Assembly (NCBI GenBank): GCA_020725385.1
Contig: DYFC01000026.1
Coordinates: forward strand, 1 to 51,867
Source of the DNA: Nitrospira japonica
GTDB taxonomy: Bacteria; Nitrospirota; Thermodesulfovibrionia; Thermodesulfovibrionales; SM23-35
Length of the DNA: 51,867 bases
Direction of reading: 5' to 3'
Part shown: in pieces, positions 1 through 51,867 of the stretch
How positions within the stretch are numbered: position 1 is the stretch's first letter
How the letters are laid out: every line of letters begins with the position of its first letter
Made by a program: the position numbers and the translations under genes
Notes under the pieces: model-generated
Database searches by the model: none
What the model was told of the DNA's origin: nothing
The model's input: the letters and a program-made list of their open reading frames with translations, nothing else

Positions 1-100
1 GCATATCTGTCTTCCGCTCAAGATGAGAGGGATCTGTATGGTGATATTCCCCTCTATCAAGAGGGGATAAAGGGGTGTGTTGTTTGATGGCAAGGATTTG
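1..100. repeat. 100-bp direct repeat, copy 1 (runs off the window start)
   Basis: Identical to 763..862 except one mismatch (G31 vs T793); contains the hairpin TTCCCCTCTATCAAGAGGGGA. Confidence 0.95.
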
Positions 101-128
101 GTCGACGATAGGTGATGAAAGGCTCCTG
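1..128 (-). pseudogene. Fragment of a Type IIG (Eco57I/TaqI-like) R-M enzyme C-terminal tail
   Basis: Minus strand reads QEPFIT-(1-nt shift)-IVDQILAIKQ..., resembling the QQPFIxLVDQIL tail motif; no start codon. Confidence 0.6.
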
Positions 129-130
129 AT

Positions 131-394
131 TCATACCTTATAAACTTCTTTGCGATGTTTGATAGCATAAATAGTAATAATCCTTGATGAATGTTCAAAG
201 GAATATATTACCCTCCGGTCGCCAACTCTGAGTTTATATTTGCCTTTAAATTTTCCCTTGAGTGGAGCATGAATCATATATTCAATACTTTGTGAAAGCC
301 ACTCTATTTTATTTGAAACTTGCTGGGCAATGGATTTATCAAGACGGGCGAGATCTTCTTCAGCCTGAAGCGTAAACTGAACTAAGTATGTCAT
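131..394 (-). CDS. relE: RelE/ParE-family type II toxin
   Basis: About 87 aa with YKLRVGDRRVIY and HRKEVY; ATG overlaps the antitoxin stop (TGATG). Confidence 0.88.
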   Translation of the reverse strand: MTYLVQFTLQAEEDLARLDKSIAQQVSNKIEWLSQSIEYMIHAPLKGKFKGKYKLRVGDRRVIYSFEHSSRIITIYAIKHRKEVYKV

Positions 395-591
395 CAACTC
401 AACCCAAGTTTTTTCTTAACATCTTCAAAAGGTATTCTTTCTTTAGAGGCAATGGATATTTCAAGTGCCCGAACAAAATCTTCTCTTAACTCAAGTCCAA
501 GGTCAGGGTCAATAAGTTCTTTGAACTTTTCTTCAATGGTTTTACTTATTAATTCTTTTAACTCATCTGTAGTTAGATCAGCTACTTTCAT
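394..591 (-). CDS. Putative antitoxin of the RelE module
   Basis: 65-aa acidic protein directly upstream of and coupled to relE; AGGAGG SD; ends IPFEDVKKKLGL. Confidence 0.8.
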   Translation of the reverse strand: MKVADLTTDELKELISKTIEEKFKELIDPDLGLELREDFVRALEISIASKERIPFEDVKKKLGLS

Positions 592-616
592 GGTTATACC
601 TCCTGTTTAAAATATT

Positions 617-658
617 TTACCCTTTCCCGTCCACAATCTCAATCTCCTCATCTGTCAG
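617..658 (-). pseudogene. Short Type IIG R-M C-terminal tail remnant
   Basis: Translates LTDEEIEIVDGKG*. Confidence 0.55.
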
Positions 659-661
659 GGA

Positions 662-688
662 GTAGGGGCAATTCATGAATTGCCCCTA
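662..688. repeat. GTAG-family REP palindrome
   Basis: GTAGGGGCAATTCATGAATTGCCCCTA; perfect palindrome 663..688 beginning with GTAG. Confidence 0.85.
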
Positions 689-700
689 TATTAATGATCG

Positions 701-862
701 TCATTTTTTTTCTTCAACAATTTCTATTTCTTCTTCGGTTAATCCATACAACCGATATGCCAGCATATCTGTCTTCCGCTCAAGATGAGAGGTATCTGTA
801 TGGTGATATTCCCCTCTATCAAGAGGGGATAAAGGGGTGTGTTGTTTGATGGCAAGGATTTG
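701..862 (-). pseudogene. Type IIG R-M enzyme C-terminal tail fragment
   Basis: Translates QILAIKQHTPLSPLDRGEYHHTDTSHLERKTDMLAYRLYGLTEEEIEIVEEKK*; LYGLTEEEIxIVE is the typical terminus of these enzymes. Confidence 0.72.
763..862. repeat. 100-bp direct repeat, copy 2
   Basis: 99/100 identical to 1..100. Confidence 0.95.
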
Positions 863-1165
863 TTATATATAATTTTCATCCAGTTCCCACTGTAGAGGAT
901 TGTCTATAATGTATTCTCTAATTTCGATTAATTCTTTTTCATTGCGGATAATATGTTCGTAATAATTTCGTTGCCAGATAGGTATTCTATGCGCATATCT
1001 CAATTGATTGATTTGTTTTGTGGTGGTGGATTTAAATAACCGGATAATCGTGGGGATTGAATTATGGGTTGGTTTACCGAATTGTTCAATTGGCGTTTCA
1101 TTTTTCCCCGTAGGGACACGTTGCGACGTGCCCCTACAATAATTGGATATAATTAATATTCCGTA
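863..1165 (-). pseudogene. Truncated REP-associated tyrosine transposase (RAYT, Y1/IS200-like), C-terminal half
   Basis: Frame reads GILII...EQFGKPTHNSIPTIIRLFKSTTTKQIN...IWQRNYYEHIIRNEKELIEIREYIIDNPLQWELD*; the N-terminal half including the HUH histidines is missing. Confidence 0.85.
1110..1137. repeat. GTAG-family REP palindrome embedded in the RAYT reading frame
   Basis: GTAGGGACACGTTGCGACGTGCCCCTAC; GTAG at both 5' ends. Confidence 0.85.
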
Positions 1166-1236
1166 CTTTTTTGAATTAACTCTATTAACCTTTTCTTTAA
1201 ATTCGCTGCTCCTGTATTGGTTATAAAGTTTTTCAT
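1153..1236 (-). pseudogene. N-terminal stub, possibly of a PLD-nuclease/helicase (R-M associated) gene
   Basis: 27-aa ORF MKNFITNTGAANLKKRLIELIQKSTEY*; resembles from memory the start of PLD-helicase proteins; breaks off at the RAYT junction. Confidence 0.45.
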
Positions 1237-1407
1237 GTTCTTATTATTTTTATTTAATCTAAAAAATGCAATTGAAAAAAACTAAAAAGCCATCATGGTT
1301 GCAGACAATAATTAGCAAAAGAGGTAAGAGTATAGACCTAACGGGTTAATAAGTCTGCAAGTTAAATGTCTTGATTTATATGAAGTTATTCGTTATGCTT
1401 TTTGATT

Positions 1408-3006
1408 ATGATTATCGAGAAAACAGATTTTCTTATTATAGGAAGTGGTGTTGCTGGATTGAGAGCTGCTATTGAGCTTGCTCCATATGGAGAGGTAATA
1501 GTAGTCACAAAAGACAGACCTGCTGAAAGCAGCACAGAATATGCTCAGGGTGGAATCGCAGTTGCATTAAGTGATGAAGATGAGGTTGGGATACATTATG
1601 AAGATACACTACGGGCAGGAGATGGTCTCTGCAATGAAGAGGCTGTAAAAATACTTGTTGGTGAAGGTCCTGAGAGGATAAAAGAGCTTATTTCATGGGG
1701 CGCAGAATTTGATAAAGAAGGCTTAAAACTCGACTTCACAATGGAGGCTGCCCATTCAAGAAAAAGAGTGCTTCATGCTCACGGTGACGCAACCGGGAAA
1801 GAATTAGAAAGAGTTTTGTTAAATAAAGTGCGGACATTTTCTTCCATAGAAAAATATCCATATGCATTTACAAAGGACCTTATAATTCAGGATGGAAAAT
1901 GTTATGGAGCATATGTTCTCGCAGGAGGACAGATGGTTGCTCTTATTGCAAAAGCTACAATTCTAACTACAGGTGGAGCAGGGCAGATTTTTGCGAGGAC
2001 TACGAATCCTGCTGTGTCAACTGGCGATGGAATGGCTATAGCTTTTAGAGCAGGAGCTGTGCTTGGAGATCTTGAATTCGTTCAATTCCATCCAACAGTT
2101 CTTTATGCTCCTTCAGCCCCACAGTTTCTTTTGAGTGAAGCAATGAGGGGTGAAGGAGCTTTATTGAGGAATATTAATAGAGAATTGTTTATGAAAGAAT
2201 ATCATCCCGATGCAGAGCTCGCACCGAGAGATGTTGTGTCAAGGGCAATAATTTCACAAATGGTTCGTACAAATAGCAATCATGTTTATCTTGACCTTAC
2301 CCATCTTGATAGTGATTTTGTAAAACATAGATTCCCGCGGATATATGCAACATGCCTTCAATATGATGTTGATGTTACAAAAGAGCTTGTTCCTGTATCT
2401 CCTGCTGCTCACTATATTATGGGAGGTGTAAAAACAGATATAAACGGAGCAACAAGCATAAAAGGACTTTTTGCTGCAGGAGAGGTTGCATGCACAGGTG
2501 TTCATGGCGCAAATAGACTTGCTTCAAACAGCCTGCTTGAAGGGCTTGTTTATGGTGCAAGAGCTGGTGTTTCTGCAAGAGAATATGGACTGGAAGCAAG
2601 AATAAATGGAATTGAAGTAGAAGCATTAAATATTAATGAGTCTAAATATATAAAAAGACGTTCACATGATATTACGAGATTTGATATTGAAGAAATCAGG
2701 CATTCTCTAAGAAAATTAATGTGGGAAAAGGTAGGTATAATTCGATGTGCAGATTCTCTTACTGAAGCAAAGAAAAAACTTGACAAATGGTCCTTTATAC
2801 TTAAAGAAGAATTCAATACAAGAAGAGAGCTTGAACTTCAGAACATGATACAATTAGCCCAATTAATAAATTCTGCCGCTATTTTAAGAAAAAACAGTGT
2901 TGGTGCACATTATCGTTCTGATATACCTTTTAAAGCTGAGGGGTGGCAAAAACATATAATATTCAGAAAACAAAAAGAAGAGGTTGTTTATGATTTTATC
3001 TCATGA
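1408..3006 (+). CDS. nadB: L-aspartate oxidase
   Basis: GSGVAGL FAD motif, YAQGGIA, EFVQFHPT, HYIMGG, GVHGANRLASNSLLEG; ATG 1408 preferred over TTG 1402. Confidence 0.95.
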   Translation: MIIEKTDFLIIGSGVAGLRAAIELAPYGEVIVVTKDRPAESSTEYAQGGIAVALSDEDEVGIHYEDTLRAGDGLCNEEAVKILVGEGPERIKELISWGAEFDKEGLKLDFTMEAAHSRKRVLHAHGDATGKELERVLLNKVRTFSSIEKYPYAFTKDLIIQDGKCYGAYVLAGGQMVALIAKATILTTGGAGQIFARTTNPAVSTGDGMAIAFRAGAVLGDLEFVQFHPTVLYAPSAPQFLLSEAMRGEGALLRNINRELFMKEYHPDAELAPRDVVSRAIISQMVRTNSNHVYLDLTHLDSDFVKHRFPRIYATCLQYDVDVTKELVPVSPAAHYIMGGVKTDINGATSIKGLFAAGEVACTGVHGANRLASNSLLEGLVYGARAGVSAREYGLEARINGIEVEALNINESKYIKRRSHDITRFDIEEIRHSLRKLMWEKVGIIRCADSLTEAKKKLDKWSFILKEEFNTRRELELQNMIQLAQLINSAAILRKNSVGAHYRSDIPFKAEGWQKHIIFRKQKEEVVYDFIS

Positions 3007-4417
3007 TTTAGGACGTAGAAAAGCAAAAATTGTTTGCACAATTGGCCCTGCCTCATCGAGCAGGGAACTACTTGATTTACTTGTAAAAAACGGTATGAAT
3101 ATTGCTAGATTGAATTTTTCACACGGAGATTATGAAACCCATAAAAAGAGATTTAAGTTAATCAGGGAAATATCAACCCAACTGAAAATCCCTGTTGCGA
3201 TACTACAAGACCTTCAAGGAGTTAAAATAAGAGTTGGTCAAATGGAAGGTGGTGCGGTTGAGCTTAAAAAAGGTAGAACAATTCTATTAAGTCCGGGTGA
3301 AGGAATCGGGAATCAGAATGAGATATTTATTTCATATCCTTTATTGTCAAAAGAGGTAAAAATTGGAGATAAAATTTTACTCGATGACGGATTGATCCAG
3401 CTTAGGGTAATAGATAAGAAAAAAAACTCTCTTAAGGCAAAAGTAATAGAAGCCGGGATTCTTAAAGACAGAAAAGGTGTAAACCTTCCGGGCATAAAAC
3501 TCTCGGTCAGGTCATTTACTGAAAAAGACGAGCATGATCTTCTTTTTGGTATTAAAATGGGAATTGATTATGTGGCAATTTCTTTTGTAAGAGAAGCAGA
3601 GGATATAATAAAAGTTAAAGAATGGCTTAAAAAGAGAAGAAAATACCTGCCTATAATTGCAAAAATAGAAAAACCCGAAGCTTTATCCAATATCGATTCA
3701 ATATTATCGGAAGTTGAAGGGATAATGATAGCGAGAGGCGATTTAGGTGTTGAAATATCTCCAGAAGAAGTTCCGTTAATTCAAAAAAGTTTAATCCTCA
3801 AAGCAAATCAAAAAGGTAAGATAGTAATAACCGCAACACAAATGCTTGAATCAATGACAGAACACTTAAGACCGACGAGAGCTGAAACCACAGATGTTGC
3901 AAATGCAGTTCTTGATGGAACCGATGCTCTTATGCTTTCTGCAGAAACTGCAGCAGGTAAATATCCTGTTGAAGCGCTAAAAATGATGGATAGAATCATT
4001 AGACATACAGAATATTTAAAAAGTGTGGAATCTTCTTTTTTGAGAAGAGATATTTTTGTTGAAGCTGCTGCAGATGCTGCATGCAGGGCTGCTGAAGACA
4101 TAAATGCAAAGGTTCTGGTTGCATTCACACAATCCGGATTTACAGCAATGCTTATTTCGAAATTAAGACCAAAAGTGCCTGTTATTGCAATGACCCCTGA
4201 TGAAAAAATAATGAGGCGGGTAAACCTTTATTGGGGAATAAAACCCATGATAATGAAGCTTCCTTCAACAACCGATGAAATGATAAAAGGGATAGAAAAA
4301 GTATTGCTAACTGAAAAGATAGTTAAAAAAGGAGATAACATTGTCATTACCTCAAGTTCTCCATTGTCCACCCGGGGTAAAACTAACTTCATGAAACTTC
4401 ACAAAATCGGCGAATAA
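2990..4417 (+). CDS. pyk: Pyruvate kinase
   Basis: KIVCTIGPA, ARLNFSHG, DLQG, MIARGDLG, ATQMLESM, DALMLSAET. Confidence 0.96.
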   Translation: MILSHDLGRRKAKIVCTIGPASSSRELLDLLVKNGMNIARLNFSHGDYETHKKRFKLIREISTQLKIPVAILQDLQGVKIRVGQMEGGAVELKKGRTILLSPGEGIGNQNEIFISYPLLSKEVKIGDKILLDDGLIQLRVIDKKKNSLKAKVIEAGILKDRKGVNLPGIKLSVRSFTEKDEHDLLFGIKMGIDYVAISFVREAEDIIKVKEWLKKRRKYLPIIAKIEKPEALSNIDSILSEVEGIMIARGDLGVEISPEEVPLIQKSLILKANQKGKIVITATQMLESMTEHLRPTRAETTDVANAVLDGTDALMLSAETAAGKYPVEALKMMDRIIRHTEYLKSVESSFLRRDIFVEAAADAACRAAEDINAKVLVAFTQSGFTAMLISKLRPKVPVIAMTPDEKIMRRVNLYWGIKPMIMKLPSTTDEMIKGIEKVLLTEKIVKKGDNIVITSSSPLSTRGKTNFMKLHKIGE

Positions 4418-4647
4418 ACATAGGTACGTTAAAATCCCGCCACTCGAAATGATGTTTCCGCGACAAAGCCTGCAGGTTAGAGTGTGACGGTTAAAACAAT
4501 TTTTTTGAATAGAATCCCGGATAAATAAATTTGGAGAAATATTTGTTAAAATAATTTTATTAAATAAAATTAATCGTGTATGATGGGGGAAGGTGTTGAG
4601 AATCATTTAAGCTTCATTTATGGCTTAGTCAAAATCCGGTATTAAAT

Positions 4648-7600
4648 ATGGATAAAGAAGAGAGATATAGAATTGATAACTGCTGTAATAAATTTTACGA
4701 GTTAGAAAATTATTTCAATTTGAGTCTTGATCTTCTGTGCATAGCCGATACAGATGGTTATTTCCGCAAGCTTAATCCGGAATGGGAGAAAGTCCTCGGA
4801 TATAATTTAAACGAACTCGAAAATCGAAAGTTTATTGATTTTGTACATCCGGATGATATTGAATCAACTCTTAAAGCTCTTTCGCAACTCGGCCAGAAAA
4901 TTGATGTCCTGAACTTCAGAAACCGTTATCGTTGTAAAAACGGTTCATATCGATGGATAGAATGGCGTTCAACTACTTCTAAGGAAGGTTTAATATATGC
5001 TGTTGCAAGAGATATTACCGAAAAGATAAAAACTGAAGAGAGATTACAAAAAAGCGAAGAAAGATATAGAAAAATTACCTCGGCCATAACAGATTATATT
5101 TATACAGTTTATTTGAAAAATGGAGAAGTAATAAAAACTATTCATGGCCCGGGATGTATTGCTGTAACAGGTTATTCAGAAGAGGAATTTGAACAGGATT
5201 CTTATCTATGGATTAAGATTGTTCATCCTGATGACCGGCCTATCGTTGAAAAACATGCTAATAATCTTGCAAAAGGAATAGAATCTGCACCAATAGAACA
5301 TCGCATATTTCATAAGAACGGCGAAATACGCTGGGTTCAAAATACCCCTGTCCTACATTATGATGAAGAAGGGAATTTAATAAGCTATGACGGGCTTATT
5401 AGGGATATTACAGATCGCAAGATAGCAGAAGTAGCACTCAAGGAACGTGAAGAGAGATTGCAAAGTATTTTTAAAGTTGCGCCAATTGGTATAGGTATAG
5501 TAGTAAACAGAGTTTTTATAGATATAAATCAATGTATTTGCGATATGACCGGTTATTCAAAAGAAGAACTTATCGGTAAAAGCGCGAGAATACTTTATCC
5601 TTCTCAGGAAGAGTTTGAGTATGTAGGAACCGAAAAATACCGGCAGATTGCTGAAAAAGGTACAGGATTTGTTGAGACAAAGTGGATTAAAAAAGATGGA
5701 ACTATCTTTGACGTACTTCTTGCTTCTACTCCGATTGATGTTAATGATCTAAAAAAAGGGGTAACATTTACTGCTCTTGATATAACCGAACGTAAAAAGA
5801 ATGAGGAAGCAATAAAAAAAGAAAAACAATTCACCGAACTAATTCTCGAAAGTTTGCCGGGTCTTTTTTATCTATATGAGCTTAACAAAGAATTTCCTGA
5901 AGAAAGTCATCTTGTACGGTTTAATAAAAAACATTCTACTTTAACCGGGTATTCTCCCCGGGAACTTTATGGCATGAAGATTAAAGATTGGTTTGAACCT
6001 GAAGTTCTTAAAGAAGCAATAAAGGCTATTAAAACAGTCGCAATCCAAGGTGAAGCTCAAATAAATTTAAATCTTAAAATCAAGGATGGTTCTATAATTC
6101 CTTATGCCTTCACTGGAAGATTACTTCAGATAGATGACAAAATGTATTTTTTTGGCATGGGACTCGATATATCAGATTTTGTCAATGCACAGAAAGCACT
6201 TAAGGAATCCGAAGAAAAATACCGTCTTGTTGTTGAGAATGCAAATGATGCTATTTTCATTGTTCAGGACAGATTAATTAAGTTCCCAAATCGGAAATTA
6301 ATGGAAATTAGTGGATATACCGAGGAAGAATTAACCGGAATTCAATTTCAATATTTTATACATGAAGATGATAGAGAGATGGTAATTAGCAATCATATTA
6401 AAAGATTGGGTGGTCTTGAAGTACCGCCTGTATATTCTTTCAGGGTGATTAAAAAAACCGGTGAAGTGAAATGGGTTGAGATTAGCGCAGTGCTCATAAC
6501 ATGGGAAGATAACCCTGCTACACTTAATTTTTTAAGAGATATAACTTTTCAGAAAAAACTTGAAGAGCAACTCTTACATGCACAGAAGCTGGAAGCTATT
6601 GGAACCCTTGCAGGAGGCATTGCGCATAATTTCAATAATCTTTTAATGGGAATACTCGGACATACATCTCTGATGCTTCTAAGAACAGATGAACATCATC
6701 CTTTCTATAAAAAGCTTAAGATAATAGAAAAACTGGTAGAGAGTGGGTCCGAGTTGACCAAACAATTGCTCGGTTTTGCAAGAAAAGGTAAATATGAAAC
6801 AAAGCCAATTGATATCAATGAACTTATTATTGAAACCTCAGAAATGTTTATCAGCACAAAAAAAGAAATTACCCTTCAAAGAAATCTTCAGAAAAATCTT
6901 TATATTGTAGAGGCAGATAGAGGACAGCTCGAGCAGGTTTTAATAAATCTTTACTTGAATGCATGGCAGGCAATGCCATCCGGCGGGAATTTATATATTG
7001 AAACACAGAATGCATTTTTTGATGAAAATGAAAGTCGTGGTTACGATTTAAGTCCCGGAAGATATGTAAAGATAAATATTACTGATACAGGGGTTGGAAT
7101 GGATGAAGATACACTTAAGAGAATTTTTGAACCTTTTTTTACAACTAAAGGACTTAGTGAAGGGACAGGACTCGGGCTTGCTTCTGCATATGGAATAATT
7201 AAAAATCACGGAGGGACAATAAAAGTTTATAGTGAAAAAGGTTATGGAACAACATTTACAATATATCTTCCTTCATTAGAAATAAATCTTTTGAAAGAGC
7301 ATAGTATTGTTGATTTAAAACCTTTTAAAGGAGATGAGACTATTCTTATAATTGATGACGAAGAAGTAAATACCGAAGCTGTAAAAGAACTCCTTAGTAC
7401 TCTCGGGTATAAAGTATTAACAGCAAAAAGCGGCAAAGAAGCTATTAAAAAATATAAAGAAAATTTTCAGGAAATACAGATTATAATCCTTGATTTGATA
7501 ATGCCCGATATGAGCGGTAGAGAGACTCTTGAGAAACTAATGGAGATCAATAAAGATATAAAGGTTCTTCTTTCAAGCGGTTATAGCATGAATGGCGAGG

Positions 7601-7698
7601 CATCAAATTTACTCAAGCTGGGTTGTAAAGGTTTTATCCAGAAACCTTTCAGAGTAGAGGAACTAACAAGAAAAATAAGGGAAATATTAGATGAATAG
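4648..7698 (+). CDS. Hybrid sensor histidine kinase with about 5 PAS/PAC domains, HisKA/HATPase and a receiver
   Basis: Repeated VHPDD/RDITE PAS-PAC motifs, [12 protein letters not shown]-box, [14 protein letters not shown], receiver DD...DLIMP...KP. Confidence 0.93.
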
Positions 7699-8607
7699 CT
7701 CTGTGCTTAAATAACGCTCGCCTGTGCTTGGCAATATTACAACAATCTTTTTGTTTTTATTTTCTTGCCGGTTTGCCACAGCAAGCGCTGCATATAATGC
7801 AGCACCTGATGAAATTCCACAAAGAATTCCCTCTGTTTTAGTTATAAAACGTGCTGCCTCAAATGCTTGTTCATTTGTTACATGGAAGACCTCATCTATT
7901 ATAGAGGTATTCAAAACAGGCGGAATAAATCCTGCGCCAATTCCCTGAATTTTATGCGGGCCCGGATTTCCACCAGAAAGCACAGGCGAATCAGCAGGTT
8001 CTACCGCAATTGATTTGAATGAAGGTTTTCTACTTTTTATGACTTCTGAAATTCCGGTAATTGTTCCCCCTGTTCCTACACCTGCAACAAGTATATCAAT
8101 ATCTCCATCCGTGTCTTTCCAGATTTCTTCTGCAGTAGTTTTTCTGTGGATTTCCGGATTTGCAGGATTGCTGAACTGATCAGGCATGTAAGCATTTTCT
8201 GTTTGTGAAAAGATTTCTTTTGCCTTATTTATTGCTCCTTTCATTCCTTCACTTGCAGGTGTAAGAATGAGTTCTGCTCCAAGATGTTTGAGAAGTTTCC
8301 TCCTTTCTATACTCATTGTTTCGGGCATCGTAAGGATTAGACGATATTTTTTAACCGCACACACAAAAGCAAGGGCAATCCCTGTGTTTCCACTTGTAGG
8401 TTCTATTATGATTGTATCCCTATTAATGAGTCCTTGTTCCTCTGCCGATTGAATCATGGCAAGACCAATACGGTCTTTAACACTGCCGAGAGGATTTCTC
8501 ATCTCAAGCTTTGCGAAAATAATTGCTTTCAGCTCTGATGCAATTTGATTCAATCTTACAAGTGGAGTTTCACCTATAGTTTGAGTTATATCATAGAATA
8601 TTTTCAT
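7687..8607 (-). CDS. cysK: Cysteine synthase A
   Basis: [12 protein letters not shown] lysine, [22 protein letters not shown]. Confidence 0.96.
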
Positions 8608-9584
8608 TTAAATATAAGCTCCGGTTTTTTCTGAAAAACCCTTGTATCAGGTGGAACAGATTCAGTCAACCAGGAATTCCCACCTATTACAGATCTTGCG
8701 CCAATTACAGTTTCTCCACCGAGAATTGTAACACCAGCATAGATGATTACATCATCCTCGATGGTGGGATGGCGTTTCTTATTTCTAAGTTCTTCAACAG
8801 CATCTTTTGGTAATGAAAGAGCTCCGAGAGTAACTCCCTGATAGAGCCTGACACGATTACCAATTACAGTAGTTTCCCCGATTACTACACCTGTACCATG
8901 GTCTATAAAAAAACTCTCCCCTATTTCAGCACCGGGATGAATATCAATTCCTGTTAAACTATGGGCGTATTCTGTCATGATACGGGGTATTAGCGAGACC
9001 TTTTGTTTATAAAGTTCGTGTGCTATACGATAAACAGTTATTGCAAAAAGTCCCGGATAACTGAATATAACCTCGTCATATGTTTTTGCAGCAGGATCAC
9101 CTTCATGTGCCGCACGAACATCTTTAGCGAGCATGTATCTAATTCTCGGGAGTTCTTTGATAAAATTTACAGTTATTTCCTGAGCTTTTTCTTCGCAATT
9201 GAAGCACGACATATTATGCCTTCTGCATTCGTGTCTTAATGCAAGTGTTATTTGTTCAGAGAGTGATTCAAATAAAGAGGTAACTTCCTGACCGAGATTA
9301 TAGCTCAAATTTACTTTATCAATTCTTAAATTGGAGAAATATCCTGGATATAGAATCCGGCATGTTGTGTAAATGATCTCAATAATCCTTTCTTTTGAAG
9401 GCAAAGGCTCGAGATCAACATGATCGAAGCATTCCCCGGTGTTGCAAGACTTGACAAGAATTTCTATAACACCGGGAAGTTCTTCCCGAAAATGTTTGGT
9501 TGTTTCTTTCTGTATTTTGCATTGATTTAATTTTTCATTGTCCAATTTAGATCCCCTTTGTATGTTTTTCTTAAATTCTATCAT
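8604..9584 (-). CDS. cysE: Serine O-acetyltransferase (EpsC-type)
   Basis: [33 protein letters not shown] hexapeptide repeats; coupled to cysK. Confidence 0.94.
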
Positions 9585-9802
9585 AAAATATAAAATCTGT
9601 TGTTCATAATTTTTTCATATTCCATTCTTTGTTTGTTCATAATTAAAAAGTAAAATTAATTTAATAATTGTGAGCAATCTTTCAATTCCTCCTTCTTGAT
9701 CGGGAATGAGGAGGTGAATATTAAAATTAAAATTTATTCCTCCTCAATCCCTGTTTTTAAAAGAAAAATTATTTTGTATATAAATACATGAAAGGAGTGT
9801 AG

Positions 9803-11263
9803 ATGATGCTTAAAAGAAAACCTATTTTCATAGCATCCATATTTACAATCGCAGGTTTGATTTTAGGGCTGATTATCTCTTCAAATTTTGGTTTTCATTC
9901 AAAGGGTTATTCAGGAGAAGCTTCTATTTCCAAAGAGGCCATAGAAATTCTTACGAAAACAAATAATGCTATTGCAGAAGTCGCCGAAGCAGTAAAACCT
10001 TCTGTAGTGAATATTTCTTCTACAAAAACTATAAAGGACCACGGCATACCATCTCCTTTTTCTAATGACCCCTTTTTCAGGAGATTTTTTGGTGATGATT
10101 TATTTGATAAGCCAAGAGAACACAAGCAATCAGGTCTTGGCTCCGGAGTTATTGTAGATAAAAACGGCTATATACTCACCAACAATCACGTAATAAAAGA
10201 CGCTGATGAAATAAAAGTGAAGCTCTCAGACAAGAGAGAGTTTAAAGGCAAAGTTATCGGTACCGATAAAAAAACAGATATAGCAGTTGTCAAAATAGAC
10301 GCGAAAGATCTTCCAGCCATAAGATTTGGAGATTCTGATAAGTTAAAAGTTGGTGAGACAGTTCTTGCTATAGGGAATCCATTCGGGCTAAATCTTACTG
10401 TAACAACTGGAATTATAAGCGCAACAGGTAGAGCAAATGTTGGGATAGCAGATTATGAAGATTTCATACAGACAGATGCTGCTATTAATCCAGGCAATTC
10501 CGGTGGAGCTCTTGTAAATGTAAGAGGTGAATTGGTTGGAATTAATACTGCAATTTTAAGTACAAGCGGAGGCTATCAGGGAATTGGGTTTGCTATCCCG
10601 AGCAATATGGCAAAAGCTGTTATGGATTCTCTTATTAAAAAAGGCAAAGTTGTCAGGGGATGGCTGGGTGTTAGTATACAGGATTTAACACCCGAACTTG
10701 TTAAGCAGTTCAACCTTAAATCAGAAGAAGGTGTTCTTGTAGCAGATGTTGTTGAAGATAGTCCTGCTGAAAAAGTAGGGATAGAGCGGGGAGATGTTAT
10801 AGTTGAATTTGATGGCAAAGAGGTTAAAGACTCTCGCAGTCTGAGAAACATGGTAGCAGGGACTGCGCCTGATACAGAGGTTAAAATCAAGTTAATCAGA
10901 AATGGAAGTTCAAAAACAATTACTGCAAAAATAAGTGAAGTATCGGGTGAGATGAGAGCAGGCTTAAAGGATTATGAAAATCTCCTAAAAGGTGTTTCGG
11001 TTCAGGATTTAACTCCTTCAATCAGAAAAAGCCTGAATATTCAGAAGAAAATTGATGGTGTAGTTATAACTGATATTGAAGAAGACAGTCCTGCTGAAGG
11101 GGTATTAATGAGAGATGATGTAATAATGGAGATTAACAGGAAAAAGATTAAGAATGTAAAAGACTATGAGTCAGTGGTATCAAAGATTAAATCAGATCAG
11201 AATATTTTACTTCTGCTTCACAGAAAAGGTGCCACAACTTATATAACTTTAACAGAGAAATGA
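9803..11263 (+). CDS. degP: HtrA/DegP (Do) serine protease with two PDZ domains
   Basis: TNNHV, DIAV, QTDAAINPGNSGG, RGWLGV; N-terminal signal/TM. Confidence 0.93.
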   Translation: MMLKRKPIFIASIFTIAGLILGLIISSNFGFHSKGYSGEASISKEAIEILTKTNNAIAEVAEAVKPSVVNISSTKTIKDHGIPSPFSNDPFFRRFFGDDLFDKPREHKQSGLGSGVIVDKNGYILTNNHVIKDADEIKVKLSDKREFKGKVIGTDKKTDIAVVKIDAKDLPAIRFGDSDKLKVGETVLAIGNPFGLNLTVTTGIISATGRANVGIADYEDFIQTDAAINPGNSGGALVNVRGELVGINTAILSTSGGYQGIGFAIPSNMAKAVMDSLIKKGKVVRGWLGVSIQDLTPELVKQFNLKSEEGVLVADVVEDSPAEKVGIERGDVIVEFDGKEVKDSRSLRNMVAGTAPDTEVKIKLIRNGSSKTITAKISEVSGEMRAGLKDYENLLKGVSVQDLTPSIRKSLNIQKKIDGVVITDIEEDSPAEGVLMRDDVIMEINRKKIKNVKDYESVVSKIKSDQNILLLLHRKGATTYITLTEK

Positions 11264-11271
11264 GGTAAAAA

Positions 11272-11430
11272 ATGAAAGCTAACAAATGTATAAGCTGTGA
11301 CAACAAAACCTTGCAGAAAGACGGGATTTGTGTTTCTTGTAAAACAGGCATTCGTCAGATGCATAAAGAACTGCTTGACCTTATGCAGAAACAAAGAAAT
11401 CAGAATTCGAAAAGAACCCGCAACAGGTAG
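11272..11430 (+). CDS. Unannotated 52-aa putative zinc-binding microprotein
   Basis: MKANKCISCDNKTLQKDGICVSCKTGIRQMHKELLDLMQKQRNQNSKRTRNR*; CxxC-x10-CxxC; GAGGT SD 5 nt upstream; followed by a terminator. Confidence 0.7.
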   Translation: MKANKCISCDNKTLQKDGICVSCKTGIRQMHKELLDLMQKQRNQNSKRTRNR

Positions 11431-11433
11431 CTT

Positions 11434-11484
11434 AAAACAAATCGGGCTGACAGTTAGACATTAATTGTCAGCCCGATTTGTTTT
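11434..11484. terminator. Bidirectional intrinsic terminator
   Basis: 19-bp perfect stem AAAACAAATCGGGCTGACA / TGTCAGCCCGATTTGTTTT between convergent genes. Confidence 0.85.
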
Positions 11485-11487
11485 TTA

Positions 11488-12909
11488 TCAATTACTTCTT
11501 AGTACCCTTAATGCCCTGCTTCTTATAGGATGTTTTAGTTTCTTAATTGCCTTGGCTTCAATCTGCCTTACACGTTCCCTTGTAATTGAGAGATGCCTTC
11601 CAACTTCTTCAAGAGTATGGTCGCGCTCAAAACCTATTCCGAATCTCATCCTGATAACGAGTTCTTCTTTAGGTGTTAAAGTATGCAGAACCTTTATAAT
11701 ATCCTCGGTAGTATTTCTTTTTTCAACATCTGAATACAGGTTGATGTTGTTATCACTGATGAAATTTTCAAGTGTTGTCTCTTCATCTCCAACAAGTGTT
11801 TGCAAAGCTATGGGATCCTGAATCGCTCTATAAACATCGTCGACTTTGCTTCTTGAGACACCGAGTTTTTTTGCTATTTCATCAATATCAGGTTCTTTGC
11901 CAAGTTGTTGTGTTAGTTCCTTCGCAGTTGCAGATACTTTATTGTAAAATTCAACCATATGGACAGGAACTCTTATAGTTTTTGTCTGATCTATCAATGC
12001 TCTTGTGATTCCCTGTCTTATCCACCATGTTGCATACGTGCTGAATTTAAAACCCTTTCTATAATCAAATTTATCTATTGCCCTCATAAGACCTATATTA
12101 CCTTCCTGAATTAAATCAAGCAAAGACAAACCTCTTCCAATATAATTTTTGGCAATGTTAATAACCAGTCTCAGATTATGTGTTATTAATTCTTCCTTTG
12201 CGGATGTTACCAGATTCACAACTTTATTGAGCATTCCGTGTTTGATTTTGAATTCTTCAGCACCCAGTCCTGTTTCAGATGCGATCTTTTTGTATACTTC
12301 AAGAGTTTCCCTTGCGAGCGCAGAAAGTTTAAAAGGATTTATATCTTTTTTCTTTTTCTCTTGAATGTATTTTTTAAGGTCTTTCAGAGAACCATATCTT
12401 TCAATTTTAGCTTCAGCTTCGGATAATTGCTTAATTAAATTATCAAGGACAATAATCGTTTGTCTTAATGCCTCTTCTTTAGTATCATCATCGGGTATGT
12501 TATCATCCGTTTTCTCCATCTCACCGAGTTTTTGAATTGTTTTTTGATAAAATGGGGTTTTTGTAACTATTTCCTCGATGATTTTTTTGCCTTCTTCTAT
12601 TTTACGGGCAAGTTCAACCTCTTCATCCCTTGTTAATACCTGAATATCGCCCATTGAGTGGAAATAGGCCTGGACAAGATCTTGAGATTTTTCATCCGAT
12701 TCCCCGATAATTTCTTCTTCCGCAAGAATATCACCTTCTTCACTTTCAATGATGCTTATGCCGGTTTCTTGAATTGTACCTATCATCTCTTCATATTCTT
12801 CCTGTGAAATCATTTCAGAAGCAAAAAATTCATTTATCTCATCATAGGTTACATAACCACGCCTTTTGCCGAGTTCAATAAGGTCTTCTATGATATCCCA
12901 TTCTTTCAT
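11488..12909 (-). CDS. RpoD-like sigma-70 factor, probably an alternative paralog
   Basis: Region 1.1 GYVTYDEIN, NLRLVINIAK, DLIQEGNIGL, FSTYATWWIRQ, TLEEVG..TRERVRQIE; no dnaG neighbour. Confidence 0.9.
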   Translation of the reverse strand: MKEWDIIEDLIELGKRRGYVTYDEINEFFASEMISQEEYEEMIGTIQETGISIIESEEGDILAEEEIIGESDEKSQDLVQAYFHSMGDIQVLTRDEEVELARKIEEGKKIIEEIVTKTPFYQKTIQKLGEMEKTDDNIPDDDTKEEALRQTIIVLDNLIKQLSEAEAKIERYGSLKDLKKYIQEKKKKDINPFKLSALARETLEVYKKIASETGLGAEEFKIKHGMLNKVVNLVTSAKEELITHNLRLVINIAKNYIGRGLSLLDLIQEGNIGLMRAIDKFDYRKGFKFSTYATWWIRQGITRALIDQTKTIRVPVHMVEFYNKVSATAKELTQQLGKEPDIDEIAKKLGVSRSKVDDVYRAIQDPIALQTLVGDEETTLENFISDNNINLYSDVEKRNTTEDIIKVLHTLTPKEELVIRMRFGIGFERDHTLEEVGRHLSITRERVRQIEAKAIKKLKHPIRSRALRVLRSN

Positions 12910-13021
12910 TTTATTTGCCTGTCTTTCTTATCGTCATTAATGTTAATAATGTTTAACTTAGATATATCTTCCAGCATAAAACCCGTTAATACATATTTTT
13001 TAAATAATTTTATTAATTAAA

Positions 13022-13037
13022 AGCAATTCGTATGCCA
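13022..13037 (-). promoter_or_regulatory. Sigma-54 (-24/-12) promoter for the RpoD-like gene
   Basis: Minus strand TGGCATACGAATTGCT, GG-N10-GC spacing, about 110 bp upstream of the ATG. Confidence 0.8.
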
Positions 13038-13211
13038 TGCTAAGAGGTTTTAATTAGAATTTAGGGGTAAAATAATATTCAAGATATTTTTTGTAACTTA
13101 TTGGATTTATTGGGAAAATGTCCCGGGAAAATTGAAGTAGTCAAATATGTTGCCGGTTCTTATTAAATATTAATCGAAACAAAATAAGAATATGTAACTT
13201 TTTACTTATAC

Positions 13212-13227
13212 TGTGTAAAAATCCACA
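13212..13227. promoter_or_regulatory. Candidate enhancer-binding-protein UAS
   Basis: TGT-N10-ACA (TGTGTAAAAATCCACA) about 175 bp upstream of the sigma54 motif. Confidence 0.4.
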
Positions 13228-13240
13228 GAGTTAATTTTTT

Positions 13241-14236
13241 TCAGATTATGTCAGGGTTTATTTCTTCTTTTTTTTCAGTTGTATCAGAAATTGGTTCCGG
13301 AGTTTCAGGAGCAACTTCGATTGGTTGCTCCTGAAACTCTTTTGAATAATAATAACTAAGGACTATAGCAATTACCACGAGACTGAGATATGTCTGCAAA
13401 GCATAGTATAAAAATTGGTATGGGAAAGAAATGATAGTACCTATTATTGGTATCAAAGTAAAAGGATAGCTGAGAAGTCCAAGAAGAAAGAGTATAATAA
13501 AGTACCCTAAAAACAGGACAGTATAGAGCCAAAAGCCATTCGGGTATTTTAAGAGAAAATTTACAGCTTCTTTTATTGATTTAAAAGCACCTGTTTTCTT
13601 GAAATAGAGTGCTGCAAAGCCATAAATAGTTATGGCAAGGATAAATATGATCATTATTATGGAGAGAATTACAAGTATTAAAGAAAAGAATGTTCCGAAA
13701 AATAATGCAAGAGTCGAGTCCTGCTCTTTTGCATATGATATAATCGCTGCTATACTCCCGCCAACAATACTGAGAAAGAATGCTGTTAAAATAAAAATAA
13801 GTCCGATTACCGATGTAAATCCAAGTAATTTAAGAAAAAGACTTTTTGCCTCATGTGTGAAGTCCTTAAATGAAAAATGAGTTAAATTTCCCTGTAAGGT
13901 TTTACCGATAACACCAATTGAACCGCCAAGAACGTATAAGCCAAGCATTATCGCAAAAAGTATATATAAGATTAAACTGATTGTAAGAAGTAGAATCAGA
14001 ACTATGTATTTTGAGAAAGTATTCGAAGGTGACTTTAATATTCTGAAGACATCAGTTATATCCGTGAATTCTGTCAGGTCAATGCCAAATATAATAAATG
14101 CAATTCCAAAAGGGATACCAACAATAATGAAAAAAGAAATTATGCTGACAAACAGCATGCCAATCTGGATTAGAACCAGTTGCCAGTTCTTATTTATTGT
14201 CTTGAAACCATTTTTTATAGCTTCAATATATTTCAT
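13241..14236 (-). CDS. Hypothetical polytopic membrane protein
   Basis: 331 aa with multiple long hydrophobic segments; overlaps the helicase stop. Confidence 0.8.
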   Translation of the reverse strand: MKYIEAIKNGFKTINKNWQLVLIQIGMLFVSIISFFIIVGIPFGIAFIIFGIDLTEFTDITDVFRILKSPSNTFSKYIVLILLLTISLILYILFAIMLGLYVLGGSIGVIGKTLQGNLTHFSFKDFTHEAKSLFLKLLGFTSVIGLIFILTAFFLSIVGGSIAAIISYAKEQDSTLALFFGTFFSLILVILSIIMIIFILAITIYGFAALYFKKTGAFKSIKEAVNFLLKYPNGFWLYTVLFLGYFIILFLLGLLSYPFTLIPIIGTIISFPYQFLYYALQTYLSLVVIAIVLSYYYSKEFQEQPIEVAPETPEPISDTTEKKEEINPDII

Positions 14237-16220
14237 TGGATAACTCTACAATGACCTCCTCATATGATTCTCTTGGCAACTCTTTAATAAAACGTGAAGG
14301 CCTTACAAAACCTATCCCCTGCCATTCTTGAGAAGATTCAGGATAGCAGAGATATAGTTCTTCCTTAGCTCTTGTTACTGCAACGTAAAAAAGTCTTCTT
14401 TCTTCCTCTTCGTCATCTGTTCTAAGAGCTCTTGCAGATGGAAATCTACCTTCATTTAAACCGATAATAAAAACAGTATTCCACTCAAGCCCTTTTGCCT
14501 GATGTACTGTTGACAGTATAACACATTCACGGGAATCATCTGAATTTTGTTCATCAGCACCGGAAGCACTTTGAAGGCTCATATCACTTGTAAAAGACTC
14601 AAGAGTTTTATATCTCATAGAAAATTTTGCCATCTGGTTTATATCTTCAATACGCTCCTCTGCATTAGGGTAATGTCTGTATAAATATTCTTCATATCCA
14701 TATTTCATAATATATTCTATAGCAGATGGAGGCTTAATCATATTTTCAGTATTATAATCTCTTATTAAGATTTTCAGAAGCGCCAGGAAATGTTCTATAT
14801 TACCTGTAGCTTTTCTCGGAACAAATTTTTTAGATTTAAAAATAGCTTCAAGAGGATTTTCTGATGTCCTTATGTTTTCCCATATTTTCGATGCTGTAAT
14901 ATTGCCGATACCCGGAATAAGTTTTAATGCCCTTTTCCAGCTCAGTTCGTCGTATGGATTCAAAAGTACTTTAAGAAATGAGAGAATATCTTTGATATGA
15001 GCCTGTTCAAAAAATTTCAGCCCTGACCTTATCTCAAAAGGTATATTTCTTCTTTGAAGTTCCATTTGAAGTTCCATAGACTGGAAATGCGAGCGATATA
15101 ATACAGCTATATCATTTAAAGATATGCCATCAGAAATAAAATCAAGTATCTTTTGTGATATAAAATCTGCTTGCTGATAAATATCTTTAAGTGAAACAAG
15201 ATAAGGCAAGTTGCCGGTATTCTTAATCGATTTAAGCTTTTTCTGGAATTGACGCATATTATTAGAAATACTATTATTTGCAAGATATAATATTTCAGGT
15301 GTGGAACGGTAGTTTATTGTTAAGTTGAATATTTTTGCATCAGGGTATCTTTCTTTAAATTTAAGTATATTCTCAAAATTAGCGCCTCTGAAAGAGTATA
15401 TTGACTGGGCATCATCTCCGACTGCCATAATATTTCGATTTAAAGAAGAGATTATATCAACAATTTCAGCCTGAAGTTTATTTGTGTCCTGATATTCATC
15501 AACAAGTATGTGCTGGAATTTTCTTGAATAAAATTCCTTAATACTATCATTTTCAAGTAAAAGCATCTTCCAGTTTGTAAGCAGATCATCAAAATCCATA
15601 AGATTCAGATTTTTCTTTTTAGTTTCATAAACTAGCAAAGTATCATTTATTTCATCTATGATATTCAGGGAATGTGGAAATCTGAAAAGTAAAACTTCTT
15701 CAACTGTTTTTCCGGTATTTTTTGCAAGGCTGTATATATCGGCCAGTACCGACCCTTTTGGCATCAATTTATTCCTGTTACCCATTTCCGTAACACATAT
15801 TTCGAACAATTCCTTTGAATCTTCCCTGTCAAGAATCGAAAAGCCCTGATTGTATCCGAGAAGCTGGCAATGTTTCCTTAGTACCATATTGCCAATATGA
15901 TGAAAAGTTCCTCCGAAAAGTTCCTGTATATTTCTACCAATTAATAACTCAACTCTCCTCATCATCTCACGGGCAGCTTTATTTGTAAATGTCAAAAGAA
16001 GGATATTTGCCGGACTTATTCCTGTATTTATCAGATGTGCCACACGGTATGTAACTGTTCTTGTTTTTCCTGTTCCGGCACCGGCAAGCACAAGCATTGG
16101 ACCGCCCTGATGTGTAACAACTTCAAACTGTTCCTGATTAAGCTCTTTTTCATAGTTGAGTCTTACTGAAGACGTTATATTATGTAAAAAATATTTCTTC
16201 ATATTATACGCTATATTCAT
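14223..16220 (-). CDS. UvrD/PcrA/Rep-family ATP-dependent DNA helicase
   Basis: AGAGTGKT, TFTNKAA, LVDEYQDTN, VGDDAQSIYSFRGA, HQAKGLEW, EERRLFYVAVTRA. Confidence 0.93.
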   Translation of the reverse strand: MNIAYNMKKYFLHNITSSVRLNYEKELNQEQFEVVTHQGGPMLVLAGAGTGKTRTVTYRVAHLINTGISPANILLLTFTNKAAREMMRRVELLIGRNIQELFGGTFHHIGNMVLRKHCQLLGYNQGFSILDREDSKELFEICVTEMGNRNKLMPKGSVLADIYSLAKNTGKTVEEVLLFRFPHSLNIIDEINDTLLVYETKKKNLNLMDFDDLLTNWKMLLLENDSIKEFYSRKFQHILVDEYQDTNKLQAEIVDIISSLNRNIMAVGDDAQSIYSFRGANFENILKFKERYPDAKIFNLTINYRSTPEILYLANNSISNNMRQFQKKLKSIKNTGNLPYLVSLKDIYQQADFISQKILDFISDGISLNDIAVLYRSHFQSMELQMELQRRNIPFEIRSGLKFFEQAHIKDILSFLKVLLNPYDELSWKRALKLIPGIGNITASKIWENIRTSENPLEAIFKSKKFVPRKATGNIEHFLALLKILIRDYNTENMIKPPSAIEYIMKYGYEEYLYRHYPNAEERIEDINQMAKFSMRYKTLESFTSDMSLQSASGADEQNSDDSRECVILSTVHQAKGLEWNTVFIIGLNEGRFPSARALRTDDEEEERRLFYVAVTRAKEELYLCYPESSQEWQGIGFVRPSRFIKELPRESYEEVIVELSNEIY

Positions 16221-17559
16221 TCAGTTTCCCGGCAATCTGTCTTGCATAATCAGACAATGTATCATCTCTTGCTCCAAAAATTACATAAGTATCATATTTA
16301 TCGAGCATATTAAATATTTCAGCACGTTCATGAAAAACCTGTGCTGATTTACCAGCATTATTAATTTCAATTGCAAGGTCTTCACTTGATATATCCTTAC
16401 CAGCAGTTCCTCCGGCATAAAATATTGGTAAAAGTACAAGATAATCCGGATCCCGTAAATTATTTACAAATGTTTTAATATAACCATCTTTCATGAGTTT
16501 TGTAGGTCCGAACCCATGAGGCTGAAAGATATAACAGATTCTTTCTCTAAATTTTTTAACTGTTTGCATAAGAGATTCTATTTTATGAGGATTATGAGCA
16601 TAATCATCTATAACTAAGTACTTTCCATTATATAAATGTACATCGAATCTTCTTGTAATTCCTTTAAAGTCAGGAATTACTTCAGCAATATCTTTTAAAG
16701 AAATATTTAAATTTGAAAGAAGAGAAATACACGAAAGGGCATTATAGACATTATATTTGCCCGGCAACGAAACCCGAAAGATCACGTTATCAATGGTAAA
16801 AATAGTATCAAAAGGATTATAAGTAATGTCTTTGGCCCGAAAATCCGAAAAATTTTCAATCGAAAAACTAATGGAATTCTTAAACTTTATTTTTTCGAGA
16901 TTAGAATCATCTGCATTTATGAAAACAGTTCTATTGGTATTTTCTCCGAGCATCTTAAACATCCCTGCTGTATCTTCAACCGGGTTGTGATCAAGGCTTA
17001 GATTCGAAATTACAGTATATTCAGGATGATAATTGACAATTGAACCATCTGATTCGCAAGCCTCAAAAACCATTAAATCCGATTTTCCATATAGATAATT
17101 GCCGGTACAATTGTTCTTGAAAAAATTTTTAACCTTGCCTCCGCCTATATAATTAGGTTCAAGACCGAGTTGGTTCATTATAAAAGCAAGCATTCCTGCG
17201 ATAGTGGATTTTCCACTTGTACCTGCCACTGCGATGGTTTTATATTCAGATATTAGTTGATTTAAAAATTCAGGACGGGTTTTTATTGGGAGACCAAGTT
17301 CATGAGCTCTAATAATATCAGGGTTATTAGATTCAACAGCTGTGCTTGAAATGATTAAATCAAAACTTGAATCAATTTTAGAGCCATCTTGCTTAAAGAT
17401 GGATATGCTTTTTTCTCTTAAGATATTTGCTGTAATATTATCTGGCTGAATATCAAAAGTTCTATCCGAACCAGCAATAACATGACCCCTATCGTGAAGA
17501 AAACCGGCAATTGCAGACATTCCGCTCCCGCCAATTCCTGATAAATAAATTTTTGCCAT
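16204..17559 (-). CDS. MurC/Mpl-like Mur ligase paralog
   Basis: GIGGSGMSAIA, AGTSGKST, EACESDGS, DDYAHNP, FQPH; start trimmed to ATG 17559. Confidence 0.85.
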   Translation of the reverse strand: MAKIYLSGIGGSGMSAIAGFLHDRGHVIAGSDRTFDIQPDNITANILREKSISIFKQDGSKIDSSFDLIISSTAVESNNPDIIRAHELGLPIKTRPEFLNQLISEYKTIAVAGTSGKSTIAGMLAFIMNQLGLEPNYIGGGKVKNFFKNNCTGNYLYGKSDLMVFEACESDGSIVNYHPEYTVISNLSLDHNPVEDTAGMFKMLGENTNRTVFINADDSNLEKIKFKNSISFSIENFSDFRAKDITYNPFDTIFTIDNVIFRVSLPGKYNVYNALSCISLLSNLNISLKDIAEVIPDFKGITRRFDVHLYNGKYLVIDDYAHNPHKIESLMQTVKKFRERICYIFQPHGFGPTKLMKDGYIKTFVNNLRDPDYLVLLPIFYAGGTAGKDISSEDLAIEINNAGKSAQVFHERAEIFNMLDKYDTYVIFGARDDTLSDYARQIAGKLNEYSV

Positions 17560-17569
17560 TAATTTGGAA

Positions 17570-18055
17570 TTAACCAATCCTTTCGCATAGACGGTCAAGC
17601 AGACAAATTGCCTGTGCAGCGATGCCTTCATTTCTTCCAATAAACCCCATTGTCTCATTTGTTTTCGCTTTGATGTTTATTGCGCCGGGAGGAATACCTG
17701 CTTCGGAAAGAGCTTTTTTCATTGAATCAATATAAGGCTGCATCTTTGGTTTCTCTGCAAATATAATCGAATCAACCCATGCAACTTCAAGATTATTTGC
17801 ATGTACATGATCAATGATCTGTCTCAACATTACAATGCTTGAAATATCTTTCCAGCGCGGGTCTGTATCCGGGAAATGATGCCCGATGTCACCCAATCCG
17901 AGTGCCCCTATTATCGCATCAATTATAGCGTGGCATAAAACATCTGCGTCAGAATGTCCCTTAAGTCCTTTGCTAAAAGGTATTTCTACACCACCTATAA
18001 TGAGCTTGCGGCCTCTAACAAGTTTATGCGAATCATATCCTATGCCTATTCTCAT
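17570..18055 (-). CDS. ispF: 2-C-methyl-D-erythritol 2,4-cyclodiphosphate synthase
   Basis: MRIGIGYDSH, GHSDADVLCHA, GDIGHHFPD. Confidence 0.96.
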   Translation of the reverse strand: MRIGIGYDSHKLVRGRKLIIGGVEIPFSKGLKGHSDADVLCHAIIDAIIGALGLGDIGHHFPDTDPRWKDISSIVMLRQIIDHVHANNLEVAWVDSIIFAEKPKMQPYIDSMKKALSEAGIPPGAINIKAKTNETMGFIGRNEGIAAQAICLLDRLCERIG

Positions 18056-18750
18056 TGTGCCTCCATTTTTCTTAAAAATATTTCAGCGATTGAAATATCT
18101 TCCGGGGTTGTTATTTTGATGTTTTTGTAAGAACCCATAACAATTTTTACTTTCCCGCCATTGAATTCCACAAGAGATGAATCATCTGTAGAATAGTATT
18201 TCTCTTTCATCGCTTTAATATAAGCATCCATTATTGTTTCATACGGGAATACCTGCGGAGTCTGAACTGCCCATAGGTTTTCTCTTTTTAATGTTCTGTT
18301 TACAATCATTTTTTTTGACTCTTTTATTGTATCTTTTGGAGGCACTGCAAGGATAACTCCGTCATATCCTGATAGTTCCCTAATAGCATTTTCAACCATT
18401 TCTACGCTTATTATTGGCCTCACTGCATCATGTATAACTACTATAGAATTTTTATTTTCAATAAATTTAAGTCCATTATACACAGAGTCCTGTCTTTCTT
18501 TTCCGCCGGGAGCAATTTTTTTAACTTTCTTTATGCCTTCTTCTTCTATTAATCTCCGGCCGATTTCCATATCTTCTGGTTTCATGACAGGGATTATTTC
18601 TTTAATACTTTCTAAAGCCTCAAAAACCTCAAGAGAATATATAAAAAGAGGCTTGCCATTAAGTAAGATAAATGGCTTGTTTGAGCCAAATCTTTTACCC
18701 ATACCCGCAGCCGGCACAACTGCTATTATGTCCTGTTTTTTAGTTCGCAA
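18052..18750 (-). CDS. ispD: 2-C-methyl-D-erythritol 4-phosphate cytidylyltransferase
   Basis: PAAGMGKR, GGKERQDSV, IHDAVRP, QTPQ, TDD, NIKITTPED. Confidence 0.95.
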   Translation of the reverse strand: MRTKKQDIIAVVPAAGMGKRFGSNKPFILLNGKPLFIYSLEVFEALESIKEIIPVMKPEDMEIGRRLIEEEGIKKVKKIAPGGKERQDSVYNGLKFIENKNSIVVIHDAVRPIISVEMVENAIRELSGYDGVILAVPPKDTIKESKKMIVNRTLKRENLWAVQTPQVFPYETIMDAYIKAMKEKYYSTDDSSLVEFNGGKVKIVMGSYKNIKITTPEDISIAEIFLRKMEAQ

Positions 18751-18771
18751 TATTTCAACTCTTAAAATTAT

Positions 18772-19776
18772 CTATTTTGCTGTTCTTACTTCTTCATGCT
18801 CGTATTCTTCTTTTAGTTTTGTGAAGATCATTCTTCCTGCTGTTGTTTGAAGTACACTTGTGACAGTAACTTCGGCATTCTTGCCTATGAACTTTCTCGC
18901 ATTTTCCACAACTACCATTGTTCCATCATCAAGATATGCAACGCCCTGATTGTACTCTTTCCCTTCTTTTAAGATAAACACTTTCATGGACTCGCCGGGG
19001 AGCACAACAGGCTTAAGAGAATTAGCAAGTTCATTGATATTCAAAACAGAAATTCCGTGAAGTCCTGCAACTTTATTTAAATTGTAATCATTTGTTATTA
19101 CTTTTGCATTAAGAAGTTTTGCAAGAGCTACCAGTTTTGCATCAACCTCATGTATATTAGGGAAATCCTCATCAATAATCCTGACGTTAATATGAGACAT
19201 TTTCTGTATCTTGTGCAGAATGTCAAGCCCTCTTCTTCCCCGTGCTCTTTTCATAGGGTCAGGAGAATCCGCAATATGCTGGAGTTCCTGAAGAATGAAC
19301 TGTGGAAGAATAAAAACTCCTTCAAGAAACCCTGTTTCGCATATATCGGCAATACGGCCGTCAATTATTACACTCGTATCGAGAATCTTCTGATTCTCTT
19401 CAATACTTTGACCTCTGAATAATCTAAAGATACTCGCAAGAGAAATGGATTTTCCCTTATATAATCCAAGTAAAAGGCCACTATATCCAAATATGGTCAT
19501 TAATATCATTGAAACAAATTTAATTTCATCTCCAATGAATAGTCTTAAAGGCAAAACAATAAGATAGGCAAATAATAATCCGGAGGAAATACCCAGAATG
19601 CCTCCAATAATGATACCCGGAACAATTTTTCGGAAGTATATCTCAATACTAACTGCAATAATTCCGAGCACAGCACCTGATATGGTGCCATAAATTTCAT
19701 AATTGTACTTGAGTCCTATAAAATAACCTGAAAATCCAAGAAAAGCTATAATAATTGCTCTTATAATAAGTAACAT
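18772..19776 (-). CDS. PIN/TRAM domain membrane protein (YacL family)
   Basis: DTSVIIDGRI, RGRRGLDIL, TNDYNLNKVA, QGVAYLDDGTMVVVE; classic position before ispD. Confidence 0.92.
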   Translation of the reverse strand: MLLIIRAIIIAFLGFSGYFIGLKYNYEIYGTISGAVLGIIAVSIEIYFRKIVPGIIIGGILGISSGLLFAYLIVLPLRLFIGDEIKFVSMILMTIFGYSGLLLGLYKGKSISLASIFRLFRGQSIEENQKILDTSVIIDGRIADICETGFLEGVFILPQFILQELQHIADSPDPMKRARGRRGLDILHKIQKMSHINVRIIDEDFPNIHEVDAKLVALAKLLNAKVITNDYNLNKVAGLHGISVLNINELANSLKPVVLPGESMKVFILKEGKEYNQGVAYLDDGTMVVVENARKFIGKNAEVTVTSVLQTTAGRMIFTKLKEEYEHEEVRTAK

Positions 19777-19795
19777 TGTTCTCACCTCCTTTTAT

Positions 19796-19927
19796 AATGT
19801 AAAACGTGAAAAGCAAAGCGTAAATGTTGAAAAATCCTTCTCGAAATTTCAAGGTTTAAATCTTCTTATGTGTTTAAGCTTAACGGTTTTATATTTTACG
19901 TTTACGTTCACGCTTTACGTCTTACGG
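19796..19927. repeat. Inverted pair of degenerate ~7-bp tandem repeats
   Basis: AATGTAA/AACGTGA/AGCGTAA arm facing a TTTACGT/TTCACGC/TTTACGT arm. Confidence 0.65.
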
Positions 19928-19987
19928 TATTAAAAAGATGATGAGAAATTAAGAAAAGTAAAAGAAGATATCTAAAAACGTAATATT

Positions 19988-21457
19988 TTATGCCCTGAGG
20001 ATAACATAAAATTTTCTGCCACCTCTGTTGACAAATAAAAGCACAGAATCATTTTTCTTTAGACTTGATACTACTTTGTTGAAATCCTCAATAGAATTTA
20101 TTGATTTTTTATTTATTTCTTTTATTATGTCACCTTTCTTAATCTCAGCATCATCAGCCGGACTCCCCGGCTCAACCTTAATTACAACAACTCCTTTTTC
20201 TTCTTTATTTAAACCTAATTGTCTTACAATATCTTTCGATAACTCCATTACAGAAAGCCCGGTGAGAGCTTTTAGTTCTGATGGTTCGGGTAATAATTGT
20301 TCGGGCGTTACCTCTGCAACTTCTCTTGGCAGTTCAGTAATATTTACTTTTACATTAAATTCTTTGCCTGCTCTTAAAATTTTCAGAGTAACTTCAGACC
20401 CTGCTTTGCTTTGAGCAACCATATTCCGGAGATTGCTTACATCTTTGACCTCTTTGCCATTAAATTCAAGTATGATGTCACCTCTTAAGATGCCAGCACG
20501 TGAAGCAGGACTATCCTTAGCCACATCACTTACCAGAGCTCCCTTTGTGTTTTTCAGACCAAATTCGTGTGCGAGTTCTGGTGTTAGTTCTTGAATAGTT
20601 ACTCCAATCCAGCCTCTGGTCACTTTGCCTTTTTGTAAAAGTTGATCCATTACAAGTCTGACCATATTGCTTGGAACCGCAAATCCTATGCCCTGATAAC
20701 CACCTGTACGTGAAAAGATAGCTGTATTAATTCCGATTAGTTCACCCTTGATATTTACCAGAGGTCCGCCTGAATTTCCAGGATTTATGGCAGCGTCTGT
20801 TTGTATAAAATCTTCATAATCAGCAATTCCAACATTTGCCCTGCCAACAGCACTAATTATCCCCATCGTAACTGTATTACTTAAACCATAGGGGCTACCA
20901 ATGGCAAGAACAAATTCACCAACCTGAAGTTTGTCAGAATCACCCCATGGTAATGTCGGAAGATTACCTGTATTAATTTTAATGATTGCTATATCGGTCT
21001 TAGGATCTGCTCCTACAATACGACCTTTAAAAGTTCTTTTATCAATAAGGGTTACTTTGATTTCTTCCGATTTTTCGACAACATGATTGTTTGTAACAAT
21101 ATAACCGTCAGGAGAAACAATTACACCCGAGCCAAGACTTCTTTCCTTCCATTTTTTGGGAGTATCAAAATCATGAAAAGGACTAAAAAAGTCAAAAAAT
21201 GGGTCTTCAAAAAAAGGTTGCACCTCCCTTCTTATTATTTTTGTTGTTGAAATATTTACAACAGAAGGTGAAACTGCCCTTACAATATCTGAAAATGCCC
21301 TTCCTGTTTCGAGTATCTGACGGGGCACATTCGGAGCAAAAGTACCGGGCATTGAGCCTGATTTGCAGGTTATTTTACTAAGAGAATAATAAGTTATTCC
21401 TCCGAGCAGAAATCCTACAAGTAAAATTATTATGCCAAAAGCTATTTTTTTCTTCAT
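19988..21457 (-). CDS. Second HtrA/DegP (Do/DegQ) serine protease
   Basis: TNNHV, QTDAAINPGNSGGP, two PDZ domains; start trimmed to MKKKIAFG. Confidence 0.92.
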   Translation of the reverse strand: MKKKIAFGIIILLVGFLLGGITYYSLSKITCKSGSMPGTFAPNVPRQILETGRAFSDIVRAVSPSVVNISTTKIIRREVQPFFEDPFFDFFSPFHDFDTPKKWKERSLGSGVIVSPDGYIVTNNHVVEKSEEIKVTLIDKRTFKGRIVGADPKTDIAIIKINTGNLPTLPWGDSDKLQVGEFVLAIGSPYGLSNTVTMGIISAVGRANVGIADYEDFIQTDAAINPGNSGGPLVNIKGELIGINTAIFSRTGGYQGIGFAVPSNMVRLVMDQLLQKGKVTRGWIGVTIQELTPELAHEFGLKNTKGALVSDVAKDSPASRAGILRGDIILEFNGKEVKDVSNLRNMVAQSKAGSEVTLKILRAGKEFNVKVNITELPREVAEVTPEQLLPEPSELKALTGLSVMELSKDIVRQLGLNKEEKGVVVIKVEPGSPADDAEIKKGDIIKEINKKSINSIEDFNKVVSSLKKNDSVLLFVNRGGRKFYVILRA

Positions 21458-21626
21458 ATTTTTAATTATAATAACACATTCTGGATATTGTAAAGCATCC
21501 AACCCTTGACCTGAGGGCTTGTATTGTGCTAATTTCCAGAGTTTGATATTCTAAGGGAAATCTGTTTCAGAAATATAACTAAAGGCTTAAACGTCTTTAT
21601 AGATTTAAATTTCAGGAGGGAATTAA

Positions 21627-22781
21627 ATGGGAAAACGTTATTTACTTGCGCCGGGACCTACACCTGTTCCTTCAGAGGTTCTTCTGGCTATGGCAGCACC
21701 TATTATTCACCACCGTTCACCGGATTTTTTACCTGTACTTGATTCTGCGAAGAAAGGGCTACAATGGCTCTATCAGACAAAAAATGATGTTTTAATATTA
21801 TGTTCTACAGGTACAGGCGGGATGGTTGGTTCTGTTAATAATTTTTTTAACAAAGGGGATAAGGTACTCGTAATAAATGGTGGAAAATTTGGAGAAAGAT
21901 GGACAAAAATCTGTCAGGCATACGGGCTTGATGTCGAAGAGATAGTCGTTGAATGGGGATATTCAGTAAAACCCGAAGAAGTGGAAAACAAGCTCAAAAA
22001 AAACAGGAACATAAAAGGTGTTTTTGTCCAGGCCTCTGAAACTTCAACAGGTGTTTATCATGATATTCAGGCACTGGGTTCTATCGTAAAAAAATATGAT
22101 GATACGCTTTTTATTGTAGATGCTATAAGCGCGCTTGTAGCTCATGACCTTAGAACTGATGAATGGGGAATTGATATTATGGTTGGAGGCTCACAAAAAG
22201 GAGTTATGCTTCCGCCGGGAATAGCATTTGTAAGTGTCAGTGATAAAGCATGGGCAAAAGCCGAGACATCAAAACTTCCTAAATTTTATTTTAATTTTAA
22301 GAAAGAGCGTGAGAATCTTGCAAAAAATCAGACGAACTTCACATCTCCTGTTACCCTTATAATTGGTTTAAATGAAAGCTTAAGGATGTTGCAGGCAGAA
22401 GGTCTTGAAAATGTTTTTAAAAGACATGCAAAACTGGCAGATGCTACAAGACAGGCAGTCAAAGCACTCGGTCTTGAGTTATATCCCAGGGAATCTCCTT
22501 CAAATGCAGTAACTGCTATAGTGGCGCCTCAGGGAATAGATGGTCAGGCAATATATAAGAACCTGCGTGAAAAATATGGAATTACTGCTGCAGGCGGTCA
22601 GGATAAAGCAAAAGGCAAGGTATTCAGAATAGCTCATTTAGGATATTCAGATAGATTTGATATAATTACAGCTATTGCAGGCATAGAAATGGTCTTAAAA
22701 GGCATGGGCTATCCTGTAAAACTTGGAACAGGGGTGGCTGTGGCTGAAGAATTGCTGATGGTTTCAGAGGAGGCAAAATGA
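21627..22781 (+). CDS. Class V PLP aminotransferase (serine-pyruvate / phosphoserine aminotransferase type)
   Basis: PGPTP, STGTGGM, ETSTG, VDAIS, GSQKG; upstream of serA. Confidence 0.9.
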   Translation: MGKRYLLAPGPTPVPSEVLLAMAAPIIHHRSPDFLPVLDSAKKGLQWLYQTKNDVLILCSTGTGGMVGSVNNFFNKGDKVLVINGGKFGERWTKICQAYGLDVEEIVVEWGYSVKPEEVENKLKKNRNIKGVFVQASETSTGVYHDIQALGSIVKKYDDTLFIVDAISALVAHDLRTDEWGIDIMVGGSQKGVMLPPGIAFVSVSDKAWAKAETSKLPKFYFNFKKERENLAKNQTNFTSPVTLIIGLNESLRMLQAEGLENVFKRHAKLADATRQAVKALGLELYPRESPSNAVTAIVAPQGIDGQAIYKNLREKYGITAAGGQDKAKGKVFRIAHLGYSDRFDIITAIAGIEMVLKGMGYPVKLGTGVAVAEELLMVSEEAK

Positions 22782-24355
22782 AAGTTCTTGTAAGCGACAA
22801 TCTATCACAGAAAGGTATTGACATACTTAAAAAAGCAGGGCTTGATGTTGATGTGAAAACAGGGATGAAGCCAGAGGAGTTAAAAGAGTGTATCGGAGAA
22901 TACCATGGCCTTGTCATACGCTCTGCTACAAAAGTTACTTCTGAAATTATAGATGCCGCGACAAACTTGAAAGTAATAGGAAGAGCAGGTTCTGGATTGG
23001 ATAATGTTGACAGGGTTGCCGCGACTAAAAAAGGTATTGTTGTAATGAACACTCCGGGTGGCAATACAATAACAACAGCAGAGCATACAATAGCTTTAAT
23101 GGTTTCACTGGCAAGAAAAATACCACAGGCTACTATGTCAATGAAAGAGGGCAAATGGGAAAAGAAAAAATTCATGGGAGTTGAACTTTATAATAAAACT
23201 CTTGGTATAGTCGGGATAGGAAATATCGGGAGTCAGGTTGCAAAAAGAATGCAGGCATTCGGTATGAATGTGATAGCCTTTGATCCATTTCTAAATGAAG
23301 AAAAGGCAAAAATTATGGGTGTTGAAAAAGTTGATCTTCAAACTCTGTTCAAACGCTCTGACTTTATTACGCTTCATACTCCACTAACACCCGAAACAAA
23401 AGGAATGATTAATAAGGATTCTATAAAAATAATGAAAAATGGGGTACGAATAATTAACTGTGCTCGTGGTGGCATAGTTAACGAAAAAGACCTTTATGAT
23501 GCTATAGTTGAAGGAAAAGTCGCAGGAGCTGCTCTTGATGTGCTCGAAAAAGAACCACCCGAGAATAATCCTTTAATTGCTCTTGAGCAGGTAATATGCA
23601 CACCCCATCTCGGCGCATCTACAACTGAAGCACAGGAAAACGTTGCTGTTGCAGTTGCAGAACAAATAGTTGATTATTTATTGAAAGGCATAATCAGAAA
23701 TGCTGTTAACTTCCCTTCAATTCCATCTGATCAGATTGCAGTTCTCCAGCCATACATTGACCTTGCAGAAAAACTCGGGGGTTTTGCTTCCCAGATAATT
23801 GAAGGTGCTGTTTCAGAGATAAAAATTGAATATCAGGGCGATGCATGTAAAATTAATTCAGCGCCTGTTACTATTGCTGCTTTGAAAGGTTTTCTTTCTC
23901 CAATTCTCGAAGAAACAGTAAATTTCGTTAACGCACCATATATAGCAAAAGAACGCGGCATTGAAGTTAAGGAAATCAAAAGCTCCGAACCGGGTGATTA
24001 CCAGAGTCTTATTGGTTTGAGACTTCAGACAAGAGACAAGACTTCATACATAGCAGGGACTTTGTTGAGTAAAAAAGACCCGCGCATTGTAATGATAGAT
24101 GACTTCAAAGTAGAGATTGTACCTGAAGGTGAATTGCTTTTTATGTATAATAACGATAAACCGGGTGTTATAGGAAATATTGGAGCTTTATTAGGCAAAA
24201 ATGAAATAAACATTGCCCGTATGCATTTCGGGAGGGAAACTCCAGGGGGGCTGGCTATATCTGTTGTGAGTATTGATACCCCTGTAAATGAAAAGATAGT
24301 GAGTAAAATTAAAAAACTGCCCAATATACTTTCAGTAAAGCAGATAAGTTTATAA
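22778..24355 (+). CDS. serA: D-3-phosphoglycerate dehydrogenase
   Basis: GRAGSGLDNVD, GIGNIG, NCARGG, TPHLGAST, C-terminal ACT DKPGVIG. Confidence 0.96.
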   Translation: MKVLVSDNLSQKGIDILKKAGLDVDVKTGMKPEELKECIGEYHGLVIRSATKVTSEIIDAATNLKVIGRAGSGLDNVDRVAATKKGIVVMNTPGGNTITTAEHTIALMVSLARKIPQATMSMKEGKWEKKKFMGVELYNKTLGIVGIGNIGSQVAKRMQAFGMNVIAFDPFLNEEKAKIMGVEKVDLQTLFKRSDFITLHTPLTPETKGMINKDSIKIMKNGVRIINCARGGIVNEKDLYDAIVEGKVAGAALDVLEKEPPENNPLIALEQVICTPHLGASTTEAQENVAVAVAEQIVDYLLKGIIRNAVNFPSIPSDQIAVLQPYIDLAEKLGGFASQIIEGAVSEIKIEYQGDACKINSAPVTIAALKGFLSPILEETVNFVNAPYIAKERGIEVKEIKSSEPGDYQSLIGLRLQTRDKTSYIAGTLLSKKDPRIVMIDDFKVEIVPEGELLFMYNNDKPGVIGNIGALLGKNEINIARMHFGRETPGGLAISVVSIDTPVNEKIVSKIKKLPNILSVKQISL

Positions 24356-24370
24356 AAGCGAGGATATGAA

Positions 24371-25660
24371 ATGCCAAGTGTTATTGTAGTGGGGCTTCAA
24401 TGGGGTGATGAAGGAAAAGGCAAGATAGTAGATGTTCTATCTGAAAAAGCTGATGTTGTCGCAAGGTTTCAGGGAGGACATAATGCAGGGCATACAGTTG
24501 TAATTAATAATGAAAAGTTTATACTTCATGTAATACCTTCGGGCATTTTATACAAGGGTAAAAAATGTTTAATAGGCAATGGAGTTGTTGTTGACCCAGC
24601 ATCTTTAGTGAAAGAAATCGAAGGACTTATAAGAAGAAATGTTCAAATAGATGGCAGCAATCTCCTTCTTAGTAAACATGCTCATGTTATTATGCCATAC
24701 CATATAGCTATTGATCAGGAAAGCGAAAAATTAAAGGGTTCAAAAAGTATTGGCACAACAGGAAGGGGCATAGGTCCAACATATTGCGATAAGATAGGAA
24801 GAACAGGAATCAGGATAAGCGATCTTTATCAAGGTGAACTTTTCAGGAGCAAACTTAAGTCAAACCTTTTACATATAAATTTTTTACTCGAAAACCTTTA
24901 TCAATCTAAGGGTTTTAATCCGGATGAAATATTTGAAGAATATTCAGGATATGCTGAAAAACTTAGGGAACATGTTGCGGATACTGATATTATTATAAAT
25001 GATGCAATAAATTCAAATAAAAATGTTCTTCTTGAGGGAGCTCAAGGCACTTTGCTTGATATAGATCATGGAACATATCCTTATGTGACTTCATCAAACT
25101 CAACAGCAGGGGGCGCGTGCACCGGTCTCGGCATAGGACCGACAAAAATAACAGGAGTTCTTGGAGTTATAAAAGCTTATACAACAAGAGTTGGTGGAGG
25201 ACCATTCCCGACAGAGATTCACGATTCTCTCGGCGAGCTTATAAGGGAAAAAGGTGGTGAGTACGGCGCAACTACAGGAAGACCGAGAAGATGTGGCTGG
25301 CTCGATATGGTAATACTCAGGCATTCTGTAAGAGTGAATGGATTGACCGGAATTGCTATAACAAAACTTGATATTCTTGACGGGCTTGAAAGTCTTAAGA
25401 TTTGTACTTCATATAAATACAATGGCCGTATATATAATGAATTTCCAAAGGAAATAAATATCTTCAACGAATGCGAGCCAGTTTATGAAGAGATAAAGGG
25501 ATGGAAAGAAAGCACTTCTGGAATTACAGATTATAAAAAATTACCTGAAAGAGCAAGAGAGTATATTGAAAAAATTCAGGAAATGCTCGGAGTTGAAGTT
25601 CAGATTATCTCAACGGGTCAAAGAAGAGATGAGCTTATAAAAATCAAAGAACAATTCTAA
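24371..25660 (+). CDS. purA: Adenylosuccinate synthetase
   Basis: QWGDEGKGK, GGHNAGHT, EGAQG, GATTGRPRRCGW. Confidence 0.97.
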   Translation: MPSVIVVGLQWGDEGKGKIVDVLSEKADVVARFQGGHNAGHTVVINNEKFILHVIPSGILYKGKKCLIGNGVVVDPASLVKEIEGLIRRNVQIDGSNLLLSKHAHVIMPYHIAIDQESEKLKGSKSIGTTGRGIGPTYCDKIGRTGIRISDLYQGELFRSKLKSNLLHINFLLENLYQSKGFNPDEIFEEYSGYAEKLREHVADTDIIINDAINSNKNVLLEGAQGTLLDIDHGTYPYVTSSNSTAGGACTGLGIGPTKITGVLGVIKAYTTRVGGGPFPTEIHDSLGELIREKGGEYGATTGRPRRCGWLDMVILRHSVRVNGLTGIAITKLDILDGLESLKICTSYKYNGRIYNEFPKEINIFNECEPVYEEIKGWKESTSGITDYKKLPERAREYIEKIQEMLGVEVQIISTGQRRDELIKIKEQF

Positions 25661-26170
25661 ATGGAAGATAGACAAAGGGGATATAAAAGAAACCCGAGAT
25701 TCACAAAAAGGCTCGAAATATCTTTTTCTTCCGGGGTTCACAGTTTCAGAGGCATATTAAGCAATATATCGGAAAATGGTCTATTTATAAGAACCAATCG
25801 TGGTTTTGCACCCGGGACAATGGTTGATCTTGAACTCGTTCTTCCGGATCAAAAAATTTCACATCTCAAAGGAATTGTAAGAAGAACTATAAAAACACCG
25901 TTAACCACAATGAAAAATGGTATGGGTATTGAGCTTATAGAAAGAGATCGGAATTATATTGATTTTTTTAATGAATTTATAAAAGAAACAGGATTTGAAG
26001 ATGATTATAGCGAGAATGAAGAAAAAAACTATGTTGAAGAAAAACAAAATCCACCGCCTGAATTTCTGATAATAAGCTGTCCAAACTGTGGCGTTAAGAA
26101 TAAGGTTTCATATCAAAAAATTTCTCTTGGTCCTAAATGTGGAAAATGCGGGGCATTACTACCGGTTTAA
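25661..26170 (+). CDS. PilZ-domain protein with a C-terminal zinc ribbon
   Basis: KRNPR and NISENG PilZ motifs, GMGIE; CPNC...CGKC at the C-terminus. Confidence 0.82.
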   Translation: MEDRQRGYKRNPRFTKRLEISFSSGVHSFRGILSNISENGLFIRTNRGFAPGTMVDLELVLPDQKISHLKGIVRRTIKTPLTTMKNGMGIELIERDRNYIDFFNEFIKETGFEDDYSENEEKNYVEEKQNPPPEFLIISCPNCGVKNKVSYQKISLGPKCGKCGALLPV

Positions 26171-26868
26171 AAAGTATTACCTCTATTATATTTAATAGTC
26201 TTTATCCTTCTTTTTGTCCTATCTGCGGTGACAAATCCAATTCATTTTCCATATCTCCGGTATGCAGTAAATGCTGGTCGGAAATAAAGCAATATGATGG
26301 TCCTTCATGCAATATATGTGCTTTACCTTTTGTTTCGGAAAAATCAAAAATATGTGGCAATTGTCTAAGAAATAAACCAGTATTTAAAGAGGTAATAGCT
26401 TTTGGTTTGTATGAAGGTATCTTAAAAGAAGCTATAAGTCAGTTCAAATTTTATGGAATAAGAAGACTCGCAAAGCCTCTTGGAAATTTGCTCTTAAACT
26501 TTAATATCCCTGATGCTGATGCTGTTATCCCTGTCCCTATGACAAAGAAAGGACTTATCCAGAGAGGATTTAATCAATCAGTGCTTATTGGTAAATCTAT
26601 TGCTCGACACAAACGTATTCCGCTTTTGATTAATGTTCTTTACAAGATAAAAGAAACTCCTCCTCAGGTTGGACTATCTGCTTCGGAAAGGTTAAAAAAT
26701 CTGACAGGCGCATTCATAGCAAAGGGAAATTTAAATGGTAAGTTTTTAATCCTTGTTGATGACGTTATGACAACCGGTGCAACAGTAACAGAATGTACCA
26801 AAGCGCTTTCAAAAGCAGGAGCAAAAGAAGTAATTGTTCTTGTTTTAGCAAGAACGGGTGGATTATAA
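26137..26868 (+). CDS. comF: ComF-family protein (zinc ribbon plus PRTase)
   Basis: Four CxxC pairs, RGFNQS, LVDDVMTTGAT. Confidence 0.92.
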   Translation: MWKMRGITTGLKSITSIIFNSLYPSFCPICGDKSNSFSISPVCSKCWSEIKQYDGPSCNICALPFVSEKSKICGNCLRNKPVFKEVIAFGLYEGILKEAISQFKFYGIRRLAKPLGNLLLNFNIPDADAVIPVPMTKKGLIQRGFNQSVLIGKSIARHKRIPLLINVLYKIKETPPQVGLSASERLKNLTGAFIAKGNLNGKFLILVDDVMTTGATVTECTKALSKAGAKEVIVLVLARTGGL

Positions 26869-26881
26869 GCTTCAAAATGTA

Positions 26882-27991
26882 TTATTTCAATTGCTTTTTT
26901 TGGTTTAATAGGGGTTCATGCAGAATTCTTTCCGAAGCAGATATTACTTCATCAACCGAAATCAGGTTCATGCATCTAAAGTTGTTTGGACACGGTGGTG
27001 TATAACCGTATTTAGTGCAGGGACTGCATGATAAGTGTTTGTTTAAAATTATGTGGTTTTTCCCTTGTGGAGCCCACTTCTTTTCAATTCCTGAGCCAAA
27101 AAGAGAAACCGTGGGAGTACCGATTCCGTAAGCAATGTGCATAAGCCCTGAGTCAGCAGTTATAAGCAAATTGCAATACTTCAATATGTTAGCCGCTTCT
27201 TTCAATGAGGTTTTACCGGTAAGATCAACGCTGTGTTGAGCCTGCTTTTTGATTTTTTCAGCTTCATTTCTATCGGCATTGGAACCGAGTATAATAATAT
27301 TATAATTCCTATCCTCCAAAGCTTTAGCTACCAATCCGTATTTGTCCCCACCCCATTTTCTTTCAGGAACTGTTGCACCCGGAAAAATCGCAACTAATTT
27401 TTTTGTGCTTTCTTTCAAAAACATAGAAGGAAAACCTTCTTTGATATTGATGAAAGGAACATCCAGATTAAATTGCGGTGCGAAATTAATTAACGGTTTG
27501 ATTAGATTCAAAAAACTATAAACTTCATAATCTTCATGGCTATAAACTACTCTATGGGTAAAAAGCTTTCTTCTTTCATTGGTGTCAAATCCAATTTTTA
27601 AGGGTGATTTAATCATACGGGCAACTATTGCAGAAAGCCTGTGCCATTGCTCTGTATCTATTACAGCATCATATATATTGCGAAGACACTTAAAAAGTTC
27701 AAAGTCCCGATCATATAAAAAAATACTTTTAATATTGTCAGAAAGCTCAAATACCCCTGCATTTCTCTTCTCACCCAATATGTCTATATTTGAATACGGA
27801 AAAGCTGTTTTAAGTATATTAATCGCAGGCAGTAAAAGCACCGCATCACCGATGCCGCCGGGACGGATAATAAGTATTGATTTTAAATTTGAAATGTTAT
27901 ATTTATCAGCAGGAATATTGTTTCCTAAAAATGAGATTAAAAATTTTCCTGCAATTCTATCAATTGTTTTAATAAATTTTATTTTATTCAT
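26882..27991 (-). CDS. Glycosyltransferase family 9 (heptosyltransferase-like)
   Basis: GGIGDAVL, FPGA..RKW, DSGLMHIA, LFG, CSPC. Confidence 0.9.
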   Translation of the reverse strand: MNKIKFIKTIDRIAGKFLISFLGNNIPADKYNISNLKSILIIRPGGIGDAVLLLPAINILKTAFPYSNIDILGEKRNAGVFELSDNIKSIFLYDRDFELFKCLRNIYDAVIDTEQWHRLSAIVARMIKSPLKIGFDTNERRKLFTHRVVYSHEDYEVYSFLNLIKPLINFAPQFNLDVPFINIKEGFPSMFLKESTKKLVAIFPGATVPERKWGGDKYGLVAKALEDRNYNIIILGSNADRNEAEKIKKQAQHSVDLTGKTSLKEAANILKYCNLLITADSGLMHIAYGIGTPTVSLFGSGIEKKWAPQGKNHIILNKHLSCSPCTKYGYTPPCPNNFRCMNLISVDEVISASERILHEPLLNQKKQLK

Positions 27992-28277
27992 ATAGTTATT
28001 ATAAATGAGATTTATTTTTAAGTAATGGAATTTATTAGCATTAGAAAAAGGTTATACCCCAAAATAATACTGATATTGCTTAGATAACAAATATAAAGCG
28101 GAATCACATGAACACGTTAAGGCGTAAAGTGGAAATTTGGCTACCGTGTCTGTTGACCGTATAAAAAACTGATACGATGAACGGACGCGTAGAACGATTT
28201 CTCGTGCAATGTACGCATTATTGGGGTTAAATTTTTAAGTGATTGTGAAGTTAAGGAATTTAAGTCTGGAACCCAGA

Positions 28278-28700
28278 TCAGCCAGAAGCTTGCAATGATG
28301 CCTCAATTTGTTTGATAAAGGAATCGATATCTTTAAGACTTGAAATGGTTTTATTATAGATAATTTCTGCTTCAATCTTCTCGTAATCATGAGCAAGAAA
28401 ATTTCTGAAGCCTGCAATTTTGGCGAATTCAAAAGCAAATTCAGGATCTAATATTCTGTTTTCTCCCAAAATATCAATTACATCATGGTAGGACTGAGGT
28501 CTTCTTAATCCCTTATATTTGATCACTATTTCGGCAAGAGAAAGGCAGCTATCAGCTAATAAATACAAATAGTGTAATAATGCGCCCCGATATATGGGGT
28601 CTGTTTTGAAGCGACTCATACATTCATCTTTGATTGACCTGATGATGTTAGGATATTCTTTAATCCTTCCAATTTTTTGGTATATCCTCTCTTCCATCAA
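28278..28700 (-). CDS. HEPN (DUF86/HepT) RNase toxin, type VII TA
   Basis: RNFLAHDY = Rx4HxY motif; coupled to the upstream MNT. Confidence 0.9.
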   Translation of the reverse strand: MMEERIYQKIGRIKEYPNIIRSIKDECMSRFKTDPIYRGALLHYLYLLADSCLSLAEIVIKYKGLRRPQSYHDVIDILGENRILDPEFAFEFAKIAGFRNFLAHDYEKIEAEIIYNKTISSLKDIDSFIKQIEASLQASG

Positions 28701-29092
28701 GCACCTATTATAGCTTTCCTGTGCTCCTTAAAATCAATAGACTGATGTAATGTTTTAATTTCAAAATCTTCCCTTAAAACCCTGTCTCTCTCAAAAAGAA
28801 TTTTTCCTTCCCTCACAATTGCATCTAGTAGAACAAAATTATTTATAGTATTAAGAACAATCACATCTACATCATCCCTTTTCAATACCCTGCAAAAATC
28901 GGCATGTATAGAAAGTTTTAAATCAAAATATGAGTGCTTCGTCCCCTTCTCAAGAAAAACGGCTATATCAATATCGCTTAAAGGAGTTAACTCACCTTTA
29001 GCATATGAACCAAACAGATACGCAAATATAATATGCTTCCTATATTTTTCAAATACAGGCATAAGGATATCCTGAAGTTCTTTTAGACTCAT
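28697..29092 (-). CDS. Minimal nucleotidyltransferase (MntA) antitoxin
   Basis: LFGSYAKG..SDIDIAV (GSx10DxD); start trimmed to MSLKELQ. Confidence 0.9.
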   Translation of the reverse strand: MSLKELQDILMPVFEKYRKHIIFAYLFGSYAKGELTPLSDIDIAVFLEKGTKHSYFDLKLSIHADFCRVLKRDDVDVIVLNTINNFVLLDAIVREGKILFERDRVLREDFEIKTLHQSIDFKEHRKAIIGA

Positions 29093-29184
29093 TGATTTAG
29101 TATAGCAAAAATGTAACCTTATGGCATCAGGAATATAGCGTCCCAATTGGAAGTTAGCCCAAATAATTGAGACATTGCTTAAAG

Positions 29185-29290
29185 AACGTAAAACGTAAAT
29201 CGTAAGCATGTGAGCACGTTAAGACGTTAAAAATTACCGTTCTACGTTCAATGTTCAAGGTCAAACAACTGTTCAAAGTTCTATGTCAAA
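29185..29290. repeat. Degenerate heptamer tandem repeats
   Basis: AACGTAA-AACGTAA-ATCGTAA... followed by GTTCTAC/GTTCAAT/GTTCAAG units. Confidence 0.55.
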
Positions 29291-29491
29291 CTAGTTTTCA
29301 ATGTAAAAAAGCAAAGAGCCAAAAGAAGATAGAAGCTACACACCCCCACACCACTTTTTATAGAGGGGAAGTCGGGAATAGTGTTTGTTTTTTATTCGGA
29401 CAACGGATTACGAATTACAGATAACGGATTTCGCAACATCAGCATATTTCAAGTGTTTTTTAAGATAAAAGCAATTTCAAAAGATAAAATA

Positions 29492-30049
29492 CTAACTAAA
29501 AATTTCTTTAGCTTCCAAATTAAATTCGGGTAAAAGTAAAGAGTTGACAACTCCTTCTGTTCTTACAGATTGTATCATCTCAAATTTCCCATTCTTATTT
29601 TGAAAAACCTCAATTATATGTTGAATAGGGTCAACAATCCAGTATTCTTTTACTCCGGTTTTTTCATAAGTATCTTTTTTCACTCTTAAATCATAATATG
29701 CAGTAGCAGGCGATAGAATTTCTATAATAAGATCCGGCGGACCTTCAATATTCTTTTCTCCGATTATATGGAGTCTTTCTTTTGATATAAAAATAATGTC
29801 AGGCTGATAAATCTCGGTTTCTGAAAAATATACGTCAAGAGGTGAGATGTATATTTTACCGATTCTTTTTTCTTCAATAAAAGAAGAAAGTTTAATACTT
29901 ATTTTTCTTACAATATCCTGATGATAAGGAACAGGTGAAGGTGTCATAATCAATTGTCCTCCTATTAGTTGATAGGGCGCACCCTCCGGGAGTTTCTCAT
30001 AATCCTGATAAGTATATACTTTTTTACTTTTTTCTAAAGTTAACTGCAT
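29492..30049 (-). CDS. Uma2-family putative endonuclease
   Basis: PSP..HQ, SPLDV, QPDI, GPPDLIIEILSP, GVKEYWIVDP. Confidence 0.93.
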   Translation of the reverse strand: MQLTLEKSKKVYTYQDYEKLPEGAPYQLIGGQLIMTPSPVPYHQDIVRKISIKLSSFIEEKRIGKIYISPLDVYFSETEIYQPDIIFISKERLHIIGEKNIEGPPDLIIEILSPATAYYDLRVKKDTYEKTGVKEYWIVDPIQHIIEVFQNKNGKFEMIQSVRTEGVVNSLLLPEFNLEAKEIFS

Positions 30050-30172
30050 AATCCTATCCTTCTTAATAAAATTATAGGAATGAAAGAAACTTTTTGCAAC
30101 GTTATTTTATGTCACCTTTCGAATCCTTGTACTTTCATTAAACATAGGCTAAAATAAATCAAATTAAATATC

Positions 30173-30643
30173 ATGATGTTACATATGAAAACAGAGCTTC
30201 AAAAAATAGCAGAGAGATATGGAATTGCTTTGATTTATCTTTTCGGTTCGCAAGCTGAAGAAGGTAAAAAATATTTAGAAGGTGAAGAGATAACATCTAT
30301 TAAACAATCAGATCTTGATATTGCTGTTGCTTTTAAAAATACTGAGGGAGTAAATATAAAGACTTATGCATCTGTTTTTAAAGAATTCTCCCTGCTCTTC
30401 GATCCCTTTGAAATAGATCTTGTCTTTATGCATGAACATAGTCCACTTTTCCAATATGAAGTTATTAATGGAATTAGGATTTATTCAATAAATGAAGAAT
30501 ATGCTGATAATTTTGAAGAGACAATAATGAAACAAGCTGAGGACTTGTCATTCAAGAAAAAAGAATTTTATAAGGATATAATGGAGGCAATCGAAGATGG
30601 TTATTTCGAATTTGAATACAACCCGTATCTTAGAACTCGTTAG
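30173..30643 (+). CDS. Minimal nucleotidyltransferase antitoxin
   Basis: YLFGSQA...SDLDIAV; overlaps the downstream HEPN gene. Confidence 0.88.
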   Translation: MMLHMKTELQKIAERYGIALIYLFGSQAEEGKKYLEGEEITSIKQSDLDIAVAFKNTEGVNIKTYASVFKEFSLLFDPFEIDLVFMHEHSPLFQYEVINGIRIYSINEEYADNFEETIMKQAEDLSFKKKEFYKDIMEAIEDGYFEFEYNPYLRTR

Positions 30644-31049
30644 ATTTATCGAAACATGTCTCCAAGAAATAAAATATTTTGCCGATCTTTCTGAAGAAGA
30701 GTTCCTTTCGGATAAAAAGAATCCACCTTTTGTTGAAAGTTATCTAAGAAGGTCACTTGAGGCAATTTTTGATATCGGAAGACATATTCTGGCAAAAACA
30801 TATGGCTTTAAAGAATTAGAATATAAAGCGATAGCAAAGGAATTGGGTAATAAAGGAATAATTACAAAACAATTATCCGATTCCCTTTTAATGATGGCAG
30901 GCTATAGAAATAGAATGGTTCATTTTTATAAAGAAGTGACACCTTTGGAACTTTATCAAATTGTCAAAAATAACTTATCTGACATTGAACAATTCATAAA
31001 AGAGATAAATGCTTTTTTGAAAGATTACTCTAATATAAAAATACATTAG
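30597..31049 (+). CDS. HEPN (DUF86/HepT) RNase toxin
   Basis: MAGYRNRMVHFY = Rx4HxY; DIGRHIL. Confidence 0.9.
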   Translation: MVISNLNTTRILELVRFIETCLQEIKYFADLSEEEFLSDKKNPPFVESYLRRSLEAIFDIGRHILAKTYGFKELEYKAIAKELGNKGIITKQLSDSLLMMAGYRNRMVHFYKEVTPLELYQIVKNNLSDIEQFIKEINAFLKDYSNIKIH

Positions 31050-31061
31050 TGTTTTAATTAT

Positions 31062-31157
31062 CTATGATTCTCTAACAATTTTCTCAAAAACTTCAAGAGC
31101 CCTTTTTACAACCTGATCCATGTTGTAATATTTATATTCAGCAAGCCTGCCGATACA
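31062..31157 (-). pseudogene. glf: 3' remnant of UDP-galactopyranose mutase
   Basis: Translates CIGRLAEYKYYNMDQVVKRALEVFEKIVRES*; no upstream body. Confidence 0.8.
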
Positions 31158-31223
31158 GGATTTATTCGAATTTTCTTTTAACAAGAAGCAATAAAACATG
31201 TAAAATTCATCTGGCGGCTAATA

Positions 31224-32153
31224 TTAACAAAAGGTACTTTTACCTTTAATACCTCTTAAATAATCGAAATAACCAAATAAAGCACTTTGTACTGCTTTGA
31301 AACGTTTTTTAAATAATTGTATTGTAATCCAAACTGGTATTAATGTTAAGAACTGAACAAGATTGAATAGTAACTTTTTAAAGAAAGGTAGTCTTTTATT
31401 AAAAAAATACATTCTATTTCTGTGAAAATAGTATTGGTTTCGCATGGAATATAATCCGCCTATGGATGCACTTACTTTGTGATATATAATAACATTACAG
31501 TTAACAATAAGAGAATATCCTGCTTCTTTTACTCTGCATGAAAAATCAATATCTTCGACGTTCAAAAAATAATTCTCATCGAAGAATCCTACTGCCTTGA
31601 ATACTTCAGAAGGTATTAACATTAAGCATCCTGTTATAAAATCAGATTCTATTAGATTAGAACAGATATCGGTTTTATGATAAAAAGCGCCTTTAAAATA
31701 ATTTATAATTCCTCCGCTAAACCATACCTGTTCCTTATTATTATAATAGTGAATTCTACACCCAATCACTCCAATTTTCTTATTTATAAGTGAAGTCGTT
31801 ATTAATTTATCAATAAAGTCTTCAGTTACAACAGTGTCGTTATTAAGTAGTAGAATAAAATCTGCGTTATTGTCGAGCGCATATTGAATCCCTTTGTTAT
31901 TTGCACCTCCAAATCCTATATTCTGCTCTATTTGCAAAATTGTGATGAAATCATCACAATTTTTTAATTTTATCCACTCCCTTATTTTTTGAACTGAATT
32001 ATCAGAAGAACCATTATCAATGAGTATAATTTTTTTATTATTGTATTTATTAAGAAGTAGTGAATCAATACATTCGACTGTATCTGAAAAGTTGTTCCAG
32101 TTTACGATTATTATAAAGATAGAAGCACTAGCCCTATTGTTTTCTTTTTTCAT
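31224..32153 (-). CDS. Glycosyltransferase family 2 (RfbF/WbbL-like)
   Basis: IIVNWN, IDNGSSD, NIGFGGANN, LLNNDT, EDIDFS. Confidence 0.92.
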   Translation of the reverse strand: MKKENNRASASIFIIIVNWNNFSDTVECIDSLLLNKYNNKKIILIDNGSSDNSVQKIREWIKLKNCDDFITILQIEQNIGFGGANNKGIQYALDNNADFILLLNNDTVVTEDFIDKLITTSLINKKIGVIGCRIHYYNNKEQVWFSGGIINYFKGAFYHKTDICSNLIESDFITGCLMLIPSEVFKAVGFFDENYFLNVEDIDFSCRVKEAGYSLIVNCNVIIYHKVSASIGGLYSMRNQYYFHRNRMYFFNKRLPFFKKLLFNLVQFLTLIPVWITIQLFKKRFKAVQSALFGYFDYLRGIKGKSTFC

Positions 32154-32856
32154 ATGAGATTAACGACAGGATGAATAAAAAGTCAATAAGTAACATATTT
32201 ATTGTACCCATTAGAGAGGAAATAATAAATCCAATTTTAACGTTATTAAAAATAGGGAAAATAAAGAAAACTATTGTCTGAAATTCAACAATAGTAAAAG
32301 GATATGTAAATTTGCCTAAAAATTTATTTTTAATGCTAATTTTACTGATCTTAGTGTTAATTTTCTTTATTATTTCTTCCTTTTTGTCTGCAAATGCTTT
32401 TTGCTTGAATTCATGAAATAGAGTTTGCGATAAAAAAATAAAAATAAACCAAATTTCAAGGAAAAGCAAGTGGATGTCTGGATTTTTATAATATTGCCCT
32501 AAAATTAAAGCATTAGAAAGAATAAATCCTTTCCAGATGTCAAAGTAAGGATCAATAAATGTTCCAAGTTTTGATTTTTTATTCTTTAGACGTGCAAGTG
32601 TGCCATCCATTGCATCGAGAGCAAAAGAGATTTCATATAAAAATCCCCCAACGATAAGATACCCCCAAGTTCCCTGATAAAAACACGCAGCTGATATAAG
32701 TGCAATAAGAAAAGATATAACTGTCAGATTATTTGGTGTAATAGAAGAATAATTTGCTATTAAAAGTAATGCCCTATCTGAAAAAGGATGAACAATCCAT
32801 TTTGACCAATTCCCAACAGGTTCAGAATGAAACTTGATGTCTTTAAGAGAAAACAT
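32134..32856 (-). CDS. CDP-alcohol phosphotransferase family protein
   Basis: TPNNLT and DAMDGTLAR...G...D...D signature. Confidence 0.9.
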   Translation of the reverse strand: MFSLKDIKFHSEPVGNWSKWIVHPFSDRALLLIANYSSITPNNLTVISFLIALISAACFYQGTWGYLIVGGFLYEISFALDAMDGTLARLKNKKSKLGTFIDPYFDIWKGFILSNALILGQYYKNPDIHLLFLEIWFIFIFLSQTLFHEFKQKAFADKKEEIIKKINTKISKISIKNKFLGKFTYPFTIVEFQTIVFFIFPIFNNVKIGFIISSLMGTINMLLIDFLFILSLISYEKRKQ

Positions 32857-32859
32857 TTA

Positions 32860-33693
32860 TTATTTTTTCCTGCAAATAAAAAAATACTGCGTCACTGGAT
32901 ATTTTGTTTTTTTTAGTCTCGAATGTTTTAAATGAGTAAGAAATTTAATGCGTAAAAGATAAGGATCCATTCTCCACTGAATTTCATATAATAACTTCAT
33001 AAATGATTTGATAAATTTTGAATTTTTTAAAAATTTTGGAACTACATAAAGAAAAAAAGGTACAGGAAACACATAAGAATGAGTTTCGCATGTTTTTTCT
33101 ATTATAAAATATTTTTCAAGGAGATTAATAAAACGATCAATTGGGCGATAATAAGCAGAGTATTTATTTCCTGCTACCGATAAATCTTCAACCATAATCT
33201 CTTTTGTAAGACTTATGCTTTCTCGGAGAATAAGCAACCCTCCGTTAACTAGTTTTTCATTGCATCTTCGAATAATGTTAATGAAATCCGAATCGTGGAC
33301 ATAGAGAAGCACTCCTCCAATGTGAATTATATCAACTGGTTCGTTAAGTGTAAAATCAGAAATTGATTCCTGCTTCCATTCAATGTTTGTTAATTTTTTT
33401 TTTAAAGCTTCTGTACGTCCGATTTCTATAAGCGTTTCTGATATGTCGCTTGCAATAACTTTTTTGCATTTACCGGCAAAATCGAGAGTCCATCTTCCAG
33501 TCCCGCAACCAATATCTGCAAGTATAAGATCGGGATTAAGTTTAATTATTTTAAATAATATATTTTTTTCTGTTTTGTCTCTATAAACAGCGTGATAAGG
33601 GATTTCAAAGGATAACGTTGTTATTAATAAAGGATTTTCGTTACAAATACAAGGACATTTATCCCAGAAATCTTTAATTTTCTCCTTTTCCAT
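32860..33693 (-). CDS. Class I SAM methyltransferase, resembling phosphoethanolamine N-methyltransferase
   Basis: DIGCGTGRWT, GVLLYVHD, GGLLILRES, YYRP. Confidence 0.85.
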   Translation of the reverse strand: MEKEKIKDFWDKCPCICNENPLLITTLSFEIPYHAVYRDKTEKNILFKIIKLNPDLILADIGCGTGRWTLDFAGKCKKVIASDISETLIEIGRTEALKKKLTNIEWKQESISDFTLNEPVDIIHIGGVLLYVHDSDFINIIRRCNEKLVNGGLLILRESISLTKEIMVEDLSVAGNKYSAYYRPIDRFINLLEKYFIIEKTCETHSYVFPVPFFLYVVPKFLKNSKFIKSFMKLLYEIQWRMDPYLLRIKFLTHLKHSRLKKTKYPVTQYFFICRKK

Positions 33694-33694
33694 C

Positions 33695-34426
33695 TTATGA
33701 AAACAAATTCATTGCGTAATTGAGATCATGGATATTATCTATTTCAGCCCACTTATAACCTTCTATATTACAGATTGAAATGTTCAAGGATGATATATAT
33801 TTCGATAAAACGAGGTCATAATAAATATTTTTATTATTGTTTGTTATTTCATTATCAAGAAATTCAGAAAATAATTTTCCGCAATCACTGTTGATTTTGA
33901 GAATTCCAACAGACTTGTACATATTTTCATTATATTCTTTAAGTTCTTCCCTTACAATCTGAATTGATATAATTCTACCAGCATTGTCCGCTGTCAGGAG
34001 ACAACCATCCATACCTTTAATGAATTTGTCCACCATCCACATTGAATTATCAGAATTTGATGAGAGTTTTTTAAAAGCTTCTTCATCAAAAATAACATCA
34101 CTTTCAATAATATAAGCTCCATCTTGAAGGTATTTACGTGCTAACCAGAGGGACACAATATTATTTGTTGACATATATTCTTGATTTTCAATTAAAACAA
34201 AATCCGATAACTTGAAACTATGACCCAATAATTCAATTATCTTTTTACTCTGGAATCCTAAGACTATTATTATTTTTTCAATACCATATTTTTTAATAAT
34301 AGAAATGCTTCTTTCTATAATGGAAACATTATTTATTTTTATCATACATTTAGGAATATCTTGTGTTATGGGATTTAAACGTAAGCCAAGACCTGCAGCT
34401 AGAATTATTGCATTCGTTATTTTCAT
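33695..34426 (-). CDS. Phosphocholine cytidylyltransferase (LicC)-like NTP transferase
   Basis: AIILAAGLGLRL, PKCM, TNNIVSLWLA, ESDVIF, WAEIDN. Confidence 0.85.
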   Translation of the reverse strand: MKITNAIILAAGLGLRLNPITQDIPKCMIKINNVSIIERSISIIKKYGIEKIIIVLGFQSKKIIELLGHSFKLSDFVLIENQEYMSTNNIVSLWLARKYLQDGAYIIESDVIFDEEAFKKLSSNSDNSMWMVDKFIKGMDGCLLTADNAGRIISIQIVREELKEYNENMYKSVGILKINSDCGKLFSEFLDNEITNNNKNIYYDLVLSKYISSLNISICNIEGYKWAEIDNIHDLNYAMNLFS

Positions 34427-35841
34427 ATTTTTCTCAAAAAGCTGTACATAGAGCTATCTCTGAAATCTTTCAATAATACATTGTAAATGTAACATATTAC
34501 TATTAAAATGTAAATTAAAAGGCCTATAGAATAATAATTGTCTGATATGTTCATTATTATAACATTCGATAAAATAATAATAAAAAAAACAATATTCTTT
34601 GCTGAAAAAAATGGCAATTGCAATTTAGCAAAAACGATAAAATAAGCACATTTCATTCCCACATAAGTGAGCATCGTCGCGATAGCCGCGCCTATGATCC
34701 CGAATTTGGGTATAAGAATAAGATTTATTACAACATTTGTAGCTGCTGCCCCAAAAGCTATATGGAAATTGATTCTTTGGTACCCTATTGCAGGGAGAAT
34801 AATACCATAAGGTGGACCGTAATAGAAAAGGTAGCCTATCCCGAGCAAAATCAGGGCAGTTGATGCCCCTAAGTATTCCTTTCCGTAAACAATAGAAAGA
34901 GTTTCTTTGCTGAAAAAAATAACCATAAGAAGGATCGGCCAAACCAGAGCTATAGTAATATCACTGACTTTGCGAATTATATATTTACCTTTTTCAGGGC
35001 TCTCTAGAAATTTTGCTGATATAAAAGGGAAAAGATTGTTTAACATGACATCTCCAAGAAATACAGAGACTACTGTTATTTTTATAGCTGCCTGATATAA
35101 TCCAACCGAATCAATAGAGGTGTAGTGCGATAATATAATAGTATCAATTTGAACATAAATCCATGAAGTCAGTGTATATAGCAAGAAATATTTTGATTCT
35201 AAAAGCAAATTTTTCCATATGTTTGATTGAAATTTGAGTTTTATCTGAGAAGTTTTCTTTAAGACAAAAAAACAGAAAGACATTAAGATTGAATTATTAA
35301 GAACCCATAACATTATGACTTTGTCGATCTTTACCTCAAAAAAGTATATATAGAACAAGAAAATTCCTGTAAATAGTAAGTTAAAAAAAGAAACAAGTAA
35401 TTCTATGTCCATTCTACCTGTAGCTCTGAAAGAGAAGATGAAAAGGTTTGTAATTCCTATTGGCAACATTGATAATCCGAAGATGAAGGAAAGTCTTATG
35501 ATATGTTCAGAATATCCTGATATGCTGACAAATGTCTGCATAAAAATATAGGCAATAATAAAAAGCAACAACTTTATTGATAAAACGTTATTAAGATACG
35601 TATTTAGTAACTCTCCTTTCTTTGAAATATCTCTTAGATATAGGGTATTTATACCGAAATCTGCAATTAGAATGAAAAAATTCTGTATTGTTGCGATAAG
35701 GAAAAACTCGCCGAAATGTGTTGGACCGACTTTTTTTGCGATTATCAGGGCTATGAAAAAATTAAGGACATATGAAATCAATTGTGAAAGAAGAAGATAT
35801 ATGAAATTTTTTATGAATCTAACAACTTCTATTCTGTCCAT
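34423..35841 (-). CDS. Wzx-type polysaccharide flippase
   Basis: Polytopic membrane protein with DFGI, IDTIIL, VGLYQAA, LIPKFGIIGAAIAT. Confidence 0.92.
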   Translation of the reverse strand: MDRIEVVRFIKNFIYLLLSQLISYVLNFFIALIIAKKVGPTHFGEFFLIATIQNFFILIADFGINTLYLRDISKKGELLNTYLNNVLSIKLLLFIIAYIFMQTFVSISGYSEHIIRLSFIFGLSMLPIGITNLFIFSFRATGRMDIELLVSFFNLLFTGIFLFYIYFFEVKIDKVIMLWVLNNSILMSFCFFVLKKTSQIKLKFQSNIWKNLLLESKYFLLYTLTSWIYVQIDTIILSHYTSIDSVGLYQAAIKITVVSVFLGDVMLNNLFPFISAKFLESPEKGKYIIRKVSDITIALVWPILLMVIFFSKETLSIVYGKEYLGASTALILLGIGYLFYYGPPYGIILPAIGYQRINFHIAFGAAATNVVINLILIPKFGIIGAAIATMLTYVGMKCAYFIVFAKLQLPFFSAKNIVFFIIILSNVIIMNISDNYYSIGLLIYILIVICYIYNVLLKDFRDSSMYSFLRKI

Positions 35842-36865
35842 TAATGAGTTGTATCAGGGTGTTTTCAAATAAATATTTTGAGTTATTAAGGTCGAATTTG
35901 GATACCGTATCTTTTGAATTTTTTATCAAAATATTGGCTAATTCCTTATTAGAAAAAATTGATTTAATTTTTTCTTCAAGACATTCTGTGTCCTCAACAG
36001 GACAGACCAGCCCGTTAAATCCATCTTTAACAATATTTGAAGCTTCAGTAGTAACAACAGGGCATCCACAAGACATTGCTTCAAGTATAAAAAGTGGCAA
36101 CCCTTCATGTCTTGATGGATAAAAAAATATATCAGAACATGAAAGTAATTTTCTTAAAATTTCAGGGGTAACGAAACCAAAATATTTTAAAGGAAACGAA
36201 ACTGGAATATGTTCACCGACTGACCATACTGATATTTCGCCAGCATCTATCCGATTTTTGAATTTCTCTAACACTCTTATAGCCAAATCAAAACCTTTTC
36301 TGAAATCACTTCTAGAAAAAATTAAAATAACTTTACTTTTGCCTTTTAAAGACAAATAAACTTCATCTTTATCAGGGTAAAAGAGATTTGTGTCGACGCC
36401 GTTATTAATAACTTTAACGTTTGCAGAAAATCTCTGTTTAAGTAAAGTCCCAAGCTTTTCAGAAACAGCAATCGTGGGTATTTTAAGGAAATTTAGACAA
36501 ATGTAATATATTAAACGAATAAAAAGCTTCATTATAGAACTTTTATAATATGATTCATCATAGTCTTGAGCAAAATAGAGTAAATTTTTACGGTTCCGAA
36601 ACGAGAGCAATAATGTCATTATTATGATATCTGCGATTATGAGATCTGATTTTTTATTAAAAAATAAAGCATGTATTATTGTACTTAATTTGCTTTTGCC
36701 TCGGGAAATGTTTTCTACTTTCGCCTGAATATCAAAGACCGTATCAACAATATTGGTAAGGATAGTAACGTCATGGCCTTTGAATTTCAAATAATTAGCG
36801 TATTCTGTTACCATTTTATCGCCACCTCTACTTAAAAGTGAATGCCTGAAAAAGCAAATATTCAT
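35819..36865 (-). CDS. Glycosyltransferase family 4
   Basis: RGGDK, NGVD, RKGFD, EGLPLFILEAMSCG (Ex7E). Confidence 0.92.
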   Translation of the reverse strand: MNICFFRHSLLSRGGDKMVTEYANYLKFKGHDVTILTNIVDTVFDIQAKVENISRGKSKLSTIIHALFFNKKSDLIIADIIIMTLLLSFRNRKNLLYFAQDYDESYYKSSIMKLFIRLIYYICLNFLKIPTIAVSEKLGTLLKQRFSANVKVINNGVDTNLFYPDKDEVYLSLKGKSKVILIFSRSDFRKGFDLAIRVLEKFKNRIDAGEISVWSVGEHIPVSFPLKYFGFVTPEILRKLLSCSDIFFYPSRHEGLPLFILEAMSCGCPVVTTEASNIVKDGFNGLVCPVEDTECLEEKIKSIFSNKELANILIKNSKDTVSKFDLNNSKYLFENTLIQLINGQNRSC

Positions 36866-37845
36866 ATTTTTTTAGACTTTTTTAAGTACAAAGCAACCTG
36901 ATCACCCTTATTCTCAAGGTTGAGCTTTTTTGCTTTCTCCCTGAACTTATATATATCGGATCTTGAAAAAAACGATTTCGATGGATTGATTCTATATGAA
37001 ATTTCAGATAAATGAGCTATGCCCTTTCGATTTTGCTCACTTCCCCAGAACTGGAACTCGTTGGAATCATAATATATATAATATAACTCCATATTTGATT
37101 TTTCGGCCAATATTTGAAAGCTCTCAATTGAATAAAGAAATAAATGCCTCGGAGCATCAAGTTGTACCCAGTCTGTACCATAATGTTCCCATGCATAAGA
37201 AGAGACAGTAGGAATTCTGATTAAACAGACTCCATACTCTGACAGGAGTTTTGAAACATGTAGCAAAGTTTCAAGAGGATCTGTCAAATGCTCAAAAGAA
37301 TGGTGAAACATAATTATATCCCATTCACCTTTGAGTTTATATATTGAACTTTTAACAATTTTAAGGCCATTCTCATATGTAATATCCTCTTCGATATAAG
37401 GATCGATTCCCAATAATTTATTAAAACCTAATTCTGTAAGTGAATAAAGTAAAAAACCTGCACCACAGCCGACATCCAGTATTTTTGTGAATTTGGTTAA
37501 TTTCAACTTTGATAAACTTCTTAAGGATTCGTTGGGAAAATAATTATAAAGTAGTTTTCCTATAATCCCTCTATTTAATACCGCATATTTATCCCTTAAC
37601 CTTCTTGCTAACCTTTCAATCGGGTTTTTAAAATATTGTGACGATGATTCAAAGCTATAATAATCCGAGCTATAATATTTTGATAAATCTTTAGGGAATT
37701 CCTGAATTTGTAAACATTTGCATTTTGAACATTGGAAATAAGTAAAACAATCTCCGGTACCGAACATAGTTTCCCGAACTGTAAATAGTCTGTTGTTTTC
37801 GTCGTTATCGCAAATTCTACAAGTATTTATTTTAGTGCCTCCCAA
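36862..37845 (-). CDS. Class I SAM methyltransferase with an N-terminal zinc ribbon
   Basis: CRIC...CSKC, LDVGCGAG, HSFEHL, LDAPRHL. Confidence 0.9.
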   Translation of the reverse strand: MGGTKINTCRICDNDENNRLFTVRETMFGTGDCFTYFQCSKCKCLQIQEFPKDLSKYYSSDYYSFESSSQYFKNPIERLARRLRDKYAVLNRGIIGKLLYNYFPNESLRSLSKLKLTKFTKILDVGCGAGFLLYSLTELGFNKLLGIDPYIEEDITYENGLKIVKSSIYKLKGEWDIIMFHHSFEHLTDPLETLLHVSKLLSEYGVCLIRIPTVSSYAWEHYGTDWVQLDAPRHLFLYSIESFQILAEKSNMELYYIYYDSNEFQFWGSEQNRKGIAHLSEISYRINPSKSFFSRSDIYKFREKAKKLNLENKGDQVALYLKKSKKI

Positions 37846-37846
37846 A

Positions 37847-38701
37847 TCAATATCCAGCTAGATGTGAATACCTAATAATAAAAATAGATAAAATCCATAA
37901 TATAATGGTAACAATAAGGAGAAAATCTTTTGTCATAGCTTCTGTCGGATCTCCCATACCCTGCTTTGAAATCATCAAATATCTGAACAATCCAAAAGTT
38001 ACAACTGGAATTGTATAAATAAGCCTGTGGAACTGTTCAACTGTATATAAGGAATATGCTATAAGTGCCGCTGATGATGAGATAAGCAATATTTCGTTTA
38101 GGGTTGATATTGAATAAGAGGTTAAACTTTTTCTGTGTTCTGCTATTTTCTCATTAAGCAATGAGACCTCTCCAAGCCTTTTGCCTGTAGCAAGAACAAG
38201 TGATATCATAAACATTGTAAGTAAAAGCCATCTGGATACTTCTACGTTAAAAACCACGCCACCTGCGAGAACTCTTATCACAAAGCCAGAAGCTATGCAA
38301 AAAATATCAAGGATTGGCACTGTTTTTAAATAGATGGAGTATCCGGTTTGTATGAGAAAATATAAGATAATAAAGTAAAAGAAATGGATTTCAATTTTAA
38401 AAGATAGAATTAATGAGGTTAAGATTAAAAAAGAAGATAATAAATAGGCAGAAGTTTTACTAATTTGACCCGATGCAATAGGTCTCTTGCTTTTTTTCGG
38501 ATGAAACCTGTCTCTTTCAATATCCCATATATCATTAAAAATATAAACAGAGCTTGCACAAAATGAAAAGGCTATAAAAGCAGGAATCCCGGCATATGCT
38601 ATTTTTTCTGTAAATAATACACCTCCAAAAAAAGGAGCAGCAAAGAGAAAAAGATTTTTAATCCAGTGTTTTGTTCTAAGTATTTTTAAATATGAAATCA
38701 T
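37847..38701 (-). CDS. UbiA-family decaprenyl-phosphate phosphoribosyltransferase
   Basis: LRTKHWIKN, YIFNDIWDIERDRFHPKKSKRPIASG, GFVIRVLAG, KRLGE, GDPT. Confidence 0.88.
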   Translation of the reverse strand: MISYLKILRTKHWIKNLFLFAAPFFGGVLFTEKIAYAGIPAFIAFSFCASSVYIFNDIWDIERDRFHPKKSKRPIASGQISKTSAYLLSSFLILTSLILSFKIEIHFFYFIILYFLIQTGYSIYLKTVPILDIFCIASGFVIRVLAGGVVFNVEVSRWLLLTMFMISLVLATGKRLGEVSLLNEKIAEHRKSLTSYSISTLNEILLISSSAALIAYSLYTVEQFHRLIYTIPVVTFGLFRYLMISKQGMGDPTEAMTKDFLLIVTIILWILSIFIIRYSHLAGY

Positions 38702-38785
38702 ATAAATTTTATTATGATAACCCAACTAATACTAACATTGCTCTAAAAATTTGAAAACATAAAAATAAATTACATATCTTTAGCT

Positions 38786-38882
38786 TGTCATTCTCTATCT
38801 TGACCAGAGAATCCAGAAAACTTAAAACTGGATTCCCCGATCCCGCCACAAAAACGGCGGGCAGGCAAATCGGGGAATGACA
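38786..38882. repeat. Inverted doublet of TGTCATTC-N-GAATCCAG palindromic repeats
   Basis: 38786..38816 and 38828..38882; the second copy carries a 24-bp nested insert. Confidence 0.85.
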
Positions 38883-38886
38883 ATAT

Positions 38887-38905
38887 ATTCGGTTACCATG
38901 TCCGT
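38887..38905. repeat. 19-bp sequence, perfect inverted copy of 49301..49319
   Basis: ATTCGGTTACCATGTCCGT. Confidence 0.9.
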
Positions 38906-39012
38906 TGTCTGTGTCTGTTTTTTGTGCGATTAACGAACAACGGATTATGGAGAACGTACTTTCCAATATCTTTATTTTTCAATTGCATTTTTAGATTCAA
39001 ACAATATAACTT

Positions 39013-40326
39013 TTATATTACATTTCCCCCGGATTTTCTTGACAGGAATATTATTATCCAGGAAGTAAATAACGATACCAGTATCAGAACTATTGAAATC
39101 AGAAAATTGTTAAGAAGATCTGGATTTATAATCAGTAAAAGGCCAAGATAAAGCATCATTATTCCTGAAATAAGCTTTAAGATTTTTCCCTGCCATTCTG
39201 TGAGCTTACGCTTGCCGATACTTATGGAAAAAATGAAGACAATAGTCATCAGAGGAATTACATAAATCAAATTGTAGAAAATCAGATAAATGTAATAAGA
39301 ATATTTCGAAATATTATTCAAAGTTAAAGCTCTTGTATAGACCATGGGAAATCCTGCGGTACATAAAAGTTCGTATATATTGGCTGTAAAAGCAAGTATA
39401 ATTGTCCCTGTTATCATAGCCGGCCGCGAGCTTTCTCTTACTATTTTTCTTACAAGATCATATATCTTCGGTTTAGCCTTGTCCGGAATAGTTAGGGATA
39501 CCCCTTTTTTTAAAAAAAAGAACTCTTTAATATTGATTAAAGCGATTAGCAGAGCTGTTATTCCTGCAAAAATAGTTATTTCTTTCATGCCGCCTAAAAT
39601 CAAGAAAAGATTTAACCACGCTGACATAAAAGCAAAATAAATGAGCCCGGAGAAAAATATAAATATACCTCCTATTAATAACATAATTTTTCTTGAGTGA
39701 GCGTGTCCCAGAACACTTAACAAGATTAACAATACAAAAAAGGAGCAAGGATTAAATCCATCTATTCCGGCAATTATAATAGTCAGGACCGGTAACGATA
39801 TTTTAGATGAATCTACTTTGCCTAAAAATGGTAGTTCGATAATGTTATGATCTGAAGCAGATATATTTGTTTGGGGAATTATTTTCCGGTTTTGTGAATT
39901 CCGGATCTTTTCAACCGGATCTATGCAACCAAAATCAATACAGTGCTTGACAGCTAAATCAAGTGATTTTCCCGTTGTATCATCACTTAAATATCCTACG
40001 AATGGTTCAAAGTTTCCGATGAAAATAGCGGGAACAGCTTCAATTTTTATCCCGTAAGCATCGGACATGCTCGAAAAGAGCTTTGAGTTGTCAGTATTGT
40101 TCCAGACCTCATAAGATTTAATTTTGAGTTGTGGATATTTCTGTAATAGAACTTTTAAAAAACGGTCTGCTTCTTTGCAATTATGACAGCCTTTGCCCCA
40201 AAAAAAATATATTGTAACATCGTTGCCGGCCTTTACAACTTCGGAATGAAAAAAAATAAATTGTGAAATAATGAGAATGAAAAAGATATACCGGGTTCTA
40301 TTTTTGCATAGACGAAAAACTTCCAT
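39013..40326 (-). CDS. Thioredoxin/glutaredoxin domain fused to a CcdA/DsbD-like membrane domain
   Basis: N-terminal CHNC, then DGFNPC and ELLCTAGFP in a multi-TM region. Confidence 0.82.
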   Translation of the reverse strand: MEVFRLCKNRTRYIFFILIISQFIFFHSEVVKAGNDVTIYFFWGKGCHNCKEADRFLKVLLQKYPQLKIKSYEVWNNTDNSKLFSSMSDAYGIKIEAVPAIFIGNFEPFVGYLSDDTTGKSLDLAVKHCIDFGCIDPVEKIRNSQNRKIIPQTNISASDHNIIELPFLGKVDSSKISLPVLTIIIAGIDGFNPCSFFVLLILLSVLGHAHSRKIMLLIGGIFIFFSGLIYFAFMSAWLNLFLILGGMKEITIFAGITALLIALINIKEFFFLKKGVSLTIPDKAKPKIYDLVRKIVRESSRPAMITGTIILAFTANIYELLCTAGFPMVYTRALTLNNISKYSYYIYLIFYNLIYVIPLMTIVFIFSISIGKRKLTEWQGKILKLISGIMMLYLGLLLIINPDLLNNFLISIVLILVSLFTSWIIIFLSRKSGGNVI

Positions 40327-40346
40327 CTTACGGTTTTATTTTTCAA

Positions 40347-40820
40347 TTACCATGTGCAGGCATCCCCTCCTGTCATTTCATTATTCTGATTGAGGCAAAG
40401 TTTTGTATTTTTTACTATAGTATTGGATTTGCCCATAGCCTTAGCAATAAAACCAGATGCTGAAGGGTCTCCGGATATTACAAGTTTATAATCGAACTTT
40501 AGTGCTCTTTCATCTCCCGGTTTAAACATACTATAAGTAGATTTAATTTGGGAGAAAGTAAGAGTTCCATTAGCACAATTTCCGCCTGATTTATAGTAGC
40601 AGCCATTTTCAGCATAATATTGTTCGAGAATAAGCCTTAATGATGTTAAGTTAGTTTGAGCTTCTGTGCGCGCTGCTTTAGTTCTTTCGCCCAAATATGT
40701 TGGTATGGCAATTGCTGCAAGAATAGCAAGAATAGCAATGACAAGTAAAAGTTCGATTAAAGTAAAACCATTTTTATTCGAACTATGCCGGCAACTTTTG
40801 TTAAATATTGGATTTTTCAT
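40347..40820 (-). CDS. Type IV minor pilin, PilE-like
   Basis: G|FTLIELLLVIAILAILAAIAIPTY, ARTEA, LEQYY. Confidence 0.88.
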   Translation of the reverse strand: MKNPIFNKSCRHSSNKNGFTLIELLLVIAILAILAAIAIPTYLGERTKAARTEAQTNLTSLRLILEQYYAENGCYYKSGGNCANGTLTFSQIKSTYSMFKPGDERALKFDYKLVISGDPSASGFIAKAMGKSNTIVKNTKLCLNQNNEMTGGDACTW

Positions 40821-40926
40821 ATTGACTCCTTTCTTAAAAATATCCCAAATGTCATACAGCTTTATTTTACTATTTTATTTATTTTAAAACTTTATGGCAT
40901 TAAATTGCTTCCCAAAGTAAAAATTA

Positions 40927-42702
40927 TTATTTGCCCATCGGAATATTCCGTTTTGCAAATTCCACAATTAGAAGAAGCTGCATGGCTTCGTTAGACAAAG
41001 TGCCTCTTGGATCTAACTCAATTACTGATTCAAAATATTTTTGAGCTTTGTCATATTCTTTTATCTGAAGGTAACATAACCCGAGATTAAACCTTGCCTG
41101 TATGAATCCCGGAGAAATTAACAGTGCTTTCTCGATGTTGCTTATAGCTTTCTCTATCACCGGTTTTTTTTCTTCTTCGTTTTTGATAGATTCTGACATT
41201 CTTAAGTATAAGATTCCGAAATTACTGAGTGCTGTAATATTTTTTGGATTAGCCTTTAAAGATTCGTTGAAATAATCTTCGGCTTTTTGAAAGTTTTTAT
41301 TTCTCATCTCTGCTACTCCAAGCATATCCATGATAATTGATACAAGCTCCGCGCTTATTTTCTTCTGCTGTAAAGCAACAAGCAATTCTTTTCTGCCCTG
41401 TTCAAAATCATTTTTTTCCATTAAAGCTCTGCCATAGTTTGCATGTGCTATTGCAGATGAAGGACTTTTTGCAACTGTATCTTTCCATAATGTCAAATCG
41501 TTTTCCCATGCTTTTAATCTTTCGTATGTGGAAAATGAACCTAAGATTACTATCATTGCAAAAGATGTAAATAGTAATTTCTTATTGCTTATTCTCGAAA
41601 ATAAAGAACCTGCAAGAATACAAAAACCAGCAGAAGGTAGATATAAATATCGTTCTCCAATTGGAGAACCTATTTGAGAAACTAAAATAATCAGAGAAGG
41701 TAGCAATGTAAGAATAATCCATGATATTAGAAAGAATTCAAATTTACGTTTTTTAAAATATAAGAAAATTAGAAGGGTAAACGGTAGAAGAGCAATTACA
41801 AAAAATAAAGGATTTTTTGGCACATCCGGTAAAAGATTCAGATTAAATGGCAATATAAGTTTTTGGAAGTAATAACCAATAGCTCCCGATAAAATAGAGA
41901 AAAAATTTTCCATACGGATGCTGGCAGAGAAAAAAGCGTTATCAGTGCCGGGAGTTGAAAGCATCATATTTATAACTTTGCTTTGTCTTAAGATAAAATA
42001 AATTATAATGACGAAAGATAATGAAGTTAAAGAAAGCGCTATTTTTTTACGCGGCATGCCTGTTAGCAAACCATAGATTAATATAATTAAGAACAGGGAA
42101 ATTGCATTTTCTTTGCTAAATAGTGAAAAGAGGAAAAAAATACATGTCAGAACAAGTCCTGAAAATTTACTCTCTTTGCTATAGATAAGGAATGAAAGAA
42201 AAGCAAGTAGCAAGAAAATTGTTGAGAGTATATCGGTTCTTCCGGAAATCCATGCTACTGACTCTGTATGTACAGGATGTATTGCAAAAATAATTGATGA
42301 TAATAATGCAGGCATAATATTTTTTATGTTTTTATCATCGAAATTGCTATGGTAATTGTGAATTTTTCCATCTTTCGTAATCAACAACCCTGTTAAGAAA
42401 ACAAGTAAAGAAGCTATACTGTGAAGAATGACATTTGTCAGATGGTATCCCATTGGATTGAGATGCCAGAAACTATAATCTATTGCCATTGAAAGATGTA
42501 GAAATGGCCTGTAATATATTCCCCCACCCAAAAAGAAAGAATAAGGATTTTCCCCAAGGTTTAAAGGGTGTGTTATTAATTGAATATCGTCCCAAACAAA
42601 TTTATTCCAGATAGTAGGTAAATAAATTAGAAAAGCAATGGTAAAAATTAGAAAACCAAATATTAAAGTTTTCTTATTGTATGATTCTTTTACTTTTAAC
42701 AT
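40927..42702 (-). CDS. TMTC-like GT-C membrane glycosyltransferase with C-terminal TPRs
   Basis: FVWDD, YYRP, HPVHTESVAWISGR, SKE, ERYLYLPS, W..D.TLW, then TPR repeats. Confidence 0.85.
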   Translation of the reverse strand: MLKVKESYNKKTLIFGFLIFTIAFLIYLPTIWNKFVWDDIQLITHPLNLGENPYSFFLGGGIYYRPFLHLSMAIDYSFWHLNPMGYHLTNVILHSIASLLVFLTGLLITKDGKIHNYHSNFDDKNIKNIMPALLSSIIFAIHPVHTESVAWISGRTDILSTIFLLLAFLSFLIYSKESKFSGLVLTCIFFLFSLFSKENAISLFLIILIYGLLTGMPRKKIALSLTSLSFVIIIYFILRQSKVINMMLSTPGTDNAFFSASIRMENFFSILSGAIGYYFQKLILPFNLNLLPDVPKNPLFFVIALLPFTLLIFLYFKKRKFEFFLISWIILTLLPSLIILVSQIGSPIGERYLYLPSAGFCILAGSLFSRISNKKLLFTSFAMIVILGSFSTYERLKAWENDLTLWKDTVAKSPSSAIAHANYGRALMEKNDFEQGRKELLVALQQKKISAELVSIIMDMLGVAEMRNKNFQKAEDYFNESLKANPKNITALSNFGILYLRMSESIKNEEEKKPVIEKAISNIEKALLISPGFIQARFNLGLCYLQIKEYDKAQKYFESVIELDPRGTLSNEAMQLLLIVEFAKRNIPMGK

Positions 42703-42737
42703 AGAATTTATTTTAACAGTTCTCTAAATATCAGATT

Positions 42738-42771
42738 AAAAAAAAAGGCGGGATTTAATTCCCGCCTTTTT
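42738..42771 (-). terminator. Intrinsic terminator after pilA
   Basis: AAAAAGGCGGGA-N6-TCCCGCCTTTTT with a long U-tract on the minus strand. Confidence 0.88.
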
Positions 42772-42783
42772 ATGCAAGTTCTT

Positions 42784-43335
42784 TTAACGTGCAGATACAG
42801 TTGTGCTGAAAACAGGATTTGTCGTATCCTGGGCGTATCCTTCAATTGTAATAGTAGTACTATTTGGTGCTCCAAGTATAATTTGTCCGGCTTGGGCTGC
42901 TCCTTTAGCAAAGAGACTAATTGTCCCTACAAAGCAGCTTCTTTCACCTTTATTTGCATGATGGGCAATGGCTTTATCTACAACGTCATCAGCACTTGCT
43001 GTATAAGTGCCAGTAGCCGTCATGCCATTATACATTGCTGCACAGGTTTTGGCAGGGTCTGCTTGGGGTGCTTCGTAACATTCTGCGTTTCCACCAGCTC
43101 CTGAAATTAAATATGGATCTCCCGAGACAACTGCATCAAGCCAGCTTTGTAATTCTGATACAGCACCTTTTGCGCCTGCAATAACACAACGAACCTTTGC
43201 TTTTTCTCTCTGGCCAAGATATGCAGGAATTGCGATTGCTGCGAGGATACCGATGATTGCAACGACAATGAGCAATTCAATGAGGGTAAAACCTCTTTGA
43301 TCCCTTTCCTTCATTTGTTGAATTGTTTTAAACAT
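42784..43335 (-). CDS. pilA: Type IVa major pilin
   Basis: Prepilin site RG|FTLIELLIVVAIIGILAAIAIP; has its own sigma54 promoter and terminator. Confidence 0.9.
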   Translation of the reverse strand: MFKTIQQMKERDQRGFTLIELLIVVAIIGILAAIAIPAYLGQREKAKVRCVIAGAKGAVSELQSWLDAVVSGDPYLISGAGGNAECYEAPQADPAKTCAAMYNGMTATGTYTASADDVVDKAIAHHANKGERSCFVGTISLFAKGAAQAGQIILGAPNSTTITIEGYAQDTTNPVFSTTVSAR

Positions 43336-43403
43336 CTTTCCCCCTTTTGTTTTAATTTAAGAGTTATTACTAAAAAATAATTGCCATCTCAACCTTTTCT
43401 GAT

Positions 43404-43433
43404 TGGATTCTCCGGTCAAGCCAGAGAATGACA
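43404..43433. repeat. Single TGTCATTC-N-GAATCCA palindromic repeat in the pilA leader
   Basis: TGGATTCTCCGGTCAAGCCAGAGAATGACA. Confidence 0.8.
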
Positions 43434-43494
43434 GAAATTCACATGCTTTTATATCTTTTTGCACCACCTCCTTTAATTTCGTTACTTTTAATAA

Positions 43495-43510
43495 AGCAAT
43501 CACTATGCCA
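43495..43510 (-). promoter_or_regulatory. Sigma-54 promoter for pilA
   Basis: Minus strand TGGCATAGTGATTGCT, GG-N10-GC. Confidence 0.85.
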
Positions 43511-43650
43511 GAAAGTAAATCAGGAGGACTGCAATATTTAATATACTAAAAAATTATAAAACAATCAATATGTTTGTTAATGATTCTTCTACTAATACTA
43601 TAAGTTTTTTCTTTAATATTATATAGCTCAAAATTGAACAAAAAACAAAA

Positions 43651-43671
43651 TATTGACAAAAATTGTCAATA
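43651..43671. promoter_or_regulatory. Candidate PilR-type enhancer palindrome
   Basis: TATTGACAA-N3-TTGTCAATA about 140 bp upstream of the sigma54 motif; IHF-like AATCAATATGTTT at 43563..43575 lies in between. Confidence 0.5.
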
Positions 43672-43691
43672 AAAATTACATACTGGGACAA

Positions 43692-44126
43692 TTATTCCCA
43701 GCTATTAATATCCTGATTTTCTCCTTCACCACCGGGATTGCCATCGGCTCCGTAAGAGTAAAGGTCATAGTCACCATGTTGACCTGGAGATTCATAATGA
43801 TAAGGTCTTCCCCATGGATCATTTGGTATTCCTTTTTTTAAATATGGTCCGTCCCACCCATTTACACCCGGATTTACCTGAAGTGCATTTAAACCTTCCT
43901 GGGTGGTTGGATACCTTCCTGTTTCCATTCTAAATTGATCAAGTGCCTGACCGAGTAATTCAATCTGGGTCTTTGCAGCAGAAACTTTCCCTTTTCCAAC
44001 CTTGGAAATGAATTTCGGGAAAACCAATGCTGCGAGCATGCCGAGTATAACCATTACGACTATCAATTCAACTAAAGTAAACCCTTTTTTGTTTTTAACA
44101 ATACTGTTATCTTTCTTTTGAATCAC
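43692..44126 (-). CDS. gspG: Type II secretion major pseudopilin
   Basis: KG|FTLVEL, GRYPTTQEGLNAL, WDGPYL, DPWG, YSYGADG..GGEG..DI. Confidence 0.93.
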   Translation of the reverse strand: MIQKKDNSIVKNKKGFTLVELIVVMVILGMLAALVFPKFISKVGKGKVSAAKTQIELLGQALDQFRMETGRYPTTQEGLNALQVNPGVNGWDGPYLKKGIPNDPWGRPYHYESPGQHGDYDLYSYGADGNPGGEGENQDINSWE

Positions 44127-44222
44127 TTAAACCTCCTAAGACTTTCTAAATATAACTAATATCTAAATTTAAAGAAAAATTCAATTATAAATATTATGAT
44201 AACACTTATTAGACATTTTGCA

Positions 44223-44390
44223 ACAGATAACAGAGGACAGAAGTCAGAAAACAGATAACAGAAGTCAGACAACAGAAAACAGAATACAGAATATAGACTA
44301 CAGAAAAAAGACAAAAGACAACTGACAAAAGACAAAAGATAAAAGAACACAGATAACAGAAAACAGAAAACAGATAACAGACTGCAGAGA
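44223..44390. repeat. Tandem array of 24 degenerate 7-bp units
   Basis: ACAGATA/ACAGAAA/TCAGACA/AAAGACA... held in exact 7-nt phase over 168 bp. Confidence 0.92.
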
Positions 44391-44463
44391 AGAGATTGAA
44401 TTTATCTCGGAATTAAATATCTCTTTACAATATATTTAATAGATGCTAATATTTTTTGTTTTT

Positions 44464-45153
44464 ATGAGGTATAAGAGCATTAGAAAATGGCCTGAAGATG
44501 AAAGGCCGAGAGAAAGGCTTCTGAAACACGGACCTCAATTTCTATCCGATGCACAGTTGCTTGCAATTATTCTCAGAACAGGTGGTGGAGGAAAAAGTGC
44601 GATTGATCTTGCCTTGGAATTAATAGATAAATTTAAGAATCTTAAGGATATGGAGCAAGCATCTGTTCATGAATTTTCTAAATTTAAAGGAATGGGAAAC
44701 GCAAAAATCGCTCAAATAAAAGCTGCTCTTGAAATTGGTAGAAGATTTACGGGTGAAAGTATTCAGAGAGGTTCTCAATTTTTATCAGCTAATGAAGTAT
44801 TTCAATACTATAAACAAAGAATCGGGAATACAAATAAAGAAGTTTTTCACTGTGCGATGCTTGATGCTAAAAACAGGATTATAAAGGATTACCGCATATC
44901 AGAAGGAACACTAACAAATTCTTTAATACATCCCCGGGAAGCATTTAGAGATGCAATAAAAGAGTCAGCAGCATCGGTAATATTTGTCCATAATCATCCA
45001 AGCGGGGATCCTGCACCAAGCAAGGATGATATTATAATCACTGAAAAGCTTGTGAATGCAGGCAATATTTTAGGCATAAAAGTACTTGATCACATAATTA
45101 TAGGTGATAACCAATTTACAAGTATGATGGAAAAAGGATATATAAAAAAGTAA
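44464..45153 (+). CDS. radC: RadC/JAB-domain protein
   Basis: ERPRERLL, LSDAQLLAIILRTG, HPRE, HNHPSGDPAPS..D, LDHIIIG. Confidence 0.94.
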   Translation: MRYKSIRKWPEDERPRERLLKHGPQFLSDAQLLAIILRTGGGGKSAIDLALELIDKFKNLKDMEQASVHEFSKFKGMGNAKIAQIKAALEIGRRFTGESIQRGSQFLSANEVFQYYKQRIGNTNKEVFHCAMLDAKNRIIKDYRISEGTLTNSLIHPREAFRDAIKESAASVIFVHNHPSGDPAPSKDDIIITEKLVNAGNILGIKVLDHIIIGDNQFTSMMEKGYIKK

Positions 45154-45157
45154 TAAT

Positions 45158-45193
45158 AGTTTACTCGGTTTACACAGTTTACATAATTTACAT
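45158..45193. repeat. Four 9-bp tandem units
   Basis: AGTTTACTC GGTTTACAC AGTTTACAT AATTTACAT. Confidence 0.6.
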
Positions 45194-45295
45194 AGTTGAT
45201 AATATTTGTACAAATCTAAACGTTCAGGTTATATTAAAAATTTCCTGGGAAAATATGGTGTAAGAGAATTGAATCGGAGGATGACATTTAAATAT

Positions 45296-45326
45296 TGTCA
45301 TTCTCGGGCTTGACCCGGGAATCCAG
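45296..45326. repeat. Single TGTCATTC-N-GAATCCAG palindromic repeat
   Basis: TGTCATTCTCGGGCTTGACCCGGGAATCCAG. Confidence 0.82.
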
Positions 45327-45375
45327 AAAAGTGAGCATGTTTTGACAAAATGAATATTGAGAGAAGGAGGGTTTT

Positions 45376-45975
45376 ATGTCAGGGATTCAGAGGGCTATTA
45401 TCAGTGTATCGAATAAAAAAGGTATAGTTGAATTTGCAAAAGAATTGAGCGCATTCGGGGTTGAGATACTTTCAACAGGAGGTACTGCAAAGGCACTGAA
45501 AGAGGGGGGTGTTAAGGTAAAAGAAGTATCTGAATATACCGGCTCACCTGAAATGCTTGATGGTAGAGTAAAAACACTACATCCAAAGATACATGGAGGA
45601 TTGCTTTGCAGAAGGGATAATCCAAAAGATATGGAAGAGATAAAAAAACATGATATAGGTCTGATAGATATGGTTGTTGTGAACCTTTATCCTTTTGAAG
45701 AGACGATCTCAAAACCGGATGTTACATTTGATGATGCTATAGAAAATATAGATATTGGGGGTCCAACAATGCTGCGTTCTGCATCAAAGAATTTCAAAGA
45801 TGTTGTTGTGATTGTTGACCCTGCTGATTATGAAAAAGTAATAAATGAAATGAAAAATAGTAATGGTAATATAAGTTATAAGACAAGACTTAAACTTGCT
45901 ACAAAAGTATTTCGACATACATCAAGATACGATACAATAATATCAGAATATCTTGGTAAGGTGAGTGAAAGCTAA
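45376..45975 (+). CDS. purH: Stand-alone IMP cyclohydrolase (PurH N-terminal domain only)
   Basis: [35 protein letters not shown]; stops at 199 aa. Confidence 0.9.
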
Positions 45976-45989
45976 ACAGGAAATAAAAA

Positions 45990-47231
45990 TTGAAAGTACT
46001 TGTTTTAGGAGACAGGGGGAGTGAACATGCAATTGTATGGAAACTTTCCCGGAGCAGAAATATTGAGAAAATTTATTGTTGTCCGGGTAATGCAGGAATT
46101 ACCTCATATGCCGAATGTATTGAATTGAATAACGGGGCACTTGATGTTCTTGCTGATTTTGTAAAGTATGAATGGATAGACCTTGTTTTTGTCAGTTCAG
46201 AAAAATTTATTACACAGGATGCGGTCAGTCTTTTCCGGCGGGAAGGTCGCAGGGTAATAGGTCCTGATTCAAAAGCATTTCAATTGCAATCAAGTAGAGT
46301 TTTTTCACATGACTTATTTAAATTTTACGGGGTACCGTTGCCTGATTATAAAGCCTTTTCCGCATTTTTGCATGCTGTTGATTATATAATGCTGAAAGGT
46401 GCCCCTGTTTTAATAAAAACAGACGGACATATTCAGAATATAGGAATTTATAAGGCTCAGACAGTTGATGATGCGATCTATGCTCTAAAAAAAATTATAA
46501 ATGAAAAAATATTCAATGACGCAGGCAATCACATAATTATCAGTGAAATTCCCCGGGGTGTAAAATTTTCTTTTGTCTTTTTGACCGATGGTAATCATTT
46601 GAGACATCTTGCTACTGTCAGGAAAAAAAATACAAACAGCATTTTTTCGAAGACACTTATGTGTTTCAGTCAGAAACAGAGTATATTTGAAGGTATCGAC
46701 GATACATTGGATAAAAAGATTATCGCTCCTTTTCTTGATGCTGTTAATTCTGAAGGAATTAAATTTAAAGGTATATTTTCTTTAGATTTATTTTTGAATG
46801 ATAAACAAATATTTTTTCATGATGTAAACTGCACATTTGATTGTTTGGAAGCCCAGACAATTTTACCATTAATAAAGACAGATATGATGGATATTTTCAC
46901 AGCTATTATGGATGAGAAGCTCGATAAAATTGATATTAAACTGGAAGATAAACTCTCTCTGACTACAATGGTTTTTTCAGAAAATGAAGATAGGGGAAAT
47001 GTAATATCCGGTATTGAAGATATAATAGATGATAACATTCACATCTTTCATGAGAATACATCTTTTTCAAATGGTGACATTGTAACAAATGGCGATCAGG
47101 TTCTAAGTGTTAATGTTGTTTCAGATAGTAAAGATGAATTAATAGAAAAAGCCGGGTCAATTTTGAGTAAAATTAAGTTTAAGGGAATGAAGTATGATTT
47201 AGATAAAGAATTTATTTTAAAGGAGGATTAA
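45990..47231 (+). CDS. purD: Divergent PurD-like protein (GAR synthetase fold, catalytic motifs eroded)
   Basis: MKVLVLG..EHAIVWKL, PGNAG and overall length match PurD; most other motifs are altered. Confidence 0.8.
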   Translation: MKVLVLGDRGSEHAIVWKLSRSRNIEKIYCCPGNAGITSYAECIELNNGALDVLADFVKYEWIDLVFVSSEKFITQDAVSLFRREGRRVIGPDSKAFQLQSSRVFSHDLFKFYGVPLPDYKAFSAFLHAVDYIMLKGAPVLIKTDGHIQNIGIYKAQTVDDAIYALKKIINEKIFNDAGNHIIISEIPRGVKFSFVFLTDGNHLRHLATVRKKNTNSIFSKTLMCFSQKQSIFEGIDDTLDKKIIAPFLDAVNSEGIKFKGIFSLDLFLNDKQIFFHDVNCTFDCLEAQTILPLIKTDMMDIFTAIMDEKLDKIDIKLEDKLSLTTMVFSENEDRGNVISGIEDIIDDNIHIFHENTSFSNGDIVTNGDQVLSVNVVSDSKDELIEKAGSILSKIKFKGMKYDLDKEFILKED

Positions 47232-47729
47232 TTGAAAGCGCAGGTTTTGATTGTAATGGGTAGTGAATCGGATTTGGCCGTAATGGAATCCGCAGGAGAA
47301 ATACTCGAAAAATTTGGAGTTCCTTATGAGATGACAATAGCTTCTGCACATAGAACGCCGGCACGTGCGATAAAACTTGCTGAGACCGCAGAACAAAAGG
47401 GTATTGGTGTCATAATCGCAGGAGCAGGGATGGCCGCACATCTTGCAGGGGTTCTTGCAGCACATACTGTTTTGCCTGTAATAGGTGTTCCTATAGAATC
47501 TTCACATCTTAAAGGACTTGATTCTTTGCTTTCAACTGTGCAGATGCCGCCCGGAGTTCCTGTTGCTACAATGGCAATAGGAAAGGCAGGTGCGAAAAAT
47601 GCTGCAATTTTTGCTATACAGATTTTATCTGGTAAGGATAAGGAACTTTTGAAAAAATTCAAAGAGTATAAAAAACAAATGGCAATTGAAGTAGAAGAAA
47701 AAGCAAATAACCTAAAAAAGAAGAAATGA
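47232..47729 (+). CDS. purE: N5-CAIR mutase
   Basis: MGSESD, SAHRTP, AGMAAHLAG, LLSTVQMPPGVPVAT. Confidence 0.96.
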   Translation: MKAQVLIVMGSESDLAVMESAGEILEKFGVPYEMTIASAHRTPARAIKLAETAEQKGIGVIIAGAGMAAHLAGVLAAHTVLPVIGVPIESSHLKGLDSLLSTVQMPPGVPVATMAIGKAGAKNAAIFAIQILSGKDKELLKKFKEYKKQMAIEVEEKANNLKKKK

Positions 47730-48571
47730 AAGTTCACCTCGATTGTTTCCCTTGTTTTCTTAAACAGGCTTTAATTGCACTCAGACTTGGAACAAGTGAT
47801 GAAATTCTTCAGGAAACTATTCTGAAGGATATAATGGATTATATTAAGGCTGCCGATACTTCTATGCCTCCGGCATACACTACCACTTTTATCCACAGGA
47901 AGATACGTCAAATGCTCGGAGGAGATCCTTTCAGCAATATCAAAACAGAATACAATAAAATCGCTCTTGGACTTTATAGCAAACTTAAAACTATAGTATC
48001 AGAAAGTAAAGAGCCACTTGTAATAGCATCAAAACTTGCGATAGCCGGCAATGTTATTGACTTCGGGATTTTTACTTCAATTGATATTGAAAGCACAATA
48101 AACAGGGCGATGAATGACAATCTTAATGTAGATGATAGTAAGGACTTTTTAGAGTCATTATCATATGCGGATGAAATACTTTATCTTCTTGATAATGCTG
48201 GTGAGATAGTTTTTGACAGGATCTTGATAGAAGCATTGATTGAAAATAAAAAGAAAGTTAAAGCTGTTGTAAAGGGCTCTCCTGTTATAAATGATGCAAC
48301 AATTTTAGATGCAGAAGAATCTGGACTAACAAAGGTTTGTGAAGTGATTGACAACGGTTCCGATGCAGTTGGTACCATTCTCCAATGGACATCGAAAAAA
48401 TTTCAGGATGAATTTAACAGGGCACAAATGATTATAAGCAAAGGACAGGGTAATTTTGAGACTCTACTACATGCCAGGAAGAATATTTATTTTCTTTTCC
48501 AGTCAAAATGCGGTGTGGTTTCAAAAGAACTCGGTCTTAGTAATGGCGCAATGCTGCTTATGAAGGGATAA
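47726..48571 (+). CDS. DUF89/ARMT1-like damage-control phosphatase
   Basis: CFPCF, AGNVIDFG, DNAGEIVFD, INDAT, KGQGNFE. Confidence 0.9.
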   Translation: MKVHLDCFPCFLKQALIALRLGTSDEILQETILKDIMDYIKAADTSMPPAYTTTFIHRKIRQMLGGDPFSNIKTEYNKIALGLYSKLKTIVSESKEPLVIASKLAIAGNVIDFGIFTSIDIESTINRAMNDNLNVDDSKDFLESLSYADEILYLLDNAGEIVFDRILIEALIENKKKVKAVVKGSPVINDATILDAEESGLTKVCEVIDNGSDAVGTILQWTSKKFQDEFNRAQMIISKGQGNFETLLHARKNIYFLFQSKCGVVSKELGLSNGAMLLMKG

Positions 48572-48573
48572 AA

Positions 48574-48984
48574 TTATTTGTTTCTTGATTCGATATCCTG
48601 AATAGCTTCTGATGCGATGATTCTTACGTTTTCATTTTCATCATTAATAAGTTCTTTGAGGTTGGGAATTACTTTTTCATCTCCGATAGTTCCTAACAGA
48701 TAAGCAGCGTCACCCCTTAAAACAGGGTCAGAGTTTTTTAATAATGAGATTACCTGAGGTATTGCTTTTTTTGAATTTTCTGGGTCTTCAGAACTGAGAG
48801 TTTCAAGAAGTGCGGTTGTTCCGATTCTTACACGCATTCGTTCATCGGTAAGAAGATAACCTATGTAATCATAAAGACTGGAGTCATATTTGAACATGTC
48901 AATAATATTATCCAGCATGCCTGCTTCCATATAATCTGCTATCATTTTTTTTAAGTCCTGCTGTTCAGGTTTTGGATTTTCCAT
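48574..48984 (-). CDS. HEAT-repeat protein
   Basis: LRGDAAYLLGTIGD, L.DENENVR..A.EAI. Confidence 0.85.
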   Translation of the reverse strand: MENPKPEQQDLKKMIADYMEAGMLDNIIDMFKYDSSLYDYIGYLLTDERMRVRIGTTALLETLSSEDPENSKKAIPQVISLLKNSDPVLRGDAAYLLGTIGDEKVIPNLKELINDENENVRIIASEAIQDIESRNK

Positions 48985-49058
48985 TGCAAATATAATAACA
49001 TAAAAAAATAACGTTGTCCGTAATCCGATAGCAATTCACGGCGAATTTTGAAAGCCTT

Positions 49059-49229
49059 GAGATTTCTCGCTTCGCTCGAAATGACAGAGTGATGGATTCG
49101 AAATAACAGAGAGGGATTTGAAATTACAGATAAAAAAGGGCATTGTGTTATTCTCCGACTTGATCGGGGAATCCAGAAAAATATGAAAAATTATAAAGAA
49201 ACTGGATTCCCGCTTTCGCGGGAATGACA
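49059..49229. repeat. Cluster of short palindromic repeats
   Basis: GAGATTTCTCGCTTCGCTCGAAATGACA (49059..49086) plus an inverted doublet 49146..49176 / 49202..49229 (CTGGATTCCCGCTTTCGCGGGAATGACA). Confidence 0.85.
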
Positions 49230-49300
49230 CAGAAGGTTTTCGTAAAAGTGTCAAAAGAGAGTTTTGGAGCAACTAAATTGGAGAAGAACCAAATTATTTT

Positions 49301-49319
49301 ACGGACATGGTAACCGAAT
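49301..49319. repeat. 19-bp sequence, perfect inverted copy of 38887..38905
   Basis: ACGGACATGGTAACCGAAT. Confidence 0.9.
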
Positions 49320-49415
49320 TTTGAGAAATGTCTGTATTATTTAGGTTAAAATTAACATTGTGTTTAGGATAAGTTATAATTCATAAAATCAAATTATCTT
49401 AAGGAACTATAATCT

Positions 49416-50873
49416 ATGAAAATTTATAATACCCTCACAGGTAAAAAAGAAGAATTTATACCGCTTATGCCGAATAAGGTAAGAATTTATGCCTGCGGAG
49501 TGACTGTATATGATTACTGTCACATAGGTCATGCCCGGAGTGCTATTGTTTTTGATGTTATAAGACGTTATCTGAAATACAGAGGTTATGATGTAACATA
49601 TGTGAGAAATTTTACCGATATTGACGACAAAATTATTAAAAGAGCAAATGAGGAAGATATTCCATGGAATGTTGTTGCTCAAAAATATACAGATGAATAT
49701 TATGCAGACATGGATAGACTCGGTGTTGCGAGGGCTGATATAGAACCGAAAGCAACAGAGTACATCAATGAAATGATAGAAATAGTAAAAGGATTGATTG
49801 ATAAGGGTTTTGCGTATGAAATAAATGGAAATGTTTATTTTTCTGTTGAGAGGTTCAAGGGTTATGGAAAACTTTCTAAAAGAGATATGGAAGATATGAT
49901 GGCTGGAGCCAGGGTCGAGGTGGATGAAAACAAAAGGAATCCAATGGATTTTGCTCTATGGAAAAAGTCAAAAGAAGGAGAACCATTCTGGGAGAGTCCA
50001 TGGGGCAAGGGTAGACCCGGATGGCACATTGAATGCTCTGCTATGTCGCTTAAACATCTTGGAGAAAGCTTCGAGATTCACGGAGGAGGTGCGGATTTAT
50101 TATTTCCCCACCATGAAAATGAAATAGCACAATCAGAAGCATATACAGGAAAGCCATTTGCAAAATACTGGGTTCATAATGGTTTTATCACTATCAACAA
50201 AGAAAAGATGTCTAAATCTCTTGGAAACTTTTTTACAATAAGGGAAGTGCTCAATACATTTGACCCCGAGGTTCTCAGATTTTTTCTTCTATCAACACAT
50301 TACAGAAGTCCGATCGAATTTTCGGATGAACAACTCAAAGAAGCTGAAAGTACCCTGGATAGATTTTATACTACTTTGACGAGAATTGATGATGTAATAG
50401 AAAGACAGTATGCGGAAAATAAAGAATTTTCAAAAGCCGGAAATGAATTTTCTGATTTTGTTTTCTCTTTCAAAGAAAAATTTGTATCAGCAATGGATGA
50501 TGATTTCAACACTGCTCTTGCTCTTGGACATATATTCGAACTTATAAAGGAGGTTAACAGATTTCTCGATAAAAAACCAGCAGGCTCGAAAGATATAGAA
50601 CTTCTATTAATGACTAAACAACTTTTATCCGAGACAGGTAATGTTTTGAATATCTTTAACAGAACAGCGCATGAATGGAATGTTTCTCTAATGAAATTAA
50701 AAGGAATAGCTTTAACAGAAGAGGAAATTGAATCAAAGATAAAACAACGAAATGATGCAAGGCAGGGAAAAGATTGGAAACTTGCAGATTTAATAAGAAA
50801 AGAACTTGAAGAAAAGGGGATTATTCTTGAGGATAAAAAAGATAGGACCAACTGGAAGGTTAAAATTTGCTAA
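49416..50873 (+). CDS. cysS: Cysteine--tRNA ligase
   Basis: CGVTVYD, HIGH, PGWHIECS, KMSKS. Confidence 0.97.
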   Translation: MKIYNTLTGKKEEFIPLMPNKVRIYACGVTVYDYCHIGHARSAIVFDVIRRYLKYRGYDVTYVRNFTDIDDKIIKRANEEDIPWNVVAQKYTDEYYADMDRLGVARADIEPKATEYINEMIEIVKGLIDKGFAYEINGNVYFSVERFKGYGKLSKRDMEDMMAGARVEVDENKRNPMDFALWKKSKEGEPFWESPWGKGRPGWHIECSAMSLKHLGESFEIHGGGADLLFPHHENEIAQSEAYTGKPFAKYWVHNGFITINKEKMSKSLGNFFTIREVLNTFDPEVLRFFLLSTHYRSPIEFSDEQLKEAESTLDRFYTTLTRIDDVIERQYAENKEFSKAGNEFSDFVFSFKEKFVSAMDDDFNTALALGHIFELIKEVNRFLDKKPAGSKDIELLLMTKQLLSETGNVLNIFNRTAHEWNVSLMKLKGIALTEEEIESKIKQRNDARQGKDWKLADLIRKELEEKGIILEDKKDRTNWKVKIC

Positions 50874-51603
50874 TGGATGGATTTATGGCATAAATCCTGT
50901 TTTTGAGGCTCTTAGAGCAGGAAGAACTATAAAAGAATTCTATATATCATCTGGAAGACGCCAGATACCTAAATGGCTTATTAAAGAAGCTGAAAGCCGT
51001 GGTATCCCGATAAAGACAGCAGCCCAGGATTTCTTTGACAGAAACTTTGGTACCTCGAATCAGGGAGTTGCCGCAAAAGTTCTGGCCAAAGATTATACGC
51101 CTTTGGACGAATTGCTTCAAACCCCTCATATAAAAGGAGAACCCCCCTTATTTATTGTGCTTGATTGTATTGAAGACCCTAGAAATTTCGGGGCTATTCT
51201 GAGAACTGCTGATGCAGCAGGTGTTCACGGCGTTATCATTCAATCTTATAGGTCTGTTTCTTTAAGCGCTGACATGTCAAAAGTCTCAGCCGGAGCAGTT
51301 GAATATGTTCCTGTTTCAATAGTACCGAATATAAAAAATGCTATTATTGAAATGAAAAAAAATGATATATTAGTAGTTGGCGCTGAAAATGATACTCAAA
51401 AATCTATTTGGGATATACAATTAAATATACCATTGGCGATTGTTCTGGGTTCTGAAGGTAAAGGGCTCCGGCAGACTGTTAAAGAAATGTGCGATGTATT
51501 GGTTAAAATTCCTATGTACGGAAAAGTTAATTCATTAAATGTTTCAGTAGCCGCGGGAATTATATTATTTGAGATATTAAGACAAAGAAGAAGTAATTCT
51601 TAG
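50827..51603 (+). CDS. rlmB: 23S rRNA (G2251) 2'-O-methyltransferase
   Basis: DPRNFGAILRTA, GSEGKG, SLNVSVA; TTG 50827 follows an AAGGGGA SD and overlaps the cysS end. Confidence 0.93.
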   Translation: MRIKKIGPTGRLKFANGWIYGINPVFEALRAGRTIKEFYISSGRRQIPKWLIKEAESRGIPIKTAAQDFFDRNFGTSNQGVAAKVLAKDYTPLDELLQTPHIKGEPPLFIVLDCIEDPRNFGAILRTADAAGVHGVIIQSYRSVSLSADMSKVSAGAVEYVPVSIVPNIKNAIIEMKKNDILVVGAENDTQKSIWDIQLNIPLAIVLGSEGKGLRQTVKEMCDVLVKIPMYGKVNSLNVSVAAGIILFEILRQRRSNS

Positions 51604-51752
51604 AAAAAAAGAGTTTTTCCTTAAAAAATTTCTATATTCTTGCATAATTAAGGTTGACCATTTTATAATAAATATTGTTAAATTGAGATTCTAATTAAAA
51701 GGGCTTATTGTTGTCTTTTTCTGATTTATATATATTTTTGAAAATTGGTGAA

Positions 51753-51828
51753 GCCACCGTAGCTCAGCAGGCAGAGCAGCTGATTTGTAATCAGCGGGTC
51801 GGGGGTTCGATTCCCTTCGGTGGCTCCA
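51753..51828 (+). tRNA. tRNA-Thr (TGT)
   Basis: GCCACCG/CGGTGGC acceptor stem, CTGAT-TTGTAA-TCAG anticodon arm, TTCGA T-loop, encoded CCA. Confidence 0.96.
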
Positions 51829-51829
51829 A

Positions 51830-51867
51830 GGAGAGGTTCCCGAGCGGCCAAAGGGAGCAGACTGTAA
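51830..51867 (+). tRNA. tRNA-Tyr (GTA), truncated by the window end
   Basis: GGAGAGGTTCCCGAGCGGCCAAAGGGAGCAGACTGTAA; Thr-Tyr order as in tuf-associated tRNA operons. Confidence 0.88.

Follow-up and report, generated by a model that had tools for sequence, protein, structure and literature searches.

Toxin-antitoxin cassettes between duplicated 3' ends of Eco57I-family restriction-modification genes in Nitrospira japonica: a probable product of insertion with long target duplication and recombination

How does a small toxin-antitoxin (TA) gene pair come to lie between two copies of the end of a restriction-modification (R-M) gene, with no mobility gene between them? The question is raised by one end of a 51,867-nt stretch of the Nitrospira japonica assembly GCA_020725385.1 (contig DYFC01000026.1; hereafter the window), whose position 1 is the end of the contig, here called C21. 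On the minus strand two copies of an Eco57I-family C-terminal tail, 99/100 nt alike, bracket a RelE/ParE-type TA pair, as the initial annotation had reported; a direct-repeat search recovers this one repeat (1-100 and 763-862, spacing 762), and because position 1 is the contig end the true length of the repeat is hidden within the window. That annotation proposed that the tail may act as a recombination anchor. We think it probable instead that the locus arose by repeated insertion with long target duplication, together with recombination between the resulting repeats; this general, already described mode fits better than a cassette system specific to the tail. Features are collected in Table 1.

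Table 1. Features at the contig end, with coordinates in the window
Feature	Coordinates	Strand	Basis or remark
Tail C, dead Eco57I-family C-terminal tail copy	1..134	-	Bases 1-100 are repeat copy 1
Hairpin element, 8-bp stem (TCCCCTCT-ATCA-AGAGGGGA), inside tail C	48..67		Twin at 810-829 in tail A
RelE/ParE-family toxin gene, 88 aa	131..397	-	Pfam ParE_toxin 5.6e-10; NCBIfam RelE_StbE 8.8e-08
Presumed antitoxin gene, 65 aa	394..591	-	4-nt overlap with toxin start
Promoter-like site TTGAGA-17-TAAAAT	614..642	-	Consensus match only, 10/12 positions
Unit really duplicated (tail, REP and p2')	616..862	-	247 nt
Tail end p2' (LTDEEIEIVDGKG, stop)	617..658	-	Older relic, from a different tail copy
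REP hairpin, 11-bp stem	662..688		Dispersed repeat of the family
Tail A, dead tail copy	701..862	-	Bases 763-862 are repeat copy 2
Decayed RAYT (IS200-like Y1 transposase) gene end	863..1117	-	blastn to the C2 and C31 RAYT genes
REP-like hairpin, second	1111..1137		Inverted relative to 662-688
PLD-SNF2 helicase N-terminal stub, 27 codons (MKNFITNTGAANLKKRLIELIQKSTEY, stop)	1153..1236	-	blastn to C36
nadB-like gene (presumed identity)	1402..3006	+	Conserved anchor at one border of the variable site

Tail A translates as QILAIKQHTPLSPLDRGEYHHTDTSHLERKTDMLAYRLYGLTEEEIEIVEEKK in frame 862..704, with its stop at 703..701, and is cut at QILAIK by the RAYT fragment. Tail C begins at an ATG (134..132) that overlaps the toxin stop, reads MNQEPFIT, passes by a 1-nt frameshift into the next frame, IVDQILAIKQHTPLSPLDRGEYHHTDPSHLERKTDM, and runs off the contig end. 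The third tail end, p2', has 13 codons (frame 658..620, stop 619..617) and adjoins the REP hairpin. The hairpin element with the 8-bp stem is extra in tails A and C and occurs elsewhere in the genome once, on C69; one contig from sequencing run X1 has only positions 47-81 in common with the window. None of these tail copies is part of a live gene: the open frame upstream of the tail ends is at most 12 codons, tail A starts after a stop codon and tail C is frameshifted. That the tails are live small genes in their own right was rejected for the window, since the copies here and on contig C52 carry frameshifts and stops; in L048 there is an intact 56-aa tail ORF, starting at the ATG that overlaps a RelE stop.

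The 53-aa tail alone has no Pfam match, so its identity is taken from full-length bearers. The sole such bearer in this genome is a protein of 1182 aa on C36 (Pfam Eco57I 2.2e-31, TaqI_C 2.1e-08), which ends ..EQRPFIDLIDKILAITKDEDY..EHQIDQLVYQLYDLTEEEIKII.., the tail being located past the TaqI_C match. A 506-aa end in genome G011 matches Eco57I at 2.6e-32 and TaqI_C at 6.9e-17, and both proteins terminate QQPFI..DQIL..LY.LT.EE. With the intact-looking L048 tail as query, tblastn matched window 862-713 at 5e-08. The tail is the very C-terminus of Eco57I-family (Type IIG-like) R-M enzymes, which bears out the terminus of Eco57I/TaqI-like enzymes first proposed for it. The resident C36 gene was rejected as the source of the window tails, with which it shares a 15-nt match at most.

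The toxin scores above the curated cut-offs of both its families (ParE_toxin 40.1 bits against 23; RelE_StbE 32.5 bits against 27.9). Its 65-aa partner has no significant Pfam or NCBIfam family, so that of the 'RelBE' first assigned the RelE/ParE half stands and 'RelB' is a name by position only. Presumed antitoxin and toxin are kept together in five relatives, also in RelE loci for which the ORFs were listed. With a toxin domain and a small, overlapping upstream partner, the pair is a type II TA system of the RelE/ParE superfamily. The promoter-like site of Table 1 is formed by the tail end together with its stop codon, 23 nt ahead of the antitoxin ATG. Such sites are not above chance in the region (6 versus 5.9 expected from shuffles); a TAnnnT box at the stop, read by eye, is present at about 8 of 14 orphan tail ends versus 2 of 6 intact ends. 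The relic may act as a promoter for the pair.

The array goes on beyond the contig end, with further tail units, as had been anticipated. In G005, a genome of the same genus, the genes of window 1362+ and of C52 1371+ share a single contig, their starts separated by about 275 bp, and this synteny sets C52 beside C21. Joined in this way, the array runs from the helicase N-terminal stub through the RAYT fragment, tail A, REP, tail end, RelE pair and tail C to a second REP and tail end, MntA/HepT, tail D and HicBA, and the whole sits between a DUF362-like gene and the gene that we take, from reading its ORF alone, to be nadB. C52 1-84 equals window 699-616 at 98.8% (REP and tail end, the end of the second unit copy). 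Positions 616-862 assemble as one 247-nt unitig whose depth is roughly double that of its flanks (178 versus 92 in run X1, 7.2 versus 4.4 in X2); combined with C52, this unitig suggests that the repeats of the RelE unit, of which 100 nt are visible, extend to 247 nt. In X2 the unitig extends 269 nt further, unlike the window, and the X1 depths (310, 178, 92) are at odds with a linear model; in X1, positions 71-645 reach a 3.4-fold depth. Stretches of window 1-1400 lack contig cover in runs X5 and X6, which counts neither for nor against this picture.

A repeat that starts exactly at the end of a contig, in a metagenome bin of 71 contigs, could be an assembly overlap or a mixture of strains. 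The two copies differ at one base, however, and their 5' continuations differ (101-134 versus 863+), while both alleles and the roughly twofold depth of 616-862 occur in independent runs; the synteny just described speaks against an artefact as well. The tails might otherwise be trivial decay products, left behind independently by several R-M genes, every one of which had a TA pair downstream. Relics of two tail families do lie side by side in genomes G068, G041 and G048, a sign that R-M genes may have replaced one another in turn at a single site. For the window, the 99% identity of tails A and C and a frameshift common to tails C and D exclude independent origins. Artefact and trivial decay are, even taken jointly, very improbable.

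No R-M gene now heads the window's array, contrary to the initial picture of units being added behind one; only the 27-codon helicase start and the tails are left. The stub matches C36 350-428 (75% over 79 nt), and on C36 a PLD-SNF2 helicase precedes the Eco57I-family gene; judged by this similarity, the stub is probably what remains of the array's lost head operon. Next to it the RAYT gene end, detected at 1003..866 by Y1_Tnp (20.6 bits, 5.2e-4), falls below the 23-bit cut-off and retains only 46-84 codons, its stop (865..863) abutting tail A; an intact RAYT of 179 aa lies within a second array of this genome, on C2. REP cargo had been annotated from the outset, and its hairpin is there, but the accompanying RAYT gene is decayed.

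Could a Y1 transposase then have moved REP-bounded segments, with TA cassettes riding along? RAYT fragments and REP hairpins are found in both arrays of this genome and, given the C52 join, two REP copies flank the RelE unit, although they owe this position solely to being part of the duplicated 247-nt unit. No RAYT occurs in the arrays read of G011, G013, L047 and L049 and transposition of the IS200/IS605 type is not known to produce long duplications, so that we regard this explanation as extremely improbable. The head of the array, where two REP-like hairpins in inverted orientation enclose what is left of a RAYT gene, does recall a REPtron; unlike in a REPtron, the RAYT here is decayed, tail A is inside the unit and other arrays lack RAYT. 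The element looks like a bystander or a later insertion.

The alternation of tail and cassette first suspected in the window recurs in relatives as well as on C52. The array on C2 has four copies of another, unrelated Eco57I-family tail. Three arrays (G011:C124, G013:C10 and L049) stand directly behind intact or near-intact Eco57I-family genes, and in L047 four tail units lie between NYN, Gp49/HTH, RelE and HicB cassettes. In L049 the tail of the head gene is 97.7% identical to the first relic over 87 nt, versus 80.6% to the second over 36 nt; similarity to the head tail declines with distance in L049 and G013, not in G011, and a general age gradient of relics was rejected on account of the latter.

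The repeats could owe their arrangement to recombination alone, the tail serving as the homology for RecA-type crossover of 'tail plus cassette' units, circular or linear, into any resident tail; the flanking copies would then come with the donor and not be made at insertion. Several observations agree with this. In tail C, 34 nt (134-101) continue the homology of tail A in register, which suggests that two tails crossed over, not that a new duplication arose. The frameshift that tails C and D have in common is absent from intact genes, so a dead relic, not a live gene, served as the template for at least one unit; for that step the sequences favour recombination or duplication over a fresh insertion. 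Cassettes carry tail scars. The tail-end motif is found in 12 of 57 genomes of the family (a reversed control gave 0 matches) and, among the matches compared, is 93-96% alike across genera. Finally, the predicted 762-bp excision has a counterpart in an exact 762->1 junction, reaching into the antitoxin gene, in one Logan contig of run X5; a circle or a tandem repeat would give this junction, and so could a loop in the assembly graph, the contig being a single one with a depth of 5.65.

Against the tail as the sole and specific anchor stands the company that the same cassette keeps elsewhere. The RelE cassette is bracketed by an unrelated tail in G013 and G022, by a duplicated flgE 3' end in G024 (at least 139 nt, 93.5%) and by a duplicated DUF433/PIN junction of about 55 nt in G019, so that the tail cannot count as a specific attachment site; in the latter two genomes the cassette has tail scars inside the repeats. 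The boundaries of the repeats vary (QQPFI, SALE, MVY, LT.EEI). Other TA pairs of this genome, too, sit between long repeats that are not of R-M origin: HicBA on C10 between 150-nt repeats (98%) and a PIN pair on C41 between 70-nt repeats (97%). For a cassette on C10 G005 has a clean empty site: a single stretch of 77 nt on G005:C80 is matched by C10 9536-9614 as well as by 10408-10488. For the C10 HicBA cluster, flanks that could be compared are absent from G005. Such a single copy in a relative is left unexplained by recombination between donor and recipient tails, as are the unrelated brackets, and the tails of donor and recipient would differ, by the 12-20% seen between arrays; duplication in place would be expected to yield flanks as nearly identical as those seen here (99%) and in L049 (97.7%). 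Pure tail-anchored recombination is, in our judgement, unlikely.

Could the tail instead be the attC-like site of a dedicated, site-specific recombinase that has escaped recognition, with polar capture as in integrons? Cassettes are co-oriented and TA pairs dominate among them; three arrays (G000, G011, L047) have HicBA as their final cassette; three unrelated upstream genes have their terminus in one and the same tail ATGA, a hint of a preferred junction; and the conserved tail end lies just ahead of each cassette's ribosome-binding site. The genome has no integron integrase above cut-off, in keeping with the integrase-free array first proposed: the best two matches to TIGR02249 reach 74.8 and 66.6 bits against a cut-off of 265, which none of 14 control genomes passes, and are no better than in those controls. 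No recombinase gene was found within the arrays read, the boundaries of the units vary and no GTTRRRY-type core was seen by eye at the junctions. Folding against shuffles led us to reject an attC-like tail fold, as tail D folds no better than shuffles (z -0.0 to +1.3) and folding in tails A and C is confined to the inserted local hairpins. A dedicated system is thus highly unlikely. Rows of short, co-oriented cassettes, often TA pairs, with a repeated 60-250-bp separator that ends just ahead of the next gene start, nevertheless liken these arrays to integron arrays and CALINs; unlike those, they have no IntI, their repeat comes from coding sequence, lacks an end-to-end hairpin and varies in its boundaries, and the same cassette also occurs between unrelated repeats.

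A broader version of polar capture, which as a whole we hold to be doubtful, would make the 3' end of the Eco57I-family gene the capture site for small defence and TA cassettes. They would enter at the live tail beside the head gene, each duplicating the tail, and the relic would supply the promoter of the next cassette; circles of about 0.8 kb or tandem copies would re-enter any tail and, rarely, other gene ends. This would be integron-like accretion either without a recombinase of its own or with one that is not recognised, and it would have left as traces the recurrent ATGA junction and a 3.4-fold excess of cassette in one metagenome.

Insertion with long target duplication, followed by recombination, would account for the locus as follows. 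An Eco57I-family R-M gene with its PLD-SNF2 helicase partner would once have stood between nadB and the DUF362-like gene, a site whose content varies across the genus, and the three tails of the window would be dead 3'-end relics of that gene. Small TA cassettes would have arrived singly and in succession at its end, each arrival leaving the terminal 40-250 bp of the gene on either side of the cassette, where the upstream copy would keep the host gene whole and the downstream copy would turn into a relic; repeated arrivals would build up a head gene followed by n cassette-relic units. Between the direct repeats, homologous recombination could then duplicate, loop out or move units of relic plus cassette, and cassettes would thereby take tail scars with them as they moved to new sites. 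In the window the head gene would later have been deleted, with a RAYT/REP element in its place, giving a headless array. That the duplication arose at insertion, and the order of these events, we infer. In G005 the gap between nadB and the DUF362-like gene is 222 bp that align to neither side and contain a tail relic (LYGFTEEEIVIVGING, stop); with only this relic of about 50 nt, the site is no empty site for the RelE unit, and no strain was found with tail, REP and p2' but without the cassette. Repeats of at least 25 nt bracket the RelE pair at only 3 of 13 loci. The C41 repeats are wholly absent from G005, and the C2 array has only its peptidase side in common with that genome.

This mode of insertion was reportedly described for R-M systems by Nobusato et al. 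in 2000. Two further papers describe it for R-M systems as well (Furuta, Abe and Kobayashi 2010, PMC2853133; PMC3874152). The class as given in PMC2853133 resembles ours in being a small unit, free of integrase and transposase, between direct repeats of variable length, tens to hundreds of bp, and, for the C10 cassette, in repeats that are single-copy in a relative; the repeats are there proposed to permit amplification and release, as recombination does in our reading. By that text the class has repeats longer than 30 bp, an insert shorter than 20 kb and no mobility gene inside, all of which hold for the RelE unit (762 bp, with only the TA pair and the REP hairpin); a single-copy target in a relative was found for the C10 cassette (77-nt overlap) and not for the C41 pair. 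The definition also requires R and M genes inside the insert, and here they are absent, the cargo being a TA pair; the word 'toxin' occurs nowhere in PMC2853133. Further differences are that the target here is the R-M gene's own 3' end, that entries are stacked and that relics travel with cassettes.

Two other kinds of gene accumulation invite comparison. As in the defence islands and R-M operons treated, for example, in PMC12255303, TA and abortive-infection genes lie beside R-M genes at variable hot spots; such descriptions concern gene content and regulation, whereas here the duplicated-tail scars suggest a route by which cassettes arrive. Tandem accretion at the 3' ends of tRNA and protein genes is similar in that an arrival renews the target gene's 3' end, pushing the former end aside as a fragment, gene-end repeats separating successive arrivals; unlike our units of 0.5-2 kb, which have no recombinase, those integrative elements have integrases and a fixed core.

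Where neither an integrase nor a transposase lies close by, there is little to explain the movement of TA and other small defence genes or the growth of defence islands. A review of TA systems states that the fixation of acquired TA systems is not understood (PMC2654758). Our search, which covered main texts and only a small part of the subscription journals, found no paper that describes TA cassettes in stacks behind the tails of R-M genes. The arrays extend to TA cassettes a mode so far described for R-M systems, and supply a concrete unit of 762 bp with a candidate circle or tandem junction. In several Thermodesulfovibrionia genera they preserve scars left where cassettes were gained many times in succession at one type of site.

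The genome bin comprises 71 contigs (2.46 Mb); the window is its contig C21, and base 1 is therefore a contig end. The array, read on the minus strand, is laid out in the table. Its direct repeat 1-100/763-862 is identical at 99/100 positions, which together with the translations confirms the three R-M gene tails and the bracketed toxin-antitoxin (TA) pair of the initial annotation. Tails A and C share an in-frame insert (window 48-67 and 810-829), a hairpin element of ~35 nt (TCCCCTCT-ATCA-AGAGGGGA plus GGGGTGTG) with one further genomic copy (contig C69, ~706); short matches resembling it occur in several relatives (G009, G018, G007, G013, G036).

Features of the window array in minus-strand order
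Feature	Coordinates	Strand	Remark
PLD-SNF2 helicase gene start, 27 codons	1236..1153	minus	75% over 79 nt to helicase preceding the C36 Eco57I-family gene
REP-like hairpin	1137-1111
Decayed RAYT (IS200-like Y1 transposase) gene end	to 866, stop 865..863	minus	Y1_Tnp score under cut-off
Tail A	862..701	minus
REP hairpin	688-662
p2', 13-codon tail end	658..617	minus
65-aa gene (presumed antitoxin)	591..394	minus	ribosome-binding site precedes
RelE/ParE-family toxin gene	397..131	minus	family profile matches
Tail C	134..1	minus	ATG overlaps toxin stop; runs off contig

The attribution of the tails to Eco57I/TaqI-like R-M enzymes holds. This genome has a single full-length bearer of the tail: a contig C36 protein of 1182 aa with Eco57I and TaqI_C domains, which ends beyond its TaqI_C match in the same QxPFI..D.IL..LY.LTEEEI motif. 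As source of the window copies the C36 gene is ruled out, because the common stretch is only 15 nt. With ≤3 mismatches allowed, 12 of the 57 family genomes carry a 29-nt tail-end motif and none carries its reversed control; among 29 matches in the loci examined, 6 end an open frame of >1000 codons, 1 ends a 178-codon frame, and the remaining 22 are orphans, with an upstream open frame of ≤82 codons. The tail peptide search also surfaced dense clusters of G/C-run hairpin repeats (..CCCCCTTGACAAAGGGGG.., translation NPLTPLTKGE) at ~16.9-24.2 kb of contig C31.

Beyond the window's left end, where the initial annotation expected further units, more tail and cassette units lie on contig C52. That contig opens with window 699-616 in reverse complement (98.8%); MntA/HepT follow, then tail D, a whole tail that is decayed (with stops) and 83% alike over 64 nt to tail C, and after it HicB/HicA and the DUF362-like gene. 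Since nadB and the DUF362-like gene share one contig in same-genus G005, with starts ~275 bp apart, the left ends of C21 and C52 are neighbours, and the assembly lacks ~63 nt belonging to the second tail unit. The G005 gap, 222 bp aligning to neither contig, holds only a short tail relic. Logan contigs of independent sequencing runs agree with the join: 616-862 forms one 247-nt unitig at ~2x the depth of the RAYT-side flank (178 versus 92 in X1, 7.2 versus 4.4 in X2), and the X2 contig bearing it runs on for 269 nt absent from the window. The site differs within the genus: nearly empty in G003, ~8 kb in G004, occupied by a putative PIN (VapC-like)/AbrB-like pair in G002 (ORFs read by eye), and divided between two contig ends in G001.

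Tail-TA periodicity, likewise proposed, recurs in relatives. In G013, a 1251-aa Eco57I-family gene ends in a second, unrelated tail; behind it come a partial tail, a homologue of the window RelE pair, a further copy of the tail and then the next gene. A gene end with Eco57I and TaqI_C domains in G011 (contig C124) precedes several cassettes (AAA_15/DUF3696 plus a 164-aa gene, DUF3800 plus a 157-aa gene, DUF433/DUF5615, HTH/zeta-like, HicB) separated by whole or partial tail copies. At locus L049 (groundwater Nitrospirae bin) the R-M end is followed by a Bro-N gene and by a tail copy that matches the head gene's tail at 97.7%; the RelE pair and a decayed tail come next. L047 has NYN-like, Gp49/HTH, RelE and HicB cassettes with four tail units between. 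The studied genome itself holds four copies of the second tail (..LGLTEDERNEVYWAVCELVKNRLEKARSV*) on contig C2 (68.1-73.5 kb), interleaved with a RAYT gene, a HigB-like pair, a DUF3368/UPF0175 pair and HicBA; at the head of this array (68115-73443) a tail fragment is fused to the start of an R-M gene. The C2 RAYT gene is intact (179 aa), with tail fragments on both sides. At L038 (G068:C113), L033 (G041:C67) and L032 (G048:C33) a second-family fragment directly follows the first-family tail stop, which suggests that R-M genes may have been serially replaced at one site.

The array is integrase-free, as the initial annotation had it: a profile search found no integron integrase in the genome. 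Tail D folds no better than expected by chance, and the only folding in tails A and C is that of the inserted hairpins. No recombinase gene was found in the arrays examined. A RAYT/REP origin would draw on the presence of these elements in both arrays of this genome; they are absent from the G011, G013, L047 and L049 arrays. In both home arrays a RAYT gene or remnant sits exactly at the missing R-M gene body (window 863-1137; C2 72729-73268).

One X5 contig carries the junction predicted for a 762-bp excision: 483-762 is joined to 1-191, so that the contig reads from the toxin end through the complete tail unit into the start of the antitoxin gene. Such a junction would belong to a 762-bp circle or a tandem copy; contigs cannot tell these two and an assembly-graph loop apart. 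An X6 contig joining 639-793 to 32-288 is compatible with it and stops short of the antitoxin gene. In X1 the cassette unitig has 3.4x the flank depth.

That the tail serves as a specific recombination anchor was not borne out, since the same RelE cassette also lies between other repeats and repeat starts vary by case (QQPFI, SALE, MVY, LT.EEI). In G024 it stands between two ≥139-nt copies of the flgE 3' end (by Pfam), 93.5% alike, with a tail relic and helicase start inside the repeats; in G019 it stands between ~55-nt copies of a DUF433/PIN junction, with second-family tail scars at both ends. A toxin-based search gave 13 RelE loci; judged by eye, a tail-1 end lies upstream of the pair in about 7 and a second-family tail in 1, a tail-1 start immediately follows the toxin stop in 6 or 7, and bracketing repeats of ≥25 nt occur in only 3. 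In three unrelated upstream genes the stop is a TGA that lies within the same R-M-derived ATGA ahead of QQPFI. Nearly all named relatives with a toxin match are bins of Thermodesulfovibrionia or Nitrospirae, which places the source organism in that group. L048, a 1.4-kb contig in a bin labelled Candidatus Brocadia (anammox), carries two flanking tails and a toxin with 81% aa identity to the window's, which would reflect either inter-phylum transfer or a binning error.

Other TA pairs of this genome sit between long repeats of non-R-M DNA. On contig C10, both 79-81-nt repeats flanking a pair of small ORFs with no family match align to one 77-nt stretch in G005, a clean empty site; the repeats flanking a PIN pair on C41 are wholly absent from the relative. 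Also on C10 (19.0-22.3 kb), three HicA/HicB-like pairs lie within 3 kb among interleaved repeats of 81-171 nt, 87-98% alike, in a region missing from 4 of 5 same-genus genomes searched.

Recombinase-less 'insertion with long target duplication', then homologous recombination between repeats, best fits the arrays. Such insertion has been described for R-M systems (PMC2853133; PMC3874152). Here TA cassettes would be what inserts, time after time where an R-M gene ends, and homologous recombination would subsequently act between the repeats left behind. That second step is needed to account for three observations: tails C and D have a frameshift in common, tail C extends in register by 34 nt, and tail scars have travelled to other sites.
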